Source of the DNA: Clostridia bacterium
Lineage (GTDB): Bacteria; Bacillota; Clostridia; TANB77; CAG-508
NCBI GenBank assembly: GCA_046964515.1
Contig: JBKUYM010000009.1
Coordinates: 21,339 to 85,338, forward strand
Length of the DNA stretch: 64,000 bases
Direction: 5' to 3'
The position numbers and the translations under genes were made by a program. The notes beneath the pieces were generated by a model. That model was given only the letters and a program-made list of their open reading frames with translations. It was not told the origin of the DNA and did not search any database. Positions 1-64,000 of this stretch are shown here, one piece after another. Position 1 is the stretch's first letter; each line of letters starts with the position of its first letter.

Positions 1-1
1 A

Positions 2-145
2 AACGTAGAGTTTACAACTTTAGTAATCAATGCAGAAGGAAATTTCCCTTATGATATGTTTAATAGATTAATCGTAATACCAGCATATTACGAAGGCAAA
101 TATTACAAAATAGTGTTAGATGTTGCAAAAGCATTGGAAGATTAG
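2..145 (+). CDS. hypothetical protein, 3' fragment (gene starts left of window)
   Basis: Open frame from the window edge to TAG 143-145. Tail IPAYYEGKYYKIVLDVAKALED resembles IPIYYKNNYYLLILDVEKVLEL at the end of 682..1110, suggesting a paralog. Confidence 0.6.
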   Translation, partial: NVEFTTLVINAEGNFPYDMFNRLIVIPAYYEGKYYKIVLDVAKALED

Positions 146-230
146 TCATTGTTCCTAATCCCAAGTGTAACAGCTTGGGATTAGTATAGAGTGACTACTC
201 TACAATAAATAATAAAGGATGTGTGATGAT
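146..230 (+). promoter_or_regulatory. structured intergenic cassette, copy 1
   Basis: Box A tCATTGTTcc 146-155. Hairpin 1 is 157-165/174-182. GTATAGAGT at 184-192 opens hairpin 2, TAGAGT..ACTCTA. SD AAAGGATGTGTGA follows. Confidence 0.75.
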
Positions 231-596
231 ATGCGTTATGTACAAAATCTAAGAGTGGCAGAGGACAACATATGTTTTATCTATGACGGTGAAGAAATAA
301 AAATAGTTGATGTAGAAGCTAAAAAGGAATTAAATTTAGACTACGAAGCTACAAAGGAATTCTTTAGAGATATTCCATTCAATCAATCTTTAGATGTTAC
401 AGATTATGGTGTTTGCCCAAAACTTGATACAAGCATAAAAGCTACTTATGATGACCAATGGCATGAAATAGAGTTACAGGTTTTATCAGATGATGACAAA
501 TATTTAGTAACATTATATGTCGGTTGTTACAATGTATTAGTAGATTTAGACGGATTTAAGAACGCTACATTTTTAAATAGTGAAATAGTGATGTAA
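231..596 (+). CDS. hypothetical small protein
   Basis: ORF track gives 219..596. ATG 231 is better spaced from SD AAAGGA at 215-220. TAA stop. Confidence 0.7.
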   Translation: MRYVQNLRVAEDNICFIYDGEEIKIVDVEAKKELNLDYEATKEFFRDIPFNQSLDVTDYGVCPKLDTSIKATYDDQWHEIELQVLSDDDKYLVTLYVGCYNVLVDLDGFKNATFLNSEIVM

Positions 597-681
597 TCAT
601 TGTTCCAGCTCCCAAACCAAAAGGTTTGGGAGTTGTATAGAGTGATTACACTCTAATAAAATAATAAAGGATGTGTGATGT
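597..681 (+). promoter_or_regulatory. structured intergenic cassette, copy 2
   Basis: tCATTGTTcc 597-606. Hairpin 1 is 609-618/623-632 (10 bp). GTATAGAGT 635-643. Hairpin 2 TAGAGTG-atta-CACTCTA 638-655. SD follows. Confidence 0.75.
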
Positions 682-1110
682 ATGAATAAGGTAGTAAGAA
701 CATTAGAAGAAATGGTAAAGGTAGATGACTGTTACAGTAGATTTACTACAGAATATGACATGGAATTTACAACAAAACATTTCAGACTAAAAAAATTAAT
801 ACCTGGAGGTGAAATGGAAACAGTAAATGACTTAGGATTTGCATGTGTAATACTATGCAATGGCGAAACATATTACGAATTTGAAACTTGTTACCATGAA
901 TCAGAGGAAACAGGGGAATTACTACTTGACGAAGTAATACTTTATCAAGGTGAGGAATACCCATTATTTGATACTCCAACAAACACTATAAATACAGTAG
1001 ATATACCAATATATTACAAAAATAACTACTATCTACTAATATTAGATGTGGAAAAGGTATTAGAACTCGATAAACACCTTGTAATGCATAAACCAAATAA
1101 GAATATTTAA
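682..1110 (+). CDS. hypothetical protein, paralog of the left-edge gene
   Basis: 142-aa ORF with SD 7-8 nt upstream. Its C-terminal motif is shared with 2..145. Confidence 0.75.
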   Translation: MNKVVRTLEEMVKVDDCYSRFTTEYDMEFTTKHFRLKKLIPGGEMETVNDLGFACVILCNGETYYEFETCYHESEETGELLLDEVILYQGEEYPLFDTPTNTINTVDIPIYYKNNYYLLILDVEKVLELDKHLVMHKPNKNI

Positions 1111-1194
1111 TCATTGTTCCAGCTTCTAAGCGTTACGCTTGGGAGTTGTGTAGAACGATTAAAGTTCTAATAAAATATAAAGGTGTGTGATGAT
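1111..1194 (+). promoter_or_regulatory. structured intergenic cassette, copy 3
   Basis: tCATTGTTcc 1111-1120. Hairpin 1 is 1123-1132/1136-1145 with two U-G pairs. Hairpin 2 is TAGAAC..GTTCTA 1151-1169, a compensatory change relative to TAGAGT..ACTCTA. Confidence 0.75.
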
Positions 1195-1548
1195 ATGTAT
1201 AAAATAGCAAATTTTACTAAGGTGAATGAAACTAGAACAGTTAGTGACGTAACAAGAGTTCAACGTAACGGAGATGTAATAGACAAATTCCTAAGTTGGG
1301 ACACAGATGCTTACAGTACTGCAAACCAATGGACTTATAAAGACATGCTTTTTAGTTACAATACTTTAATAGCAGTAATTGGCGAAGGTAAAGACTTATA
1401 TGTAACAAGTACAAAATATTCAACAACAACAAGCAAGTTACAAGGTCAAATGAAACGCCAAGCTGAACTGGACGCATTTAACATTCATGTCATAGACCAA
1501 AAAGAATTAGAAGAAATGGTCGAAACTAGATTTCAACCTATAGTTTAG
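1195..1548 (+). CDS. hypothetical protein
   Basis: ORF track gives 1183..1548 (GTG). ATG 1195 is better placed after SD AAAGGTG. TAG stop. Confidence 0.7.
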   Translation: MYKIANFTKVNETRTVSDVTRVQRNGDVIDKFLSWDTDAYSTANQWTYKDMLFSYNTLIAVIGEGKDLYVTSTKYSTTTSKLQGQMKRQAELDAFNIHVIDQKELEEMVETRFQPIV

Positions 1549-1647
1549 CATTGTTAAGGTATCTGTTACATGTTACACTTGTAACAGGTATCTACTAGAG
1601 TGCTAAACTCTACTAAAAATAATAATAAGAAAAGGTGTGTGAAATTT
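1549..1647 (+). promoter_or_regulatory. structured intergenic cassette, copy 4
   Basis: CATTGTT 1549-1555. 14-bp hairpin 1 at 1557-1570/1580-1593. Hairpin 2 TAGAGT..ACTCTA 1596-1612. SD AAAAGGTGTGTGA. Confidence 0.7.
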
Positions 1648-2415
1648 ATGAAATTCTCAAAAGTAACTACTAGAAAACAAATGATTAAGGTGATAACTGA
1701 TATTGCCCCACTTCTTAGCAAAGAAGGTGAAGACATAGCAAATTACTGGTTAGATGCTTTAGAAGGCAAAGAAATGCAAGTAAAAGAAATCAAAACAGGA
1801 TTTAAAGCTGATTTAAAAGTGGAAAACTTCAAATCTGAAGACTCATTCAATAAAGCATTGGAAATGCTAGAAATAATGCCAAAAGAAGAAGCTAAAGTGG
1901 AAGATGACACTAAAACTGAAACAAAAGGCAATGACAAGAAACAAAAACCTAGTCAAAAGGAACAAAATGAAAACATTAAATTAGTAGGCTACAGATACAC
2001 TAGACCAATGTTCCCCGAAGTGTTACACGATTTAGAAGGGTATATACTTACTAGGGTAGACTCTACAGACATATTTGAAATTGAGGATATAGGTGAAGAA
2101 AACCTAGTTATAGCCGTATTCTTCCCAGAATGGGAAAACGTAACATATGTTGACCCAATGGAAGTTTGTGATGATGACTATAAAAAACTATTAAAAATGC
2201 ATGGTTTAGATAGCTTCCCTAATAGACTTGATTTACAACAGGTAATACATTTTGACTCAAAATTACGTTTAATGGTATCACTTAGTTTCTATACTGAAAT
2301 ACCTTACTGTGTATCACTTAAGAAAAAATGGTTTGCAGTCAATGATGTGTTACATTGCAGAGTAAACAACTATGGTCATGATTATGCAATTTATAAAGCT
2401 GAGAAAATCAAATAG
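1648..2415 (+). CDS. hypothetical protein
   Basis: ORF track gives 1600..2415, but the first 16 codons translate the cassette. ATG 1648 follows the SD. Lys/Glu-rich middle, no recognised domain. Confidence 0.7.
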   Translation: MKFSKVTTRKQMIKVITDIAPLLSKEGEDIANYWLDALEGKEMQVKEIKTGFKADLKVENFKSEDSFNKALEMLEIMPKEEAKVEDDTKTETKGNDKKQKPSQKEQNENIKLVGYRYTRPMFPEVLHDLEGYILTRVDSTDIFEIEDIGEENLVIAVFFPEWENVTYVDPMEVCDDDYKKLLKMHGLDSFPNRLDLQQVIHFDSKLRLMVSLSFYTEIPYCVSLKKKWFAVNDVLHCRVNNYGHDYAIYKAEKIK

Positions 2416-2515
2416 GCACTACATGTAACATTGTTACAGCTCCCAAGTCTTATGACTTGGGGGTTGTATAGAGTGTTACAACTCTAAAATATGCGAAAAA
2501 GGTGTGTGATGAAAC
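2416..2515 (+). promoter_or_regulatory. structured intergenic cassette, copy 5
   Basis: CATTGTT 2428-2434. Hairpin 1 is 2440-2449/2454-2463. GTATAGAGT 2466-2474. Hairpin 2 at 2469-2486. SD AAAAGGTGTGTGA. Confidence 0.75.
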
Positions 2516-2854
2516 ATGAAACAAACATTCTTAAATGGAAAAATAATTTGTGAAGAAGTTAAAGACATAGGACATTTATCTTATTACAACGTAACAACTG
2601 AATTAGGAACTGATGAAATATCAGTTTGGCATGACAGCGATAATTTAGAAGAAAAAGCTAAAGGAGTATACAAACATCAGTTATGGGTTGAAATACTAGA
2701 TACTATCTGTTCAGCAGATGACTTTGGTAACAGACCATGTGATTGGGGTTGTCCTTGTGACAGATGCATGTATGATTGGGAAGCTAATCATAGATATGCA
2801 ACAGTTTTAAAGAATGAAGGCTTAGATTATAGCTTCTATGCAAAATATTTATAA
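2516..2854 (+). CDS. hypothetical Cys-rich small protein
   Basis: 112-aa ORF after the SD. Contains CSADDFGNRPCDWGCPCDRC, a possible metal-binding cluster. Confidence 0.7.
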   Translation: MKQTFLNGKIICEEVKDIGHLSYYNVTTELGTDEISVWHDSDNLEEKAKGVYKHQLWVEILDTICSADDFGNRPCDWGCPCDRCMYDWEANHRYATVLKNEGLDYSFYAKYL

Positions 2855-2869
2855 AGGAGAGTGTGTTAT

Positions 2870-3298
2870 ATGTTTAAAATAATTACAAATGGTGTTGAAC
2901 CTACATTAGCAGATATGGAAGAAGTGATAAAAAGTGTTATGTGTACTTATAACATGAATTTATTCCAACAAACGGATGTTATCTTCGTAGGAAGTAATAA
3001 AGACAGACATGTAGAAGTAAGTAAAACAACAGAAGCTGAAGGTTTAATTGTAACAAAAACATATACAGGCAAGAACTGTTTAACTGAAAACTTGGACGTG
3101 AGATATTACTCAAATGGCGATTATATTCACCAAGAAAAAATCACAAATGACCCAAGTTGGGTAGTTGAAACAAAACGCCAATGGTATCCACATGGTAATG
3201 TATCAAAAACTGTGACAGTATATGTTAATCCTAATACAATAGACTTGGTCGATTTTACAGCTTACTTTATGACACTACTAGAAGAACGTTATAAATAA
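2870..3298 (+). CDS. hypothetical protein
   Basis: ORF track gives 2861..3298. ATG 2870 follows SD AAAGGAGAG. This is the only gene in the array with no cassette upstream. Confidence 0.7.
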   Translation: MFKIITNGVEPTLADMEEVIKSVMCTYNMNLFQQTDVIFVGSNKDRHVEVSKTTEAEGLIVTKTYTGKNCLTENLDVRYYSNGDYIHQEKITNDPSWVVETKRQWYPHGNVSKTVTVYVNPNTIDLVDFTAYFMTLLEERYK

Positions 3299-3391
3299 GT
3301 GAGTTATAGGTTGTTCCTATCATCAAGCGTCATGCTTGGTGATAGTGTAGAGTTTATAACTCTAAAAAATAATTATGTGAGGTGTGAGAGT
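3299..3391 (+). promoter_or_regulatory. structured intergenic cassette, copy 6
   Basis: GGTTGTTCC 3309-3317. 12-bp hairpin 1 at 3317-3328/3334-3345. GTGTAGAGT 3345-3353. Hairpin 2 TAGAGTT-tat-AACTCTA 3348-3364. SD GTGAGGTGTGAGA. Confidence 0.7.
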
Positions 3392-3703
3392 ATGAATATG
3401 ACACAAACAATATGCGAAGTGAGAGGAATATTAAGAAAGGAAGACGTATTATTCCGTTACGTAAACAATTTACCAGCTAATAACAGTTACCAAATAATTA
3501 TAGAAACTGGCATTACACAAAATATCTTAATACACAAGGTAGACAATGAAATAGAAATGTTACTAACTGTGACATTTGGCAATGTAATATTAGCAAGACG
3601 TGTAAAAGACGTAGAAAATTGGCGTAATGTAATGAAAGAGTTATATAGTTTTATTCATCAAACATGGGATGCAGATGACTACCAAAGAATTGAGGTGATA
3701 TAA
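3392..3703 (+). CDS. hypothetical protein
   Basis: ORF track gives 3299..3703, but its N-terminus translates the cassette. ATG 3392 follows the SD. Confidence 0.7.
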   Translation: MNMTQTICEVRGILRKEDVLFRYVNNLPANNSYQIIIETGITQNILIHKVDNEIEMLLTVTFGNVILARRVKDVENWRNVMKELYSFIHQTWDADDYQRIEVI

Positions 3704-3835
3704 ATGACTTTCGCTTCAATAGTGATACTGGCTGTTATATATTGTTTCCTTCAAGATGACAAGGAAACGGAAGTGGTAAGACGTAAAGATAAGCCACTTG
3801 ATACAACAACTTGGGAAATAAAACGTAATAAATAA
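3704..3835 (+). CDS. small membrane protein (43 aa)
   Basis: TAAATG junction with the upstream stop. Hydrophobic MTFASIVILAVIYCFL followed by a charged tail. Below the ORF-track length cutoff. Confidence 0.45.
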   Translation: MTFASIVILAVIYCFLQDDKETEVVRRKDKPLDTTTWEIKRNK

Positions 3836-3840
3836 TAAAG

Positions 3841-3871
3841 AGAGGGCGTTACAGAAATGTAGCGCTCTTTT
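3841..3871 (+). terminator. intrinsic terminator (moderate)
   Basis: Stem GCGTTAC/GTAGCGC (3846-3852/3859-3865) with a 6-nt loop, followed by TCTTTT. Confidence 0.5.
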
Positions 3872-3891
3872 AAAAGAAAAGGGGTAATGAA

Positions 3892-4209
3892 ATGTTAGTA
3901 TTAAACAATATAATGAGTATGGAAAATAAAAGAAAATTTGATGTGTTAGGTTTTGTACAAAAGAAAATAAACATAGTATTTGCCGTTAAAATAAGAGAAG
4001 TCGGCTTTAGAAAATTCGTAACAGACGGAGAAGCTAAAGAAATTGGACGTAACAAAGAATGGATTTTCGTACATGTAAAGAAAGGAACATTCGTAAGAAT
4101 ATTAGAAAAGGGCAAGGAAGGAGAAAAGAAAAAAATCACTTATATAGTGACACCAAAAGTTAATCCTTCTGCGGTTAAGATGTGTGTACAGACTCTAGCC
4201 GAATTTTAA
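3892..4209 (+). CDS. hypothetical basic protein
   Basis: 105-aa ORF with SD AAAGGGG upstream. Last gene of the left array. Confidence 0.65.
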   Translation: MLVLNNIMSMENKRKFDVLGFVQKKINIVFAVKIREVGFRKFVTDGEAKEIGRNKEWIFVHVKKGTFVRILEKGKEGEKKKITYIVTPKVNPSAVKMCVQTLAEF

Positions 4210-4239
4210 AAGCGTGTGTGAACGTATTCAGTTAGGAAG

Positions 4240-4263
4240 ACGGGCTATATGCCCGTTTTTTTG
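4240..4263 (+). terminator. strong intrinsic terminator
   Basis: ACGGGC-tatat-GCCCGT followed by seven T residues. Confidence 0.85.
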
Positions 4264-4264
4264 T

Positions 4265-4490
4265 GCCTATAATTCGCCAATATATGACGGGTTATAACAG
4301 GGTGGATATAAGCCAGGGTATGGGAGGTTATAAAAAAGAAAAATAATAAAAGCCTTATATAAAGCCTTCTATATAACGGGTTATATAAAGCCCTGTATAT
4401 AGCGCCTATATAATGCATTATATAGAATGTAATATATTGTAACGCTTATATACAATGTAATATATAGTGTATATATGCAATATAATATTA
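4265..4490. repeat. degenerate ~12-13 bp tandem array (G/C word + TATA core)
   Basis: About 17 consecutive units, e.g. AGCCTTATATAA, AGCCTTCTATATAA, CGGGTTATATAA, AGCCCTGTATAT, AGCGCCTATATAAT, GCATTATATAGA. No ORF. Confidence 0.8.
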
Positions 4491-4740
4491 TGTATTATTA
4501 TAATATGTACACTATGTATAATGTAATATAATGTAATACTATTATACTGTGTTATGTATACATAATATAATTATGTAATAGTATGTAATGTAATAAATAA
4601 TAATTTATATTATTGTATACATAATAATGTTTTATGTATGTAATGTTTTTATTTTTATTATTACATTATGTATACAATGATACAATGTAACATACCATGT
4701 ACGCCCTGTACAATATAAATATATTGTATTTATTTGTATA
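4490..4740. repeat. C-poor AT-rich core with reiterated ATGTAAT and GTATAC motifs
   Basis: ATGTAAT or its complement occurs about 10 times. Palindrome GTATAC at 4556, 4615 and 4670 sits in similar contexts (TGTATACATAAT twice, TGTATACAATGA the third time). No ORF. Confidence 0.75.
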
Positions 4741-4826
4741 ATAAATACCCTGTGTAATATACCCCCGTATTAACCACCCTACCTTTAAAACCCTCCATAT
4801 TACAATTTTTTCGTGATGCTAGTCAT

Positions 4827-4941
4827 GGAACTTGGAACATTTTTTTGAAGGTAATGTGGTGTAACACTTGAACTTGGGACAAATTTAACAGGTAATATGG
4901 ATATACCCCATTGCATGAACTTGGGACATATAGGGTAATGT
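4827..4941. repeat. three iteron-like direct repeats
   Basis: GGAACTTGGAACA 4827-4839, TGAACTTGGGACA 4869-4881 and TGAACTTGGGACA 4916-4928. Each is followed 6-11 nt later by GGTAATRT. Spacing is 42 and 47 bp. Confidence 0.75.
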
Positions 4942-5034
4942 AACGGACAAGACGTAACGCTAAAATAAGGTTGGCGTTTTGAAACAATTCCCTGGATATG
5001 TGGCATATAAATAACGTTAAAGCGTTATGTCATG

Positions 5035-5107
5035 CAATGTGAATTTAATGTGAAGAAAATAGGGTAAAATCGAACACAATGTGAATTTAATGTGAATTTT
5101 ATCGAAC
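5035..5107. repeat. perfect 20-bp direct repeat x2, upstream of a promoter
   Basis: CAATGTGAATTTAATGTGAA at 5035-5054 and 5077-5096. Each contains AATGTGAA twice and is followed by ATCGAAC. Ends about 26 bp before the -35 at 5133. Confidence 0.85.
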
Positions 5108-5132
5108 GGTAAATGAAACTTTCTTCATCTAC

Positions 5133-5161
5133 TTGACAAGAAACTAAAGGTCACATAAAAT
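5133..5161 (+). promoter_or_regulatory. sigma-A/sigma-70-type promoter
   Basis: TTGACA 5133-5138, 17-nt spacer, TAAAAT 5156-5161. Near-identical to the promoter at 51553. Confidence 0.7.
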
Positions 5162-5167
5162 ATTATT

Positions 5168-5378
5168 AACATGATAATGTTAAGAATGTTTTATAAAAGT
5201 AACACGTACATCCTTGAAAAAGGATGACGTTAGTACTCTAGATTGAAAATCAGAGTACGGTAGTTAAGTATAACTAGGTAATTCCTTAAAAGTTTATATA
5301 AAGAATTGTATGTTTTAGTCCAAATAGGTAACAGAATGTAGGGAACTGGTAATCCCCTTGTACTGTTACCTATTTTTT
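5168..5378 (+). ncRNA. candidate ~210-nt non-coding RNA (orphan transcription unit)
   Basis: Lies between the promoter at 5133-5161 and the terminator at 5322-5378. No SD-preceded ORF. Hairpins at 5165-5182, 5204-5231, 5234-5258 and 5280-5307. Confidence 0.45.
5322..5378 (+). terminator. strong intrinsic terminator
   Basis: 13-bp stem AAATAGGTAACAG/CTGTTACCTATTT (5322-5334/5363-5375) with an inner AGGG/CCCT helix, then a T-run. Confidence 0.8.
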
Positions 5379-5386
5379 GTTACAAT
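5378..5386 (+). promoter_or_regulatory. extended -10 promoter element
   Basis: TGtTACAAT directly after the terminator T-run, about 40 nt upstream of ATG 5425. Confidence 0.5.
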
Positions 5387-5424
5387 TTAAATGAATAGTT
5401 CAGATAACGAGAGGGGTGTAATAA

Positions 5425-5685
5425 ATGAAATTACCATTTAGTGTAATAAAGAATGACATACATAAGGGTTATAAATATTTAGATTATGGTGAAATAACAT
5501 ATAAAGGCTATAACGTTCATACTATTTTAGATAGAGAGGAAGTTTTATACTACATTACAGACGAAGGCAGACAGGTTACAGTACACTTTGAACGTAATTA
5601 CTTTCTTAGATTAAAGTATGGTACATTAGCTAATATTGTTATGACACATATATATTATAATATGGTAGATAAATTGGAGGACTAA
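5425..5685 (+). CDS. hypothetical protein
   Basis: 86-aa ORF with SD GAGAGGGG upstream. Confidence 0.7.
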   Translation: MKLPFSVIKNDIHKGYKYLDYGEITYKGYNVHTILDREEVLYYITDEGRQVTVHFERNYFLRLKYGTLANIVMTHIYYNMVDKLED

Positions 5686-5688
5686 AAC

Positions 5689-6069
5689 ATGAATAAAAAT
5701 ATAAACTTGAGTGGAGTTAGTAATATTGTAAATAGTACAAAAGATTTAGAGTGGTTTATGACACAATTTATACGCAAGTACGAAGAAATGGCTGAACTGC
5801 AAGACGTAGCTTGTATAGACGAAGAAGTAGAGGATTTAAAGCTAGAACTTGAAATGTACCATGCAGAGGACAGAGTAAATAGAGAACGTTTAGACACATT
5901 AGAAGGTAAATATCGTGAGTTACGTGATATGTACTTGGAGTTATATGTAATGTATATCCAAGCAAAGAATAAAGGCAAAATAGATAAGAGCATGAAAACT
6001 AAGCACACAGAGTTTAGGAAAAAGATGACAGACGATAAAGTTTATGACGAAATGGAATTACCATTTTAA
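5689..6069 (+). CDS. hypothetical coiled-coil protein
   Basis: 126-aa ORF, Glu/Leu/Lys-rich with heptad-like sequence. SD GGAGGA upstream. Confidence 0.7.
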   Translation: MNKNINLSGVSNIVNSTKDLEWFMTQFIRKYEEMAELQDVACIDEEVEDLKLELEMYHAEDRVNRERLDTLEGKYRELRDMYLELYVMYIQAKNKGKIDKSMKTKHTEFRKKMTDDKVYDEMELPF

Positions 6070-6082
6070 AGGGGGTTATGTA

Positions 6083-6285
6083 ATGAATTACGATAGAGAA
6101 ATATGGGAAGGCTGGACTGTAAGAGATTTTATAGAGGAATTAGAACCACAAGTTAACATGATAATGAGTGGTAATAGTTAGGTAGAACCATTTAAAAATA
6201 AGCAAAATGGTGTATAGAAAACCAACCTTATTATAAGGGTGAAATAAAAGAAGTAACATCATATTTTGCTAAGAAATATTTATAG
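6083..6285 (+). pseudogene. decayed small gene (in-frame TAG plus -1 frame break in an A-run)
   Basis: SD AAGGGGG then ATG 6083. Reads MNYDREIWEGWTVRDFIEELEPQVNMIMSGNS, TAG 6179-6181, VEPFKNKQ. The frame breaks at AAAA 6204-6207 and continues as KWCIENQPYYKGEIKEVTSYFAKKYL to TAG 6283-6285. Confidence 0.55.
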
Positions 6286-6295
6286 GAGGGGCAGT

Positions 6296-6682
6296 ATGAA
6301 GGTTAATGATTTAGTGTTATATCTAGGTGATTTATTCAGAGTTGAGCAAGTGGGTGTGCCAAGTGAAGTGTTAGAGGGTGAACTTTGTAACATACAGAAG
6401 CTAAATTTTGGTGATGACAAGATGTATAGTTTAGTTGTACCTGTGGCAGATGTGCAAACAAAGGGAAGAATAACTTGTTTTAAAGACTTTAAATATGATA
6501 TAAAGGATAGAATTTTTATAAAGTGGATAGATGTTCCCTTTGTCATAGTGAATAGATACAAACAATTAAAACACAATAAGATAGGGGATTGTTATGAAAT
6601 AATGGGCTTGAATAAAAGACGCATTATGATAACAGTAACAGAGGAAGATATAGTAAGGAGAATAGACCAATGTATAAGATAG
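6296..6682 (+). CDS. hypothetical protein
   Basis: ORF track gives 6266..6682 (TTG). ATG 6296 follows SD AGGAGGGG. The N-terminus MKVNDLVLYLGDLFRV resembles that of the next gene. Confidence 0.7.
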   Translation: MKVNDLVLYLGDLFRVEQVGVPSEVLEGELCNIQKLNFGDDKMYSLVVPVADVQTKGRITCFKDFKYDIKDRIFIKWIDVPFVIVNRYKQLKHNKIGDCYEIMGLNKRRIMITVTEEDIVRRIDQCIR

Positions 6683-6828
6683 GGCAATTAGTAATTTATC
6701 AAGGAAGAACATATAAAGTAGTAGGAAGACATGGGGACATTTATTATGACCTTGCAAATAGCAAAGGTGAAATAATATTAACATGTGTACACGAGTACAA
6801 GTTATTAGACAGTAATAATAGGAGGTAA
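6670..6828 (+). CDS. hypothetical small protein (52 aa)
   Basis: ATG overlaps the end of the upstream gene. MYKIGQLVIYQGRTYKVVG parallels the N-terminus of 6296..6682. Below the ORF-track cutoff. Confidence 0.45.
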   Translation: MYKIGQLVIYQGRTYKVVGRHGDIYYDLANSKGEIILTCVHEYKLLDSNNRR

Positions 6829-6832
6829 TAAA

Positions 6833-7492
6833 ATGAACAGCATAACGAACTGGAATAGCAATTTACCTGGAGGATTTGACCGATTAAATATGTATTTAGA
6901 TACCTATAAAGGAAATAAATATGACATACCTATTTTAGATAAGGAGGATTATATACCTAAAGATTTAGTTTCTTATAAAGAGGTAACACACCCAAGTAAA
7001 GCGTCAATGGAGAAGTGTATTCACTTCTTCCTTGATGACTACCATTTTGAGGGAGTGTGGAATAGCCCCGTTAAAACATTAGCTAGAATACAGAAAATAG
7101 GTAAGAGTTTAACTCCCGACTTTAGCATCTATGTGGATATGCCTAAAGCATTACAGATATTTAATGTGTATCGTAATCGTTGGCTAGGTAAATTCTGGCA
7201 AGATAATGGCGTAATAGTAATACCTACTGTGTCATGGGGAGATAGAAGTACCTTTGACTTCTGTTTTGAAGGTGTACAGAAAGGTAACACAGTTGCTGTA
7301 TCAACTGTAGGTGTAACAAAGAAAAGCTATGACATATTTGAAGAAGGGTTTATTGAAATGTGTAACAGGCTAAAACCAAGCACAGTTTTAGTGCAAGGTG
7401 AAAAGAAACTAATGGATTTTGAGAATTATTGTGACGTAATGTATTATGACACCTATTGGAAAAAGACCCGTAATAAATTGGAGGTGAATTAA
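6833..7492 (+). CDS. DUF4417-like protein
   Basis: IHFFLDDYHFEGVWNSP, TPDFSIYVDMP, YRNRWLGKFWQDNGVIVIPTVSW match my recollection of DUF4417. Not verified by search. Confidence 0.55.
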   Translation: MNSITNWNSNLPGGFDRLNMYLDTYKGNKYDIPILDKEDYIPKDLVSYKEVTHPSKASMEKCIHFFLDDYHFEGVWNSPVKTLARIQKIGKSLTPDFSIYVDMPKALQIFNVYRNRWLGKFWQDNGVIVIPTVSWGDRSTFDFCFEGVQKGNTVAVSTVGVTKKSYDIFEEGFIEMCNRLKPSTVLVQGEKKLMDFENYCDVMYYDTYWKKTRNKLEVN

Positions 7493-7493
7493 T

Positions 7494-7982
7494 ATGGGTG
7501 GCAGAGGTCAATACATGAATGGTAAATACAGAGAAATAAGAAGACAACGTATTAAGACAAATAACAGGAACAATAGAAATGCCAACTATTATATGAGTAA
7601 GAAGGACGCTCAACGTAATTTTACTTTAAGTGAAATGGCTATAATAGATGAAGTGGTTAATGAACTAAAGAAGCATGATTTAGCCGTAGATGCTGGTTTT
7701 GGTAAAAGAGTAAGAATTAAATTCTATAATGACCCTAAAAATAAGAAAAGTTACAAAATAGGTCAAGATAAGATAGGCAGAGTACTTTATTTAAATAGAA
7801 GTAGTATGCATAATAGGAAAGAATTTAACCGACATTTACGTGGGGGTAAAGACTGGTATGCTAAAAATGGTAAAGCATATGAAAAAGCAGTTAAGCAGAA
7901 TACTCCTTTTTATGACATGGATAAAGAATACCTTAGTAAAATGGTAGAAGCCTTAGTTAGAACAAAGAAAAAGAAAAAATAG
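7494..7982 (+). CDS. hypothetical basic protein
   Basis: 162-aa ORF abutting the previous stop. Arg/Lys/Asn-rich with a poly-K tail. Confidence 0.65.
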   Translation: MGGRGQYMNGKYREIRRQRIKTNNRNNRNANYYMSKKDAQRNFTLSEMAIIDEVVNELKKHDLAVDAGFGKRVRIKFYNDPKNKKSYKIGQDKIGRVLYLNRSSMHNRKEFNRHLRGGKDWYAKNGKAYEKAVKQNTPFYDMDKEYLSKMVEALVRTKKKKK

Positions 7983-7992
7983 GGGTGATGTA

Positions 7993-8205
7993 ATGCATAT
8001 TCAAAATAGGCAAACATGGCTAGATAAAATTATAAAGTTTATTACAAGGATAAGTATTTTTCTTACTATATTAATGGTAGTAATATTTATTCCTTATGGT
8101 GTAATGGTCGCAATTTATCACTTGATATTTAAACAATATCTTGTTACATTTATATACATAGCCGTAGTTATTCTACTGTTATATATTCATAGTAAGGTGG
8201 TGTAA
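7993..8205 (+). CDS. small membrane protein
   Basis: 70 aa with two long hydrophobic segments. Confidence 0.6.
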   Translation: MHIQNRQTWLDKIIKFITRISIFLTILMVVIFIPYGVMVAIYHLIFKQYLVTFIYIAVVILLLYIHSKVV

Positions 8206-8207
8206 TA

Positions 8208-8486
8208 ATGCAAAGTATGATTGATACTATTTTAAATAGTGATAAGGAAGAACTGGCAACAGAGCTTAAAAAACTAAATGCTGGAATGTTAAATTCCTTT
8301 ATATTACACATGAAAATGTGCATGAAGGGTTTAATAGAATATAAAAACCAACTTTTAAATAGTGATAAAAGTAAGGAAGAATTAGAGGACACTCTTAAAA
8401 AGACATACAGAACGTTACAGAAATATGAGGACGTAATTTTAGTGGCACAAGAGGTTCAAAAGTCCTACAGGACTACTTCAAAGTAG
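8208..8486 (+). CDS. hypothetical protein
   Basis: 92-aa ORF tightly packed after 7993..8205. Confidence 0.6.
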   Translation: MQSMIDTILNSDKEELATELKKLNAGMLNSFILHMKMCMKGLIEYKNQLLNSDKSKEELEDTLKKTYRTLQKYEDVILVAQEVQKSYRTTSK

Positions 8487-8487
8487 T

Positions 8488-8516
8488 TTGACAGTGTAAC
8501 AGCGTAATGTTACTAT
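8488..8516 (+). promoter_or_regulatory. sigma-A-type promoter
   Basis: TTGACA 8488-8493, 17-nt spacer, TACTAT 8511-8516. Confidence 0.55.
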
Positions 8517-8581
8517 TAAAGTACATCAACAAGTTAACACAGAAAAATAAAAATAAATAAAATTATAAGGAGGTTCATAAA

Positions 8582-9757
8582 ATGAACAAAGATGTAAGAA
8601 AGGCTTTAGAATTAATAGTAAGTGAATTATCAAATGGGGAATTAGTTTTAACTGATGTAGTTAAGGAAGCAAAAGACGAAGTTGCAGAAAAAAGAGCATC
8701 TAAAAAGGATAAAAAAGTAGAACCTAAAGAAGAAGTTAAGGAAGATGACACAGTTGAATCTGAATACTCTATGGAAGAATTAAAAGCTATGACACAAGTC
8801 GAATTAAAAGCGTTAGCTAAAGAGTTAGGTGTTTCAGTTAGAGGTAGCAAATCTGCAATACTTGGTAGAATACTTGAAAAATTAGACGTTGCAGAAGTTG
8901 AGGAAGAAGAACCTGTAGCAGAAGCTGAAGAACCTGTTACAGAAGAAGTGGAAAATGATGACGCTGTACAAGAAGCGTTAGAAGAACTTGAATTAGAGGA
9001 TTTAGCAGATTTATGCGAACAAGCTGAATTATCTACTAAAGGTAAAAAACAAGCACTAATTGCTAGACTTATGACAGCGCATAACGCTGGTGAAATAGAT
9101 TTAACAGATTTCTTTGAAGAAGAAGACATAACAGATGAAGTTGACGAAGAAATTGAGGAAGATGCAGTTGATGAAATACAACTTGAAGAAATATTGGAAG
9201 CGCAAGATTTAAAAACTATAAAAGCTGTGGCTAAAAAGTTAAAAATCAAAGTGGCTTTAAAAGATAAAAAACCAGCTATAATAGAAAAAATAGGTCAATA
9301 CAATGCAGAAGACGTACTAGAAGTATTAAATGACATGGGTCTTATTGAACCTACTGATGACGAAGAAGAAGCGTCAGAAGGTGTAGAAATGCCTAAGTTT
9401 GAAGGTAGCAAAAAAAGAATAAAAGCGTGTGAAGCGTGTTGGAAAGAAACAATGTCAGATTTAGAAACAGGCGATATAGACGAGGACGATATTAGAGAGT
9501 TCTTTGAAGACAGATTTAGTGGCAATAAATCAGAACTTAAAAAGATAGCTAAAAAAGATTGGGAAGACTTAGCAATAGAATTTGCCGAAATAATAGCTAA
9601 CATGTTTGATGATGACGGAGATGATGTTGAAATGCAAGAACCATACATGGTAGGTGAAACTCCTTATTGCTGTGGTGTACCAATGAAAAAAGTTGATGAT
9701 ACTCACTTCTTATGTGAAATAGACGGAGAAGAAGTTGAACTTGAAGACGAAGAATAA
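8582..9757 (+). CDS. highly acidic protein with three SAP/Rho-N-like helix-extension-helix motifs
   Basis: 391 aa, Glu/Asp-rich. Motifs ELKALAKELGVSVRGSKSAILGRILEKL, LADLCEQAELSTKGKKQALIARLMTA and LKTIKAVAKKLKIKVALKDKKPAIIEKIG. Cys-containing C-terminus. Confidence 0.7.
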   Translation: MNKDVRKALELIVSELSNGELVLTDVVKEAKDEVAEKRASKKDKKVEPKEEVKEDDTVESEYSMEELKAMTQVELKALAKELGVSVRGSKSAILGRILEKLDVAEVEEEEPVAEAEEPVTEEVENDDAVQEALEELELEDLADLCEQAELSTKGKKQALIARLMTAHNAGEIDLTDFFEEEDITDEVDEEIEEDAVDEIQLEEILEAQDLKTIKAVAKKLKIKVALKDKKPAIIEKIGQYNAEDVLEVLNDMGLIEPTDDEEEASEGVEMPKFEGSKKRIKACEACWKETMSDLETGDIDEDDIREFFEDRFSGNKSELKKIAKKDWEDLAIEFAEIIANMFDDDGDDVEMQEPYMVGETPYCCGVPMKKVDDTHFLCEIDGEEVELEDEE

Positions 9758-9788
9758 GGAATAACATAATAAAATCACACATCTTACA

Positions 9789-9815
9789 GAGGACTAGAAA
9801 CCTAGTCCTCTACTT
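9789..9815 (+). terminator. intrinsic terminator
   Basis: GAGGACTAG-aaac-CTAGTCCTC followed by TACTTTT. Confidence 0.7.
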
Positions 9816-9839
9816 TTACACATAGTAAGGAGGAATACA

Positions 9840-10388
9840 ATGTTATATGCTAGATTACCAGTTTATTTAGACATTGAAGGTAAACATAAACACAGTATAG
9901 ATACAGAAACATATACGCATTACACAGATGTAAGGCTTTATCCCGAAGATGAAGCACAAGACCATAACAATACTTTGGAAGCTAAAGTCATGTTTATTAT
10001 ACGTGACCAACTTGGTAACATCTACAAACCTAAAGAAACAACTCCAATATTTGAATTAAACTTAGGTAACAGTCTAAATAATGATAAGAGCTTTAAAAAT
10101 AGCTACCTAAATATAATAGGTAACATAATGATGTTTATTACAGCTAGAGGATTATTTACAGATATTTTAGAAACGCTACCAACACCATTGGGTGTAATGC
10201 AAATAAATAATAAGTTAGTTTATACTTTTGAGTTGTATATAGGTGGTGATAATATCCCATATGTAAAAGATACATTTAATATGGAAACTGTTACATCACG
10301 TAAACAACTTGAAATTATATTTGAGGAAGAAGAACTATTCTTCAAGCCTGTAATATTTTTAGATGAATTAGATAAGGGGGAAAAATAA
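9840..10388 (+). CDS. hypothetical protein
   Basis: 182-aa ORF with SD AAGGAGGA upstream. Confidence 0.7.
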   Translation: MLYARLPVYLDIEGKHKHSIDTETYTHYTDVRLYPEDEAQDHNNTLEAKVMFIIRDQLGNIYKPKETTPIFELNLGNSLNNDKSFKNSYLNIIGNIMMFITARGLFTDILETLPTPLGVMQINNKLVYTFELYIGGDNIPYVKDTFNMETVTSRKQLEIIFEEEELFFKPVIFLDELDKGEK

Positions 10389-10391
10389 AAG

Positions 10392-13300
10392 ATGAAATGG
10401 TTATATGACGATTATATAAGAGATACATGGAATAAGAAATATCGTAATGTTGTTCAAGTGGATGAAAACACATTTAATAGTGAAACATTGTATAACTGGT
10501 TTAGGAGAGTATGCAATGGTGATGAAGAACTTATAAAACGCATGGAAGATATGAAATTCCTATTTGGTGGAAGAATACTTGCAAATAGAGGATTAGTAAC
10601 AAAAGACCATAAAGTTACATTAAGTAACTGTTACGTGTTACCACCTGTGGAAGATAACATTGAAAGTATATTTGGGACAGCAAAAGATTTAGCTACTATT
10701 TTTAGCAGAGGTGGAGGTGTTGGAATAGACATTTCTAAATTACGTTATAAAGGCGCACCTGTACGTAATAGCGCTGAAACAACAACTGGAGCAGTTAGCT
10801 TCATGCAATTATATGACATAACAACAGCAATAATCGGGCAAAAAGGTAGACGTGGTGCATTAATAATAGCAATGGATGCTGAACATCCCGATGTTGAAGA
10901 TTTTATCGACATTAAAAAGGATTTAAACTTAATAACAAATGCGAACATAAGTGTTAAGGTATCAGATAGATTTATGCGTTATGCTGTAGAACATCCAGGT
11001 GAAAGTTATACTATAATATGTAAACTTATAGACGAAGAAACAAAAAAAACATGGCATGAACATGTTACAACTGTAACACCTAGTAAAATATTAGAACACA
11101 TAGCAGAGAATAACTGGAAAATGGCAGAACCAGGAGTTCTATTTTGGGATAGAATGAAAAACTACAACTTTATAGAAAATAATCCATATATAAATATAAC
11201 AGGAGTTAACCCATGTGTAACAGGTGATACCCTAATATTAACAGATGAAGGTTATGTTCCAATTAAAGATAGAGTAGGATTACCTACTAATGTATGGAAT
11301 GGTCATGAATATTCTATAGTAATTCCTAAACGTACAGGGAAAAATCAAGACATATTACGTGTTACATTGTCTGACGGAAGCGTTTTAAATGTTACTCCTT
11401 ATCATAAATTTATACTAAAAGATTTAGGTAGAGTTGAAGCAAAAGACTTAGAAATTGGGAGTAAGCTAGAAAAATGTGAATATCCCGTAATAGAAGGGTA
11501 TGACATTCCTTCTTTAGACATGTACACTCAAGGGTTCTTTAGTGGTGACGGATATATTTCTAAATCTGAAGGCAGAAATGATAGACAACTTATAAAATTA
11601 TATGACGTTAAAAATAAATTAATATCTAGACTAGATGTTACACTTTATGGTGAACTAAAAGAGGATAAAAATATAGTTAGACTTAATCAAGAGTACGAGG
11701 ATAAAACTTTTGTACCACCTGTAAACTATACAAAAGAAGCTAGACTTGAATGGTTAGCTGGATTAATAGATAGTGACGGAAGTTATGAAAAAGAAGCTGG
11801 AATACAAATAACATCAATAAATAAGAATTTCTTATTACAAGTGAAATTAATGCTTAATACTCTAGGTGTTCATTCTTCTGTTACACTAAGTAAGGAAGCG
11901 TGTACAAAAGAAATGCCAGGAGGGACTTATGAATGTAGAGAATGTTATAGACTTCTTATAAGTAAGTATTATGTTTATCGCCTTTATCGTTTAGGTTTAA
12001 CTTTATACAGAGTTCAAATAGAGGATAAAGAACCTAATCGTAACGCTGGAAGATTTGTGCAAGTAATAGATATAACAAAAGTTGGAAAAGCAGATGAAGT
12101 GTTCTGTTTTAATGAACATAAAAATCATAGTGGGATATTTAATGGTGTGTACACTGCTAATTGTGGTGAGCTTCCATTACCCGATTATGGTAGTTGTAAC
12201 TTAGGTAATATAAATTTAAGTGCATATGTTAAAAATCCATTTACGGATATAGCAGAATTTGATTTTGTAGCCTTAACACAGGACATTCCTATTTACGTGA
12301 ATGCCTTAAATGATGTTTTAATTGAAGGTAAAGAATACCACCCATTACGTAAGCAACGTGATGCAATACGTGATTACAGACAGATAGGACTTGGTGTAAC
12401 AGGATTAGCTGACATGCTTATAAAAATGAAAATGTTATATGGAAGTAAAGAAGCGTGTCAATTAGTAAGTGAAATATACAGGGTAATAATAAATCAATCT
12501 GTAATAGCAAGTGTGGATTACGCAGTAGATAGGGATTGCTTGAGTTATAAAGGATTTAATGTAGAAGACTTTTGTAATTGTACTTTTGCACAAAAAGTGT
12601 TAGACAAAGAAACAAAGGAATATGTAAAAGCTAAAGGTAAAGTATTTAATAGTCAGTTTTTAACTATTCCACCTACAGGTAGTGTTTCAATTATATTAGG
12701 TAATTGTTCTAGTGGCGTTGAACCTAATTTTGACTGGAGATATAATAGAAAAATAGAAACAATATATGACGAACCTAGAAAGGTACTTGTTACAGCTGGG
12801 ATAGTAAAAGAGTACGCAGAATATTTAGGTATGTCTGTAGATAAGGTGTTAGAAGTAGGATTACCCGATTATTTTGTAACAGCAACAAATGGTGTAACAT
12901 ACATGCAAAGAGTGGCAATGCAAAGTGCTTGTCAAGATTATATTGACGGAGCAATAAGTGGAACAGTAAATTTACCTAACGATGCGACAGTGGAAGATAT
13001 AGTAGACCTTTATAAAGAAGCATGGTTGCAAGGATTAAAAGGTATTACAGTATACAGAGTTGGTAGTGAACGTGAGGGTATACTTACAGAAGTAACACCT
13101 GTTACGTTGGATGAAACAAAAGTAGAACCTGTAATAATTCCACAGGGTGAAAAACTTAAAACACTAGAGTTACAACGTGGTGAGAAAAAAGCAATAGCAC
13201 CCGACACCATTTACTATAAAGAAGAAGTAAAAATAGGGTGTGGTGAATTAAACCTATTCATAGGATATTCTCCAAGTGAAAAAGCATTACAAGACTTTTG

Positions 13301-13685
13301 GGTGAAACGTAAAGGTAATGGAGGTTGTGAACGTAATATTGAAAGTACAGTCATTTCTATGTCACTGTTACAACGTGTTGGAGGAAGTTTTGAAATGTTA
13401 GAAGAATCATTTAAAGGCATAGGAAGTTGCAATAGTTTTGTACATGCAAGAAGTAAAGGGGCAAAATTAAGTAAAGGTTCAAACTGTGGTCAAGCAATAT
13501 TCAATACTTTATACGATTTTGTGAAACGCATGGAAAAGAATGAAGGTAGATATGTACTTAATGCAGAAGGTAATCCTAATTTACCTGTAGTGATTAATAA
13601 TCCTTGTCCTTCTTGTGGTAAACCATTACACAGACAAGGTGGTTGTTACACATGTGATGAATGTGGTTATCAACGTTGTGATTAG
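10392..13685 (+). CDS. ribonucleotide reductase catalytic subunit, probably class II (NrdJ-like), intein-containing
   Basis: Motifs LSNCYV, GGGVGIDISKLR and PPTGSVS. Catalytic NPCGE is restored when 11214-12161 is removed. Cys-rich tail CPSCG..CYTCDEC. No beta-subunit gene in the window. Confidence 0.85.
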   Translation: MKWLYDDYIRDTWNKKYRNVVQVDENTFNSETLYNWFRRVCNGDEELIKRMEDMKFLFGGRILANRGLVTKDHKVTLSNCYVLPPVEDNIESIFGTAKDLATIFSRGGGVGIDISKLRYKGAPVRNSAETTTGAVSFMQLYDITTAIIGQKGRRGALIIAMDAEHPDVEDFIDIKKDLNLITNANISVKVSDRFMRYAVEHPGESYTIICKLIDEETKKTWHEHVTTVTPSKILEHIAENNWKMAEPGVLFWDRMKNYNFIENNPYINITGVNPCVTGDTLILTDEGYVPIKDRVGLPTNVWNGHEYSIVIPKRTGKNQDILRVTLSDGSVLNVTPYHKFILKDLGRVEAKDLEIGSKLEKCEYPVIEGYDIPSLDMYTQGFFSGDGYISKSEGRNDRQLIKLYDVKNKLISRLDVTLYGELKEDKNIVRLNQEYEDKTFVPPVNYTKEARLEWLAGLIDSDGSYEKEAGIQITSINKNFLLQVKLMLNTLGVHSSVTLSKEACTKEMPGGTYECRECYRLLISKYYVYRLYRLGLTLYRVQIEDKEPNRNAGRFVQVIDITKVGKADEVFCFNEHKNHSGIFNGVYTANCGELPLPDYGSCNLGNINLSAYVKNPFTDIAEFDFVALTQDIPIYVNALNDVLIEGKEYHPLRKQRDAIRDYRQIGLGVTGLADMLIKMKMLYGSKEACQLVSEIYRVIINQSVIASVDYAVDRDCLSYKGFNVEDFCNCTFAQKVLDKETKEYVKAKGKVFNSQFLTIPPTGSVSIILGNCSSGVEPNFDWRYNRKIETIYDEPRKVLVTAGIVKEYAEYLGMSVDKVLEVGLPDYFVTATNGVTYMQRVAMQSACQDYIDGAISGTVNLPNDATVEDIVDLYKEAWLQGLKGITVYRVGSEREGILTEVTPVTLDETKVEPVIIPQGEKLKTLELQRGEKKAIAPDTIYYKEEVKIGCGELNLFIGYSPSEKALQDFWVKRKGNGGCERNIESTVISMSLLQRVGGSFEMLEESFKGIGSCNSFVHARSKGAKLSKGSNCGQAIFNTLYDFVKRMEKNEGRYVLNAEGNPNLPVVINNPCPSCGKPLHRQGGCYTCDECGYQRCD
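11214..12161 (+). mobile_element. intein (316 aa) with LAGLIDADG homing-endonuclease domain
   Basis: Starts CVTGDTLIL. Block B is TPYHKF. LAGLIDADG motifs are GFFSGDGYI and LAGLIDSDGS. Ends GVYTAN, followed by the +1 Cys of CGELPLP. Confidence 0.85.
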
Positions 13686-13696
13686 AGGTGTTACCT

Positions 13697-13882
13697 ATGA
13701 TTAATTGGGTGCTTATGACAATATCCAGTATAATTGGAATTGCGTGTTCAGTAGGTAAATACTCTATATATGAAAGAGGTTTACCTAGTGATACACTAGA
13801 AAATCTTTTAATAGGAATTGATATAATTAAGGACATAGCGTTTATCTACATTGTATTATATTATCTGTTATCTAAAATATAG
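13697..13882 (+). CDS. small membrane protein
   Basis: ATG 13697 follows SD AGAGGTG (track start is 13688). Two hydrophobic helices. Confidence 0.55.
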   Translation: MINWVLMTISSIIGIACSVGKYSIYERGLPSDTLENLLIGIDIIKDIAFIYIVLYYLLSKI

Positions 13883-13971
13883 GAGGTGTTACACATGTAT
13901 GAAATATTAAAAACTTTGGATAAGCCAGTAATGAGTAAGTTAATGATATTAAAATTAGGGGGTATAGTATT

Positions 13972-14715
13972 ATGGTAGAAGTATTATATTGGAATGAAAG
14001 TGTTGTGCTAAATGCATTAGCAGAAAGTTTAGTTATAGGTGGATTACCTAAATTTGCCGGTGTACCAAAAGCCGAAGATTTATGGAATGAGATACATCAT
14101 CTAGCAATAGATTTAGATTATCTATGGGCAAATAGAGATGAAATAAATTATAACGCTACAAAGAAAATATTGGAGCATAGATATTCAAGTAATATGTTTT
14201 TAAATACGGATATAAATAAGTATATAAAACGTGGTCTTATCTTAGGTAACGTAAAAGCTGGTAGTGGTCATAACTGTATGTTCAAAGGGGTTCAATTTAA
14301 TATGATAATAAATATGCCATTATATTGGTTAAAAGAATATCAACGTTACCACTTTACGGACATAATATCATCACAAAGTACAATGCACTGTGTAACACAA
14401 ATGGAAATAAAAGAACATTGCACAGATAAGGTAGACCCTATAATACTCGATTTAGTGGGTCAAAAAGTAGCTGAATTTAATTCATTATCTCCAACAGATG
14501 TGGGTGCAAGAAAAGAAGCGTTTGAATATATAGTGGCAAACCTTCCTAGTGACTTCCATTTAGCAATGGGTATTACAATGAACTACTTACAAGCATTAAG
14601 TATGGTGAAACAAAGAGAACACCACAAACTAGATGATTGGAGTAAAGATTTAGTACCATTTTTAAAAGAAGAATTGCCATTTTTTAAATTATTCATGTTA
14701 GGAGAGTGGAATTAA
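13972..14715 (+). CDS. divergent ThyX-like (flavin-dependent thymidylate synthase fold) protein
   Basis: GHNCMFKGVQFNMIINMPLYWLKEYQRYHFTDIISSQS aligns by eye to the ThyX core HETPFEH..F.....P.....Q..RHR..S. RHR is replaced by RYH. Confidence 0.5.
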   Translation: MVEVLYWNESVVLNALAESLVIGGLPKFAGVPKAEDLWNEIHHLAIDLDYLWANRDEINYNATKKILEHRYSSNMFLNTDINKYIKRGLILGNVKAGSGHNCMFKGVQFNMIINMPLYWLKEYQRYHFTDIISSQSTMHCVTQMEIKEHCTDKVDPIILDLVGQKVAEFNSLSPTDVGARKEAFEYIVANLPSDFHLAMGITMNYLQALSMVKQREHHKLDDWSKDLVPFLKEELPFFKLFMLGEWN

Positions 14716-15278
14716 TGCCAAAATTTGATATTGTAACAAGATGTAAGGATGATGCAGATTTACTAATGCCATGTAAATCTACAATGGGTAGTGTTGGTTA
14801 TGACTTGAAATGTGCAGAGGATATAATAGTACCTTCTACATTGAAACACTTTTTAAAAGAAGCACATTTAACTGGAGGTGTAACAAGGGAAACACCTCAA
14901 TTAGTAGACTTAGGAAAATTATTAGTACAAATGGAAAATTCATATGGGCAAAGAATAAGACCAACTTTAGTGCCTACTGGTTTAAAAGTGTACTGTGAGC
15001 CTAACGAATATTTTGCTGTAAAGAGTAGGAGTTCTTACCCTTTAAAATATATGTTATTGGTAGCTAACAGTGAAGGTGTTGTAGATAGTGATTATGCAGA
15101 TAACCCAACAAATGAGGGTGAAATATATGTACAGGTATTAAATTTATCACCTTTTGACGTGTGTATTCCTAAAGGAACAAAGATTGCACAAGGTATGTTT
15201 ATTGCTACTGTTCCACCCGAAAATGGTGTAGTTAAAAATGCTTCAAGACAAGGAGGGCATGGCTCTACAGGAAATTAA
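14715..15278 (+). CDS. dut: dUTP pyrophosphatase
   Basis: The five trimeric dUTPase motifs are present: SVGYDL, KSRSS, GVVDSDY, KIAQGMF, RQGGHGSTG. TAATG overlap with the upstream stop. Confidence 0.85.
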   Translation: MPKFDIVTRCKDDADLLMPCKSTMGSVGYDLKCAEDIIVPSTLKHFLKEAHLTGGVTRETPQLVDLGKLLVQMENSYGQRIRPTLVPTGLKVYCEPNEYFAVKSRSSYPLKYMLLVANSEGVVDSDYADNPTNEGEIYVQVLNLSPFDVCIPKGTKIAQGMFIATVPPENGVVKNASRQGGHGSTGN

Positions 15279-15284
15279 ACTTAC

Positions 15285-15313
15285 TTGTCACTTATCGAGT
15301 AACATGCTATTAT
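15285..15313 (+). promoter_or_regulatory. sigma-A-type promoter
   Basis: TTGTCA 15285-15290, 17-nt spacer, TATTAT 15308-15313. Confidence 0.5.
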
Positions 15314-15352
15314 TTAAGTATAAAAATTAAATAATAGAAAAGGGGAACTAAA

Positions 15353-15688
15353 ATGAGAAAAATAACAGTATTAAAGGTAGAACCTAAAAAAGAACCTTAC
15401 ACAGTAGGTATCGAAGGTAATGATTCATGGGAGATGTTCTGTAACATGCGTAATGAAATAGATGCAGACCTCGGTCAAATCCTTACTTGGAATTACTCTA
15501 ATGATAGAAGCGTACTTCTTTTTATAGATGAAGAAGGAAAGCTAAAAGATAAAGAGTATTGCAGAAGTTTAGGATTAGATTATATAGCTGGTACATTCTT
15601 AGTAGTAGCATATAATGAATCATTGGATGATTACGAAAGTTTAAAAAACTTGGAATTAGAAGAACACACTAAGTATTGGTCACTATAA
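15353..15688 (+). CDS. hypothetical protein (DUF3846-like?)
   Basis: 111-aa ORF with SD AAAGGGGA. The pattern ..VLLFIDEEGKLKD..IAGTFLVV.. resembles DUF3846 from memory only. Confidence 0.6.
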   Translation: MRKITVLKVEPKKEPYTVGIEGNDSWEMFCNMRNEIDADLGQILTWNYSNDRSVLLFIDEEGKLKDKEYCRSLGLDYIAGTFLVVAYNESLDDYESLKNLELEEHTKYWSL

Positions 15689-15698
15689 AGTTAACAAC

Positions 15699-15727
15699 AG
15701 GGTAACATGTAAGAGTGTTACCCTTTA
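15699..15727 (+). terminator. hairpin, possible terminator
   Basis: AGGGTAACA/TGTTACCCT 9-bp stem with a short T tail. Confidence 0.45.
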
Positions 15728-15749
15728 TAAAAATAAAGGGGGAATAGAA

Positions 15750-16274
15750 ATGTTAGTAATTTTGTTAACAGGTGTTAGTGGTTGTGGTAAAGATACCATA
15801 GCAAAAGAATTATTTACTTTATATGCAAAAGAAGGTAAAAAGGTACAAATAGTGCATAATGCCAACCCAGCAAAAGAAATGATGAAAAAGTATTTTGGGA
15901 TAGACAATTATAAAACTGACTTAGGTAAACAACTAATAATGGGGTTAACAGATTTAATTTATACAGAGGCAAATTACTATTATTTTGAGAAAAAATCAAT
16001 GCAAAAAGTGGAACATGACACAGAAGTTTTAATCATACCCGATTGGCGTTACACGAATACTTTCCAATGGTGGCAAAGTTATGGAATGTGTAGTGTTGTT
16101 TCAGTATTAATAAAACGTGGCATAGATTTTTTACCTAAGTATTACAGTTTAGAGGTAACAGAAAAAGAAGGTAATTTACTAAAAGAGTTATGTCCCGATT
16201 ATGCAGTAAATAATAAAAATGCTAAGGCAACAGCACAACACTTAAAAGATTTATTTAGTAATTTGGAGGACTAG
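15750..16274 (+). CDS. P-loop deoxynucleoside monophosphate kinase-like protein
   Basis: N-terminal Walker A LLTGVSGCGKDT. Size and position in the nucleotide-metabolism cluster fit. Confidence 0.65.
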   Translation: MLVILLTGVSGCGKDTIAKELFTLYAKEGKKVQIVHNANPAKEMMKKYFGIDNYKTDLGKQLIMGLTDLIYTEANYYYFEKKSMQKVEHDTEVLIIPDWRYTNTFQWWQSYGMCSVVSVLIKRGIDFLPKYYSLEVTEKEGNLLKELCPDYAVNNKNAKATAQHLKDLFSNLED

Positions 16275-16278
16275 AGTT

Positions 16279-17730
16279 ATGGATGAATTACTAAGAATAT
16301 ATCACTCAGCCGAAAATATTAGTGTTAGGGAAGCTAATAAAATAAAGAAGGATATACTTGCTTACATCAATGAGGACTACCCACATCATTATGAAGCGTA
16401 CAAAGAAAAGGATTATATAGAAGACCTATTACAAGACAGGATTCGTTTCATAGAAAATATGTCGGCAAAAGAACCTTTAAATGAGGAAATGTTACAAGAT
16501 TTAGCAGATATGACACAAGAAGGTACAGCGTGTTATGAAGAAAAATTAGACGGAATAAGATGTGATTTACAAATAGATAGTTGTTACGCTAGGTTATTTA
16601 GTAGAAGAATATCTAAGAAAACAAACTGGTATTCAGAGAATACTCACAACTTTCCTGTCATAACAAACCATGCATTACCTAAAGAATTAAATGGTACAGT
16701 ACTAGACGGAGAATTGACAGCAATTAATTTTAAGGAGATTTCTTCATTATGTAATTGTAAATGGGATGAAGCAATATTTAGACAACTTCTTTTAAAAGAA
16801 GAATATGGGTATGAAGTTGTGCAATATAACGCCTTTGACATTTTATATTACAAGGGAATTAATGTAATGCAGTTACCATTACGTAGACGTAAGGAATTGT
16901 TACACACAGCAATTCACGATTTACACGAAGCTGGTTTATATAATGTAATAGAGCATGAATGTAATACAGGAAACATAAGTGTATTGATTGGACGTGAAGA
17001 TAAAGAGCGTGTAATGGAAAACCCAATGATGTACCCTTATTTGTATGAAAAGGTTAAAAGTACAGACCTCAAATTATTCGGGTTTGAATTGAACGCTTTA
17101 GAATACTTTGACTACATTGTGTTATTTGGGGGTGAAGGTATAATGATAAAACCTCTTGATGCAAAATATTACATGAAACGTGGTAGAGAATTTACTAAAG
17201 TAAAGAAATTCGATACATGGGATGTTATAATAATAGGATTTACTGAACCTACAAAATATTATGAAGGTAAAGGATTACTAGACCCCGATTATGAGTGGGA
17301 ATGGTATTGTGACGCAGAAGATGACAGTGTAACACATGAAAAAATGACAATGGAAGAAGCACATTCACAAGGATTATTACCTGTTACAAAAGCATATGCA
17401 CAAGGTTGGATAGGTACTGTACGTTATGGTGTTGTTATGACACATGACGAATTTGAAAAATGGGAGAAAATAAATCCTAAAGAAGAACGTTTAGTTATAA
17501 AATTAAAGGATGACAAAGTAATATTAGAAATGGGTGAATGTGGAGGTATGACAGATGAAATAAGACAGGAATTAACAGATAAACAAATATCTTTAATAAA
17601 CACTGTTATGGAAGTAGGAGCAAATGAACAGATGAAGAAAACAGGAAGTTTAAGACACCCAAGATTTTTGAGGGTTCGTTCTGACAAATCTGCTTCTATG
17701 TGTGACTGGTCTTCCTATAAGAGAACTTAA
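16279..17730 (+). CDS. ATP-dependent DNA ligase
   Basis: Adenylation motif EEKLDGIR (KxDG). FDIL, EGIMIK and KVK motifs follow. C-terminal OB-like region ends LRHPRFLRVRSDK. Confidence 0.85.
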   Translation: MDELLRIYHSAENISVREANKIKKDILAYINEDYPHHYEAYKEKDYIEDLLQDRIRFIENMSAKEPLNEEMLQDLADMTQEGTACYEEKLDGIRCDLQIDSCYARLFSRRISKKTNWYSENTHNFPVITNHALPKELNGTVLDGELTAINFKEISSLCNCKWDEAIFRQLLLKEEYGYEVVQYNAFDILYYKGINVMQLPLRRRKELLHTAIHDLHEAGLYNVIEHECNTGNISVLIGREDKERVMENPMMYPYLYEKVKSTDLKLFGFELNALEYFDYIVLFGGEGIMIKPLDAKYYMKRGREFTKVKKFDTWDVIIIGFTEPTKYYEGKGLLDPDYEWEWYCDAEDDSVTHEKMTMEEAHSQGLLPVTKAYAQGWIGTVRYGVVMTHDEFEKWEKINPKEERLVIKLKDDKVILEMGECGGMTDEIRQELTDKQISLINTVMEVGANEQMKKTGSLRHPRFLRVRSDKSASMCDWSSYKRT

Positions 17731-17738
17731 TTAAGGAG

Positions 17739-18473
17739 TTGATTATTATAGCTACAGGAAAATATGAAAGACCTATTTATGAGGTAAGATGTTCTATATG
17801 TGGTGAAATGTATACTCAAAAAAGAAAACCTATAGAAAACCCTAAATGCAAAAAGTGTCAAAAGAAATACCACTCTAAAAAGTATTATGAAGCAAATAAG
17901 GAAAAGTATGTAGTAGACCCAAGTATAAAAAGAGAACGTGATAAAAAATACTACGAAAAACATAAGGATTCAATATTACAAAAACAGAAGAAATATTATG
18001 ATGAGAACAAAGAACACATTTTAAAACGTTGTACTGAATACCGAAGAAGTAAAGGGGAACTACCTAATGGATTATCGGGTACAGAAAAGATTGCTCTAAA
18101 ATTTATTGAAGAAATATTTCCAAATAAAATTATAAGGACTAGAGATAGGAATACTATAAAGAACCCTAGAACTAATGCTTATTTGGAACTAGACTTTTAC
18201 CTACCCGAAATAAATTTAGCTATAGAGTTAAATGGAATCACTCATTATAAACCCATTTATGGGCAAGATAAATTTTTAAGACAACAACGTAATGATGAAC
18301 TAAAAAGAAAATTATGTAAGAAACAAGGTATAACACTTATTGAAATACCTTTAGAAGAAGGAGTGCATTATGACAGATACTCTATAGAACACGAAAGATT
18401 AAAGGAAACTATAAATAGATTTCTAGGAGATAAAGAATGGGAGGTATGCACATGGAAAGACCACTTACATTAA
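17739..18473 (+). CDS. free-standing endonuclease-like protein (Zn ribbon, basic repeats, Vsr/DUF559-like nuclease core)
   Basis: CSICG..CKKCQ. Three KKYY(E/D)xxKE repeats. C-terminal LELDFYLPEINLAIELNGITHY resembles PD-(D/E)xK Vsr/DUF559 cores. Start is uncertain because SD AAGGAG abuts TTG 17739. Confidence 0.55.
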   Translation: MIIIATGKYERPIYEVRCSICGEMYTQKRKPIENPKCKKCQKKYHSKKYYEANKEKYVVDPSIKRERDKKYYEKHKDSILQKQKKYYDENKEHILKRCTEYRRSKGELPNGLSGTEKIALKFIEEIFPNKIIRTRDRNTIKNPRTNAYLELDFYLPEINLAIELNGITHYKPIYGQDKFLRQQRNDELKRKLCKKQGITLIEIPLEEGVHYDRYSIEHERLKETINRFLGDKEWEVCTWKDHLH

Positions 18474-18844
18474 GACAGAAACTAGCATTACAAAATGGAG
18501 AACCTACAAATAAAGAGTTAGGTATTTCTATCTTGGATAAAGAAGTACATTATGACATCAGTTTTTTAGAGGTAACAAAATTAGAACATTCACCTTTAGC
18601 TTTTGGCTTATTCCCTTTAGATGCATTACCTAATGTTAAGGGACAGCTATTAGATGTACAAATACAAGTTTTAGGGAGATTAATAGGTTGTAGATTATCA
18701 AAAGATTTTGTGCTAGAAGAAAATCCTAAAATGCAAGGGAAATCATTATTTAAAGTACACTTTAATGAGGGAACAATACTTGTATATAATGAAGATGGGA
18801 GAATAACACATGAAAAAGAAAAAGCGAATAAAGAGGATAAATAA
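18437..18844 (+). CDS. hypothetical protein
   Basis: 135-aa ORF with SD AGGAGA 6 nt upstream. Overlaps the end of the upstream gene. Confidence 0.6.
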   Translation: MGGMHMERPLTLRQKLALQNGEPTNKELGISILDKEVHYDISFLEVTKLEHSPLAFGLFPLDALPNVKGQLLDVQIQVLGRLIGCRLSKDFVLEENPKMQGKSLFKVHFNEGTILVYNEDGRITHEKEKANKEDK

Positions 18845-19082
18845 ACAACCAATATGGTTATGTGCCTACTTTCCTAATGGTGACGATACCAATTTATATA
18901 TTAAGGCATTTTCCAGCAAGAGTAAGGCATTATTCTATGTAAACTTCTTATGTACACAAAGGTACAAAATTGTAGAAGCATATATAGATGAAGGAATAAC
19001 ACAATTATATAAGGCATTTAATTTAGATATTGACGAATTACAAACATTGACATCACAAAACGAGGACACAAGATTAAATTAA
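18810..19082 (+). CDS. hypothetical protein
   Basis: 90-aa ORF with a basic N-terminus. It precedes the terminase, but no small-terminase motif was recognised. Confidence 0.5.
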   Translation: MKKKKRIKRINKQPIWLCAYFPNGDDTNLYIKAFSSKSKALFYVNFLCTQRYKIVEAYIDEGITQLYKAFNLDIDELQTLTSQNEDTRLN

Positions 19083-19094
19083 ATGATATAATGA

Positions 19095-19127
19095 GGGTAT
19101 AGAGTATTACACTTTATACCCCTTTTT
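19095..19127 (+). terminator. intrinsic terminator
   Basis: 11-bp stem GGGTATAGAGT/ACTTTATACCC followed by CTTTTT. Confidence 0.75.
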
Positions 19128-19154
19128 ATGGTATAGAGTAGAAAGGAGAAAACA

Positions 19155-20843
19155 TTGTTACAACGTAGAGGAATACATAGAAAATTAAATGTAAAATTAC
19201 GTATACACGTTAAACTACAGGAAATAAAACACGCAATAACTTGTTACGCAGAAAATGGGAATAAAGTGACAACGTCATATTTAGTTAAATTGGTGTATAA
19301 ATTTTGTGAAATGTATTCAGAAATTCATTATTATCCTTATCAAGAGCAATTTGCCAAGAGGATAATACGTTCCCTTTTAACAAATGACGGGGATGAAATA
19401 TCAGCTTTATTTTCTCGTCAGACTGGAAAATCTGAGTGTGTTGCTACAACAGTTGGTGGATGTATGATAATTCTACCTACACTGGCAAATATGCCTATGT
19501 TTGCAGATGATAAAAGATTAAGTATGTTTAGAAAAGGATTATATGTAGGAATATTTGCTCCTTCGTTACGTCAAGCACAGACAACTTTTAACAGGATGAA
19601 AACTAGATTAACTTGTACTAATTCTCAAGCTATACTAGATGAATTTGGTTTAGAATTTAGTACTTCAAATGGTCAAACTGTTGCATTAACAAATGGTAGC
19701 TTTGCTACAAGTGTTTCAGCATCAGACAGGTCAAATATAGAAGGGGATTCTTATATGCTAATTATATGCGAGGAATGTCAAGATATTTCATCATTTAAGA
19801 TTAGAAAATCTATACACCCTATGGGAGCATCTTATAATGCTAGTATAATTAAGATAGGAACAGCCACTACATTTAAAGGTGATTTTTATGAGGTTATAGA
19901 ACGTAATAAAAAAGCATACAAAGAAGGTAAAATTAAAATACGTAACCACTTTGAATATGACTATAAAATTTGCCAAAAATACAACGAAAAATATCGTAAG
20001 TATGTGGAAAAAGAAAAACACAGACTTGGGGAACATAGTGACGAATTTAGAATGTCATATGGTCTTGAATGGATATTAGAACGTGGTATGTTTATTGATG
20101 TAATGCAATTAGAAAACTTATGTGGTTTAAAAGATGTAGGACGTGTAAGAAAGGATTTAACTAAAGAGCATATAGTAGGTATAGATATAGCTAAAAAAGA
20201 TGATAGCACTGTCATAACAGTTATTGAGGTAGACTGGGATAACCCTGTAATAATTGAAACACAAAAAACAAAAAGTAATGAAAGCCTACAATATACAGTT
20301 TATAAAACACGTATAAAAGACTGGTATGAATTAAATGGTGATAATTATGACAAACAGTACTATGAGATACTAAATTATTTAAGAAACTTTAAGGTTAAAA
20401 AAATAATGATTGATGCAACAAAAGAAGAAGGTATGAGTGACAGATTACAAGTAAATTTACCTGGAATAGAAGTGGTGTCATGTATATTTTCATCACAATT
20501 TAAGGATAGAATGTATAAGACACTAGACAGTAGTATTAAATGTGGGCGTTCCACTTACCCATGTGACGAAGAAACACAGGCAACAAGAGAGTATCAAAAA
20601 TTTATAGAACAAATGGGAGAATTAGAAAAAGACTTTAGAGGTCAACTTATGGTATGTCATCACCCCGATAGACGTGGGGCACACGATGATTTCGCAGATA
20701 GTTGGGCATTAGCAGTTTTAGGCGCACATGATAAATGCCAAGAAATAAAAGTGCAAGGTTACCAAGAAAATAAAATATTTAGTAGCCATAGTAAAGGACT
20801 GTATACTAGAATAAATAAGTATACAGCACGTAGAAGAAGATAG
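19155..20843 (+). CDS. terL: terminase large subunit
   Basis: 562 aa, TTG start after SD AAAGGAG. ATPase motifs SRQTGKSE and LIICEECQDI. Nuclease-type C-terminal half. Directly precedes the portal gene. Confidence 0.8.
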   Translation: MLQRRGIHRKLNVKLRIHVKLQEIKHAITCYAENGNKVTTSYLVKLVYKFCEMYSEIHYYPYQEQFAKRIIRSLLTNDGDEISALFSRQTGKSECVATTVGGCMIILPTLANMPMFADDKRLSMFRKGLYVGIFAPSLRQAQTTFNRMKTRLTCTNSQAILDEFGLEFSTSNGQTVALTNGSFATSVSASDRSNIEGDSYMLIICEECQDISSFKIRKSIHPMGASYNASIIKIGTATTFKGDFYEVIERNKKAYKEGKIKIRNHFEYDYKICQKYNEKYRKYVEKEKHRLGEHSDEFRMSYGLEWILERGMFIDVMQLENLCGLKDVGRVRKDLTKEHIVGIDIAKKDDSTVITVIEVDWDNPVIIETQKTKSNESLQYTVYKTRIKDWYELNGDNYDKQYYEILNYLRNFKVKKIMIDATKEEGMSDRLQVNLPGIEVVSCIFSSQFKDRMYKTLDSSIKCGRSTYPCDEETQATREYQKFIEQMGELEKDFRGQLMVCHHPDRRGAHDDFADSWALAVLGAHDKCQEIKVQGYQENKIFSSHSKGLYTRINKYTARRRR

Positions 20844-20854
20844 GAGGTAGTGTA

Positions 20855-22387
20855 ATGAACTATAATTACGAGTATAACAAAGGTTTACGTATTGACGAAC
20901 TTAATAGTTACAAGGCAGTACTAAGTGAACACTTAACGGATACAGATAGGGAACTCTTAGATGAATACATTGAAAAATGGAACTTCTATGAAGGTTACCA
21001 TTGGGAAAATATAGAGTTACAAGATAAACCCCAAGTAACAAAGAATTACTGTAGGGCGTTTGTAAATAAATTTGTAGCCTTTGAATTTGGTAAAGAAGTT
21101 ACGTTCCAAGTACCTACAGAGGAAGACAATGATGAAAGTACACCAGCACCTGTGACAGATTTTTTAAATGAAATATGGAGTATACATAACAAGAAAATGG
21201 AATTGTTAACCGATTTAGGTCAAACAAAAGCTGTAACAGGTATAGGTTGGCTACAAGTGAAGTATGAAAAACCCGAGGATTTAAATGACCCTTTCAATGA
21301 ATACCCTAATGGGCGTATACGTTTAATAAATATGTCACCTTTAACTGTTTTTCCCGAATATGACCCACATGACCAAGAAAAATTGGTGAAATTAACTGTA
21401 ATGTACCCTGTGGAAACACAAGTACCAACATTATTCTCTATACGTAACAAAATGAAAACTAAGGTGTATAAAATGGTTTGGACTAATGACGAATTTCTTG
21501 TAACACTTGGAGGTGAAATACAAGAAAAAGGAGCAAACCCATATGGATTTATACCTTTTGTTCCATTTATAAATTACCCTATTGCAAATAAAACAACAGG
21601 GGCAAGTGATATAGATGACATAATCCCATTAAATGTGGAACTTAATCAAAAGAACTCTGACATATCGGAGATAATAGATTATCATTCAGCACCTATTACA
21701 GTTGTATATGGAGCAGATATTGGAACACTAGAACGTGGGGCAAATAAAATGTGGGGAGGATTACCTACAGATGCACGTATAGAAAACTTAACAATGAATA
21801 CAGATTTAAATGCAAGTACAGCATATATCGCAGATGTAAAAAAGGCAATTCATGAAGTAGGATGTATTCCCGAAAATGCTTTAGGTGATATAGGAGCAAT
21901 AAGTAATACTTCGGGTGTTGCATTACAAATAATGAACAGTCCATTGTTGGAAAGAACTAATGTAAAACGTATGTACAGTACAGCTGGGTTACAGAGAGTA
22001 AATAAGATGATTATATTTATGGGAATATTTCATGGTTTATTCCAAAAACCAGCAATAGATACTAAAGAATTATATAACACAGAGGTTGTATGGAAAGACC
22101 CATTACCAAAAGATACTTTAATAGAAATGCAACAATTACAACAAGAAATGAATATGGGTATTGAATCAAGACAAGGAGCTATGCAACGTTTAGGTAAAGA
22201 TAGTAAAAAAGTACTTGAAACTATGGCAGAAGACTATGAAAAACATCCCGAATTTTATGGTCAACCTAAAAAAGAAGAAATTACACTTAATAGTGGCATG
22301 ACAAATGGTGAAACACCTCAAGAAATGAAACGTAAAGAAATGACAGGAGAGAATAAAAAAACACCTGTAACAGAGGGTAAAATGTAG
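20855..22387 (+). CDS. portal protein
   Basis: 510 aa, immediately downstream of terL. Acidic, charged C-terminus typical of portals. Confidence 0.75.
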   Translation: MNYNYEYNKGLRIDELNSYKAVLSEHLTDTDRELLDEYIEKWNFYEGYHWENIELQDKPQVTKNYCRAFVNKFVAFEFGKEVTFQVPTEEDNDESTPAPVTDFLNEIWSIHNKKMELLTDLGQTKAVTGIGWLQVKYEKPEDLNDPFNEYPNGRIRLINMSPLTVFPEYDPHDQEKLVKLTVMYPVETQVPTLFSIRNKMKTKVYKMVWTNDEFLVTLGGEIQEKGANPYGFIPFVPFINYPIANKTTGASDIDDIIPLNVELNQKNSDISEIIDYHSAPITVVYGADIGTLERGANKMWGGLPTDARIENLTMNTDLNASTAYIADVKKAIHEVGCIPENALGDIGAISNTSGVALQIMNSPLLERTNVKRMYSTAGLQRVNKMIIFMGIFHGLFQKPAIDTKELYNTEVVWKDPLPKDTLIEMQQLQQEMNMGIESRQGAMQRLGKDSKKVLETMAEDYEKHPEFYGQPKKEEITLNSGMTNGETPQEMKRKEMTGENKKTPVTEGKM

Positions 22388-22486
22388 CTATTACATATTA
22401 CAAGCAATTTTATGGTGCATTTTGTGTCACGTTATGTTACAATTACATTAAAATATAAAAGTATTATCAAGGAGGAAAGATATAAT

Positions 22487-23254
22487 ATGAAAAACAAATA
22501 TGGTATTAACGCAAGATTTATAGAAGGAATTAAAAAGGCATTGATAAGAAATGTATTGGCAGAAGAACCAGCATCAGCAACTCACCCAGTAGTAAATTAC
22601 GAAGAACTAATCGCTAAAGCAAGACGTGAGGAAAAAGATAAACTTTACCCACAAATTGAAGCAGAAAGAAACAAGGCAACAGCTATTACGGAACAACATA
22701 ACGATTTACTTTTAAAACACGCCCAATTACAAAATGAGAATAAGGCACTTAAAGAGGAAATTAAAGAACTAAAAGATAGTGAAGGCAAGGGTGAAAATAA
22801 AGAAATCGCTAAGTTAAAACAAGAAAAGGCAGTACTGGAAGGTGAGTTAGAAAAATTAAAAGGGTCAATAGTAGATGAACCTACTTTAAGACAACAAATA
22901 GAAAATGAGGTAAAAGCACAATACGAAGTTGAATTGTACAAGGTAGAAAAAATGTCATCTGACGAGTTTAAGGGACAAATAATACCCGAACTTGTAACAG
23001 GTACAACTAAAGAGGAAGTTGACGAATCTATACAAAAATCTAAAGCAAGATTTTTAGAGTTGTTAGGGTCACAACCACAACAACAACCACAACAACCTCA
23101 AGGTGGTGTAACAATACAACAACAAATACCAACACCACCAGCTGGAAACCCTAACATGGGTGAGTTTGTTCAATCTACTCTAGGTGAACAAGACATTTAC
23201 AACATGACACCACAACAATGGGCAGAGTATCGTGTTAAATTAGGATTAAAATAA
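22487..23254 (+). CDS. head scaffolding protein
   Basis: ATG 22487 follows SD AAGGAGGA (track start is 22412). Coiled-coil Glu/Lys-rich with a QPQQQPQQPQ tract. Lies between portal and capsid. Confidence 0.65.
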   Translation: MKNKYGINARFIEGIKKALIRNVLAEEPASATHPVVNYEELIAKARREEKDKLYPQIEAERNKATAITEQHNDLLLKHAQLQNENKALKEEIKELKDSEGKGENKEIAKLKQEKAVLEGELEKLKGSIVDEPTLRQQIENEVKAQYEVELYKVEKMSSDEFKGQIIPELVTGTTKEEVDESIQKSKARFLELLGSQPQQQPQQPQGGVTIQQQIPTPPAGNPNMGEFVQSTLGEQDIYNMTPQQWAEYRVKLGLK

Positions 23255-23269
23255 TAGGAGGAATTGTAA

Positions 23270-24352
23270 ATGTTACAAAAATCTAAAAGAGGAATATTAT
23301 CAAGATTATTAACTAAAGTACACGCAGAAGGTGGTGTACTTAACACAGTTGTATCACAAGGGAAACAGTCTAGTGAACCAAATTATGTTCCTGGAACAAA
23401 TAAATTGGAACATGCAATAAGAGCAGTTTATTCTAAAGAAATAGAATTTAAGGCTATGCCTAACATGAGATTTTTCCAATTTGCTACAATGAAAACTGAA
23501 TTAGATGTTGAACCAGGTTTAACAATTTCTATGTTAACTTATGACAACCTAGAAAAAGGTGGAAAATTAACAGAAGGTGTTAGAATGGAAGGTAAGGCTA
23601 TGAGTTCTAGCATGAAAGAAATAAGAGTTTACGAATATGGTAACTCTATAACTGTTTCTGAATTAAACATAAGAAGTAACTTTGATGACGTAATGGCATC
23701 TGCAACTACTTTATTAGGTAGAGATTACGCTATAGTTATGGATTGTATGTTAAGGGACGTTGCACTTTCTAACGCTCAAACTGTTTATGCTGATAAAGCT
23801 GACGGAACTAAAGTAACAGCTAGAAAGGACTTAGATGACACATGTAAATTTAAAGTTTCTACAGTTAAAGACTGCTTAGAAATATTAGCTACAAATAATG
23901 CACCTAAATATAATGGTGCTGACTGGATATGCTTCGTACATCCACATCAATCAAGGGATTTAAGAGATGACCCAGCATGGATAAACGCATCTAACTATGG
24001 CGCTCCTAATCTATTATTCTTAGGAGAAATAGGTAAAATAGATGACACTAGATTTATAGAAACAACTATATTAAACAATGGTGCATCAGCAGAAGATGAC
24101 CCTTCTTATGATGTTACATTACAAAAAGGTAAAGATGCTACAGGACAAACAACTGGAGATGTAAATAAAGTACCAGTATATCAATCTGTATTATTTGGTG
24201 ACAAATACGTTGGATTAGCTATTTCATTACCTGTTAATCTAAGAGATAATGGTGTAATAGATTACGGACGTGAAAGAGGTTTAGCTTGGTACTCTATAAT
24301 GGGTGCTGGATTATTACACGAAAAACATGGTGTAGTAATAGAAACTGCATAG
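23270..24352 (+). CDS. major capsid protein
   Basis: 360 aa with a strong SD. Position after the scaffold, plus size and composition. Confidence 0.7.
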   Translation: MLQKSKRGILSRLLTKVHAEGGVLNTVVSQGKQSSEPNYVPGTNKLEHAIRAVYSKEIEFKAMPNMRFFQFATMKTELDVEPGLTISMLTYDNLEKGGKLTEGVRMEGKAMSSSMKEIRVYEYGNSITVSELNIRSNFDDVMASATTLLGRDYAIVMDCMLRDVALSNAQTVYADKADGTKVTARKDLDDTCKFKVSTVKDCLEILATNNAPKYNGADWICFVHPHQSRDLRDDPAWINASNYGAPNLLFLGEIGKIDDTRFIETTILNNGASAEDDPSYDVTLQKGKDATGQTTGDVNKVPVYQSVLFGDKYVGLAISLPVNLRDNGVIDYGRERGLAWYSIMGAGLLHEKHGVVIETA

Positions 24353-24364
24353 GAGGTGTTATAT

Positions 24365-24502
24365 ATGGCTATGACACAAAAAGAAAAAGAGAGATTGGCA
24401 ACTGCATTACTTTATGTAAGACAGAAACCAATGGACGTAGTAGATTTAATAGAGAAGTTAGTAGATAAAAAAATAGAAGAATCTAAGACACCAAGTGTCT
24501 AG
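24365..24502 (+). CDS. small head-associated protein (45 aa)
   Basis: SD AGGAGGTG then ATG 24365. Fills the gap left by the ORF track. The overlapping 24286..24468 ORF lacks an SD. Confidence 0.45.
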   Translation: MAMTQKEKERLATALLYVRQKPMDVVDLIEKLVDKKIEESKTPSV

Positions 24503-24515
24503 GAGGTGTTATAAC

Positions 24516-24812
24516 GTGGCAAATTTCAAGAAAAAATCTGACAAAGATGTTGTTGAGAATTTAATGGAAGAAGTTAAACAAGAACAACCCGAAATAGTGT
24601 TAGATGAAAAAGACGAAATAAAACCGGAAGAAACTATAACAGTTGAAAAACCGGTAGATAATAAACCCACTAAAAAATATACAATAAAGGTGAAACAGTA
24701 TACTAGAGTATTTATAGGTCAATGGTATACATTTGAACCTAAAAGAGTGTATAGAGTGGATGAAAATGTAAAATCTAAATTACAAAATGCTGGATTACTA
24801 CTTCCTTTATAG
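24516..24812 (+). CDS. hypothetical head protein
   Basis: GTG 24516 follows SD AGGAGGTG (track start is 24495). Confidence 0.55.
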   Translation: MANFKKKSDKDVVENLMEEVKQEQPEIVLDEKDEIKPEETITVEKPVDNKPTKKYTIKVKQYTRVFIGQWYTFEPKRVYRVDENVKSKLQNAGLLLPL

Positions 24813-24824
24813 GAGGTGTAACAT

Positions 24825-25553
24825 ATGAAAGAATTGTTACAAAGTTTATACTTTGTGCTAGGTAGGGAAAATTCCTCTGACCCTATTTGTAAAGCTATTA
24901 CAGACGAGGAAATTTTACATCTTGTAACATCTATTGCAGAGGCTAATAAGATAGACTTAGAAGACTTTGATGCAACTAAGGCTTCCTATTTACAAATGCT
25001 AGTGTTACGTGATGTGTATTGGAAATTAGCTTTAGCTTATGCCCCTTTGTATGAAATATCAGTTGACGGATTAAAAGTAAGTAAACAAACTAGGTTTGAA
25101 CACTACTTTTCCATGATACAACAACTTAATAAACAAATCGGAGAATTAGTAGCAGGTAATCCAAGTTTAGGGTTTGCTTCTGTCAAAGTTGAAACTGCTG
25201 TAATACAAAAGGATTATGTCAATGCGAATTTACGCAACCTTGTGAGAAAGACAAAAACAAGCATTACAGTAGATAAACAGGATGACAAGTACACATATTT
25301 GGAAATAAAATTTAAAGATGCTCACATTACACGTTTCCAGGTCTATTACAACCCAACCCTTCCTGTTGTAGACGAGTATGAGGGCAACACTTTAAGTAAA
25401 GGTTCAATTCTAGTGCAAGACAGTTTGGACGTAACAGATAATAAATTAAAAATTCCTGTTCTAAAAGGTTACGTTGCTGTTGTAATGATTGCTCCTAATG
25501 GCACTAAGAACTATAAACAAATACAAGTAGGTGAGACTAATGGCACAGTATGA
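24825..25553 (+). CDS. head-tail connector/adaptor candidate
   Basis: 242-aa ORF with SD AGGAGGTG. Assigned by position only. Confidence 0.45.
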   Translation: MKELLQSLYFVLGRENSSDPICKAITDEEILHLVTSIAEANKIDLEDFDATKASYLQMLVLRDVYWKLALAYAPLYEISVDGLKVSKQTRFEHYFSMIQQLNKQIGELVAGNPSLGFASVKVETAVIQKDYVNANLRNLVRKTKTSITVDKQDDKYTYLEIKFKDAHITRFQVYYNPTLPVVDEYEGNTLSKGSILVQDSLDVTDNKLKIPVLKGYVAVVMIAPNGTKNYKQIQVGETNGTV

Positions 25554-25962
25554 TGAAGTAAAATCGTTAACATCGGATGTACTTGAGATATATTCCGATT
25601 GGGGTACTGCAAATATTACATTACAGAAATTTCAAGGGGGAGAATATGATGATTTGTATGATGAAGGTACAGCATCATATTCTAAACCTTATAAATGTAT
25701 AGGGCGTTACAAACCAACACCTGTAGAAGAACAACAAACTGGAGTAGGTTTAAGAGAAGACGAACAATTCTATACTATCTATGTGGTTAAGGACACCCTT
25801 GATAAACAAGGTGTCACAGGTATTGAAACTAGAGATATTTTAGAATATAACGGAGATAAATTAGACATTCTAGCTGTTCAGTATTCTGCTGTAATTGGAG
25901 ATTACGCCTTACAATATAAGATTTACTGTAAAGGTAAGATATTCAAGATTAAGGAGTTGTAA
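25540..25962 (+). CDS. head-tail joining protein candidate
   Basis: ATG 25540 follows SD AGGTGA. ATGA overlap with the upstream stop. Confidence 0.45.
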   Translation: MAQYDEVKSLTSDVLEIYSDWGTANITLQKFQGGEYDDLYDEGTASYSKPYKCIGRYKPTPVEEQQTGVGLREDEQFYTIYVVKDTLDKQGVTGIETRDILEYNGDKLDILAVQYSAVIGDYALQYKIYCKGKIFKIKEL

Positions 25963-25965
25963 CAC

Positions 25966-26400
25966 ATGAGCAAAATGACAGGTGATTGGACTAAGTTACA
26001 AGCCAAGTTAAATGATATTTCTAAGGGTAAAGTCAAAGACGATATGGAAGAACAACTTCAAGATTCGGCTAATGATTTAAAAGAAGCTATGCAACAATAC
26101 ATAAGAGGTCAAGAGGGTAATTGGCAACCTCTAGCACAGGCAACTATAGACAAAAAACATGATGACACAATTTTAATTGAAACAGGTGAAATGGTAGATA
26201 GCATAGAAGTAACACCTCAAGGTGAAGACCAATATGTTATATCTGCAACAGGACAGCGTAACCAAGAAATACTGAAATACCATGAATATGGAACATCACG
26301 TATGGTCGCCCGTCCTGTAGTAAGACCTGTATTTGAAAAAGAAAAAGGTAATGTAAAAGCAGAATGTAAGGATGCTTTTATTACATCCTTAAAGAAGTGA
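25966..26400 (+). CDS. HK97 gp10-like head-tail joining protein
   Basis: KYHEYGTSRMVARPVVRPVF resembles the gp10-family signature (G T . . . PARPF). Confidence 0.55.
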   Translation: MSKMTGDWTKLQAKLNDISKGKVKDDMEEQLQDSANDLKEAMQQYIRGQEGNWQPLAQATIDKKHDDTILIETGEMVDSIEVTPQGEDQYVISATGQRNQEILKYHEYGTSRMVARPVVRPVFEKEKGNVKAECKDAFITSLKK

Positions 26401-26410
26401 GGTGTTACGT

Positions 26411-26941
26411 ATGAATTATGGATTACGTGAAATAGACACGTCATTTAAAAATATGCTTAAAGAAATATATGGAGGTTATACAATAGTTCATTATAACCCC
26501 GATATAGATTGGGTAAAGGAAACTTACCCCTGTGTGGCGTTTAAAACAGAACAAAATGCTAACACATCATACAAGGATTATAATAGTTATGACATAGATG
26601 ACCAATACATTACGGATAAACCCGATTATACTCAAATGTTGTTAACATTGTACATTTTGGCAAAGAAACAACAAGACATAAATGTAATGATAGAGAAATG
26701 GTTAGATGCTCAAGGTACATATGCTTCAACTATGGATATAACAGGTAAAGACGGAAATGTGAAAACTGTATTTATGGAGAGAAAAACAGCGTTTGTTACA
26801 TCCGATGAAAAATTGAATGGAAAAACATATTATCGTAGAGTGTTACAGTTTACGATAGATGTACCTGTGGAATTACCTTCAAGAGAATACAATAAGGTCG
26901 AACGTGTCATAGTAACTAAGAAGGAGGTACGAAATGGCTGA
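26411..26941 (+). CDS. tail completion/terminator candidate
   Basis: ATG 26411 follows SD GAGGTG. Lies immediately upstream of the sheath gene. Confidence 0.4.
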   Translation: MNYGLREIDTSFKNMLKEIYGGYTIVHYNPDIDWVKETYPCVAFKTEQNANTSYKDYNSYDIDDQYITDKPDYTQMLLTLYILAKKQQDINVMIEKWLDAQGTYASTMDITGKDGNVKTVFMERKTAFVTSDEKLNGKTYYRRVLQFTIDVPVELPSREYNKVERVIVTKKEVRNG

Positions 26942-28322
26942 TAACAAACAAGTAGTCAGACCAGGTTCTTATTTAAAAAGAGAACGTGACATAGTACAAA
27001 AAGCTACAACTGTTACACCTTTAGTATGGGGTGCAATAGGAGCAGAAGATTGCCCTATTGGAGATAGTGTAGTTGAAGTTAAATCTTATAAGGATTTTAA
27101 AGATAAATTCTGCATGACAGATGAACAGGCTAAACAATCTAAACTAGCTTTAGCTGTAAATCTTTGGTTCTTACTAAATAGTAGTAGCATGTTTGTATAT
27201 AATGCTAATCCTTATACAACAAAGGCTAAAAAATTAGTAGGAGAAAAAGTTACTTTTGAAGCTAAATATGCTGGGTTATGGGCAAAAGATTTAGCTATAC
27301 AAGTAACTGATGATAGTATTACAGTTAAGTACAACGATGTTACAGAGGTTCTTGAAAAGAAAGTGGCTTCTGTAAATCAATCTAAATTTATACAAGTTAC
27401 AGGAACTGGTGTAACAGACACAGATTTAGCAGGATTAACTAAAGAAGCAGTTGCTTTAGAGGTTACAGGTATAACTGCACCTACTGAAGATGAAGCTAAG
27501 AAACAAACTAACATGGATACTTACCTAGAAAAACTTATGAGAGAGGACACTATTACAATAGCTACTGAATACGTGTATGATGATGACCCTACTTTTATCC
27601 TAAAGAGTGCTACAAAATTAGAGGACGAATTAGGTATAAAAGTATTCCCAATAACTTCTGTATCATATATGGATGTAACACAAGAAATATCTCCATTTAA
27701 AGGGGGATATAGGGGTATGGTATGTACTCCTAATGTTACTATAATGAACCCTATAACTGGAGTGATAGAAGAACAACCACCTACTGTTGCAGTACCAGCT
27801 ATATTTGGTAAATTAGTAACTAAATATGGTATACAACAAGCACCAGCTGGTGTTGAAGCTATATTACCAAATGTTACAGGAGTATCCCACGAATATACTG
27901 AAAGAGAACAAGGTATATTAAATGCTTCTAATTTCAACTGTATCATACCTAAAAAACGTTATGGTGTAGTATTATGGGGTAACAGATTAATAAACTCTGA
28001 CCAAGACAGGGATTATGTTTCTGACTTACTTTTAGATGACTATATAGATAACTGGATAAAAGCCGATACGGAAACATTTGTATTCAAAAATGCAGATGAC
28101 ATAATGTACTCTGAAATTACAGCAAGAATAACAGCATTTTTAAGAGGGTTATGGTCTAAGGGAGCTTTAGCTGGTGAAACACCAAATGAAGCCTTTTCCG
28201 TTAGATGTGACAAGGAATTAAATGTTGACGCTAAAAAAGGTGAAGTATATGCAGAGGTAGGCTGGGCTAAGAAATATCCAGCAGAATTTATTTACACTAC
28301 TGTTAAATACATGAGTGTATAA
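26934..28322 (+). CDS. tail sheath protein
   Basis: 462 aa, directly upstream of the tube gene. C-terminal GVVLWGNRL-type sheath motif. Confidence 0.8.
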   Translation: MADNKQVVRPGSYLKRERDIVQKATTVTPLVWGAIGAEDCPIGDSVVEVKSYKDFKDKFCMTDEQAKQSKLALAVNLWFLLNSSSMFVYNANPYTTKAKKLVGEKVTFEAKYAGLWAKDLAIQVTDDSITVKYNDVTEVLEKKVASVNQSKFIQVTGTGVTDTDLAGLTKEAVALEVTGITAPTEDEAKKQTNMDTYLEKLMREDTITIATEYVYDDDPTFILKSATKLEDELGIKVFPITSVSYMDVTQEISPFKGGYRGMVCTPNVTIMNPITGVIEEQPPTVAVPAIFGKLVTKYGIQQAPAGVEAILPNVTGVSHEYTEREQGILNASNFNCIIPKKRYGVVLWGNRLINSDQDRDYVSDLLLDDYIDNWIKADTETFVFKNADDIMYSEITARITAFLRGLWSKGALAGETPNEAFSVRCDKELNVDAKKGEVYAEVGWAKKYPAEFIYTTVKYMSV

Positions 28323-28335
28323 GGAGGGATGAAAC

Positions 28336-28818
28336 ATGTTTAGAGAATTACTAAAACAATACTTGGAAGAACATCAAGTACATGCTATGGCTAGAACATC
28401 AGCAGAAGACCCACTTAGAGGTTATAAATTCAGAATATCTATTCCAGGACTTCCTTCCTCTTGTGGATTTAAAAAAATCGGTGGATTGAAAGATGAAATG
28501 GGTGTAATAGAATATGACGAAGGTGGATATGACCATACGCATAAATTAAAAGGTAAAGCAAAAGGTGGAGAACTTACTTGTGAAAAAGGTATGTTCCCTT
28601 CTAAACAAGTAGAAGAAGTGTTTAGAAACTCTTTGGCATCAGATGATGATAGATGTACTATAGTAGTGGCTTTACTAGATGCAAAAGGAAACGTAGCACG
28701 TGACTGGAAACTAGCAGAATGTTGGTGTTCAGCATGGGAAGCTGGGGATTTAGACGCTTCAAGTGAAGATGTATTAGTGGAAACTATCACGGTGCAATAC
28801 GAGTACTTCTTAGACTAG
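28336..28818 (+). CDS. tail tube protein (T4 gp19/XkdM-like)
   Basis: YKFRISIPGL..GFKKIGGLKDEMGVIEYDEGGYDHTHKLKGKAKGGELTCEKGMF fits the contractile-tail tube family pattern. Confidence 0.8.
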   Translation: MFRELLKQYLEEHQVHAMARTSAEDPLRGYKFRISIPGLPSSCGFKKIGGLKDEMGVIEYDEGGYDHTHKLKGKAKGGELTCEKGMFPSKQVEEVFRNSLASDDDRCTIVVALLDAKGNVARDWKLAECWCSAWEAGDLDASSEDVLVETITVQYEYFLD

Positions 28819-28839
28819 ATGTAAAGGTATCTTAGTAAC

Positions 28840-28868
28840 TTGACTGTATCACCCCTTAAATTTACAAT
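28840..28868 (+). promoter_or_regulatory. sigma-A-type promoter for the HNH gene
   Basis: TTGACT 28840-28845, 17-nt spacer, TACAAT 28863-28868. Confidence 0.55.
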
Positions 28869-28891
28869 TAATGTAACAAAGGGGTGATATC

Positions 28892-29365
28892 ATGATACAA
28901 ATATGGAAAGTTATAAAAGACTATCCTATGTATAGTGTAAGTAATCTAGGTAGTATTAAGAATAATAAGACTGGTAGAATACTTAGACAGTTAAATGATA
29001 ATTATGGGTACTTACAAGTCCGTTTATACAATAACGGAAAAGCTAAAACATATAAAGTACATAAACTCGTGTTTGAAACATTTAAGGGTAAAATAGCCAA
29101 TAAAATGGTAATAAATCATAAAGACGGAAATAAGTATAATAATTCCCTTAAAAATTTGGAATGTGTAACACAACAATATAATGTGTTACATGCAATAAAT
29201 AAAGGTAATTTTTATTTACGTCCTGTGTACTGCCATGAAACTGGTAAAGAATACTCATCTTTAGCCGAGGTATCTCGTGAATTAAATGTGAATATAAGTA
29301 ATGTACAAAAAGTATGTGCAGGAAAGTATAAACATACTAAAGGTTATCATTTTAGTTATATCTAG
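28892..29365 (+). CDS. HNH homing endonuclease
   Basis: YSVSNLGSIKN, INHKDGNKYNNSLKNLECVT (HNH_3-type core) and a C-terminal helix-turn-helix-like SSLAEVSRELNVNISNVQKV. Inserted between tube and chaperone genes. Confidence 0.85.
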   Translation: MIQIWKVIKDYPMYSVSNLGSIKNNKTGRILRQLNDNYGYLQVRLYNNGKAKTYKVHKLVFETFKGKIANKMVINHKDGNKYNNSLKNLECVTQQYNVLHAINKGNFYLRPVYCHETGKEYSSLAEVSRELNVNISNVQKVCAGKYKHTKGYHFSYI

Positions 29366-29387
29366 GTGTAAAGGTATTTTAGGTCAC

Positions 29388-29417
29388 TTGACAGCTTACA
29401 GAGGGTTACGTTAAAAT
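29388..29417 (+). promoter_or_regulatory. sigma-A-type promoter
   Basis: TTGACA 29388-29393, 18-nt spacer, TAAAAT 29412-29417. Confidence 0.5.
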
Positions 29418-29458
29418 AAAACCATACTGTAAATATAAATATTCTCATTTATTCCTAA

Positions 29459-29492
29459 AACGCCTAGGTATTTTATATACTTAGGCGTTTTT
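29459..29492 (+). terminator. intrinsic terminator
   Basis: ACGCCTAGG/CTTAGGCGT stem (29460-29468/29480-29488) followed by TTTTT. Confidence 0.7.
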
Positions 29493-29500
29493 GTTATAAT
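29492..29500 (+). promoter_or_regulatory. extended -10 promoter element
   Basis: TGtTATAAT fused to the terminator T-run, 32 nt upstream of ATG 29533. Confidence 0.55.
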
Positions 29501-29532
29501 GTAGGTAAAATAGTAAATAAGGAGGAAATAAA

Positions 29533-30282
29533 ATGTATACAGAAGTAGACAATTTATTAATAGGTATTAAGGATGAAAATGGTGTAACACACACTGAATT
29601 TGAATACAGAGAAATGACAGGGCATGACGAAGAAGCGTTAGCCAAACCAAAAGTAAAAGATAATGGAAGTGTGGCATTACGTACAATTTTAGAGAGATGT
29701 ATCATAAGAATTGGTGGTATAACTAAAGATAGTGTAAAACCAAATAAATGGAAAGAAATTATACAAGGTATGTATATCAATGACCAAGATTACGCTTTTA
29801 TGAAAATTAGAGCATTATCAATAGGTGACACTTTAACTGTCACAAATAAATGTCCTAATCCAAGTTGTAAAAAGAAAATAAAAACGGAGTTCGACATAGA
29901 CGAATTTGATATAATTCCATATGACGGAATTGAAGACATAGAATTTGAATTACCTAAAGGTTACTATGACAAAGAAGGTAATAAACATACTACAGGAACA
30001 ATAAGAAGACCAGTAGGTTTAGATAGAGAAATATTAGATATTTCAGCAAGAAATAATTTTGGGTTAGCAAATACACTTTTATTAGCTAGATGTATAAAAA
30101 CATTAGGAGATGTAAAAATACATGACAGTGTAATAAAGGATTTATCTATGAAAGATAGGGACTATTTATTAAAACTTTTAGCTGAACACAGATGTGGTTA
30201 TGACATAGGAGAATTTGACATAGAGTGTCCCGAATGTGGTGAACAATTTACTGTCACACTTAATAACGCAGATTTTTTATAG
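29533..30282 (+). CDS. tail assembly chaperone (short, in-frame product)
   Basis: 249 aa, between the tube and tape measure genes. Ends at TAG 30280-30282 right after a slippery heptamer. Confidence 0.7.
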   Translation: MYTEVDNLLIGIKDENGVTHTEFEYREMTGHDEEALAKPKVKDNGSVALRTILERCIIRIGGITKDSVKPNKWKEIIQGMYINDQDYAFMKIRALSIGDTLTVTNKCPNPSCKKKIKTEFDIDEFDIIPYDGIEDIEFELPKGYYDKEGNKHTTGTIRRPVGLDREILDISARNNFGLANTLLLARCIKTLGDVKIHDSVIKDLSMKDRDYLLKLLAEHRCGYDIGEFDIECPECGEQFTVTLNNADFL

Positions 30283-30494
30283 ATGATTTTTACGGGAATG
30301 ATGCTAAACTTATCGCAGAAAACTATTACGAAGTCCTTAAAATGGATACACATTATATTTCTATGCGTTACCATTGGGATAAGAATACAATATACGATAT
30401 GACAACACAATCCCGTAGGGAGTACATTGATATATTAACCCAGCATGACCAAGCCGAGCAAGAAGCTATGGAAAAGTTAAATAATAATTATTAG
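29533..30494 (+). CDS. tail assembly chaperone, -1 frameshift product
   Basis: A slip at T_TTT_TTA (30273-30279) opens the -1 frame: IDDFYGNDAKLIAENYYEVL...EKLNNNY to TAG 30492-30494, filling the gap before the tape measure gene. Confidence 0.65.
30273..30279 (+). promoter_or_regulatory. -1 programmed ribosomal frameshift slippery site
   Basis: X_XXY_YYZ heptamer T_TTT_TTA in the zero frame, one codon before the stop. Confidence 0.65.
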
Positions 30495-30511
30495 ATAGCG
30501 AGGTGTAACAT

Positions 30512-33500
30512 ATGGGTGAATTATTCGGGTTAGGTATTCTCCTAACCCTTCAAGATAGAGCATCAAGGGGTGTTCAGAATGCTTCAAGCAATTTAGAAGA
30601 ATTGGAGCGTCAAACTAGGGAAACAATAAATGCTGTTACAGACCTTGAAAGAGCCAATACTGGTTTATCTTCCACTAACCCTTCCATGACACTTACCGAA
30701 ATGGCACAGAGTATGCGACAATACACTTACTACTATGACCAATACGGACGTAGACATAGATATCATTCCAACCAGTTTAACCGAGAATTAATGCGTATGA
30801 CAGGAAGTGCCAATGACATGGCACGTTCACTAGAAAGTAGTATTAGACCTTGGGGTCAATTTGCTGGTATGACAAGTAGTGGTAGACAAGTTGCAAGTAT
30901 AATGCAAGGAATAGCAAGAGAAACACAAGTGGCACAAAGAGCTTTAGTAGGCTTTAATGCAGAAGGAACACATGCTATAACACAAGAACAGACAACACAG
31001 GCATTAGAACGTTACAGAAGTACAATAAATGACACACAAGCTAGGTTACATGGAATGTATCAACGTGGGGAAATAGATGCTTTAAGTTATCAAACAGCAG
31101 TACGTAATATGGCACAGGAAAGTAGACGTATAGAGAGAATAAACCAACGTGGATTTAGAACCACAAGTCAATATTATTCTATGATGCAACAAGCTGGTAT
31201 AGCTACTAATGCCATAGAAAATATGCGTGGTATAGCTTTAGAACGTAACAGAAGTAGAATACAAGCACAGGCACGTACATTACTTGAAACAAAAACGAGT
31301 GCCATGAAATTTACACAGGTGTTACAAAGAACAAACCCTGTAATAGGGGCTATGACAAGTAGTTTTACAGGTGTAGCTGGAGCAATACAACAAGCAAGTA
31401 AAGCATTTAATCCTATGGTAATTCAAGCTAGATTATTCAATCAAGGATTTAGTGGTAAAGAAGTAGCTGATTATATGATGGCAATGCAAAGTTTTGCAGA
31501 CGGGTTTGTTACATTATTCCCAACATTAGCTTTAGGAGTAGGTGCATATTACACAGCACTAGGAGCATTGGCATATAAACAAGTACCAGCTGTTAGTAAA
31601 TCCTTTGATAGATTAAAAGGAACAGCGTTACAAGCACTTAAACCTTTGATAAAAGTTGTGGCAGAAGTTATGGTTAAAGTAATGGATTTAGCAAATAAAG
31701 TATTAGAAAGTGTTACGGCTTTTGAAAAGGCACATCCTATCATTACCCGTATAGCAACAGCCTTAGCTTTAATAGTACCTATTGCAACCTTAGTAGTAGG
31801 AGCATTTTTAGCAATTAAGACTGCTGGAGGATTCATATGGACTTCCATAGTAGCCAATATTACACAAGCTGGGGGTAGTGTAATGGGACTAGCTGAAGCA
31901 GTAAGTTTCTTTGTGGGTATTGCCACAACTGTTACAGCAGTTGTTGGTATATTCTTAACCTTATATCATAATTGTGAGTGGTTTAGAGAGTCTGTTAATA
32001 AGGCAATAAAATCCGTTAAAGAGTTTGTTAATGAATTTAAAAAAGCTCACCCTACCATAACAGCATTTTTTGATAGTTTCGGTATAGGATTACTTACAGC
32101 TATGACAGCTTTTAATACACTTAAAACTTTTAAGACACTAGGTAGTACAATTTTCTCCCCTCTAACAGGTAGACTAGGTTTTGTAGGTAGAGCATTTCAA
32201 AGATTAGGAGGAATAGGGAGAGCTGTAGCAAGTAGAATAGGTACAGCATTTACATTATTACGTCATCCAATAGCTGGAGTACAACTTTTAGCTTTTGACA
32301 TGTTCAATGGTATACGAAATCTAGGTACACGAGCATTTACAGCTGTTTCAAATAGAGCAACATGGTTTGGTGCAAGAGCTTTAGGTGCTGTACGTAGACC
32401 TATAGCTGGAGCAAGACGTTTAGGTTCTAGTATTATGCAAATAGGAACAAACTTTAGACAAACAGGAAGTGTTGTAGGACTATTTCGTGACACAGCCAAT
32501 TTAGCATTACGTGGTGTTCGTGCATCAGTACGTCTGTTAGGTAGTAGTGTAAGGTGGTTAGGAACAATGTTCTTACATCCTATTTCAAGTATTAGAGCAT
32601 TGGGAAGTTCAATAGCAGGGTTATGGAGAACTCTTGGAACTAGATTAGGATTTAGTCCTTGGATAATTGCAATAGCAGTTTTAGTTGCAAGTATAATGGC
32701 ATTATGGAAAACAAACGAAAACTTCCGTAACGGTGTTATGAAAATATGGAAAGCTATAAGTAGCTTTGTTACACAAGTAATAAATGGTGTTCGTGAAGCT
32801 ATGGACGGCAAATTGAAGCCCGTCATAGAGAACTTGAAATCTATCATGCAATCACTAGGTACTATATTTGGAACAATATTTAGTGCAATAGGTTCTGTAC
32901 TTTCCGTATTCTTCGGAGATATAACAGGAGGATTTGAAAAATCGGGTAGTGCAGTTGAAACAGTAACAAATTTAATAGTAAGTGGACTAACAGGAGCAAT
33001 AAATATATTAAACGCAGTTTTGACACCTCTAGCAAGTCTATTACAAGAAGTGGCTAAATATATGAAAGCCCATGCAGACGAGATACAAAATGGTTTAATG
33101 GTTGCTTATCAATTCTTAGCCGATTTATTAAATGCTGTTGTAACACCTATAATTCAAAATTTAACAGACTTTTGGAAAGAACACGGAGAAACTATACAAA
33201 ATTTTGTTTCATCAATATATCAAGGTTTAGGGGTTATAATAGGTGGCATAGTAAATGGAGCATTGACTGTATTAAAAGATTTAGTGCAACATGTGACAGA
33301 ATTTTGGAGTGAACATGGTGACACAATTAACAATAAAGTAAAATGGGCGTATGAAACATTATTACCAGCAGTAAGCCAAGCTGTACAAGGTATAATGGAT
33401 GTTGTATTAACTATAGTCGGAGCTATAACAGACTTTTGGGAACAACATGGTCAAGAAATAATGCAAAGTGCAAGAACAGTATGGGATGGTATATGTAACA

Positions 33501-34885
33501 TAATTTCGGGAGCATGGGCAGTAATAAGTAATGTCATATTACCTGTAGTAGGTACTATATTCTTAGTTGTAATAAATGCCTTTGCCGGAATAGCATCCTT
33601 TATTTCTCAACATGCTTCTACAATACAACAGGTTATGTCTTTTGCTTTCCAAACAGTACAAACAGTTGTAAGCATAGCATGTAGTATTATAGGAGGTACT
33701 ATACAAAATGTATTTACTATAATAGGTGGTATAATTAAAGCTGTAGGACAAATATTAACTGGTGATTTTGGTGGAGCATGGAATACTATATGTAGTACTG
33801 TAACATCAGTATTATCTACAATGTGGAATGTTACATCTACTGTGTTTAATTCTATAGTGAGTTATATTACAAGTATAGACTGGTTAAGTCTAGGAACTAA
33901 TGTAGTACAAGGGTTAATAGACGGAATTACAGGATTAGCTTCAGGTGCTTGGGATGCAATATGTCAAATAGGTCAAACTATCATAGACGGATTTAAGAGC
34001 CTTTTAGGTATACATTCACCTTCTACTGTAATGGCAGAATTAGGTAGATATGTAATAGAAGGTTTAAAACAAGGTATTTGTGACGCTGGTAATTTCTTAC
34101 TAGGTGCAATTAGTCAGATAGTAGGTTACTTCACTCGTATGAAAACACGTATTATGTCAACAATAAGTAGTTTAGTAAGTGGTATAGCTTCTAAAATAAG
34201 TGGAATGGTAAGTAGCTTTACTTCTAAAATAAGTAGTTTAGTAAGTAGTGTAGGCAGTAAGTTATCAAGTATGGTAAGTAGTGCTAAAGCTAGAATATCT
34301 TCCTTTGCATCTAGTTTAAAAACAGGAGCAATAAGAGCTAAAGACAACGTGGTTAATGCAGTAAAAACTATGATAAGTAGAGTTAAAGGTCTAGGTTCTC
34401 AATTCCTTAGTATTGGTAGAAACATGATACAAGGTTTAGTAAATGGTGTAAAATCTAAAGCATCAGCACTAATTCAATCTGTAACAGGAGCAGTAAAAGG
34501 TGCAATAAACAAAGCTAAATCTTTACTAGGTATACATTCACCTTCAAGAGTATTTAAATCTCTAGGTATAAATACAATAGAAGGGTATAATATAGGGGTT
34601 ACACAAGAAAAACCTAAAACTGAAAGGGCAATAGAACATGCTTTACCTAACGCTCAAGATTTTGACATGAGAGAACGCATAGGAAAAATTGCAACACCTG
34701 TAATGGCTACAACAAATACTTCAAATACAAATAATACAAATAATAACAATAACAGAACTTCAAACGATACAATAAATTTCAACATTCAAGTACAAGACGG
34801 AAAATCTTTCACAATGGAAGATGCTGAAAGAATATTTGATATGCTACAAAAGGTTAAGAATAAGAGAGATTTATTTGTATATTAA
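30512..34885 (+). CDS. tape measure protein
   Basis: 1457 aa, helical and hydrophobic. Two LLGIHSPS motifs. Ser-rich 22-aa periodic block. Asn-rich tract near the C-terminus. Confidence 0.9.
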   Translation: MGELFGLGILLTLQDRASRGVQNASSNLEELERQTRETINAVTDLERANTGLSSTNPSMTLTEMAQSMRQYTYYYDQYGRRHRYHSNQFNRELMRMTGSANDMARSLESSIRPWGQFAGMTSSGRQVASIMQGIARETQVAQRALVGFNAEGTHAITQEQTTQALERYRSTINDTQARLHGMYQRGEIDALSYQTAVRNMAQESRRIERINQRGFRTTSQYYSMMQQAGIATNAIENMRGIALERNRSRIQAQARTLLETKTSAMKFTQVLQRTNPVIGAMTSSFTGVAGAIQQASKAFNPMVIQARLFNQGFSGKEVADYMMAMQSFADGFVTLFPTLALGVGAYYTALGALAYKQVPAVSKSFDRLKGTALQALKPLIKVVAEVMVKVMDLANKVLESVTAFEKAHPIITRIATALALIVPIATLVVGAFLAIKTAGGFIWTSIVANITQAGGSVMGLAEAVSFFVGIATTVTAVVGIFLTLYHNCEWFRESVNKAIKSVKEFVNEFKKAHPTITAFFDSFGIGLLTAMTAFNTLKTFKTLGSTIFSPLTGRLGFVGRAFQRLGGIGRAVASRIGTAFTLLRHPIAGVQLLAFDMFNGIRNLGTRAFTAVSNRATWFGARALGAVRRPIAGARRLGSSIMQIGTNFRQTGSVVGLFRDTANLALRGVRASVRLLGSSVRWLGTMFLHPISSIRALGSSIAGLWRTLGTRLGFSPWIIAIAVLVASIMALWKTNENFRNGVMKIWKAISSFVTQVINGVREAMDGKLKPVIENLKSIMQSLGTIFGTIFSAIGSVLSVFFGDITGGFEKSGSAVETVTNLIVSGLTGAINILNAVLTPLASLLQEVAKYMKAHADEIQNGLMVAYQFLADLLNAVVTPIIQNLTDFWKEHGETIQNFVSSIYQGLGVIIGGIVNGALTVLKDLVQHVTEFWSEHGDTINNKVKWAYETLLPAVSQAVQGIMDVVLTIVGAITDFWEQHGQEIMQSARTVWDGICNIISGAWAVISNVILPVVGTIFLVVINAFAGIASFISQHASTIQQVMSFAFQTVQTVVSIACSIIGGTIQNVFTIIGGIIKAVGQILTGDFGGAWNTICSTVTSVLSTMWNVTSTVFNSIVSYITSIDWLSLGTNVVQGLIDGITGLASGAWDAICQIGQTIIDGFKSLLGIHSPSTVMAELGRYVIEGLKQGICDAGNFLLGAISQIVGYFTRMKTRIMSTISSLVSGIASKISGMVSSFTSKISSLVSSVGSKLSSMVSSAKARISSFASSLKTGAIRAKDNVVNAVKTMISRVKGLGSQFLSIGRNMIQGLVNGVKSKASALIQSVTGAVKGAINKAKSLLGIHSPSRVFKSLGINTIEGYNIGVTQEKPKTERAIEHALPNAQDFDMRERIGKIATPVMATTNTSNTNNTNNNNNRTSNDTINFNIQVQDGKSFTMEDAERIFDMLQKVKNKRDLFVY

Positions 34886-34960
34886 AGTAATTAGCCTATG
34901 TAATAGAGATTTATTTATTTTATTGCATAGGCTATAATTATATTAAATGGAGGTGATAAA

Positions 34961-35377
34961 ATGGGTGCTGGAGCAAAAGTAAAAGGTTACTTAAAAAATT
35001 GTGACACAAATGAAATAAGGAAGTTCATGTTTAACCCTAACAGCGTAGAATATGACATAGGTAAAGAGTATAACACTATGGTTTCTCCGGGATTATCTTA
35101 TCCTAAAATTGAGTATGGAAAAGGTAGTGTTATAACAAGACCTTACTCCTTATATCTTAGAGGTGAAGACACAGAAGACTTTATAACATACTTAGAAGGT
35201 TTAGTAACACCTAAAACAAAATATAGTGAACCACCTATGGTTATGTGTGTATTTGGAACTTCTGTATGTAAAGGATATATAAACTCTTTAAAAGTGAATA
35301 AAACCCTATTTGATAATAATTTGAAATGTACGGAAGCTACCTGTGACATAAGTATTGTGGAGGTGAGGGACATATGA
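34961..35377 (+). CDS. conserved tail protein (tube-like/initiator candidate)
   Basis: 138-aa ORF containing FMFNPNSVEY. Lies between the tape measure and LysM genes. Confidence 0.45.
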   Translation: MGAGAKVKGYLKNCDTNEIRKFMFNPNSVEYDIGKEYNTMVSPGLSYPKIEYGKGSVITRPYSLYLRGEDTEDFITYLEGLVTPKTKYSEPPMVMCVFGTSVCKGYINSLKVNKTLFDNNLKCTEATCDISIVEVRDI

Positions 35378-35640
35378 TTTTTAAAGGCTCACGTTATGAA
35401 GAAACACCTACAACTATTAGAGATGACAGACAGATATTAACTCGTAGAGAATGGGTGACAGATGAAGAACACTATCGTTATATTGTAATAGAAGGTGACA
35501 CTTTAATGAATATAGCGTATAAATGTTATGGTGACGAAAGTCTATGGTGGAGAATAATGGAGAGTAACCCTAAATACAAAACACCTTTAGATGTAAAACC
35601 AGGCGATTTATTGTTAATTCCTTTGAGAAATGAGGTGTAA
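35374..35640 (+). CDS. LysM-domain tail protein (XkdP-like)
   Basis: YIVIEGDTLMNIAYKCYGDESLWWRIMESNP...PGDLLLIP is a LysM-type motif. Confidence 0.65.
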   Translation: MIFKGSRYEETPTTIRDDRQILTRREWVTDEEHYRYIVIEGDTLMNIAYKCYGDESLWWRIMESNPKYKTPLDVKPGDLLLIPLRNEV

Positions 35641-35643
35641 TAA

Positions 35644-36402
35644 ATGGTATCTTTCAGCATAAACTTAAATGGTAAACAGTTTACTACCGAAATGAAGGAA
35701 TTTATATCTAGTATAAAAATGAAAAAAATAAGTACAGGGGCATCCTCTTTAGAGATACACATAAATGACCCCGAAATGACTTTTATAGGTGATGTAGAAT
35801 TGTTCAAGCAAAATGTACCCGTTAATTTTTCTTTTAAAAAGGATAAAGCTGATAGTGTAACAGTAAATTTTGTAGGGTATGTTGCTCAAGTAAGTGTGGA
35901 AATGTCAAATGATGTTCCTACAATGACTATTGCATGTTCAGATGAAAGTTACAGATTAGATAGGAAGAAAAAATCTAAAAACTGGGGTAACAAAAAACGT
36001 CATGTAATAGCTAGAGAGATATTCCAAAGCTATGGCTTAAAAACTGTAATAGATGAATCACAGGATAAACCTTCAACAAGTGATAGTAATTCCAGTAGTT
36101 CGGAAGTGTCACAAAGTAATGAAACAGATATGTCATTCCTAAAGAAATTGGCAGATGAAGAAGCAGATGATTGGTTATGTTATGTATTTAATGGCACAGG
36201 TTATTACTGTAAGAAAAACTTATTGGAAACACCTAAGAAAACACTTGAATATAGAAAAGGAGAATGTTCCATAAAATCCTTTAAACCAACTATAAACAGC
36301 GTAACTAAACGTGTCCCAGTATATGAACAGGATTATGATTTAGCTAAACAAAGTGTAACGGAAGTTACAACAACTAAAACTAAGAATAAGCAAGGGAAGT
36401 GA
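35644..36402 (+). CDS. late-control gpD/XkdQ-like tail protein, N-terminal part
   Basis: 252 aa. Position fits. Ends in TGA TGA, and the remainder of the family's sequence lies in the next ORF. Confidence 0.55.
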   Translation: MVSFSINLNGKQFTTEMKEFISSIKMKKISTGASSLEIHINDPEMTFIGDVELFKQNVPVNFSFKKDKADSVTVNFVGYVAQVSVEMSNDVPTMTIACSDESYRLDRKKKSKNWGNKKRHVIAREIFQSYGLKTVIDESQDKPSTSDSNSSSSEVSQSNETDMSFLKKLADEEADDWLCYVFNGTGYYCKKNLLETPKKTLEYRKGECSIKSFKPTINSVTKRVPVYEQDYDLAKQSVTEVTTTKTKNKQGK

Positions 36403-36406
36403 TGAT

Positions 36407-36859
36407 ATGCCACGTGTAGGTGACGGAAAAGATGAAGTCGCTGTTTTAGAAGGTGACATAGACACTCTTGAACCTTATATGGAGTTAGATGCAAGACAGA
36501 CCATACGATTAGAGGGAGTAGGAGAAGCACTAACAGGTTTATACTATGTTACAGAAGTAGATTTTGAGTTATCGGGTACAGAATTTAAACAGTCATTAAA
36601 AGTAGAACGTAATGGATTTGGTGATTATACTAAAGCCTATGACGTAGCTATAAAAGGTAAAAAAACTGTGCAGAGCGATGCAGTCAAACCTGTAACGAAA
36701 AATAAAACGCATAAGGTTAAGAAAGGAGATACATTATACAGCATTTCAAAGAAGTATTACGGAAGTAGTAAGTATGCTGATAAAATATATAAGGCAAATA
36801 AGTCGAAAATAAAAAGTAAAAACATTTTAAAAGTAGGAATTGTTTTAATATTACCATAG
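36407..36859 (+). CDS. gpD/XkdQ-like C-terminal part with LysM domain
   Basis: IRLEGVGEALTGLYYVTEVDFEL is a gpD-like C-terminal core. A LysM motif follows: HKVKKGDTLYSISKKYYGSSKYADKIYKANK. Confidence 0.55.
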   Translation: MPRVGDGKDEVAVLEGDIDTLEPYMELDARQTIRLEGVGEALTGLYYVTEVDFELSGTEFKQSLKVERNGFGDYTKAYDVAIKGKKTVQSDAVKPVTKNKTHKVKKGDTLYSISKKYYGSSKYADKIYKANKSKIKSKNILKVGIVLILP

Positions 36860-36872
36860 GAGGTGTAATACA

Positions 36873-37130
36873 ATGAAATACAGAGGTAAAGTAATAAATA
36901 ATACAGACCCTATGAAAATGGGGCGTATAAAAGTATACTGCCCTTTAATTTATGGGAATAGTGAGAGTGCATGGTGTTATCCTTGTATTCCTTTAGGGTT
37001 TGAATACCATATTCCCCAAGTGGGACAAATGGTATGGATTGAATTTGAGAAAGATGACATAAGCAGTACACCAATCTATGTAGGAACGTGGGGTGAACAA
37101 GATAAATGGATAAAGATGTACGAGGAATAA
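36873..37130 (+). CDS. baseplate spike/XkdR-like small protein
   Basis: 85 aa. GRIKVYCP...GQMVWIEFEKDD resembles gpV/gp5 OB-fold N-terminal domains. Confidence 0.5.
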   Translation: MKYRGKVINNTDPMKMGRIKVYCPLIYGNSESAWCYPCIPLGFEYHIPQVGQMVWIEFEKDDISSTPIYVGTWGEQDKWIKMYEE

Positions 37131-37519
37131 GTTTTCCTTTTAGAATAGGAAATAAAGGTGGTATTGTAATGAGTGAAGCTAATTTACAAGATGTAGAGCA
37201 TATAGAGGAAAGTATTGAGCAAATATTGTGTACGTGTTTAGGCGAAAGAGTAATGAACTATGAATTTGGTTCAGAACTAGATACTGATATATTTAAGGCT
37301 CAAGATTCCTCTTTATACTCTTTGTTACGTTACCAAATAATGGATGCGTTACGTAAGCATGAACCACGTATAAACGTGGATGAACAAAACATTACAATAT
37401 TACAGGAGAAAAGTGTAATACAAGTGGAGATTAAGTATACATTAGTAGATTTCCCGAATTTAGGATTATTATGCACATTAATTAATTTAGGAGGTGCTGA
37501 CTTTGAAAGTAAGGGGTAA
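37106..37519 (+). CDS. baseplate wedge protein (gpW/gp25-like)
   Basis: GISFPFRIGNKGG..EHIEESIEQILCTCLGERVMNYEFGSEL is the gp25/GPW family pattern. Confidence 0.7.
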   Translation: MDKDVRGISFPFRIGNKGGIVMSEANLQDVEHIEESIEQILCTCLGERVMNYEFGSELDTDIFKAQDSSLYSLLRYQIMDALRKHEPRINVDEQNITILQEKSVIQVEIKYTLVDFPNLGLLCTLINLGGADFESKG

Positions 37520-38975
37520 TGTGGATTATACAAACCGAGATTATGCAGGACTTAGACAGGATATGATTCAAAGATTACAACAATTAATACCCGAATACAC
37601 AGACACTTCTGATAGTGATGCAGGTATAGTGTTAATTGATTTATTAGCACATGGGTTAGATATCTTATCCTATTACAATGATAAAGTGGCGAACGAAGTA
37701 TTTTTAGCTACAGCAAGGGAGCGTAGTAGTGTAATGATGATAGCACAAGGAATATTAGGTTATGAAATACAAGAGAATACACCTTCCAAAGTGTACCAAG
37801 TATTTGAAATAATCCCGACAGAGGATAACACTATTATTCCAGCTGGAACATTGTTACGTACTAAAGGAGAGTATGGAGAATCCTCTTTATACTTTGAATT
37901 AGATACTGACCTTATTATACCGGCAAAATGTACAGGATTAGAAAAAGACGAAAAAGGAGAATATTTATACAAAGTGTCATGCACACAAGGATATACAGTA
38001 GAAAATGATGCATTGGGGTCATCTGACGGGACAGCTAATCAAACGTTTACTGTTCCAAGAAGTGGTGTAATAAAAGATAGTGTAATAGTTAGTGCCATAA
38101 GTGAAAATGGTATGACAGAAGAATGGACTAGAGTGTCTAACTTTATAAATTCATCTCCTTTAGACAAACATTACACTGTTACATTGGATGAAAATAATGT
38201 AGCAACAGTACATTTTGGTAATGGACGTAGTGGTAAAATACCAGCAGTACATGTTGACGGATTAACTGTAACCTATAGAATAGGGGGAGGAACTGTAGGT
38301 AACGTAGCACCTAGAGTTATAAATAGAACTGATGAAAATTTGGCTTATGTAAAGAGTACATTTAATCCAGCCGAACCTTATTTATTAGGGGTAGATAGAG
38401 AAACATTAGAGGAAATAAAATTAAATGCTTCGTCTTCCTTTAAAACACAATGGAGTTGTATTACAACAGAAGACTATGCAGACATTTTAAAAGGGCAAGA
38501 GTATGTTTTAGATGCTTATTCATATAGCGAAAAATCTAAACCATTGGATATAACGGTATATGTGTTACCTAAAAATTATGGAGACATGAATGATGACACG
38601 TTGAAACAATTACGTAAATCTTTAGAGGAAGTTTACCTAAGCAAAAAAGCATTAGGTGTAACAGTTTCAATAAAATGGGCAAAGATACAATATGTAACAT
38701 TGAATTTAGACATTACACTAGAGGAAACAGCATCAAAGGCTATGACAAGAAGTGTAATAACAGACACATTATTCGCCAATTATAATTTAGACACTAGAAA
38801 AATTGGAGAACCAATGTATTTGTCACGTATTTTATCAGATGTATTAGATATTGAAGGTGTTTTAGATGTAACAGGATATTTAGATGACAATAAAGCCAAA
38901 ATAATCCCAACAGAACCTGGAACTGTGACAGCGTTACAAACTATTAATACAATAATGAATGGAGGGGTTGTGTAA
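37494..38975 (+). CDS. baseplate J-like protein
   Basis: About 490 aa, following the gp25-like gene. DYTNRDYAGLRQDMI-type N-terminus. True start may be TTG 37503 or GTG 37521. Confidence 0.75.
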   Translation: MLTLKVRGNVDYTNRDYAGLRQDMIQRLQQLIPEYTDTSDSDAGIVLIDLLAHGLDILSYYNDKVANEVFLATARERSSVMMIAQGILGYEIQENTPSKVYQVFEIIPTEDNTIIPAGTLLRTKGEYGESSLYFELDTDLIIPAKCTGLEKDEKGEYLYKVSCTQGYTVENDALGSSDGTANQTFTVPRSGVIKDSVIVSAISENGMTEEWTRVSNFINSSPLDKHYTVTLDENNVATVHFGNGRSGKIPAVHVDGLTVTYRIGGGTVGNVAPRVINRTDENLAYVKSTFNPAEPYLLGVDRETLEEIKLNASSSFKTQWSCITTEDYADILKGQEYVLDAYSYSEKSKPLDITVYVLPKNYGDMNDDTLKQLRKSLEEVYLSKKALGVTVSIKWAKIQYVTLNLDITLEETASKAMTRSVITDTLFANYNLDTRKIGEPMYLSRILSDVLDIEGVLDVTGYLDDNKAKIIPTEPGTVTALQTINTIMNGGVV

Positions 38976-41900
38976 TGGATTTTGGCAATTATTTATACAA
39001 ACAACTTCCAGCATATTATCGTTACAGGGATATTGAAACAGAGTACACTTTAGAGCGTTATTTAAAATGTTTAGGCGAATATCTAAATGTTGTATTTGAG
39101 GAAACAGATGACATAAAAGATTTATTAGATGTGGAGAAAATGCCTAGTAAGTTTTTACCCTATTATGCAAAAATGTTTGGTATAAAAATATATGACGATA
39201 TATCAGAAGACTTTCAAAGGAAGTTACTAGCTAACATTGTTCCAATACTTAAACGTAAAGGAACACGTGACGTAATAGAATTTGTTGCAAGGGAATTAAC
39301 AGGTTATGACGTTGACATAACAGAGGGTAATGAATACGCCTTTAAAACATGGGTAGATGAAGTAGCGCTACCTTTAGGGGCAAACCAATCTTTAACTTTT
39401 GCCGAAACTCAAACAATACATTACAGATATGCTGGTAGTGAATTAACAAGTAGGTTTATAGTCTATGTTGAAATACATACACTAGAAATGGAAGCAACAA
39501 TATCAGAAGAATTAATTAGAAGGTATTTAAAAGACTTAGTACCAAGTTATATAAATGTGGTATTCGTATTAAATCAACACTTAATTGACGAGGAAGATTA
39601 TAACGAAGAAGTAAATGTAACAGTTGTAGAAAGTGGATTTAGAGATACAGAAGTTGTAACAGACAGAACATATGGTAATGTTCAATATGAACATTATGAC
39701 CGATTAAAATACCTTCCCGAAATAGAGGACGTAAAATTGCATGTAACAGAACTAGATTTTGGGTGTATAACAGAACAAGAGCGTTACACTGTATACAGTA
39801 TTATAAGTGAAGGAGATTATACAGATGAAGTGACAGATTTATCTAATTCGGGAGGTGTTACACCTACGCCAACACCAACACCGATAGACCCCGAACCTGT
39901 ACCCGACCCCGACCCTGGTATAGAAAAATTGACAGATTTAACAGGTGCAGTTGTTATGGGTGATTCACGTTTTGTAGCTATGCAAGGTTATGGTGACAGA
40001 TATTTTAAAGATATGACAGTAGACGCTAAAATAGGGTGTTCAGCTAATTACTTCTATAATTCAAAAACTGGTGTAAATAGATTAACGCAATATCCAAAGG
40101 ATGCAAAATGTTTCATAATTTTATTAGGTGTAAATGACCCCGAAACAAGTGGTCAATATTACATGAAAAATATGTTAACAGCATTACGTGGAGAATTTCC
40201 AACAACGCCTGTGTATGTCATACAAGAATATCACATGGGTGAGAAATTTAGTGACGGATATGATTACACTGCAATGAATAAAATGATTGATGAATTTAAT
40301 ACTGCAACAGATAAGGTATGTATAGATTTAAGTATACACCATATTGATGCAAGTAAAGGTTTGTTAGTCAATAATATACTAGATAGTCAATACTCTAGTG
40401 ACGGATGCCATTTAAACCAAGCAGGTTATGATATTTTGTGGGGTAATGTAAAAGACACAATACTAGATACAGAAAATAATAAAGATGATGGTAAGGGGGA
40501 TACATCTTTAGAAAAAATAGGTGTAACAACAGGTAATGTTAATGTTAGAAGTGGAGCAAGTACAGATTATGACGTTATCGGTACATTAACAACAGGTACA
40601 CAAGTACAAATAGTAGGTCAAGACAGTACAACAGGTTGGTACAAAATAAAATACAATAATGATTATGGTTATGTTTCAAATAAATATGTACAAATAACAA
40701 GTGAAGGAGGAAGTGAATTACCTCCTATACCTCCCGACACTAAAGACCCTCTATACGTACCCGATAGATTTACGGGAAAAGTAACTAATAACTATCAATT
40801 AATGGCAAAAGCATATGAAATATTAAGACACTATAACACATGTTATCTTTATGGTGGTATAGGACAAATTGTAACGCAAAGTGTAGTAAATGCTAAGGCA
40901 AAACAATATCCTAGCTTCTATACTTCTGCAAGAAAGGCAAACTATACACAATATATTAATAGTAGTAAGAGATATTGGGGATTTGACTGTGTCAATCTTT
41001 ATAAAGCTATTTTATGGGGTTGGAATGGTGACGCAAGTAAATCTTTTGGTGGTGCAAAATATGCAAGTAACGGTGTACCCGATGCATCAGCAGACGGATT
41101 ATTCAGTTACTGTACAGGTAAGTCAAGTACAGGCTGGGATAATATGGTGATAGGTGAAGCACTATGGATGTCTGGTCATTTTGGCTTATATGTAGGTAAT
41201 GGAAAATGTATCGAATGTTCCCCACGTTGGAATAGAATAGGGTTAGGTACAAGTTGGGGTGAAGAATGGAATGGTGTTATGCTAACAGCTGTAAGTAATT
41301 GTAGCAATCACCCAACGGACTTACATACTAGAAAATGGACTAAACATGGTAAACTTCCATACATTCAATACTTAACTAAAAATCCATTTATAGATTCAAG
41401 TAACACAGAACAAGCTGGAGATACAACAGGTACTTTAGTAGGTGAAACATTCTTAGCAAATATTACAGCTTATTATCCCGATTCTTCTACATTAGAAGGA
41501 GGTTACCAAGATGCTATAGGTAATCCTTTAGTTGGATATCCCGACCAATTAACATGTGCAGTACCTAAAAATGTGCCACTTGGAAGTAAAGTAAAAGTAC
41601 TTGGCACAGGTACTAAGTATGACAACCTTATATTTACAGCTACAGATAGAGGGGGAGCAATAGTAGTAGATAGTGACGGAACTTATCATGTAGACCTTTG
41701 TATGAAAACTGCTACAGAAGCTAACACATTTGGAAGACGTAAAGGTAATGGTGTAAAAGTAATAATAGGGGATGTTGTAACATCTACAAGAAAAGTTGCC
41801 ATTACAAAACAAGGGTGTAACGTACGAAGTGGTGCTGGAACAAGTTATTCTGTGTTAGGTAAAGCATGTACTAATTATAGATTTACAGTTTTAGACGATA

Positions 41901-41980
41901 GCAAAGACTGGATTGCTGTAGAGTATCATGGTAAAGTGGCATATGTGAGTGCATCTGTAGTTAGTATAGTTATGGTGTAA
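38975..41980 (+). CDS. baseplate protein (gpI/XkdU-like N-terminus) fused to SGNH hydrolase, SH3b, NlpC/P60-like, 3D and SH3b domains
   Basis: N-terminus LPAYYRYRD. PT/PD linker near 39860-39915. SGNH blocks GDSRF, GVND, DGCHLN. SH3b VNVRSGASTDYDVIG. FDCVNL plus GHFGLYVG. 3D-type TATDRGGAI..VDL. Second SH3b at the end. Confidence 0.7.
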   Translation: MDFGNYLYKQLPAYYRYRDIETEYTLERYLKCLGEYLNVVFEETDDIKDLLDVEKMPSKFLPYYAKMFGIKIYDDISEDFQRKLLANIVPILKRKGTRDVIEFVARELTGYDVDITEGNEYAFKTWVDEVALPLGANQSLTFAETQTIHYRYAGSELTSRFIVYVEIHTLEMEATISEELIRRYLKDLVPSYINVVFVLNQHLIDEEDYNEEVNVTVVESGFRDTEVVTDRTYGNVQYEHYDRLKYLPEIEDVKLHVTELDFGCITEQERYTVYSIISEGDYTDEVTDLSNSGGVTPTPTPTPIDPEPVPDPDPGIEKLTDLTGAVVMGDSRFVAMQGYGDRYFKDMTVDAKIGCSANYFYNSKTGVNRLTQYPKDAKCFIILLGVNDPETSGQYYMKNMLTALRGEFPTTPVYVIQEYHMGEKFSDGYDYTAMNKMIDEFNTATDKVCIDLSIHHIDASKGLLVNNILDSQYSSDGCHLNQAGYDILWGNVKDTILDTENNKDDGKGDTSLEKIGVTTGNVNVRSGASTDYDVIGTLTTGTQVQIVGQDSTTGWYKIKYNNDYGYVSNKYVQITSEGGSELPPIPPDTKDPLYVPDRFTGKVTNNYQLMAKAYEILRHYNTCYLYGGIGQIVTQSVVNAKAKQYPSFYTSARKANYTQYINSSKRYWGFDCVNLYKAILWGWNGDASKSFGGAKYASNGVPDASADGLFSYCTGKSSTGWDNMVIGEALWMSGHFGLYVGNGKCIECSPRWNRIGLGTSWGEEWNGVMLTAVSNCSNHPTDLHTRKWTKHGKLPYIQYLTKNPFIDSSNTEQAGDTTGTLVGETFLANITAYYPDSSTLEGGYQDAIGNPLVGYPDQLTCAVPKNVPLGSKVKVLGTGTKYDNLIFTATDRGGAIVVDSDGTYHVDLCMKTATEANTFGRRKGNGVKVIIGDVVTSTRKVAITKQGCNVRSGAGTSYSVLGKACTNYRFTVLDDSKDWIAVEYHGKVAYVSASVVSIVMV

Positions 41981-42017
41981 TGAGTATGCTATAATATTAT
42001 CAAAAGGAGGTATAGTA

Positions 42018-42542
42018 ATGGATAAAAATAATTTACATGCCGTAGGGCAATTTAAAGACAAAGTTTATGACGCAAAGACTGGAGAATTAATAAAAGAAAC
42101 AGAGTGGAGTAAAAATACCATAGTCAATAACATAAATAAAGCCATAGCATATGCTTTAGCTGGTAAAGGTGGATTATGTTATTGGGCAGTAGGTAGTGGT
42201 CAAGCAAGTTGGAATGATACCAATTTACCTAGTCCTTCCCCTACTGATACACAACTTAGTAATGAAATAGGAAGAAAAGCAATTCCGTCATCTGCTTTTA
42301 AATTCTTAGATGCAAGTGGTAATGTAACAGCTGGTATAACAAACGTGTTACAAATAACACTTACATTCAACGCTAGTGAGTGTAATGGAGATTGGAGAGA
42401 GTTCGCCATAATAGGTGGAGATGCCACAAGTGAATTAAACAGTGGTATAATGATAAACCACAAAATACACAAACTACAAAGTAAAACGGAAAATCTACAA
42501 ATAGAACGTAGTATGAGGTTTACATTTAATAATAATAACTAG
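42018..42542 (+). CDS. tail fibre-associated protein
   Basis: 174-aa ORF with SD AAGGAGG. Assigned by position after the baseplate genes. Confidence 0.45.
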   Translation: MDKNNLHAVGQFKDKVYDAKTGELIKETEWSKNTIVNNINKAIAYALAGKGGLCYWAVGSGQASWNDTNLPSPSPTDTQLSNEIGRKAIPSSAFKFLDASGNVTAGITNVLQITLTFNASECNGDWREFAIIGGDATSELNSGIMINHKIHKLQSKTENLQIERSMRFTFNNNN

Positions 42543-42554
42543 GAGGTGTAAGAT

Positions 42555-43937
42555 ATGTCAGATAGATTCGCATTAGGTTCATCCTTCAATGCAGATGCCA
42601 ATTTTAAAAGCGTAAAAGTTGGTGCTGGAAGTTATGTACTTGAAACAGAACTTAATGAACTACAGGACATTTCTTACTACAGACAACAACAATTTGTAAA
42701 AGATTACATAGGTGACGGTTTAATGAATATAGGAAGCCTGTCTTATAAAGACGGCTTCCTTACATTAGATAATGAAGTTGCTGTAGTAGGAGGTTATTTA
42801 ATAGACATTACACATTTATCATGTGAAATACTAAGAGGTCATCACGCTTACCTTAAAGTTTGGGAAGAAGAAAAAGCATACACTGACATTATAAAATTTA
42901 AAGGTAATGCTCAAGAGAGTAGAGTGGTAGCTAATAGTATGTGGGATGAACGTGTAAATGAGGAAACAACAAGAAGAATACAAATAATGTATGACTTGGT
43001 GACAGATAATTCAGATAAAAATGCGACATACCTAGATATAGGGTATTTAGGAGCAGATACCTTTAATGTAACAGTAAGTACTAAAGGGCATAACACCACT
43101 AAATTTACTTATGAGTGTATAGCTAAAGAGGGTCAAACTGTTATAGATTTCCCTAGAGCGTATGCCTTTGGTAAAAGTACAATGCTAGTATTTATTGATG
43201 GACTTCTATTAATGCCCGAAGACTATGTGGAAGTAGACAGTAAATGTATTAGATTCAATATTGAAATACATGAGGGACAAAAGATTTTCTGTTACGCAGA
43301 GAATTATATAAAACCTATAGTTGGTGAAGGTCATGCTGAAACACATATGGTAGACGGAAATGACCCATTAGATATTACAGACCTAAAAGACGAAGAAGAT
43401 TTACTAGATAAGTTAAGAGGTTTATTAGGTAAAGTTGTAATAGACGGAGGGGGATTTGGAGATTTAGATACAGAGCGTGACACAGTATATAGTGGGGGTT
43501 TATTTACAGATAGTGCAGATATACTAGACCTTAATTTGCCCGATACAGGAAATGATGCTAGAGAACTTGAAATACAAGTAAGTGGAAATAAAGTGTTACA
43601 ATATCGTTACAAGGGTGAAACGTTATGGACTGACTTAATTGACTTTAAAACGTTACAAGGAACAGAAGTAACAGGATTAGATTTAACAGGTAAGAGATTA
43701 ATGCTTAAAAATTCCAATGGTACTTTTGGTAATGCAATAAATTTCCCTAATGTAATAGATGCTCTAACCTCAACAAGTGCTATAAATCCATTGTCTGCTA
43801 ATCAAGGTAAAGCATTGAAAGCCTTGATAGATAATATACACACAGGTGGTGGAGAAGTTGATACCTCTAAGATTGAAGCTAATTTAAAAACATATGTGGA
43901 TACCCTTATTTCAGATGCCATTGGAGGTGAGTATTAA
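42555..43937 (+). CDS. tail fibre protein
   Basis: 460-aa ORF with SD AGGAGGTG. Position only; no domain recognised. Confidence 0.5.
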   Translation: MSDRFALGSSFNADANFKSVKVGAGSYVLETELNELQDISYYRQQQFVKDYIGDGLMNIGSLSYKDGFLTLDNEVAVVGGYLIDITHLSCEILRGHHAYLKVWEEEKAYTDIIKFKGNAQESRVVANSMWDERVNEETTRRIQIMYDLVTDNSDKNATYLDIGYLGADTFNVTVSTKGHNTTKFTYECIAKEGQTVIDFPRAYAFGKSTMLVFIDGLLLMPEDYVEVDSKCIRFNIEIHEGQKIFCYAENYIKPIVGEGHAETHMVDGNDPLDITDLKDEEDLLDKLRGLLGKVVIDGGGFGDLDTERDTVYSGGLFTDSADILDLNLPDTGNDARELEIQVSGNKVLQYRYKGETLWTDLIDFKTLQGTEVTGLDLTGKRLMLKNSNGTFGNAINFPNVIDALTSTSAINPLSANQGKALKALIDNIHTGGGEVDTSKIEANLKTYVDTLISDAIGGEY

Positions 43938-45574
43938 TGAGTACATTAAGTGATTTATTTAGTAATATAGGAACAGCTATACGTAAAGTCACAGGAGAGA
44001 GTACTAAGTTAAGACCCACACAGTTCGCTAATGTAATAAATAAAATGGCGTATATTGATAATGGGAAAGTGACAGGTAAAGTTAACAGTACAGAGGTTGC
44101 TACACCGACAGTCAGCTTTAATGTAGATAACGGGTATTTCACTGTAACACAAAATCAACCAGCAGGATTAGTCGCACAAGACATTAAAAAGGCAGGCTAT
44201 CAATTACCAACTCTTAGTGGTTCAGCTGTTACACCTTCTAACCAAGACCAAATCGCTGTAAGAAAAGGTAATTATATAGGTGGAGATATAACTGTAAAAG
44301 GTGACGCTAACTTAAAAAGTGAATATATATTACGTGGTAGAAGAATAAATGGAGAAGAAACACCTATAAGTATATTTGGTGTACAAGGTACACTAGAGAG
44401 ATTAAGAAATTTACCAAAATACCATGACGAAGAAATTTATGGTCAGTTAGCTTCTGACTGTGCTAAAAGTTATCACATAGCAAGATGTGTTCTAGGTGTA
44501 GAGTTTAAATATAGTCAATCACATGGAATATTTGGTGACGGAGTATTAACTGATTCAGAAGGTAGATGTTACATGGACTGTTCTACTTTAGGTGGCTTAG
44601 TCGCTCGTAACATACCATTTAATAAAAGTCCTTACGCTAAAGCCTATGGTAAAGCTAATGTAACACTAGCAAGTTTGGGATTAGATAAGACATGCGTTTC
44701 TAGTTTAAATACTGCTGACCCTTATTTGGATATGCAGACGCATGAGGACTTTAAATTTTCGTTTAAAACAGGTTACAAAAGTATAAGAACAGCAAGTGAA
44801 TTGGCAGAGTATTATTATCAACAAGGTAGAACGTTACACGTATATGAACCTGGAAACCCTCCGTCATCCTTACCTTCTGATGTAAGAGCTGGAGATATGC
44901 TATTTTGGGCAAAAGCTACAGCAAATGACCACCAAAAATCACGTTTCATGGGAATATCACATGTAGGAATATTTGCAAATGACCCTACAGTATATTTTCA
45001 AGTAACAGGAAGTGATGATGCAGTAGGTAACACTATATTCGCTAGTAACTTTGCAGACCATATGGATGAAGTAGTTTTAATAGTAAGACCCGATTATAGT
45101 CCAAAAAAATATGTAACGCCTAGTGGTGTAAATTTATTACCTCAATATGCTTTTGATAGCTTACAGGTAAATGTAACTAAAACAGTAAATGGGTTAACAT
45201 TTAAGCCACAAGCCAGTGGGGGATTTACAGTTCAAGTAACAGACACGTCATCACGTTTAAACCATACAACATTTTATCTATATGGTAAGGAACGTCCTAT
45301 TACATTAACCCCTGGAACATATAAATTAAGTGGTACACCAACACACCCACAAGTTAACTCAACAGGGACATCACTGTTATGGGGATTAAGTGTTAAAAAA
45401 GCTGACGGAACAAATATACCTAATACAAGTGGTGGCGACCATGTATGGGACAGAGGTGCAGGTGATACGTTTACTATAACATCCACAATACAGGTATATG
45501 TATATTTCTTCGTGTCAAAGAGTTTAACAAATACAAGTATGTATTCGGTTAAACCAAGTTTAATTAAACAATAA
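43937..45574 (+). CDS. tail fibre protein with NlpC/P60-like segment
   Basis: CYMDCSTLGGLV (candidate Cys) and GISHVGIFAND (candidate His). C-terminal beta-rich region. Confidence 0.5.
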   Translation: MSTLSDLFSNIGTAIRKVTGESTKLRPTQFANVINKMAYIDNGKVTGKVNSTEVATPTVSFNVDNGYFTVTQNQPAGLVAQDIKKAGYQLPTLSGSAVTPSNQDQIAVRKGNYIGGDITVKGDANLKSEYILRGRRINGEETPISIFGVQGTLERLRNLPKYHDEEIYGQLASDCAKSYHIARCVLGVEFKYSQSHGIFGDGVLTDSEGRCYMDCSTLGGLVARNIPFNKSPYAKAYGKANVTLASLGLDKTCVSSLNTADPYLDMQTHEDFKFSFKTGYKSIRTASELAEYYYQQGRTLHVYEPGNPPSSLPSDVRAGDMLFWAKATANDHQKSRFMGISHVGIFANDPTVYFQVTGSDDAVGNTIFASNFADHMDEVVLIVRPDYSPKKYVTPSGVNLLPQYAFDSLQVNVTKTVNGLTFKPQASGGFTVQVTDTSSRLNHTTFYLYGKERPITLTPGTYKLSGTPTHPQVNSTGTSLLWGLSVKKADGTNIPNTSGGDHVWDRGAGDTFTITSTIQVYVYFFVSKSLTNTSMYSVKPSLIKQ

Positions 45575-45588
45575 GGAGGTGATACAAA

Positions 45589-47076
45589 ATGGCAGTAGAT
45601 TCAACTGTACAATTTAAAAGAGGTAAGAAGAATGATTTACCTTATGGCTTAGAGGGTGAACCTCTATACTGTACAGATACAAATGAATTATATGTGGGTC
45701 AAGGTAAAGACCTTCCACCTAAACTGATAAATGCAAACGGTACAGGAGGAAGCGGTGGAGGTACAGATTTAGGTTACATAAATGTTTTAGATTTAGGAAT
45801 AAAACCCGAAGCAAATTTTGATAATACGTCTTTATTTAATGATGCTATAAATAAAGGAATAAAAAATTTTTATTTTCCATCAGGTACATATGAACTTAAT
45901 TTAATATTATCTACGCCTTACATATGCATTAAGGGAGATGGAATTGGTAGAACAATATTTAATCCTCATGTAGACAAAGATGTTATTAATCTACAATATG
46001 TAGACAATCCAATACATAATTGTGAGGTAAGGGATTTAGAAATAAAAAATACAGACTTTACTAATAATAATGGGTTATCAATTAATGGTAATGATAAAGG
46101 AGTAAATGCTGTCAATGATAATCATTATTTCAAAAATTTAAAAATTTCAAATTTTTTAAATGGGATTTTTATTAAGGATAGAACAATATGTAGTAAGTTT
46201 GAAAATATCGAAGTTAGTAACAACCACAATAATGGAATCAGAGTGGATTCTATAAAGGCTTCTACTTGTTTTAATAGTAATGTTTTTTATAATATTATTA
46301 TGGCACGCAATATAAATGAAGGCTTGTACATTAATACATCACGTAATGGTGCAGATTTTGACCAAATTGCTCTTGTGAATAATTTCATCAATTGTGATGT
46401 TGAAGCTAATGCTAATAGTGATGGCACTACTAGATTTTATGGTGTATATACTACAGATGTAGACAATATAAATTTTCAAGGATGTTATATTGAAAACAAC
46501 GCTCAAAAATCTGATAATGGGGTAAATTTATGTTTTGATGGAGCATTTTGTAGAGGAATTAGTATAACTGGCACATTAATATGGGGTGCAAAATATGCTT
46601 TAAAGGTAACTGATAAATGTAGGGTATTAAGTGGGGAAATTTCAGCAGGTAATAAAATTAGAGGTATCATGGATATAAATAGTCAAGTACACATATCTGA
46701 AAGTGGGTTAGTTATTGGATGTACAATAACGGAAGGTTACGATAATGTAAAAAAATTAAATAAGGATGTATTAGAAAATAGCACTACAACTTTAAATCCT
46801 TTTTCAATAGGAATTTCACATGACGATACACCTACCCCTAGTGTAAGGAGAAGTAATTATGTTACAACATTTACTTCTAATGAAATAACAAACTTTACAG
46901 ATGGAGTATTGGGGCAAATTGTGATTGTAAGACCATATGGAAATGCTATATTGACATTTAATAATGGGACTTATATTCAGTTAAAAGATGATAAGACTTG
47001 TACAATAAATCCAAATCAAACTATAACCTTCATGAAATATGAGGATAAATGGGTAGAATTATTTAGAAACGTATAA
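45589..47076 (+). CDS. tailspike/depolymerase-like right-handed beta-helix protein
   Basis: N-terminal VQFKRGKKNDLP..GEPLYCTDTNELYVGQG anchor motif. Repeated N/G/I-rich ~22-aa segments typical of pectate-lyase-fold spikes. Markedly AT-rich. Confidence 0.6.
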   Translation: MAVDSTVQFKRGKKNDLPYGLEGEPLYCTDTNELYVGQGKDLPPKLINANGTGGSGGGTDLGYINVLDLGIKPEANFDNTSLFNDAINKGIKNFYFPSGTYELNLILSTPYICIKGDGIGRTIFNPHVDKDVINLQYVDNPIHNCEVRDLEIKNTDFTNNNGLSINGNDKGVNAVNDNHYFKNLKISNFLNGIFIKDRTICSKFENIEVSNNHNNGIRVDSIKASTCFNSNVFYNIIMARNINEGLYINTSRNGADFDQIALVNNFINCDVEANANSDGTTRFYGVYTTDVDNINFQGCYIENNAQKSDNGVNLCFDGAFCRGISITGTLIWGAKYALKVTDKCRVLSGEISAGNKIRGIMDINSQVHISESGLVIGCTITEGYDNVKKLNKDVLENSTTTLNPFSIGISHDDTPTPSVRRSNYVTTFTSNEITNFTDGVLGQIVIVRPYGNAILTFNNGTYIQLKDDKTCTINPNQTITFMKYEDKWVELFRNV

Positions 47077-47164
47077 TTAATTCACAATTTGAATATTGTG
47101 AATAAAATGGCAGTGAAGGTATTTCCCTCACTGATACACTATAATAAAGGAGAGGTGATATTGT

Positions 47165-47817
47165 ATGGCAACTACAACGATTGATAAATTATCAGAACTA
47201 TTAAGTTTAACTCCAGGTTCTGACTTTATACCCGTAATGTCGGGAGGTAAGACAAAAAAGGTTTCAATACAAAGTATTATAGACAAAACACATGACACTT
47301 TTAGAGTGTTAGGTGATGACAATGTTAAATACATTTTAGAAGTTGTAAATGGTGAATTAAGAGCTGTACCCGAGGAAAAACCTAGTGAAACAGAAGACCC
47401 ATTGGCTACACTTAAAAAGAACCAAATTTTACTTAGTAAGAAAAACTTGGCAAAATATTTAGAGGAACATCCACTATTTAGTACGTGTAAATATGAAGAA
47501 GGAAGATACTATAACGTAACGGCAGAAAAACAGCAACAATTAACAAGTAAAGTTTTAATGGCAACAATGTATGCTCAAATAGGTATGCCTTATAACTTAA
47601 CTTGGAATGATACAGGGATGTATGTGAGAGTTGGAAACTGTCACAGTTACAAAGATTATCTATGGAAATAGATGCCTATGTAACGCCTTTAGTATCATTA
47701 CAGCAAACTATGGAAGTAACAATAAATGAATGTGCAACACAGGAAGAAGTTTTAGCAGTAAATGTTAAGTATACAGATGAACAGGTTAAAAAATGGTTGG
47801 AAACACACACTCTATAA
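47165..47817 (+). pseudogene. frameshifted gene (ORF 47165..47671 continues in the -1 frame to 47817)
   Basis: After ..LTWNDTG (GGG 47615-47617), the -1 frame reads DVCESWKLSQLQRLSMEIDAYVTPLVSLQQ...KKWLETHTL to TAA 47815-47817. The zero frame gives only 18 more codons. Confidence 0.5.
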
Positions 47818-48187
47818 AAACTCTGTAATATTCTTTATCTTTGGCGTTTCTTATGTATTCCTAGAAGTCTTTTACAGAGGACATAGTGCAACATCTATGT
47901 TCTTTGTAGGAGGTTTATGTGGATTGCTAATAGGATTAATCAATGAGGTTACTCCTAAAATGCCCGTTTTATTACAGATGTTATTAGGAAGTGTTATTGT
48001 TACATGCATTGAATTTGTTACAGGTTACATACTTAATATAAAACTTGGGTTACACATATGAGATTACAGTAACTTGAAATTTAATATATTAGGTCAAATT
48101 AGTTTGTTGTTTAGTGTGTTATGGTTTTTCCTTAGCTTCATTGTTATACATATGGATGACATTTTAAGGGATAATGTACTAAAATAG
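47777..48187 (+). pseudogene. multi-pass membrane protein interrupted by in-frame TGA
   Basis: ORF stops at TGA 48059-48061 (..LGLHI*). The same frame continues DYSNLKFNILGQISLLFSVLWFFLS to TAG 48185-48187. The TGA sits where W of a WDYS motif is expected. Confidence 0.55.
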
Positions 48188-48215
48188 ATAACAGGGCGTT
48201 ATGCCCTGTTATTTT
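48188..48215 (+). terminator. intrinsic terminator
   Basis: ATAACAGGGC-gttat-GCCCTGTTAT followed by TTT. Confidence 0.75.
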
Positions 48216-48262
48216 AATAATAGGAAAGATATAGTATAATAAAAATATGGAGGTGAAAGTAT

Positions 48263-49972
48263 ATGACTACAGGTAACAGAACACGAAAAGGTCAGATACA
48301 ATTTAAACATGGATTTGCTAGAGATGTGCCAAAGCGTATGTCAGTAGCAGAACCTGGATTTTCAGTAGATACCTTAGATTTATACATAGGTATGGGTTCT
48401 ACTAAACCCCCAGTAAATATCACTGGGGGATTAAAAGAACAAATAAAAGCAGTACAACAACAATTAGAAGAATTTGGGACAAGAAAATTTCAAACAGATT
48501 TAATAGATACAACAACATTAGAAAAAGTAGGGAGCATATTTATAGATACAGAAGGTATTAAATTCGTAGATAATGACGGGAACATTTTAATAAAAATTGG
48601 TTCTGATTTTGACTCCGTTTTTCAAAGTGTTACAGCAACAGATATAAATTGGGAAACATTACAATTATTACGTGTAACAAAGGAAGTACCAAGTACCTTA
48701 TATGTAACTCCAAATGCAACAGGTGACGGAACAGGACGTAATACTTCAAATAAAGCTGACAGTATAGAGGATATTGCTAGATATATTAAATCCTTTGGGT
48801 GTTACTTAGATAAAGATGTTACAGTAAAAATTGAGAATGGAGATTATTACAATTTAGACAAACCCGTATTTGAGGGGTTAATAGGTAATGGAAAGATAAC
48901 ATTAGATTTTAGTAAAGAAGTTAAAGGTCAGTATGCAATAAAAGCATGTAACAATACAGTGATATTACAAATAGAAGGGCAAAGATATAATCATTTAAGT
49001 GATGTAGGAGCAGTATTAGATAGTCCTAAAGGATGTAACGCTTTATTAGTAGCAGATAATGCGACAATAAAAGTAAAAGGTATACGTAGTAAAAAGATAA
49101 CGGATACAACATTTATAGACACGTTTGCTTTAGTAGAAAATGGAGGTGTCATATTTGTTAATAACTGTGACGTGGCACAATATGAAAACCAATATTATGG
49201 TAATAACATGTTTACAATACATGACCAAAACAATATAGGTAATTGTACAAGACGTTTAGCTGGTACAAGTGGTGTAATGTATTACGGGGGTTACAGAATA
49301 AATCCTAAGAATAGTAATGAATTAGATTCTTTATCTTTTGTGGCGTTACATAATTACACTTCACCAAACAATTCTACAGGTAAAGATAGTTTATATGTGC
49401 CATCAGCAAGTGGTGGAGGTAGTGAAGGTGGAGGTGAAACTCCTAGTCCTAATCCTAACCCACCTGTTACGCCACCCGAGGAAGTACGTAAGACAGTAAG
49501 TAAGGTATTTGATTTAACTAATCTACACACTACAGTGAGTGGAAGTGGTTTATTTACAAGTGCTAAAACTAAACAAATGGGTCAAGGTCACTGGGTTAAT
49601 TCTAATGGTAACGCGTACCAAAATCATACAGGTCACGGTACAATTCCAACAGAAGTTAAAACTTATGTATCAGATGCAATAGAAGGTACAGTTGAAATAT
49701 CACTTACATTACACAGAGTAAATTCGGGTCATGGTTATGCTGGAGCAGTACCAGTACCAAAAGTAAAACGCCCTAATGGAGCATATTACAATGAGGGCAA
49801 AGGTGTTGCACGTAACAGTAACATCACTTTAAATTTACCTAGTGATATTGTTACAGCAATATGTGACGGAAGTATGACAGAGGTACAAACTTATTCTTCT
49901 AGTCAAAATGATTATGCGTTCTTTGATGTGGCTTCAATTAAAGTAACGTGTACAAAGATAATACAAGTATAG
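48263..49972 (+). CDS. receptor-binding/tail fibre-like protein
   Basis: The N-terminus IQFKHGFARDVP..AEPGFSVDTLDLYIGMG shares the anchor motif of 45589..47076. Gly/Pro linker GGGSEGGGETPSPNPNPPVTPPEE. Confidence 0.55.
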   Translation: MTTGNRTRKGQIQFKHGFARDVPKRMSVAEPGFSVDTLDLYIGMGSTKPPVNITGGLKEQIKAVQQQLEEFGTRKFQTDLIDTTTLEKVGSIFIDTEGIKFVDNDGNILIKIGSDFDSVFQSVTATDINWETLQLLRVTKEVPSTLYVTPNATGDGTGRNTSNKADSIEDIARYIKSFGCYLDKDVTVKIENGDYYNLDKPVFEGLIGNGKITLDFSKEVKGQYAIKACNNTVILQIEGQRYNHLSDVGAVLDSPKGCNALLVADNATIKVKGIRSKKITDTTFIDTFALVENGGVIFVNNCDVAQYENQYYGNNMFTIHDQNNIGNCTRRLAGTSGVMYYGGYRINPKNSNELDSLSFVALHNYTSPNNSTGKDSLYVPSASGGGSEGGGETPSPNPNPPVTPPEEVRKTVSKVFDLTNLHTTVSGSGLFTSAKTKQMGQGHWVNSNGNAYQNHTGHGTIPTEVKTYVSDAIEGTVEISLTLHRVNSGHGYAGAVPVPKVKRPNGAYYNEGKGVARNSNITLNLPSDIVTAICDGSMTEVQTYSSSQNDYAFFDVASIKVTCTKIIQV

Positions 49973-49985
49973 GAGGTAGATATTT

Positions 49986-50864
49986 ATGAGTAAATATTTA
50001 GTAGGAATAGATGCTGGGCATAGCTTAGTAACAGACGGGAAAAGAACCCCACCAATTTTAGCAGATATAAAAGATGCTAAAGGTAATGTAATAAAGAAAA
50101 AAGGTCAAATAATACATGAATATGAGTTTAACAAAAGAGTGTCATATGCACTAGGTGATGCCCTTAAAAGATGTCACCTAGGTGTGGCATATTCGGGATT
50201 TAAAGATAACACAGATACACCTTTAGCCACTAGGGCAAAACATTTTAATAATTTAGGTGTAGATTTAGTTGTATCTAATCACTTTAACGCTAGTGGTAAC
50301 TGTTTAAAATTCCAAACTAGAGTAAAAGGTTTATTAGTATTAAAAACTAGAGGTTGTTCTTCTAAATCCGTTTCTTTAGCAAATAAGGTACATGCCGAAT
50401 TAAAAAAAGCATTACAACCCGAAAGAGATTATGGTGTAGTACAAGACACTGAAATGTGTGGATTTACTCTTGCAATACTTAGACAAACACATGCACCAGC
50501 TATTTTAGTAGAATATGGCTTTATGGATTATTGGAAAGAAGCTAAACACATGTTAGACGAGGATTTCATTGAAAAATGTGCTGAAGCAACAGCAAGAGGT
50601 GTATGTAAACAATTAGGTGTAACATATATAGCTAAAGGTGTACAACATCATACTGAATTACCTAAATATGTTAGGATAATAAAACCAGTCAACTTTAGAA
50701 GTGAACCAAGTTGGGAAGATGATGTTGTTATAAAAGAGTTAGAAGTGGGAACAGCTTTAACTGTTTTAGATAAAGTTAAAGTAGGCTCTAGTTATATGTA
50801 TAAAACACCATATGGTTACGTTACAGCAAATGAAACATGGGTAGAACCTGTGTATAAATATTAG
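49986..50864 (+). CDS. N-acetylmuramoyl-L-alanine amidase endolysin
   Basis: Amidase_3-type VGIDAGH, SNHFNA and VEYGFMD motifs. C-terminal SH3-like binding region. Confidence 0.8.
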   Translation: MSKYLVGIDAGHSLVTDGKRTPPILADIKDAKGNVIKKKGQIIHEYEFNKRVSYALGDALKRCHLGVAYSGFKDNTDTPLATRAKHFNNLGVDLVVSNHFNASGNCLKFQTRVKGLLVLKTRGCSSKSVSLANKVHAELKKALQPERDYGVVQDTEMCGFTLAILRQTHAPAILVEYGFMDYWKEAKHMLDEDFIEKCAEATARGVCKQLGVTYIAKGVQHHTELPKYVRIIKPVNFRSEPSWEDDVVIKELEVGTALTVLDKVKVGSSYMYKTPYGYVTANETWVEPVYKY

Positions 50865-50919
50865 GACTACACTCTTTGCATTGCAAAGATGTAATACATA
50901 ATTAAAGGAGGGATGCTTT

Positions 50920-51198
50920 ATGGAAGCATTAGTAAGTCAATATCTTACAGGAGAATTAGCTTTATTAGTAACTTGTTTAATGATTATAGGTAAAGTACTT
51001 AAAACGTATAAATACCTAGATAACAAATGGATTCCTTTAGTATTATTACCAATTTCTATTGTTATAGTTTTCGGTATAAAAGGAATTGATTACGTTAATT
51101 TTTTAATCGCAATTTTATGTTGGGGTGTAGCAATAGGTGTACACCAAACATATAAACAAGTTACAGGAGTAAAGAGTGATGTAACAGACAAGAAGTAG
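50920..51198 (+). CDS. holin
   Basis: 92 aa with three hydrophobic segments and a charged C-terminus. Adjacent to the endolysin. Confidence 0.7.
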   Translation: MEALVSQYLTGELALLVTCLMIIGKVLKTYKYLDNKWIPLVLLPISIVIVFGIKGIDYVNFLIAILCWGVAIGVHQTYKQVTGVKSDVTDKK

Positions 51199-51207
51199 GT
51201 GAGCGTT

Positions 51208-51507
51208 ATGGATAACGAAAAATACCTACTACAAGTGTTACAGGATATTGCTCAAATGAACTCTACTTTACAGGGAATACAAAATGACATAAAAGACATT
51301 CAGAAAATCGTTAAAAAAGTGGACGTAATAGAAGAAGATGTAAAACACATGCAGAAGGAATTAGATGGAATGGAAAATATAGCAAGTAGAGTACTTCCCT
51401 TAGAAGAAAGGGTTAAACTTTTAGAGGATAAACATAAAGCAACGAGTGGGGCGATTATAACAATTATTTCTGCTTTAGTAGTGGAATTTTTTAGTCACTT
51501 CTTTTAA
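51208..51507 (+). CDS. XhlA-like lysis-associated membrane protein
   Basis: Coiled-coil N-terminus plus a single C-terminal TM (AIITIISALVVEFFSHFF). ATG 51208 follows SD AGGTGA. Confidence 0.6.
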   Translation: MDNEKYLLQVLQDIAQMNSTLQGIQNDIKDIQKIVKKVDVIEEDVKHMQKELDGMENIASRVLPLEERVKLLEDKHKATSGAIITIISALVVEFFSHFF

Positions 51508-51513
51508 ACTTGG

Positions 51514-51541
51514 AAGACAGCTGTAATGGCTGTCTTTTCTT
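51514..51541 (+). terminator. intrinsic terminator
   Basis: AAGACAGC-tgtaatg-GCTGTCTT followed by TTCTTGTTT. Confidence 0.75.
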
Positions 51542-51552
51542 GTTTCGGTCGC

Positions 51553-51582
51553 TTGACAAGCGTTTAAGGTCACGTGTAAAAT
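51553..51582 (+). promoter_or_regulatory. sigma-A-type promoter, twin of the promoter at 5133
   Basis: TTGACA 51553-51558, 18-nt spacer, TAAAAT 51577-51582. Shares TTGACAAG, AAGGTCAC and TAAAATATTATTAACA with the 5133 promoter. Confidence 0.7.
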
Positions 51583-51658
51583 ATTATTAACACTTGAAAA
51601 GTGTTTAAATAAATATTGTTAGGTTGTTAAACCTAACGTAAAGAAAGGAGTTATAAGT

Positions 51659-53107
51659 ATGATAGTAATACAGGATAAGTGTTACATTAACGAAGCCGAT
51701 TTAACTACAAAAGAGATTGAGGAAATTAAAGACGATTTAACAGTGGAAAACCAAGCATATTATAACGCTTTACGTTATTCGGGTTACAACTCAACTCGCA
51801 TCCCTAAGAATATTTATTTATACTCCTATGATAGGAAAAATCACCAATATGTAGTCCCTAGAGGTTATGGTTATACCATGCTAGACAAATACATTGATAA
51901 ATCCCTGGAACATACTGTAAAGTTCCCACAGAGCCTAATACAGTTAAGGGATGTGCAAAAAGAAGCTGAAAAAGCGTACTTTAATGACACAACAAAAGGA
52001 TTAATTGTATTAAACACAGGTATGGGTAAATCAATATTAGGGTTACATATTTCTTTTATGTTACGCCAAAAAACTTTAATCGTGGTACATAAAGACGATT
52101 TAGTAAAGGGGTGGCAAAAAGATGCAAAAGTAGTGTTCGGTGATAATTTTAAAATGGGATTAATAAAAGCTAAAAAGTTTGAAATAGGAGAGCAAATAAC
52201 AATAGCCACTATTCAAACTTTAAATAGGTTAGACAGTGATAAGCTACGTTACGTTACAGAAGAATTTGGGTGTGTCATAGTTGATGAAGTACATAGAGCT
52301 GGGAGTAAGCAATATGATTTAATCAACGAATTTAAAGGGGCATACAGAATAGGATTAACTGCTACCCTAGAGAGGTCAGATTCTTTCGCCAAAAATATAT
52401 ACGCTATGTTTGGTGATGTAGCTTATTATCATAAAGTTAAAAAATCGGAAGACATATTACCTGTAAAAGTATTTATGCGTAACACAGGTATTCGTTACAT
52501 TCCTAAGTGTTATAAAAAAGGTACGAAGTATGTACATATTCCTAAAGAAGAATGGCATTTATATCACCCACTTTATAATGTAACGGATGTGCCACATAAA
52601 TTACTCAAAGGTATAAATTATTTTGACATAGAAAATAACATGGTAGAAAATACCCGTTACATGAAAATGGTGTTATGTGATGTAATAAGTGAAGTAAAGA
52701 AAGGTCATAAATGTGTAATGGCATTTAAACAGAAACAGCACATAGATTTATATGCAAAATATTTGGAAGCTGAAAATATAAATCATTACAAATATTATGG
52801 TGACAGCAAAGATAGCAAAGATGTAATGTTACAGGAAGCAGAAAAAGCAGATGTAACACTTGTTACATATGGAATTGCAACAGAAGGTACAAATGTTAAG
52901 TCATGGCAGTCTTTATTTTTAGTAGCTTCAATAAATGATGCAAAGAATACAGAGCAGATAGTCGGAAGAATACGTAGAACCGATAATAAGAAGAAGGAAG
53001 CCTATGTGTTTGATTATTATAGTAATGATGTTTGGGGTACACGTAGACACAAAGACACAAGACGAAGACGTTACCTTGATTTAGGCTTCACAGTTAAAGA
53101 GGTGTAA
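51659..53107 (+). CDS. superfamily 2 DEAD/DEAH-box helicase
   Basis: Motif I NTGMGKS, motif II VIVDEVH, motif III TATLER. C-terminal QIVGRIRR (motif VI). Confidence 0.8.
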   Translation: MIVIQDKCYINEADLTTKEIEEIKDDLTVENQAYYNALRYSGYNSTRIPKNIYLYSYDRKNHQYVVPRGYGYTMLDKYIDKSLEHTVKFPQSLIQLRDVQKEAEKAYFNDTTKGLIVLNTGMGKSILGLHISFMLRQKTLIVVHKDDLVKGWQKDAKVVFGDNFKMGLIKAKKFEIGEQITIATIQTLNRLDSDKLRYVTEEFGCVIVDEVHRAGSKQYDLINEFKGAYRIGLTATLERSDSFAKNIYAMFGDVAYYHKVKKSEDILPVKVFMRNTGIRYIPKCYKKGTKYVHIPKEEWHLYHPLYNVTDVPHKLLKGINYFDIENNMVENTRYMKMVLCDVISEVKKGHKCVMAFKQKQHIDLYAKYLEAENINHYKYYGDSKDSKDVMLQEAEKADVTLVTYGIATEGTNVKSWQSLFLVASINDAKNTEQIVGRIRRTDNKKKEAYVFDYYSNDVWGTRRHKDTRRRRYLDLGFTVKEV

Positions 53108-53205
53108 CAATGAGATACTTTATATTAAGAATTTTAAATAAGTTAGGATTAGTACATAGTCCTAGCAGAATGTGGAACTCTAGGGAATAGGGTTCTTTTT
53201 TCTTA

Positions 53206-53234
53206 TTGACAACTTTTTGGACGTAACTTATACT
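53206..53234 (+). promoter_or_regulatory. sigma-A-type promoter
   Basis: TTGACA 53206-53211, 17-nt spacer, TATACT 53229-53234. Confidence 0.55.
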
Positions 53235-53275
53235 TATTATTAGATACTGAAAATAAGAAAAACGGAGGTAAAGAG

Positions 53276-53740
53276 ATGAATATTAAAGAATTAGTAATGA
53301 AGTACAACGCTATTAAAGAACAATGTAAGATAATGGATGCAAAGAAAAAGGAATTAGCAAACAAGATAAAAGAGATAGCAAAAGAAAAAGGAACACAAGA
53401 TGCTAAAGGTAGTAGTTATTACACTACTGATGATAATTGGGTGTTAGGTAACATAAAAGCCACAACAATTAGATTTAACCAAGATAAGGCAAAAGCATTT
53501 TTAGAAGAACATCACAAAGATTTATTGGAACGTGTCACAGATACAGTTGAATATATAAATGAGGATAAAGTTGTAAAACTTGTTTCAGAAGGGTTACTTA
53601 CTGTAGAAGAAGTGGAACAAATGAGTAATATCTCAGTAAGTTATAAAGTGGATTTAAGACAGCAAGAAGTAGAAGAAGAACCTAAAGAAATGCCAAAGGT
53701 TACGTGTAAACCACGTGTAAAAAAATTAGTCAGAAAGTAG
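53276..53740 (+). CDS. hypothetical protein
   Basis: 154-aa ORF with SD ACGGAGG. Coiled-coil N-terminus. Confidence 0.65.
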   Translation: MNIKELVMKYNAIKEQCKIMDAKKKELANKIKEIAKEKGTQDAKGSSYYTTDDNWVLGNIKATTIRFNQDKAKAFLEEHHKDLLERVTDTVEYINEDKVVKLVSEGLLTVEEVEQMSNISVSYKVDLRQQEVEEEPKEMPKVTCKPRVKKLVRK

Positions 53741-53747
53741 GGATAAT

Positions 53748-54050
53748 ATGAGAGCTAAAGTTTATACATTAAAAAATGGAGAAAAAATAAAATTATATCC
53801 TATCAACGTACTAGCTAATGAATTAGGAAGAACATCACAAACTATACGAAAATGGGAAGTAGCTGGTATACTTCCTAAGCCAATTTTTAAAGATAAAAAT
53901 GGTAGAAGAATGTATAGTGAAGAACAGATTGAAACAATAGTTAGGATAGCTGAACAATGTAATGTAAGACAAGGTTACAGTGTTGCTAATACATCTTTTC
54001 CGAGAAAAGTGCATGACGCTTTAGAGGAAGTAAACAAACAATATTATTAA
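53748..54050 (+). CDS. MerR-family helix-turn-helix protein
   Basis: VLANELGRTSQTIRKWEVAGILPKP..DKNGRRMYSEEQIE is a MerR-type HTH plus wing. Confidence 0.7.
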   Translation: MRAKVYTLKNGEKIKLYPINVLANELGRTSQTIRKWEVAGILPKPIFKDKNGRRMYSEEQIETIVRIAEQCNVRQGYSVANTSFPRKVHDALEEVNKQYY

Positions 54051-54063
54051 GAGGTGTTATTAA

Positions 54064-54219
54064 ATGTTATTTAAAGCAATACTTTGTGGTATCTCTATAT
54101 ATGTTATTATTAGTGAAGATAGAAAGGATGAAATGCATTATAAAGTGTGCATGGGAATTGTATATGTAATGTTATTTTACTATATGTTTTTAGAACCTAT
54201 GTATGGATTACCATTTTAG
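54064..54219 (+). CDS. small membrane protein (51 aa)
   Basis: SD GAGGTG then ATG 54064. Two hydrophobic segments. Below the ORF-track cutoff. Confidence 0.4.
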   Translation: MLFKAILCGISIYVIISEDRKDEMHYKVCMGIVYVMLFYYMFLEPMYGLPF

Positions 54220-54231
54220 GAGGTGTAACAA

Positions 54232-54438
54232 ATGGCAAACTTAGATAAAGACACACAAATAGAATATGTGTGTTATGAATTAGTTGGTAGAAAAGGTGTA
54301 TCCTATGTTCGTAATGTGGCGAATGTAATGTATGACGGAAGTCATGGTGTGTGTATATTACAAGATGCTAAGGAACAACCTGTGGTAATTATTCCGTTGT
54401 TAAAACTTTTGGAATTACGTATACAATATAAAGATTAG
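54232..54438 (+). CDS. hypothetical protein
   Basis: 68-aa ORF with SD AGGAGGTG. Confidence 0.6.
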   Translation: MANLDKDTQIEYVCYELVGRKGVSYVRNVANVMYDGSHGVCILQDAKEQPVVIIPLLKLLELRIQYKD

Positions 54439-54449
54439 GGGTGAATAAT

Positions 54450-54734
54450 ATGGCATTAAAAAAGAAAGCCAAAAAAGAGGAAGTAACAGAAGCTACTAAT
54501 GCAAGTATAGAAAAGGAAGTAGTTAAATCAGAAGTGTTAGAAAGGGCATTATATTATGTGACATTAAAATATTGTTTAGATACCACATACCTTTTAACTG
54601 GTTTCACTATGAAAGCTAAAGGTATAACAATAGTGGTAAGTAACCATGATGTAGATTGCGCCTTCACTATTACAGGTGTTGATATTGTAGAAGCACTTAT
54701 TAGTGGAGATGTAGATGTAAAAGATTTAGTATAA
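54450..54734 (+). CDS. hypothetical protein
   Basis: ATG 54450 follows SD AGGGGTG (track start is 54441). Confidence 0.6.
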   Translation: MALKKKAKKEEVTEATNASIEKEVVKSEVLERALYYVTLKYCLDTTYLLTGFTMKAKGITIVVSNHDVDCAFTITGVDIVEALISGDVDVKDLV

Positions 54735-54781
54735 TAAAGGTACGTCACAGCGTAACAGTTGTGGCGTATTTAATATAAGAG

Positions 54782-55084
54782 GTGATTACATTGGCAAAGA
54801 AAATGATGAAAAAGAAAAGTAAGGAAGCATACGAAAATACAACTGTAACAAAGAACAAGGAAACATTAAAAGAAGGAAATCCTGTAACTAAATTTATACC
54901 TAACGTAGTTGGATTAAGTGTAGGTGTTACATTAAATTTAGGCGATTTTCAATCCTTACGTGTTGACTGCTGGATTTCTCAAGAAGTGCATGAGGGTGAA
55001 GATAGACAGGTAATAGTGAATGACTTGACAAAAGAGTTACAGGACAATATAAATTATGTATGTGATAAATTCACAGAAGAATAA
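54782..55084 (+). CDS. hypothetical protein
   Basis: 100-aa ORF with SD AAGAGGTG overlapping the GTG. True start may be TTG 54791 or ATG 54803. Confidence 0.55.
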   Translation: MITLAKKMMKKKSKEAYENTTVTKNKETLKEGNPVTKFIPNVVGLSVGVTLNLGDFQSLRVDCWISQEVHEGEDRQVIVNDLTKELQDNINYVCDKFTEE

Positions 55085-55107
55085 AATTGAGAGGTAGTGA
55101 ACATACA

Positions 55108-55635
55108 ATGAACAATATTACATTAGGAATGAAACGTGACACATCAGACATAAAAGATTTATTTAGAGAGCGTAGGAATCAAGCACAAACAAGTGCTAAA
55201 AAGGTTTTAGTAAAGAAGAAACAAGTACAAAAACAACCACAAAGAGCATATATGGTAAAAGACGTAGAAAACTATTCAAGTGCAGATATTCTTTGGTATT
55301 ATAGAGATAAGTTAACAGCAAAAGGAATAAAGTTTTACTCAAGCAAAAAATTGGATGTACGTTATATGCGTAATATAAAAATTGCACAACAGACAATGGA
55401 TAACGAGTTTATCTTAAAGATGTACGATTTTTTAATAGATAGTGGTCAAAAATATTTAGATATGCGTAAAACAAATCCCGATATAATTATTTCGGGGTGG
55501 GCAAATAGAATAATAGCTGACACACAAGATTGGATAGACGGAACGTATAATGAAACGCCTAAAAATAGTAAGTTTAAAAACAGGGAATATGAGAAAGTTG
55601 CAGATGAACAAAGTAGTATAGGAGAGTGGGAATAA
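55108..55635 (+). CDS. hypothetical protein (replication-module)
   Basis: ATG 55108 follows SD GAGAGG (track start is 55087). Directly upstream of, and overlapping, the loader gene. Confidence 0.55.
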   Translation: MNNITLGMKRDTSDIKDLFRERRNQAQTSAKKVLVKKKQVQKQPQRAYMVKDVENYSSADILWYYRDKLTAKGIKFYSSKKLDVRYMRNIKIAQQTMDNEFILKMYDFLIDSGQKYLDMRKTNPDIIISGWANRIIADTQDWIDGTYNETPKNSKFKNREYEKVADEQSSIGEWE

Positions 55636-56228
55636 TGCGTCCAATAAGAACAACTTTAAGTAATAAAAACTTGATAAACATGGGAGTGCCAAAAGCACTC
55701 CTAGATTTATCTTTAGAGGATTTAGATTTAAGTGAAAAAATCCTAGATTATGTGCAAGGGTATATTGATAATATTGATAACAGCTTTAAATATAACAAAG
55801 GGTTATTTTTGTATGGAAGTAATGGTACAGGAAAAACATCTATTGCATCAATAATAATAAAGGAAGCATATAAACACCGTTATACAGCAAAACGTATGAC
55901 ATGGGTAGATTACATGACACTTTATACAAGAGCATGGGGATGCAACAACTTTGAATTAAAAATGCACACAGAAGATGTAATAAAGGACATTAAAGATAGA
56001 GAATTTTTAGTTTTAGAAGAAATAGGTAAAGAACAAGATAATAAGTTAGCCATGACATTATTGGAAGACCTGTTACGTCATAGAGAAGACAAGGGATTTC
56101 CTACTATTATATGCACCAATTTAGCACCTAAGAGTGTAGTTGAAAGATATGGAGCGAGTATAGAGTCTTTAATAAAGGGTAATATGACACCTATAAAATT
56201 AGTAGGTAAAGATAATAGAAAGGAGTAA
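55635..56228 (+). CDS. DnaC/IstB-like AAA+ helicase loader
   Basis: Walker A GSNGTGKTS and Walker B LVLEEIGKE. TAATG overlap with the upstream gene. Confidence 0.75.
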   Translation: MRPIRTTLSNKNLINMGVPKALLDLSLEDLDLSEKILDYVQGYIDNIDNSFKYNKGLFLYGSNGTGKTSIASIIIKEAYKHRYTAKRMTWVDYMTLYTRAWGCNNFELKMHTEDVIKDIKDREFLVLEEIGKEQDNKLAMTLLEDLLRHREDKGFPTIICTNLAPKSVVERYGASIESLIKGNMTPIKLVGKDNRKE

Positions 56229-56233
56229 TTGAA

Positions 56234-56656
56234 ATGTTACATGGAAATATAAGTAACCAAACAGCACCAATGCTATATGTGGATTTAGATGAATTAGTTA
56301 CATTACAGGAAGTTCCCCCACACTCTTTGTGGGGAAGAATACTTCCCTTTAGAAAAAAGGAATATAGATATGACCCAGCTAAACTAGCTTTTATATTAAA
56401 GGTTGTACACAGAACTGATATGAATGTGGTATTTGTAAGTAAAGATAAACATTTTGCTAATTATATGATGAATAGACAAAACTTTTTTAAAGTATTTGGT
56501 AGTATTAGATTGAGTGTGAGGGTAACATATATGACACCCGAAATTTTGGAATTAGTGTTAAGTACAAGATGTGGTTATTTTGTTTCGGATAGTTATGGTC
56601 TAATTGACACACCTTATATTTATTCGTATGATGAAATTAGAAAACTTATTTTTTAA
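56234..56656 (+). CDS. hypothetical protein
   Basis: 140-aa ORF with SD AAGGAG. Confidence 0.6.
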   Translation: MLHGNISNQTAPMLYVDLDELVTLQEVPPHSLWGRILPFRKKEYRYDPAKLAFILKVVHRTDMNVVFVSKDKHFANYMMNRQNFFKVFGSIRLSVRVTYMTPEILELVLSTRCGYFVSDSYGLIDTPYIYSYDEIRKLIF

Positions 56657-56676
56657 ATTAGATTGAGGTGAGAAAC

Positions 56677-57954
56677 ATGAGTGTAGAAATTGGGTTAATT
56701 TCAAAATTACTTGAAACAAAGGACTATGACATTTTAAAAGACAAGCAAATAACAGCAAAATACTTTGAAAAGGAATATCAACCCTGTATTCGATTTATAG
56801 ATGATTTTTACATGAAAAATGGAACAGTACCTACAATACGTATATTTGAGAAAAAATTCCCGGATATAGAATTAGAAACGTACGAAGATAGTGTGGGTAC
56901 AGAAGAACCTCTAGCATATTGGTGTGATGAAATACGTGACAAGAAAACACATAACACTATAGTAGGTTATATGAATGAAGTAGCTGATATGTTAGATAGT
57001 GGTCAAGTAAGTGATGCAGTAAAAAGTATTCGTAAATTGGTAAACAAAGTAGAGTTAGATTTAACAGAAACAACAGCAGTAGATACAACAAAGGATATGG
57101 ATGACAGAAAGAAACGTTATGAAGAACGTAAACGTAATAAAGGTATATTAGGAATTGAAACAGGTATTAAGTTACTAGACTATATGCTTAAAGGGTTACA
57201 ACCTAAACAACTTATTACACTCATGGGGAAGACTGGGACAGGAAAATCATGGCTTTTTATACTATTTGCATGTTACATGTGGTTACAGGGTTATCGTGTA
57301 ATGTTCTTTACAACAGAAATGAGTGAGGAACAAATAGAAGACAGACTAGAAGCTATGGCTATGGGTATGTTATATTCAGAGTTCAATTATAGCGATTTTA
57401 AGAGTGGTAAATTAACACCCGACCAAGAAAAGATTTATTATGAATTTTTGGAAACAAAGAAAGGTTTAGAAACATTCATAATAGATACAGCGACAACTGT
57501 TTCATCTATTAGAGCAAAAGTAGAATTACAGGAAGCTGACATAGTATTTGTAGACTCTGCATATTTAATGGAAGATGAAGAAGGCGCAGAAGCAGACCAC
57601 ATGCGTGTAACACACATATTTAGGGGATTAAAGAAGTTAGCTAAGAGTTTGGAAATTCCTATTTGTGCAAATACACAACAAGATTTAAAGAGCAAAGGTG
57701 GACTTGAAAGTGTAAACTTTGCAAAAGCCATTACACATGAATCGGATGTTGTCATGCGATTAGAGCGTACTGAAGAAATGATTGAGGATAAAGAAGCTAA
57801 AATCGTTTTAGAAAAACAAAGAGAAGGTGTATTGGGAAGTGTAATGTTAAATTGGAACTTTGACACAATGAATTTTGGAGGTATATATGTGTCACAAGGT
57901 GAAAAAGATTACACAGAAAAAGAATTTGAAAGTGGAGTTCTAGGTATAGATTAA
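56677..57954 (+). CDS. DnaB-like replicative helicase
   Basis: N-terminal DnaB-like domain. RecA-type core with Walker A GKTGTGKSW and Walker B IVFVDSAYLM. Confidence 0.8.
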   Translation: MSVEIGLISKLLETKDYDILKDKQITAKYFEKEYQPCIRFIDDFYMKNGTVPTIRIFEKKFPDIELETYEDSVGTEEPLAYWCDEIRDKKTHNTIVGYMNEVADMLDSGQVSDAVKSIRKLVNKVELDLTETTAVDTTKDMDDRKKRYEERKRNKGILGIETGIKLLDYMLKGLQPKQLITLMGKTGTGKSWLFILFACYMWLQGYRVMFFTTEMSEEQIEDRLEAMAMGMLYSEFNYSDFKSGKLTPDQEKIYYEFLETKKGLETFIIDTATTVSSIRAKVELQEADIVFVDSAYLMEDEEGAEADHMRVTHIFRGLKKLAKSLEIPICANTQQDLKSKGGLESVNFAKAITHESDVVMRLERTEEMIEDKEAKIVLEKQREGVLGSVMLNWNFDTMNFGGIYVSQGEKDYTEKEFESGVLGID

Positions 57955-57970
57955 GAAGGAGGATATTAAG

Positions 57971-58261
57971 ATGTTTCAGTATTTTTTATTAAAATCAAAA
58001 GTGGTATTGTTCAATATATTAAGTATAGCCTTTGCTGTTGTTACGTGGATAGATGTGTATTGTATCTTAACACGTAACCCCGTCTTCGGGATTTATAGAG
58101 AAAGTTTTGGTTATGCAATAGCAGATTTTATAACATGTTTAGTTTTATCTTATTTAAGAGATAGTGCTGGTTGTGAATTATATGATGTAATGGAAAATGC
58201 AGAATATTACGCTTCATTACCATTAGAAGAAGACGAAAGGGGAAATAAAGATGAAAACTAA
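57971..58261 (+). CDS. small membrane protein
   Basis: 96 aa with two or three hydrophobic helices. SD AAGGAGGA. Confidence 0.6.
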   Translation: MFQYFLLKSKVVLFNILSIAFAVVTWIDVYCILTRNPVFGIYRESFGYAIADFITCLVLSYLRDSAGCELYDVMENAEYYASLPLEEDERGNKDEN

Positions 58262-58595
58262 AATAACTTTAAGAGATTTTGTGGAGAATTGTGTAGCACC
58301 CAATTCTATATGTAGATTGTGGATTCCATATAGAGGGGAAGCTCGAAGTATAAGTCACGCTTTAGCTAAAGGGGAATTAGAAAGAGAAACTTTTATGAAT
58401 TGGGAGTTGTTACAAGGTAAAGTTCCTCAAAGTAAGTATTTGGATTGTACTTTCCAATATGTATCTGATATTTATTGCGAAACATGTAGGGAAGCTATAA
58501 ATATATGTATATATGATGATAAAATAAAACCCGAATTATATAAACGTGATACACCTAAAACTAATTGTATAGGAGGTACAACATGTATAGAGTAG
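58251..58595 (+). CDS. hypothetical protein
   Basis: 114-aa ORF overlapping the end of the upstream gene. Confidence 0.55.
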   Translation: MKTKITLRDFVENCVAPNSICRLWIPYRGEARSISHALAKGELERETFMNWELLQGKVPQSKYLDCTFQYVSDIYCETCREAINICIYDDKIKPELYKRDTPKTNCIGGTTCIE

Positions 58596-58744
58596 ATTTT
58601 CAAATTGAAGTAGATGGAAGTGTTTGTATTTATGTACAAGATGTAAGATTTCATTTTATGGGAGATACTCCACAACAAGCACAAGAAATGGCAACGAACT
58701 TTGTATTAAAGATGTTACAAGATGCTGGTAGAATAGGATGTTAA
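58583..58744 (+). CDS. hypothetical small protein (53 aa)
   Basis: SD AGGAGG then ATG 58583. Fills the gap before the primase gene and overlaps its ATG. Below the ORF-track cutoff. Confidence 0.45.
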   Translation: MYRVDFQIEVDGSVCIYVQDVRFHFMGDTPQQAQEMATNFVLKMLQDAGRIGC

Positions 58745-59727
58745 GCAGAGAACAAATATGTGACCTGTTATGGGAACTAGGTGCAAGTGAAGTGATAGAC
58801 CACAGTAGTAATAAGTGGATACGCTTCACTTGTACTGTTCATAAGGAAGAACACCCAAGTGCTGGTGTAAATGTAGAGCATAACATATTTAATTGCTTCT
58901 CATGCCATGCAAGTGGTACATTAGATTGGTTATGCTACTTATCAGATAAAGATAGGTTTAAAAGCGTAATGCACGCCCGAAAATGGTTAGAAAAAAGATA
59001 CCATATTAAGTTTAATGAAGTGGACGAAGACACAATACACCAAACACTTTTAACTTATGACGAATTACAGGAGAAAAAGCGTAACGTAACAGAAAAGGAA
59101 ACACACAAAGTATTGCCAATAAAAACATTAGCACCTTATAGAAGTGGTAAAGAAACATACAAGTATTTCTTTAAGCGTGGTTTTACTAAACAAATCATGA
59201 TAGATTTTAAAATTGGGCGTGACGTTACAAATAAGACTGTTACAATTCCCGTTTTTTATGAAGACGGAAAGTTAGCTGGTATTGTTGGACGTTACATCAG
59301 TAAAAATCGAAGAAAAAATGAGCGTTACAGGGTATATGAATTTGAAAAAAGTCATGTAACGTTCCCACAAAATAAATTGGAAGTAATAGATGACACAATA
59401 ATTTTAGTAGAAGGTATATTAGATGCGTTATGGTTACATCAGTTAGGATTTCCTAATGCACAAGCAATTTTAGGGAATAAATTAAGTCCTACACAAGCTA
59501 AGTACTTAAAGTCTAAGGCATCAAAGTTTATACGTATGTTTGATAATGATGTAGGAGGTGCAAGTGCTAAAAAAGCGTATGACAAGTATATGGCAGATGT
59601 AACAACATATGACGTGATTTATCCCGAAGGGTGTAAAGACCCACAAGAATGTAATAAGGAACAAATTGAAACAATGTTACAAGGTGCAACATCTAAGTTA
59701 AAAATAAGGTTCAAAATGAGGAAATAA
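58738..59727 (+). CDS. DNA primase (zinc finger + TOPRIM)
   Basis: CTVHKEEHPS..CFSCHASG zinc-binding motif. TOPRIM LVEGILD and FDNDVGG. Confidence 0.8.
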   Translation: MLSREQICDLLWELGASEVIDHSSNKWIRFTCTVHKEEHPSAGVNVEHNIFNCFSCHASGTLDWLCYLSDKDRFKSVMHARKWLEKRYHIKFNEVDEDTIHQTLLTYDELQEKKRNVTEKETHKVLPIKTLAPYRSGKETYKYFFKRGFTKQIMIDFKIGRDVTNKTVTIPVFYEDGKLAGIVGRYISKNRRKNERYRVYEFEKSHVTFPQNKLEVIDDTIILVEGILDALWLHQLGFPNAQAILGNKLSPTQAKYLKSKASKFIRMFDNDVGGASAKKAYDKYMADVTTYDVIYPEGCKDPQECNKEQIETMLQGATSKLKIRFKMRK

Positions 59728-59741
59728 ATCTGTACACTCGT

Positions 59742-59770
59742 TTGACACGTGTGTTGGACGAGTGTATAAT
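59742..59770 (+). promoter_or_regulatory. sigma-A-type promoter embedded in an inverted repeat
   Basis: TTGACA 59742-59747, 17-nt spacer, TATAAT 59765-59770. A 9-bp perfect inverted repeat, TACACTCGT 59733-59741 / ACGAGTGTA 59758-59766, brackets it. Confidence 0.65.
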
Positions 59771-59826
59771 TTAAGTACATTAAGAAAATGTGAAATTAGT
59801 AGATTACTGAAAGAGAGGTAAAGTTT

Positions 59827-60609
59827 ATGAGTTTATTTAAAAGAGGATTTGACGCAGTCAAAGAAGAAGAAAAAAGACGTGAGGAATACCAAAAAAATAA
59901 AGCTGGTATATACAGATTATATGTTAAAGAAGGAGATGCCCCTATAGTGTTCTTAACAGAAGAACCTGTTAACTTCTATGAACATAATGTAAAAAACACA
60001 CGTAATGGTAAAACATATTTTGATAGTGTAATGTGTACAGGAGATAAATGTCCTTTATGTGACACAGGTGACAGACCTAGTTTTAAAAGTGCTTGGTTAG
60101 TTTTAGATTTAAGACCTTACGAGTATGAAGACAATGGTAAAAAGAAAACAATAGAACGCCAATTAAAATTGTATGTAGTAGGTACTAAAACTGCTGGTAT
60201 AATACAAAGAAAATCTCAACGTTATGGTCTTGCAGGTATAAAATATTACTTAGAACGTATTGGTAAAGATACTAATACAACTTACAATTTAGAAAAAGAC
60301 GGAAGATATAAAATATCAGAAGAAGAAATAGAGGAATTATTACCTAAAGAATATAAAGAAATGTATGACGGAAGTGAAGATAGTTTAATGGATATTATCG
60401 AAGCCGAAATATCTAAAACAGCTTCTAAAGGTAAAGATTTTACACATGACACAGATGACGAGGTCGAAGATGATGATGACGCAATACTTGGTGTAGATGA
60501 TGATGACGCAATACTTGGTGTAGATGATGAAGACGAAACGCCTAAACATAAAAAGGCAAAATCCGTCTTTAAAAATAAAAAAAGTAACAAATTTAAATTG
60601 AAAAAATAG
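59827..60609 (+). CDS. single-stranded DNA-binding protein candidate (gp32-like)
   Basis: Cys cluster CTGDKCPLCD. Acidic tail containing a duplicated DDDDAILGV. Lies between primase and HU in the replication module. Confidence 0.5.
   Translation: MSLFKRGFDAVKEEEKRREEYQKNKAGIYRLYVKEGDAPIVFLTEEPVNFYEHNVKNTRNGKTYFDSVMCTGDKCPLCDTGDRPSFKSAWLVLDLRPYEYEDNGKKKTIERQLKLYVVGTKTAGIIQRKSQRYGLAGIKYYLERIGKDTNTTYNLEKDGRYKISEEEIEELLPKEYKEMYDGSEDSLMDIIEAEISKTASKGKDFTHDTDDEVEDDDDAILGVDDDDAILGVDDEDETPKHKKAKSVFKNKKSNKFKLKK
60469..60522 (+). repeat. perfect 27-bp tandem duplication inside the SSB-like gene
   Basis: GATGATGATGACGCAATACTTGGTGTA at 60469-60495 and again at 60496-60522. Confidence 0.95.
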
Positions 60610-60622
60610 GAGGGAAAGTAAA

Positions 60623-60928
60623 ATGTCTGTAACAAAATTATCAATGAAGGAAGTTATAAATAACTTTGAAGAAGAAACAGGTATGAAACAAAAAGAAATT
60701 AAAGAAGCTATAAAAGTGGTAGCAGATTTAGTATTAACTACAGTAGGTGCTATGAAAGATAATGAAGCATTTACTATACCACAATTAGGTACTTTCAAAG
60801 TATACGAAAGAAAAGCTAAAACTTGTAAAAATCCTAAAACTGGAGAAAAAATAGAAGTACCAGCTAAATTGGCAGTTTCATTCAAACCAGCTAAAGCATT
60901 AAAAGATGTTTTAGAAGGCGAAGAATAA
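60623..60928 (+). CDS. HU/IHF-family DNA-binding protein
   Basis: GTFKVYERKAKTCKNPKTGEKIEVPAKLAVSFKPAKALKD is the HU beta-arm signature. Confidence 0.85.
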   Translation: MSVTKLSMKEVINNFEEETGMKQKEIKEAIKVVADLVLTTVGAMKDNEAFTIPQLGTFKVYERKAKTCKNPKTGEKIEVPAKLAVSFKPAKALKDVLEGEE

Positions 60929-60949
60929 TAGGGTATGAAACTATAACTG

Positions 60950-60979
60950 TGGACTATATAACTTTAACTATGGTATAAT
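60950..60979 (+). promoter_or_regulatory. promoter with extended -10
   Basis: TGGACT 60950-60955, 18-nt spacer containing TG, then TATAAT 60974-60979 (TGgTATAAT). Confidence 0.5.
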
Positions 60980-61008
60980 GAGGTATATTTATAAAAGGAG
61001 GTAGTTAT

Positions 61009-61395
61009 ATGAGAAAATTAAGTACTATTCAAAAAAGAGAAAAATTAAATGATGTATATGCGGCAGATGAAATAGGTGCAGGAGAGGCAAATCATAGATA
61101 TATAATTTGCAAAGAAGGTGAAACTTGTTGGTGTGATGGAAGTAATTTTATAGGTGTTGTAGCTGAGATACTTTTACAACATGGAGTAAGAAAAGATAAG
61201 AACTCACAACATGGAGTAATAGATAGTGATTTATTAGAAATAGTAAGAGATAGAATGAAAGCTTTTCAAGCTGGACAATTTGCCAGTGAATATAATGAAA
61301 AAGCATTAGAACATATAGAATTAGCTTTAATGTATCTTAATCGTAGAGTTGAAGATAGAATAGAAAGAAATGTTTTAGGAAAAAACGAGAAATAA
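61009..61395 (+). CDS. hypothetical protein
   Basis: 128-aa ORF with SD AAGGAGG. Conserved-looking GAGEANHRY..LLQHG..FQAGQF pattern; no family assigned. Confidence 0.65.
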   Translation: MRKLSTIQKREKLNDVYAADEIGAGEANHRYIICKEGETCWCDGSNFIGVVAEILLQHGVRKDKNSQHGVIDSDLLEIVRDRMKAFQAGQFASEYNEKALEHIELALMYLNRRVEDRIERNVLGKNEK

Positions 61396-61475
61396 ACCAA
61401 TATGAATATACTAAATTTACCGGAATTTGAAGTTATATACCCGAATAATATAAATAGATGTAATCACTCACAAAG

Positions 61476-61503
61476 AAGGAACTCAATTAAGAGTTCCTTT
61501 TTA
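61476..61503 (+). terminator. intrinsic terminator
   Basis: AAGGAACTC-aattaa-GAGTTCCTT followed by TTT. Confidence 0.75.
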
Positions 61504-61520
61504 AGTAAGGAGGAATTAAG

Positions 61521-64000
61521 TTGAGATTTTATGAAACATATTTATTAGGTAAAGAACAGATTGAAAATAGAAAATCGGTTATTGTAACAAGTGAAACACA
61601 GCTAAGATGCTTAGGATATAAATTATATGACGTGACAGAGTTTGCGTTTGATACAGAAACAAATACAGTAGATTGGTGTAATGCAGATAATCCATATTTT
61701 AAAATAGTTGGTATATCAATTAGTTTTGGTATTAATGATAGTTATTACATTCCTATTGGTCACCGATTTGACCCTACTCCACAGCTTCCTTTGAAGACTA
61801 TAGTTAGGCATTTACGCCCAGCTTTTGAGCGTACAGATGTTACAATAGTGGGACATAACATTAAATATGACATGCACGTAATGAAACGCATTGGAATTGA
61901 AATAAAGACACCTTATATATTTGATACAATGATAGCGTCATGGTTATGTAATGAAAATGTAGAAAAAGGGTTAAAACCTAATGTGTTACGTATATTTAAT
62001 CATCAAATGGAAAAGTTCAATGATGTAGTCGCTAAAGTACCCAAAGAGATAAAAAAGAAAGCTGGATTAAAAGCTAATCAGAAAGCTACATTCGATTTAA
62101 CAATGATAGGAGATAGTGCTAATTATGCTACAGAGGATGCTTTCTTTACCTTCATGTTATATTTACATTATTTAGAGGAACTAGAGATAACAGGTATGAC
62201 AAAGATATATTACAAAATGTACCCACCTTTTATACGTATTTTATATGACATGGAAGAAAGAGGTATAACAATAGATAAAGAAGCATGTGCTGAAATGAAT
62301 GAAAAAATGCAAGAGGACATAGAAGACTTAGAATATCAAATGCTAGAATTAGTTGGAGTTGATTTTGATATAAATTCGTCACAGCAATTAGCACAATTAT
62401 TATTTGGGTATGACGGATTTAAAACAGTAAACCAAGATTTATTAGATGTAAACTTCGGTTTCCCTGTACAAAGTAGAACAGCAAAAGGTGTTCCTCAAAC
62501 TAACAATGCAACATTAGTAGCCATAAGTAGAATGGAATATAAGAATAGTAATAAAATAATGGGTGTTAAGTTCTGTAATATGCTATTGAAACACAAGGAA
62601 TTAAGTAAATTGAAAACATTTACACAGAAATTTTTAGAGGTATGTTATCCCGATGGGAAAATCCATTGTTCATTCAATCCTGTAGGTACGACGAGTGGTA
62701 GGGTTAGTGCTTCAAATCCAAATTTACAACAAATACCAAATGCTGGAGAAGAAGACGCTTATAACATAAGAAGTTTATTTGTAGGTGACATAGATGATTA
62801 TGACCAAGAGGATATTATATCTTGTGACTACTCAAACCTAGAAGTACGTGTTATGGCACACTTTAGTAAAGACGAAGGGTTATTAAATGCCTTTGAGCAT
62901 AAAGTAGACTTACATGGTAATACAGCAAAACTAATGTTTAGATTAGACTGTGACGCTAACGAAGTTAAAAAGAAATACCCTAAGTTTAGGAAAATGGGCA
63001 AGGTCATCGCCTTCTTATTACAGTATGGAGGTAGTGTCATGGCACTTGAAAGTACATTAAATAGTGACGGGATGTTAACTGAAATGTTACAAGAATTAAA
63101 AGAGTATAAGCATAAAAAGGATTTACCCGATACACTTGCACCATTTTGGGGTTGTAAGAGTACTAAAGAAATGGCTCAATCCTTAATGGATTTATACTTT
63201 GAAGCGTTTCCTGGAATAGCTAAGTTTATGAAACGCCAAAAGAAGTATGCGCATCAACATGGAAAAGTGTATACAGTGTTAGGGCGTGAACGTAGACTGC
63301 CACAAATACAAAGTAGCAATTTTAGAGAAGTAGGTTATGCTGAAAGATTAGCATTAAATGCACCGATACAAGGGTGTCAAACTTATGATACACCAATTTT
63401 AACAACAAAAGGTTACAAACAAATAAGTGAGCTTGATATAACTAAAGATGTACTTGTAACACACACAGGTGTAACAGATGATTACAATGTATATAAAACA
63501 GGGGATAAAGAAGTGTACAAATTAACTACTTTAAACACTATTCAAAAGGTAACACTAGACCATAGATTCTGCGTTTATGATAATGGTGAATTGATATTTA
63601 AACGTTTAAAAGAATTACAACCAGGAGATTATATAGTAAATGGTAATTATAATAATGTTACATGTAACAATAAAGATGTAAGTATACATGAATATATTGG
63701 GGCATTAATTGGTGACGGTAATTATTCAAGTCGTAATGCTATGAGATTATGTGGAGGTAAAGATAAACTTCATTATTTACATCTATTAAAATCTTTTGTG
63801 GAGGGACATTTAGATTATAAATTAACCCTAAGACAAAGTTCGGGAAGTAAAGGTGAATGTTACGAGTTTACAACAGAGAATAAGCAATTTAGGGAGTTAT
63901 GTAGAAGTAATGGATTACACAACGCTAGTAAGCAAGATAAAATAATCCCGTCATGGTATTTAACTTCTGATGTATATATTAAATGCTCTTTATTAAGAGG
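61521..64000 (+). CDS. family A DNA polymerase with 3'-5' exonuclease domain, intein-containing, 3' end outside the window
   Basis: TTG 61521 follows SD AAGGAGGA. ExoI motif FAFDTETN. Motif A CDYSNLEVRVMAH. Motif B FRKMGKVIAFLLQYGGS. LNAPIQG is followed by the intein start. The frame stays open to the window end. Confidence 0.85.
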   Translation, partial: MRFYETYLLGKEQIENRKSVIVTSETQLRCLGYKLYDVTEFAFDTETNTVDWCNADNPYFKIVGISISFGINDSYYIPIGHRFDPTPQLPLKTIVRHLRPAFERTDVTIVGHNIKYDMHVMKRIGIEIKTPYIFDTMIASWLCNENVEKGLKPNVLRIFNHQMEKFNDVVAKVPKEIKKKAGLKANQKATFDLTMIGDSANYATEDAFFTFMLYLHYLEELEITGMTKIYYKMYPPFIRILYDMEERGITIDKEACAEMNEKMQEDIEDLEYQMLELVGVDFDINSSQQLAQLLFGYDGFKTVNQDLLDVNFGFPVQSRTAKGVPQTNNATLVAISRMEYKNSNKIMGVKFCNMLLKHKELSKLKTFTQKFLEVCYPDGKIHCSFNPVGTTSGRVSASNPNLQQIPNAGEEDAYNIRSLFVGDIDDYDQEDIISCDYSNLEVRVMAHFSKDEGLLNAFEHKVDLHGNTAKLMFRLDCDANEVKKKYPKFRKMGKVIAFLLQYGGSVMALESTLNSDGMLTEMLQELKEYKHKKDLPDTLAPFWGCKSTKEMAQSLMDLYFEAFPGIAKFMKRQKKYAHQHGKVYTVLGRERRLPQIQSSNFREVGYAERLALNAPIQGCQTYDTPILTTKGYKQISELDITKDVLVTHTGVTDDYNVYKTGDKEVYKLTTLNTIQKVTLDHRFCVYDNGELIFKRLKELQPGDYIVNGNYNNVTCNNKDVSIHEYIGALIGDGNYSSRNAMRLCGGKDKLHYLHLLKSFVEGHLDYKLTLRQSSGSKGECYEFTTENKQFRELCRSNGLHNASKQDKIIPSWYLTSDVYIKCSLLR
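63375..64000 (+). mobile_element. intein (N-terminal part) with LAGLIDADG domain in the polymerase
   Basis: Begins CQTYDTPILTTKGY right after the conserved PIQG. Block B is TLDHRF. LAGLIDADG motif is IGALIGDGNY. Continues past the window end. Confidence 0.8.

Follow-up and report, generated by a model that had tools for sequence, protein, structure and literature searches.

We uncovered a structured RNA module of ~70 nt that fills six gaps between small early-type phage genes in the window, i.e., the whole 64,000-nt stretch of a Clostridia bacterium contig analyzed here. The module takes up two mutually exclusive folds around a constant hairpin, H1, and represents an RNA motif that is new, absent from Rfam and well supported by compensatory change. 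By analogy with the early RNAs of phages T7 and SP82, we propose, with about an even chance of being right, that it is a portable intercistronic RNA serving as a putative RNase III-type processing and end-protection signal.

Position and detection of the modules

The genes in 1-4209 of the window all lie on the + strand, and the modules occupy their stop-to-SD gaps (Table 1). The preliminary description had placed six copies at the stop-to-start gaps 146-230, 597-681, 1111-1194, 1549-1647, 2416-2515 and 3299-3391, and all of these are borne out: a covariance model of the two-hairpin structure proposed there (R1) recovers exactly six sites in the window (E = 6e-9 to 5e-20), with just two weak window matches beyond them at E <= 1 (E 0.8-0.9), and a second covariance model (R2) retrieves the same six (E = 2e-9 to 2e-19). 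In the window, the matches of both models to the module are exclusively intergenic and on the + strand. The gaps are not strictly consecutive as had been thought, since the junction at 2855-2869, between the genes for the 112-aa and 142-aa proteins, has an SD without a module; hence, modules are not obligatory at every junction. The element has no counterpart among the described RNA families of Rfam 15: at the gathering score there are 0 matches in the window or in L001, and at E <= 5 chance-level snoRNA and miRNA matches alone, none of which is the module family.

Table 1. Modules and associated features of the small-gene array (window coordinates; energies in kcal/mol)
Feature	Span	Strand	Location or content	Stop codon	P-alt	Internal loop	H1	H2	SD	ATG	R2 score	Fold B / fold A
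Module 1	143..233	+	between partial 129-aa-family gene (g0) and 121-aa gene (g1)	TAG 143-145	143-150/190-197	151-154/185-189	155-166/173-184	187-192/197-202	AAAGGA 214-219	231	74.4 bits, E 5e-16	-30.4 (MFE) / -23.4
Module 2	592..684	+	between g1 and 142-aa gene (g2)	TAA 594-596	592-601/641-650 (10 bp)		606-618/623-635 (13 bp, one G.U)	638-644/649-655	666-671	682	87.1 bits	-35.6 / -30.6
Module 3	1100..1197	+	between g2 and 117-aa gene (g3)	TAA 1108-1110	1100-1112/1157-1168 (one bulge)		1120-1131/1137-1148 (three G.U)	1151-1156/1164-1169 (TAGAAC/GTTCTA)		1195	68.7 bits	
Module 4	1542..1650	+	between g3 and 255-aa gene (g4)	TAG 1546-1548	1542-1552/1599-1609 (11 bp)		1557-1570/1580-1593	1596-1601/1607-1612		1648	62.6 bits	-31.6 / -24.2
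Module 5	2413..2518	+	between g4 and 112-aa gene (g5)	TAG 2413-2415 (8 nt upstream of P-alt)	2424-2432/2472-2480		2437-2449/2454-2466	2469-2474/2481-2486		2516	86.6 bits	-36.0 / -30.6
Module-less junction	2855..2869	+	between g5 and 142-aa gene (g6); just AAGGAGAGTGTGTTAT before the ATG							2870	no covariance-model match	
Module 6	3296..3394	+	between g6 and 103-aa gene (g7)	TAA 3296-3298	3301-3312/3351-3362		3317-3328/3334-3345	3348-3354/3358-3364		3392	49.1 bits, E 2e-9	-28.1 / -22.6
Intrinsic-terminator-like hairpin	4240..4262	+	ACGGGC tatat GCCCGT, then TTTTTTT; closes the small-gene array									

A two-state architecture

The module had been portrayed as two independent hairpins, of which H1 stands while the independence of the second, H2, does not. 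The flank around the stop codon, which precedes the conserved box A, is complementary to the “variable loop” of H2 and pairs with this loop together with the 5′ arm of H2, an interaction that had been overlooked; in module 6, the loop and the 3′ arm are used instead. The resulting outer helix, P-alt, which includes the upstream stop codon, competes with H2. Thus, fold A consists of H1 and H2, and fold B of P-alt, an invariant internal loop (GUU/UAG) and H1, totaling ~20-26 bp. One strand of P-alt (7-12 bp) is formed by the stop-codon flank plus CAUU and the other by AGUG plus the H2 “loop”, and the internal loop measures roughly 4 x 5 nt. Most copies begin with the stop codon that ends the upstream ORF, and in this window some 10-20 nt separate the end of the module from the SD of the following ORF; both the SD and the start codon are left free in either fold.

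Several details of the individual parts also needed revision. The H1 stems exist as described but are longer than had been listed; box A is CATTGTT in five copies as claimed, but GGTTGTT in copy 6; and box B, given as GT(A/G)TAGAGT, requires an exception for copy 4, which reads CTACTAGAGT. An intrinsic (Rho-independent) terminator was rejected, with H1 being followed by GURUAGAG, H2 by an A-rich stretch, and neither by a U-tract, in agreement with the earlier view that this is not a canonical terminator. An N4-type hairpin promoter (5-7 bp stem, 3-nt loop) was likewise rejected, as H1 has 9-15 bp and loops of at least 4 nt, reaching 14-19 nt in some copies.

Covariation, energetics and strand

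The stem sequences drift while pairing is retained, as first noted from the six copies, and this holds for both H1 and P-alt. Both partners have changed in 11 of 12 H1 pairs, and in 13 of 13 once more relatives are included; for P-alt the figure is 7 of 10, with 94.6% of the cells paired. Altogether, compensatory change is seen in 20 of 23 pairs. Across 68 distinct sequences, 95.8% of the fold-B pair cells are paired, as against 37-45% with slid partners, and the observed fold-B covariation score is reached by 0 of 500 shuffles; covariance-model alignments are biased towards the modeled structure, a bias that does not affect the unconstrained minimum free energy (MFE) folds or the cross-duplex matrix. 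Indeed, fold B is the MFE structure for seven of eight module types of the clade and seven of eight out-of-clade modules (14/16 in total), and folding with the flank blocked yields H1 and H2. The strongest partner of each module flank is the H2 segment of the same module (-8.7 to -12.8 kcal/mol), as against about -1 to -7 kcal/mol with the H2 segments of unrelated module types. P-alt displays compensation even between orthologues (AGTTATA/TATAACT vs AGTTTTA/TAAAACT), the double compensatory change reported for H2 of copy 3 (TAGAAC/GTTCTA) is real, and the H1 stem sequence of module 4 is unrelated to the stems of the other copies.

The alignments also settle the strand: among 60 distinct sequences, G.U cells far exceed A.C/C.A cells (166 vs 10), which implies that it is the sense strand that folds and upholds the earlier claims of U-G pairs particular to + strand RNA and of a structured element of that strand. 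Against this background of drift, the loop bases G15 U16 U17 and U65 A66 G67 are constant in 60/60 distinct sequences of the clade alignment and recur in most out-of-clade modules. Nearly constant in sequence, too, is the UAGAGU(G)/(C)ACUCUA stem, and the neighboring helices vary freely.

Spread among relatives and recombination

The motif is also found in six other viral contig groups that have no detectable proteins in common with this phage in the parts compared; one distant pair aside, the groups carrying it display no mutual protein similarity in those parts either. In the related contigs, the orthologues of g3 have a precomputed DUF8033 match. The modules also serve as recombination linkers, with inter-module recombination adding or removing gene cassettes. 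In two relatives, L003 and L004, a single module that is a chimera of modules 1 and 2 marks a junction of gene presence or absence, with the crossover in the SD block in the former and in H2 in the latter; such differing crossover points fit homologous rather than site-specific recombination. In L259, the cassettes are reordered, and the module after the g2-like gene retains GATTAG, the C-terminal codon and stop of g0; L069 has two tandem modules with no gene between them.

Two further contigs depart from the common arrangement. In the relative L264, two junctions have modules of a different sequence, both without the invariant loop but in the same position; the one at 2859-2964 begins directly after the stop codon and has the same outer-plus-inner hairpin, and the sequences of both variant junctions suggest an H2-like alternative, which would speak for the RNase III-type reading. 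In L271, the module lies not after an ORF but in a 5′ leader, ~110 nt after a consensus promoter (TTGACA-17-TATACT), a position that counts against a role as RNase III punctuation.

Functional interpretation

In the proposed RNase III-type scheme, the host RNase III or another structure-specific endonuclease would cut the 3′ side of the internal loop. The upstream mRNA would then end in H1, protecting its 3′ end, and the freed downstream RNA could refold its new 5′ end into H2 (UAGAGUG...CACUCUA), placed just ahead of the A-rich spacer and the strong SD, as a 5′ end protection. A single early transcript would thus be converted into a set of individually stable mRNAs. A ribosome terminating at the stop codon may melt P-alt and thereby favor fold A. 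Here, we infer the cleavage, the enzyme and the stabilizing effect from the resemblance to characterized phage signals. [quoted passage not shown] Like those signals, the modules lie between the cistrons of a polycistronic transcript, and fold B is a duplex of about two turns with an internal loop. The transcription context also speaks for this reading, as scans gave no sigma-70-like promoter within the modules and no terminator-like site on the + strand of 1-5600. Ribosome binding at a strong SD stabilizes B. subtilis and SP82 mRNAs (PMC7509114), and the titles of papers cited in PMC3997798 point to a stabilizing effect of 5′ stem-loops. On the other side, most of the RNase III sites mapped in B. 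subtilis consist of paired cuts within long-range duplexes (PMC11780869), and the length of H1 (9-15 bp) is not fixed. The phage itself is uncultivated.

The strict conservation of the GUU/UAG loop and the H2 stem across phage contigs with no detectable proteins in common in the parts compared goes beyond the known needs of RNase III and hints at a sequence-specific partner. Indeed, the earlier suggestion of a regulator binding site gains from the invariant loop bases in such contigs, which favor some form of sequence-specific recognition. Accommodating this, the module could be the site for a host or phage RNA-binding protein that recognizes the internal loop or the H2 stem and sets the translation or decay of the downstream cistron, with the P-alt/H2 competition reporting on upstream translation. 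The free variation of the helices adjacent to the conserved elements, the recurrence of the motif in phages without common proteins in the parts compared, and the stop codon within P-alt in most modules, such that a terminating ribosome must open this helix, all speak for it. Yet, neither fold hides the SD or start codon, no candidate RNA-binding protein is common to the loci compared, and the other junction modules of L264 keep the position without the invariant loop. We give this alternative a low but appreciable probability. A similar probability attaches to the broader proposal that the modules make up a class of phage RNA that is new and has spread horizontally, each being a portable “gene junction” with its own stop codon and SD. 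It would act as a switch whose two states are sensed by the terminating ribosome, in which a conserved, sequence-specific factor other than a generic dsRNA-binding one would recognize the GUU/UAG loop and the UAGAGUG hub, and which would couple the translation of one cistron to the processing, stability or expression of the next.

The remaining explanations are considerably less probable. That the module is purely a DNA-level site for cassette-shuffling recombination (PeSL-like or attC-like), with incidental RNA folds, might be read from the whole-cassette differences, chimeric modules, reordering and tandem copies among the relatives, a behavior resembling that of PeSLs (PMC2839356). But the variable crossover points fit homologous rather than site-specific recombination, and homologous recombination needs the opposite of compensatory changes that keep helices while destroying sequence identity; moreover, the excess of G.U over A.C cells and the uniform orientation of the copies show selection on the sense single strand, and no recombinase occurs among the ORFs scanned by Pfam (~5 kb of the genome lies outside that scan), making this reading quite improbable. 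Comparably improbable, or slightly more so, is processive antitermination by a put- or nut-like RNA acting in cis, whose nascent fold would make RNA polymerase termination-resistant through the early array: in its favor are the conserved unpaired bases of the element, its structure on the sense strand and the leader position in L271. The put and nut sites known so far number one to an operon, as against six copies here, all placed precisely in the gap from a stop codon to an SD and without an Rfam match. Further, a simple terminator scan listed no + strand terminator-like site in 1-5600 that such an RNA would have to overcome; the hairpin at 4240-4262, read directly from the sequence, is absent from that list. 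The least probable is a promoter before every gene, be it of the hairpin type, a two-box one read by a phage sigma factor, or a promoter joined to a terminator that has no U-tract. It could draw on the two conserved boxes upstream of each gene, a small phage protein with a weak Sigma70_r2 match and the combination of promoter and stem-loop in T4-type PeSLs. Yet, a scan requiring at least 9 of 12 matches detected no sigma-70-like site within the modules, the TTGTT-to-TAGAG distance ranges over ~33-53 nt among the module sequences inspected, copy 3 alters the putative -10-like TAGAGT to TAGAAC along with its pairing partner, and the gene that opens the array shares the SD block but has no module. 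Together with the strand-specific G.U pairs and the lack of a phage RNA polymerase family among the ORFs scanned, this leaves the hairpin-type promoter of the preliminary description unsupported.

If the RNase III-type reading is correct, phages of Gram-positive bacteria would possess a compact, transplantable RNA part with multiple jobs, which divides the transcript of an operon at set positions, shields the two ends so created and allows unrelated small genes to be swapped in and out via recombination. As a well-supported motif shared among viral contig groups, it offers a testable handle on accessory-gene expression in uncultivated gut-type phages, and it is a candidate tool for designing operons in Bacillota.

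Comparison with known systems

The closest parallels, drawn by shape rather than by sequence comparison, are with phage RNase III signals. Those of the T7 early region (R0.3-R1.3, e.g., R1.1) similarly lie between the cistrons of a same-strand array and form hairpins of about two turns with an internal loop; in T7, the cut in the downstream strand leaves a protective 3′ hairpin (PMC1540722, PMC1935012). The present module differs in its built-in alternative hairpin, H2, which could cap the downstream 5′ end, and in having the stop codon within its outer helix; further, its host is probably Gram-positive, unlike that of T7. The Bs-RNase III sites of the Bacillus phage SP82 are likewise stems with internal loops in the early RNAs of a Gram-positive phage. 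Each receives a single cut, in the downstream strand (PMC1935012; see Panganiban & Whiteley 1983 and Mitra & Bechhofer 1994, cited via PMC4838370), and, going by the citation of Hue et al. 1995 in PMC7509114, a strong ribosome-binding site stabilizes the downstream RNA in an SP82-derived 5′ stabilizer. Again going by shape, not sequence, our module is distinguished by its two states and its presence in several phage contig groups with no detectable protein similarity in the parts compared.

Other parallels concern the arrangement of the cassettes. The promoter-early stem-loops (PeSLs) of T4-type phages are also intergenic modules of ~100 nt, bordering small ORFan genes and having an SD at their end, and recombination between neighboring copies deletes or inserts genes, leaving one chimera (PMC2839356), as seen here in L003, L004 and L259. 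Unlike the PeSL, with its strong sigma-70 promoter and terminator, the module has no promoter-like site or U-tract, and its conserved feature is sense-strand RNA pairing. Integron attC sites resemble it in lying at the 3′ end of each promoterless cassette in one orientation, in keeping structure while the sequence drifts, and in a single-strand fold whose inner and outer helices are separated by an unpaired spacer. However, attC folds as the bottom strand, and it is the sense strand that folds in the module. Further, the alignments reveal no RYYYAAC/GTTRRRY core at the helix ends, no integrase is present among the ORFs scanned, and the junctions vary in position as in homologous recombination. 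Finally, the REP and Correia/NEMIS elements are also repeated intergenic hairpins transcribed with the flanking genes; some repeats of this type stabilize the upstream mRNA, and the Correia elements are RNase III substrates. These are chromosomal, with the Correia elements being MITE-like and found in both orientations, whereas the modules described here are phage-borne, in a single orientation and positioned exactly between a stop codon and an SD.

A repeated RNA element with two alternative folds

Our analysis strongly supports the interpretation that the six modules lying between small phage genes (window 146–3391) represent a real and new RNA motif of the sense strand, one that can fold in two ways. 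A covariance model of the two-hairpin structure (R1) recovers exactly these six in the 64 kb, all on the + strand (E = 6e-9 to 5e-20), together with orthologous sites in ten related contigs. A second model (R2), capturing the fold with an outer helix, recovers these sites again, with no other match in the window, in L266 (a 20-kb locus overlapping the last 13 kb of the window and extending ~7 kb beyond) or in Bacillus phage BCD7. The preliminary description had the modules filling six consecutive gaps: all six gaps indeed contain one, but they are not strictly consecutive, as the junction at 2855–2869 is without a module. Its expectation that this is not a described RNA family is borne out by the lack of a relevant Rfam match, either at gathering score or at E ≤ 5. 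BCD7 gave no covariance-model match, and five of its seven ~80-nt gaps that we folded are ordinary terminator-like or unstructured, the other two (L251 6577–6680 and 6981–7087) forming hairpins without a clear U-tract.

Pairing in hairpin 1 (H1) is kept despite sequence drift, as first proposed: across 37 distinct sequences both sides change in 11 of 12 pairs and 93.9% of the cells are paired, with slid controls of the whole two-hairpin structure reaching 32–46%. The H1 stem of copy 4 is wholly unlike the others, and the divergent relatives L259 and L262–L264 bring further new stems, upon which all 13 of 13 pairs covary. The stem of hairpin 2 (H2) is likewise real; its sequence is nearly invariant (UAGAGU(G)/(C)ACUCUA), a single double compensatory change being seen, in copy 3 and the modules orthologous to it. 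However, what had been taken for its variable loop is, with AGUG, the 3′ strand of an outer helix, P-alt, which emerged on folding the modules with the stop codon included. Here, the stop-codon flank and the CAUU of box A (CATTGTT) pair with AGUG and the supposed loop, such that AGUG is a hub with two possible partners, the upstream CAUU or the downstream CACU. When duplex energies are compared across all flank–partner combinations, every flank has its strongest pairing within its own module (−8.7 to −12.8 kcal/mol, vs ~−1 to −7 between unrelated module types), and orthologous modules show compensation, e.g., AGUUAUA/UAUAACU vs AGUUUUA/UAAAACU. Moreover, the module behind a g2-like gene in L259 retains GATTAG, the last codon and stop of g0; thus, the 5′ strand of P-alt travels with the module.

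With the flank free, the minimum free energy (MFE) structure of 7/8 module types is fold B, comprising P-alt, an internal loop and H1, by a margin of 4–7 kcal/mol; with the flank blocked, H1 and H2 form instead (fold A). The loop bases, G-U-U on the 5′ side and U-A-G on the 3′ side, are invariant in 60/60 distinct sequences of the clade alignment. G·U cells number 166 vs 10 A·C/C·A cells, which identifies the sense strand as the folding strand, in agreement with the initial reading of the U-G pairs. The covariation also persists with more homologues: in the pooled alignment (104 matches, 68 distinct sequences) both partners vary at 20 of 23 pairs, paired cells make up 95.8% vs 37–45% with partners slid, and there are 62 extra pair types vs 50 ± 2.5 in shuffles, a value reached in none of 500. 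These alignments were fitted to the covariance model, which does not enter the MFE folds or the duplex matrix.

In the window, L269 and L290, most modules have a stop-like triplet (UAA, UAG or UGA) 0–1 nt before CAUUGUU (in copy 6, 2 nt before GUUGUU). It is kept where the true stop sits further upstream (copy 5 TAA, copy 6 TAG, L269 TAA, L290 TGA), with L271 as an exception; possibly, a module brings its own stop codon with it. Additionally, GTTAC/GTAAC recurs in module loops and stems (e.g., 1566–1585, 2476–2480) and is dense in upstream noncoding regions (L001 7050–7430).

Outer-helix strands, out-of-clade modules and other features (window positions unless a contig handle is given)
Feature	Location	P-alt 5′ strand	P-alt 3′ strand	Remarks
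Module copy 1		UAGUCAUU	AGUGACUA	
Module copy 2		UGUAAUCAUU	AGUGAUUACA	
Module copy 4		AGUUUAGCAUU	AGUGCUAAACU	
Module copy 5		UGUAACAUU	AGUGUUACA	
Module copy 6		GAGUUAUAGGUU	AGAGUUUAUAACUC	
Module	L268			after ORF; stop codon inside P-alt
Two modules	L269			in intergenic gaps; one behind an ORF
Module	L271			in 5′ leader, ~110 nt past TTGACA-17-TATACT; locus G+C 44.5%
Module	L272			after ORF; stop codon inside P-alt
Two modules	L287			after consecutive small ORFs; 140-kb contig
Module	L281, L285, L290			single sequence common to all three
Small-gene array	1–4209			
First array gene	L001 9075–9464			just upstream of window; same SD block, no module
Hairpin	L001 8930–9030			just upstream of window, directly before first array gene; ~27 bp; MFE −43.8 kcal/mol, z = −4.8
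Array end	4240–4262			hairpin + T-run
AT-rich repeats	4300–4750			dense, short; TATATA / GTAATATA units
Near-consensus promoter	5133–5161			TTGACA-17-TAAAAT, then leader with hairpin CATCCTTGAAAAAGGATG
CCTTGAAAA	5212			~50 nt past window promoter
GTATAGAGT, twice	19085–19145			just upstream of TerL
Genes with LAGLIDADG inteins	10392–13685; L266 10513–13797; L001 1435–4872			ribonucleotide reductase, DNA polymerase (family A) and a third, large protein (~1145 aa)
7-deazaguanine/queuosine-precursor-type set	L001 1–1442			upstream of window; QueC + radical SAM, GTP cyclohydrolase I, flavodoxin-like reductase
Acb2_Tad1_hairpin (precomputed Pfam match)	61009–61395			128 aa; adjoins Bac_DNA_binding (HU-like) gene
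Sigma70_r2 (weak match)	L266 18882–19406			174 aa; ~8.9 kb past window end

Recombination and spread of the modules

Among relatives, whole cassettes are gained or missing, and each junction has a single chimeric module. That of L003 follows module 1 up to GTGTGATG and module 2 beyond, and in that of L004 the change from the one to the other falls within H2. L069 (2845–3006) has tandem modules with no gene between, the first stopping at ...ATAAAG just before its Shine–Dalgarno (SD) sequence; the arrangement would fit an exact deletion of one ORF. Two junctions of the relative L264 (2383–2485 and 2859–2964) have modules of other sequence, lacking CAUUGUU or UAGAGUG; the latter, beginning directly behind a stop codon, folds as a similar outer-plus-inner hairpin, and both appear to allow an alternative downstream H2-like hairpin.

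Further members, retrieved with patterns drawn from the invariants and then confirmed by the covariance model, lie on out-of-clade viral contigs. They bring new P-alt and H1 sequences, retain the invariants and have fold B as the MFE in 7/8. In the contig parts compared, no protein similarity of these loci to the window phage was detected, and L290 and the weak candidate L288 are the only two linked to each other, by a distant match. The pattern GTATAGAGT N3-8 ACTCTAA gave mostly chance single matches in viral and genome collections, and the covariance model discarded about half of the relaxed-pattern matches as chance; the lone genome-contig match, L267 (a Eubacteriales MAG), was unconfirmed by R2. 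DUF4417 neighbours yielded only close relatives and two short distant contigs without modules.

The phage and its small-gene array

The window is part of a ~86 kb phage genome (G+C 32%) with long ORFs nearly all on the + strand, coding for a myovirus-type tail sheath and baseplate, an SPP1-type portal, TerL, a ligase, a DnaB-type helicase, a primase and an intein-bearing ribonucleotide reductase. Its nearest isolate is BCD7 (TerL ~50% aa identity); public metagenomes hold many near-identical contigs of 84–87 kb, and an endolysin search returned only distant Bacillota phage relatives and 0 matches in genome collections. Megablast of 1–4500 against GenBank phages found no match. Only two array genes form a paralogous pair (29% identity); a Pfam scan of the array proteins gave 0 matches, and PHROGs and Pfam overall yielded almost nothing.

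Noncoding regions of ~1.2 kb flank the array on both sides. A simple scan detected no strong sigma-70-like promoter near the hairpin preceding the first array gene. The downstream region (4263–5420), with its repeats and promoter, could be a replication origin, a promoter cluster or a genome-end region. A leader motif, GTGTACCTTGAAAA(N)TT(N)A..TAGTGT, is common to noncoding L001 8385–8415, upstream of the array, and to the module-bearing leader of L271, a locus whose proteins show no detectable similarity to those of the window phage, where it lies on the − strand ~60 nt past the promoter; CCTTGAAAA may resemble boxA of Firmicutes rRNA operons. One GTATAGAGT upstream of TerL forms the 5′ side of a terminator-like stem-loop, GGGTATAGAGT...ACTTTATACCC, with TTTTT behind it, and the other directly precedes an SD; exact GTRTAGAGT occurs 10 times in the window, 10/10 on the + strand.

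We also observed LAGLIDADG inteins in the ribonucleotide reductase, a family A DNA polymerase and a third protein, with intein-less versions (699 aa) in some relatives. The 7-deazaguanine-type gene set points to modification of the phage DNA. Acb2_Tad1_hairpin is an anti-CBASS/anti-Thoeris sponge fold, and the 174-aa L266 protein may be a phage-encoded sigma factor.

Alternative readings and a proposed role in RNA processing

Several readings were weighed against the structure. The promoter reading raised earlier fails, given that the modules lack a consensus site, box spacing is variable and the putative −10 changes in pairs; an N4-type hairpin promoter fares no better, no phage RNA polymerase having been found among the scanned ORFs and the stems being long. 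The initial view that the module is not an intrinsic terminator stands, the U-tract being absent. An operator bound by a dimeric protein at the DNA level, as TAGAGTG/CACTCTA might suggest, is excluded by the H2 spacer varying from 3 to 7 nt. The attC reading was rejected because the core sites are absent, the scanned ORFs yielded no integrase and the folding strand is the sense strand. Pairing of box A with the SD block is weak, unconserved in copies 4 and 6, and the GUGUG block occurs at module-less junctions too; the loop sequence does not match K-turn or loop-E motifs. A link of the box A UGU to tRNA-guanine transglycosylase is purely speculative.

The best reading, to which we give about even chances, is that the modules are punctuation for RNase III-type processing and end-protection, doubling as recombination linkers, with cleavage something that we infer. 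A cut at the 3′ side of the fold-B loop would leave H1 as the end of the upstream RNA and make UAGAGUG a new 5′ end, which would refold as H2 before the A-rich spacer and SD. Such a cut would explain why two helices compete, why the loop lies where it does and how the modules are placed. That the loop does not vary between phage contigs without detectable shared proteins could reflect a partner of greater specificity. Further, a terminating ribosome would open P-alt, leaving room for a translation-sensing role.

Among known systems, the PeSL cassettes of T4-type phages recombine likewise, with cassette loss or gain and a chimeric element at the junction (PMC2839356); the modules here are alike in this behavior but lack the promoter that defines PeSL. 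[quoted passage not shown] Strong-SD ribosome binding stabilizes Bacillus subtilis mRNAs, SP82 RNA included (PMC7509114), and literature cited by PMC3997798 appears to indicate a 5′ stem-loop as a stabilizer. Fold B has the geometry needed for such cutting.
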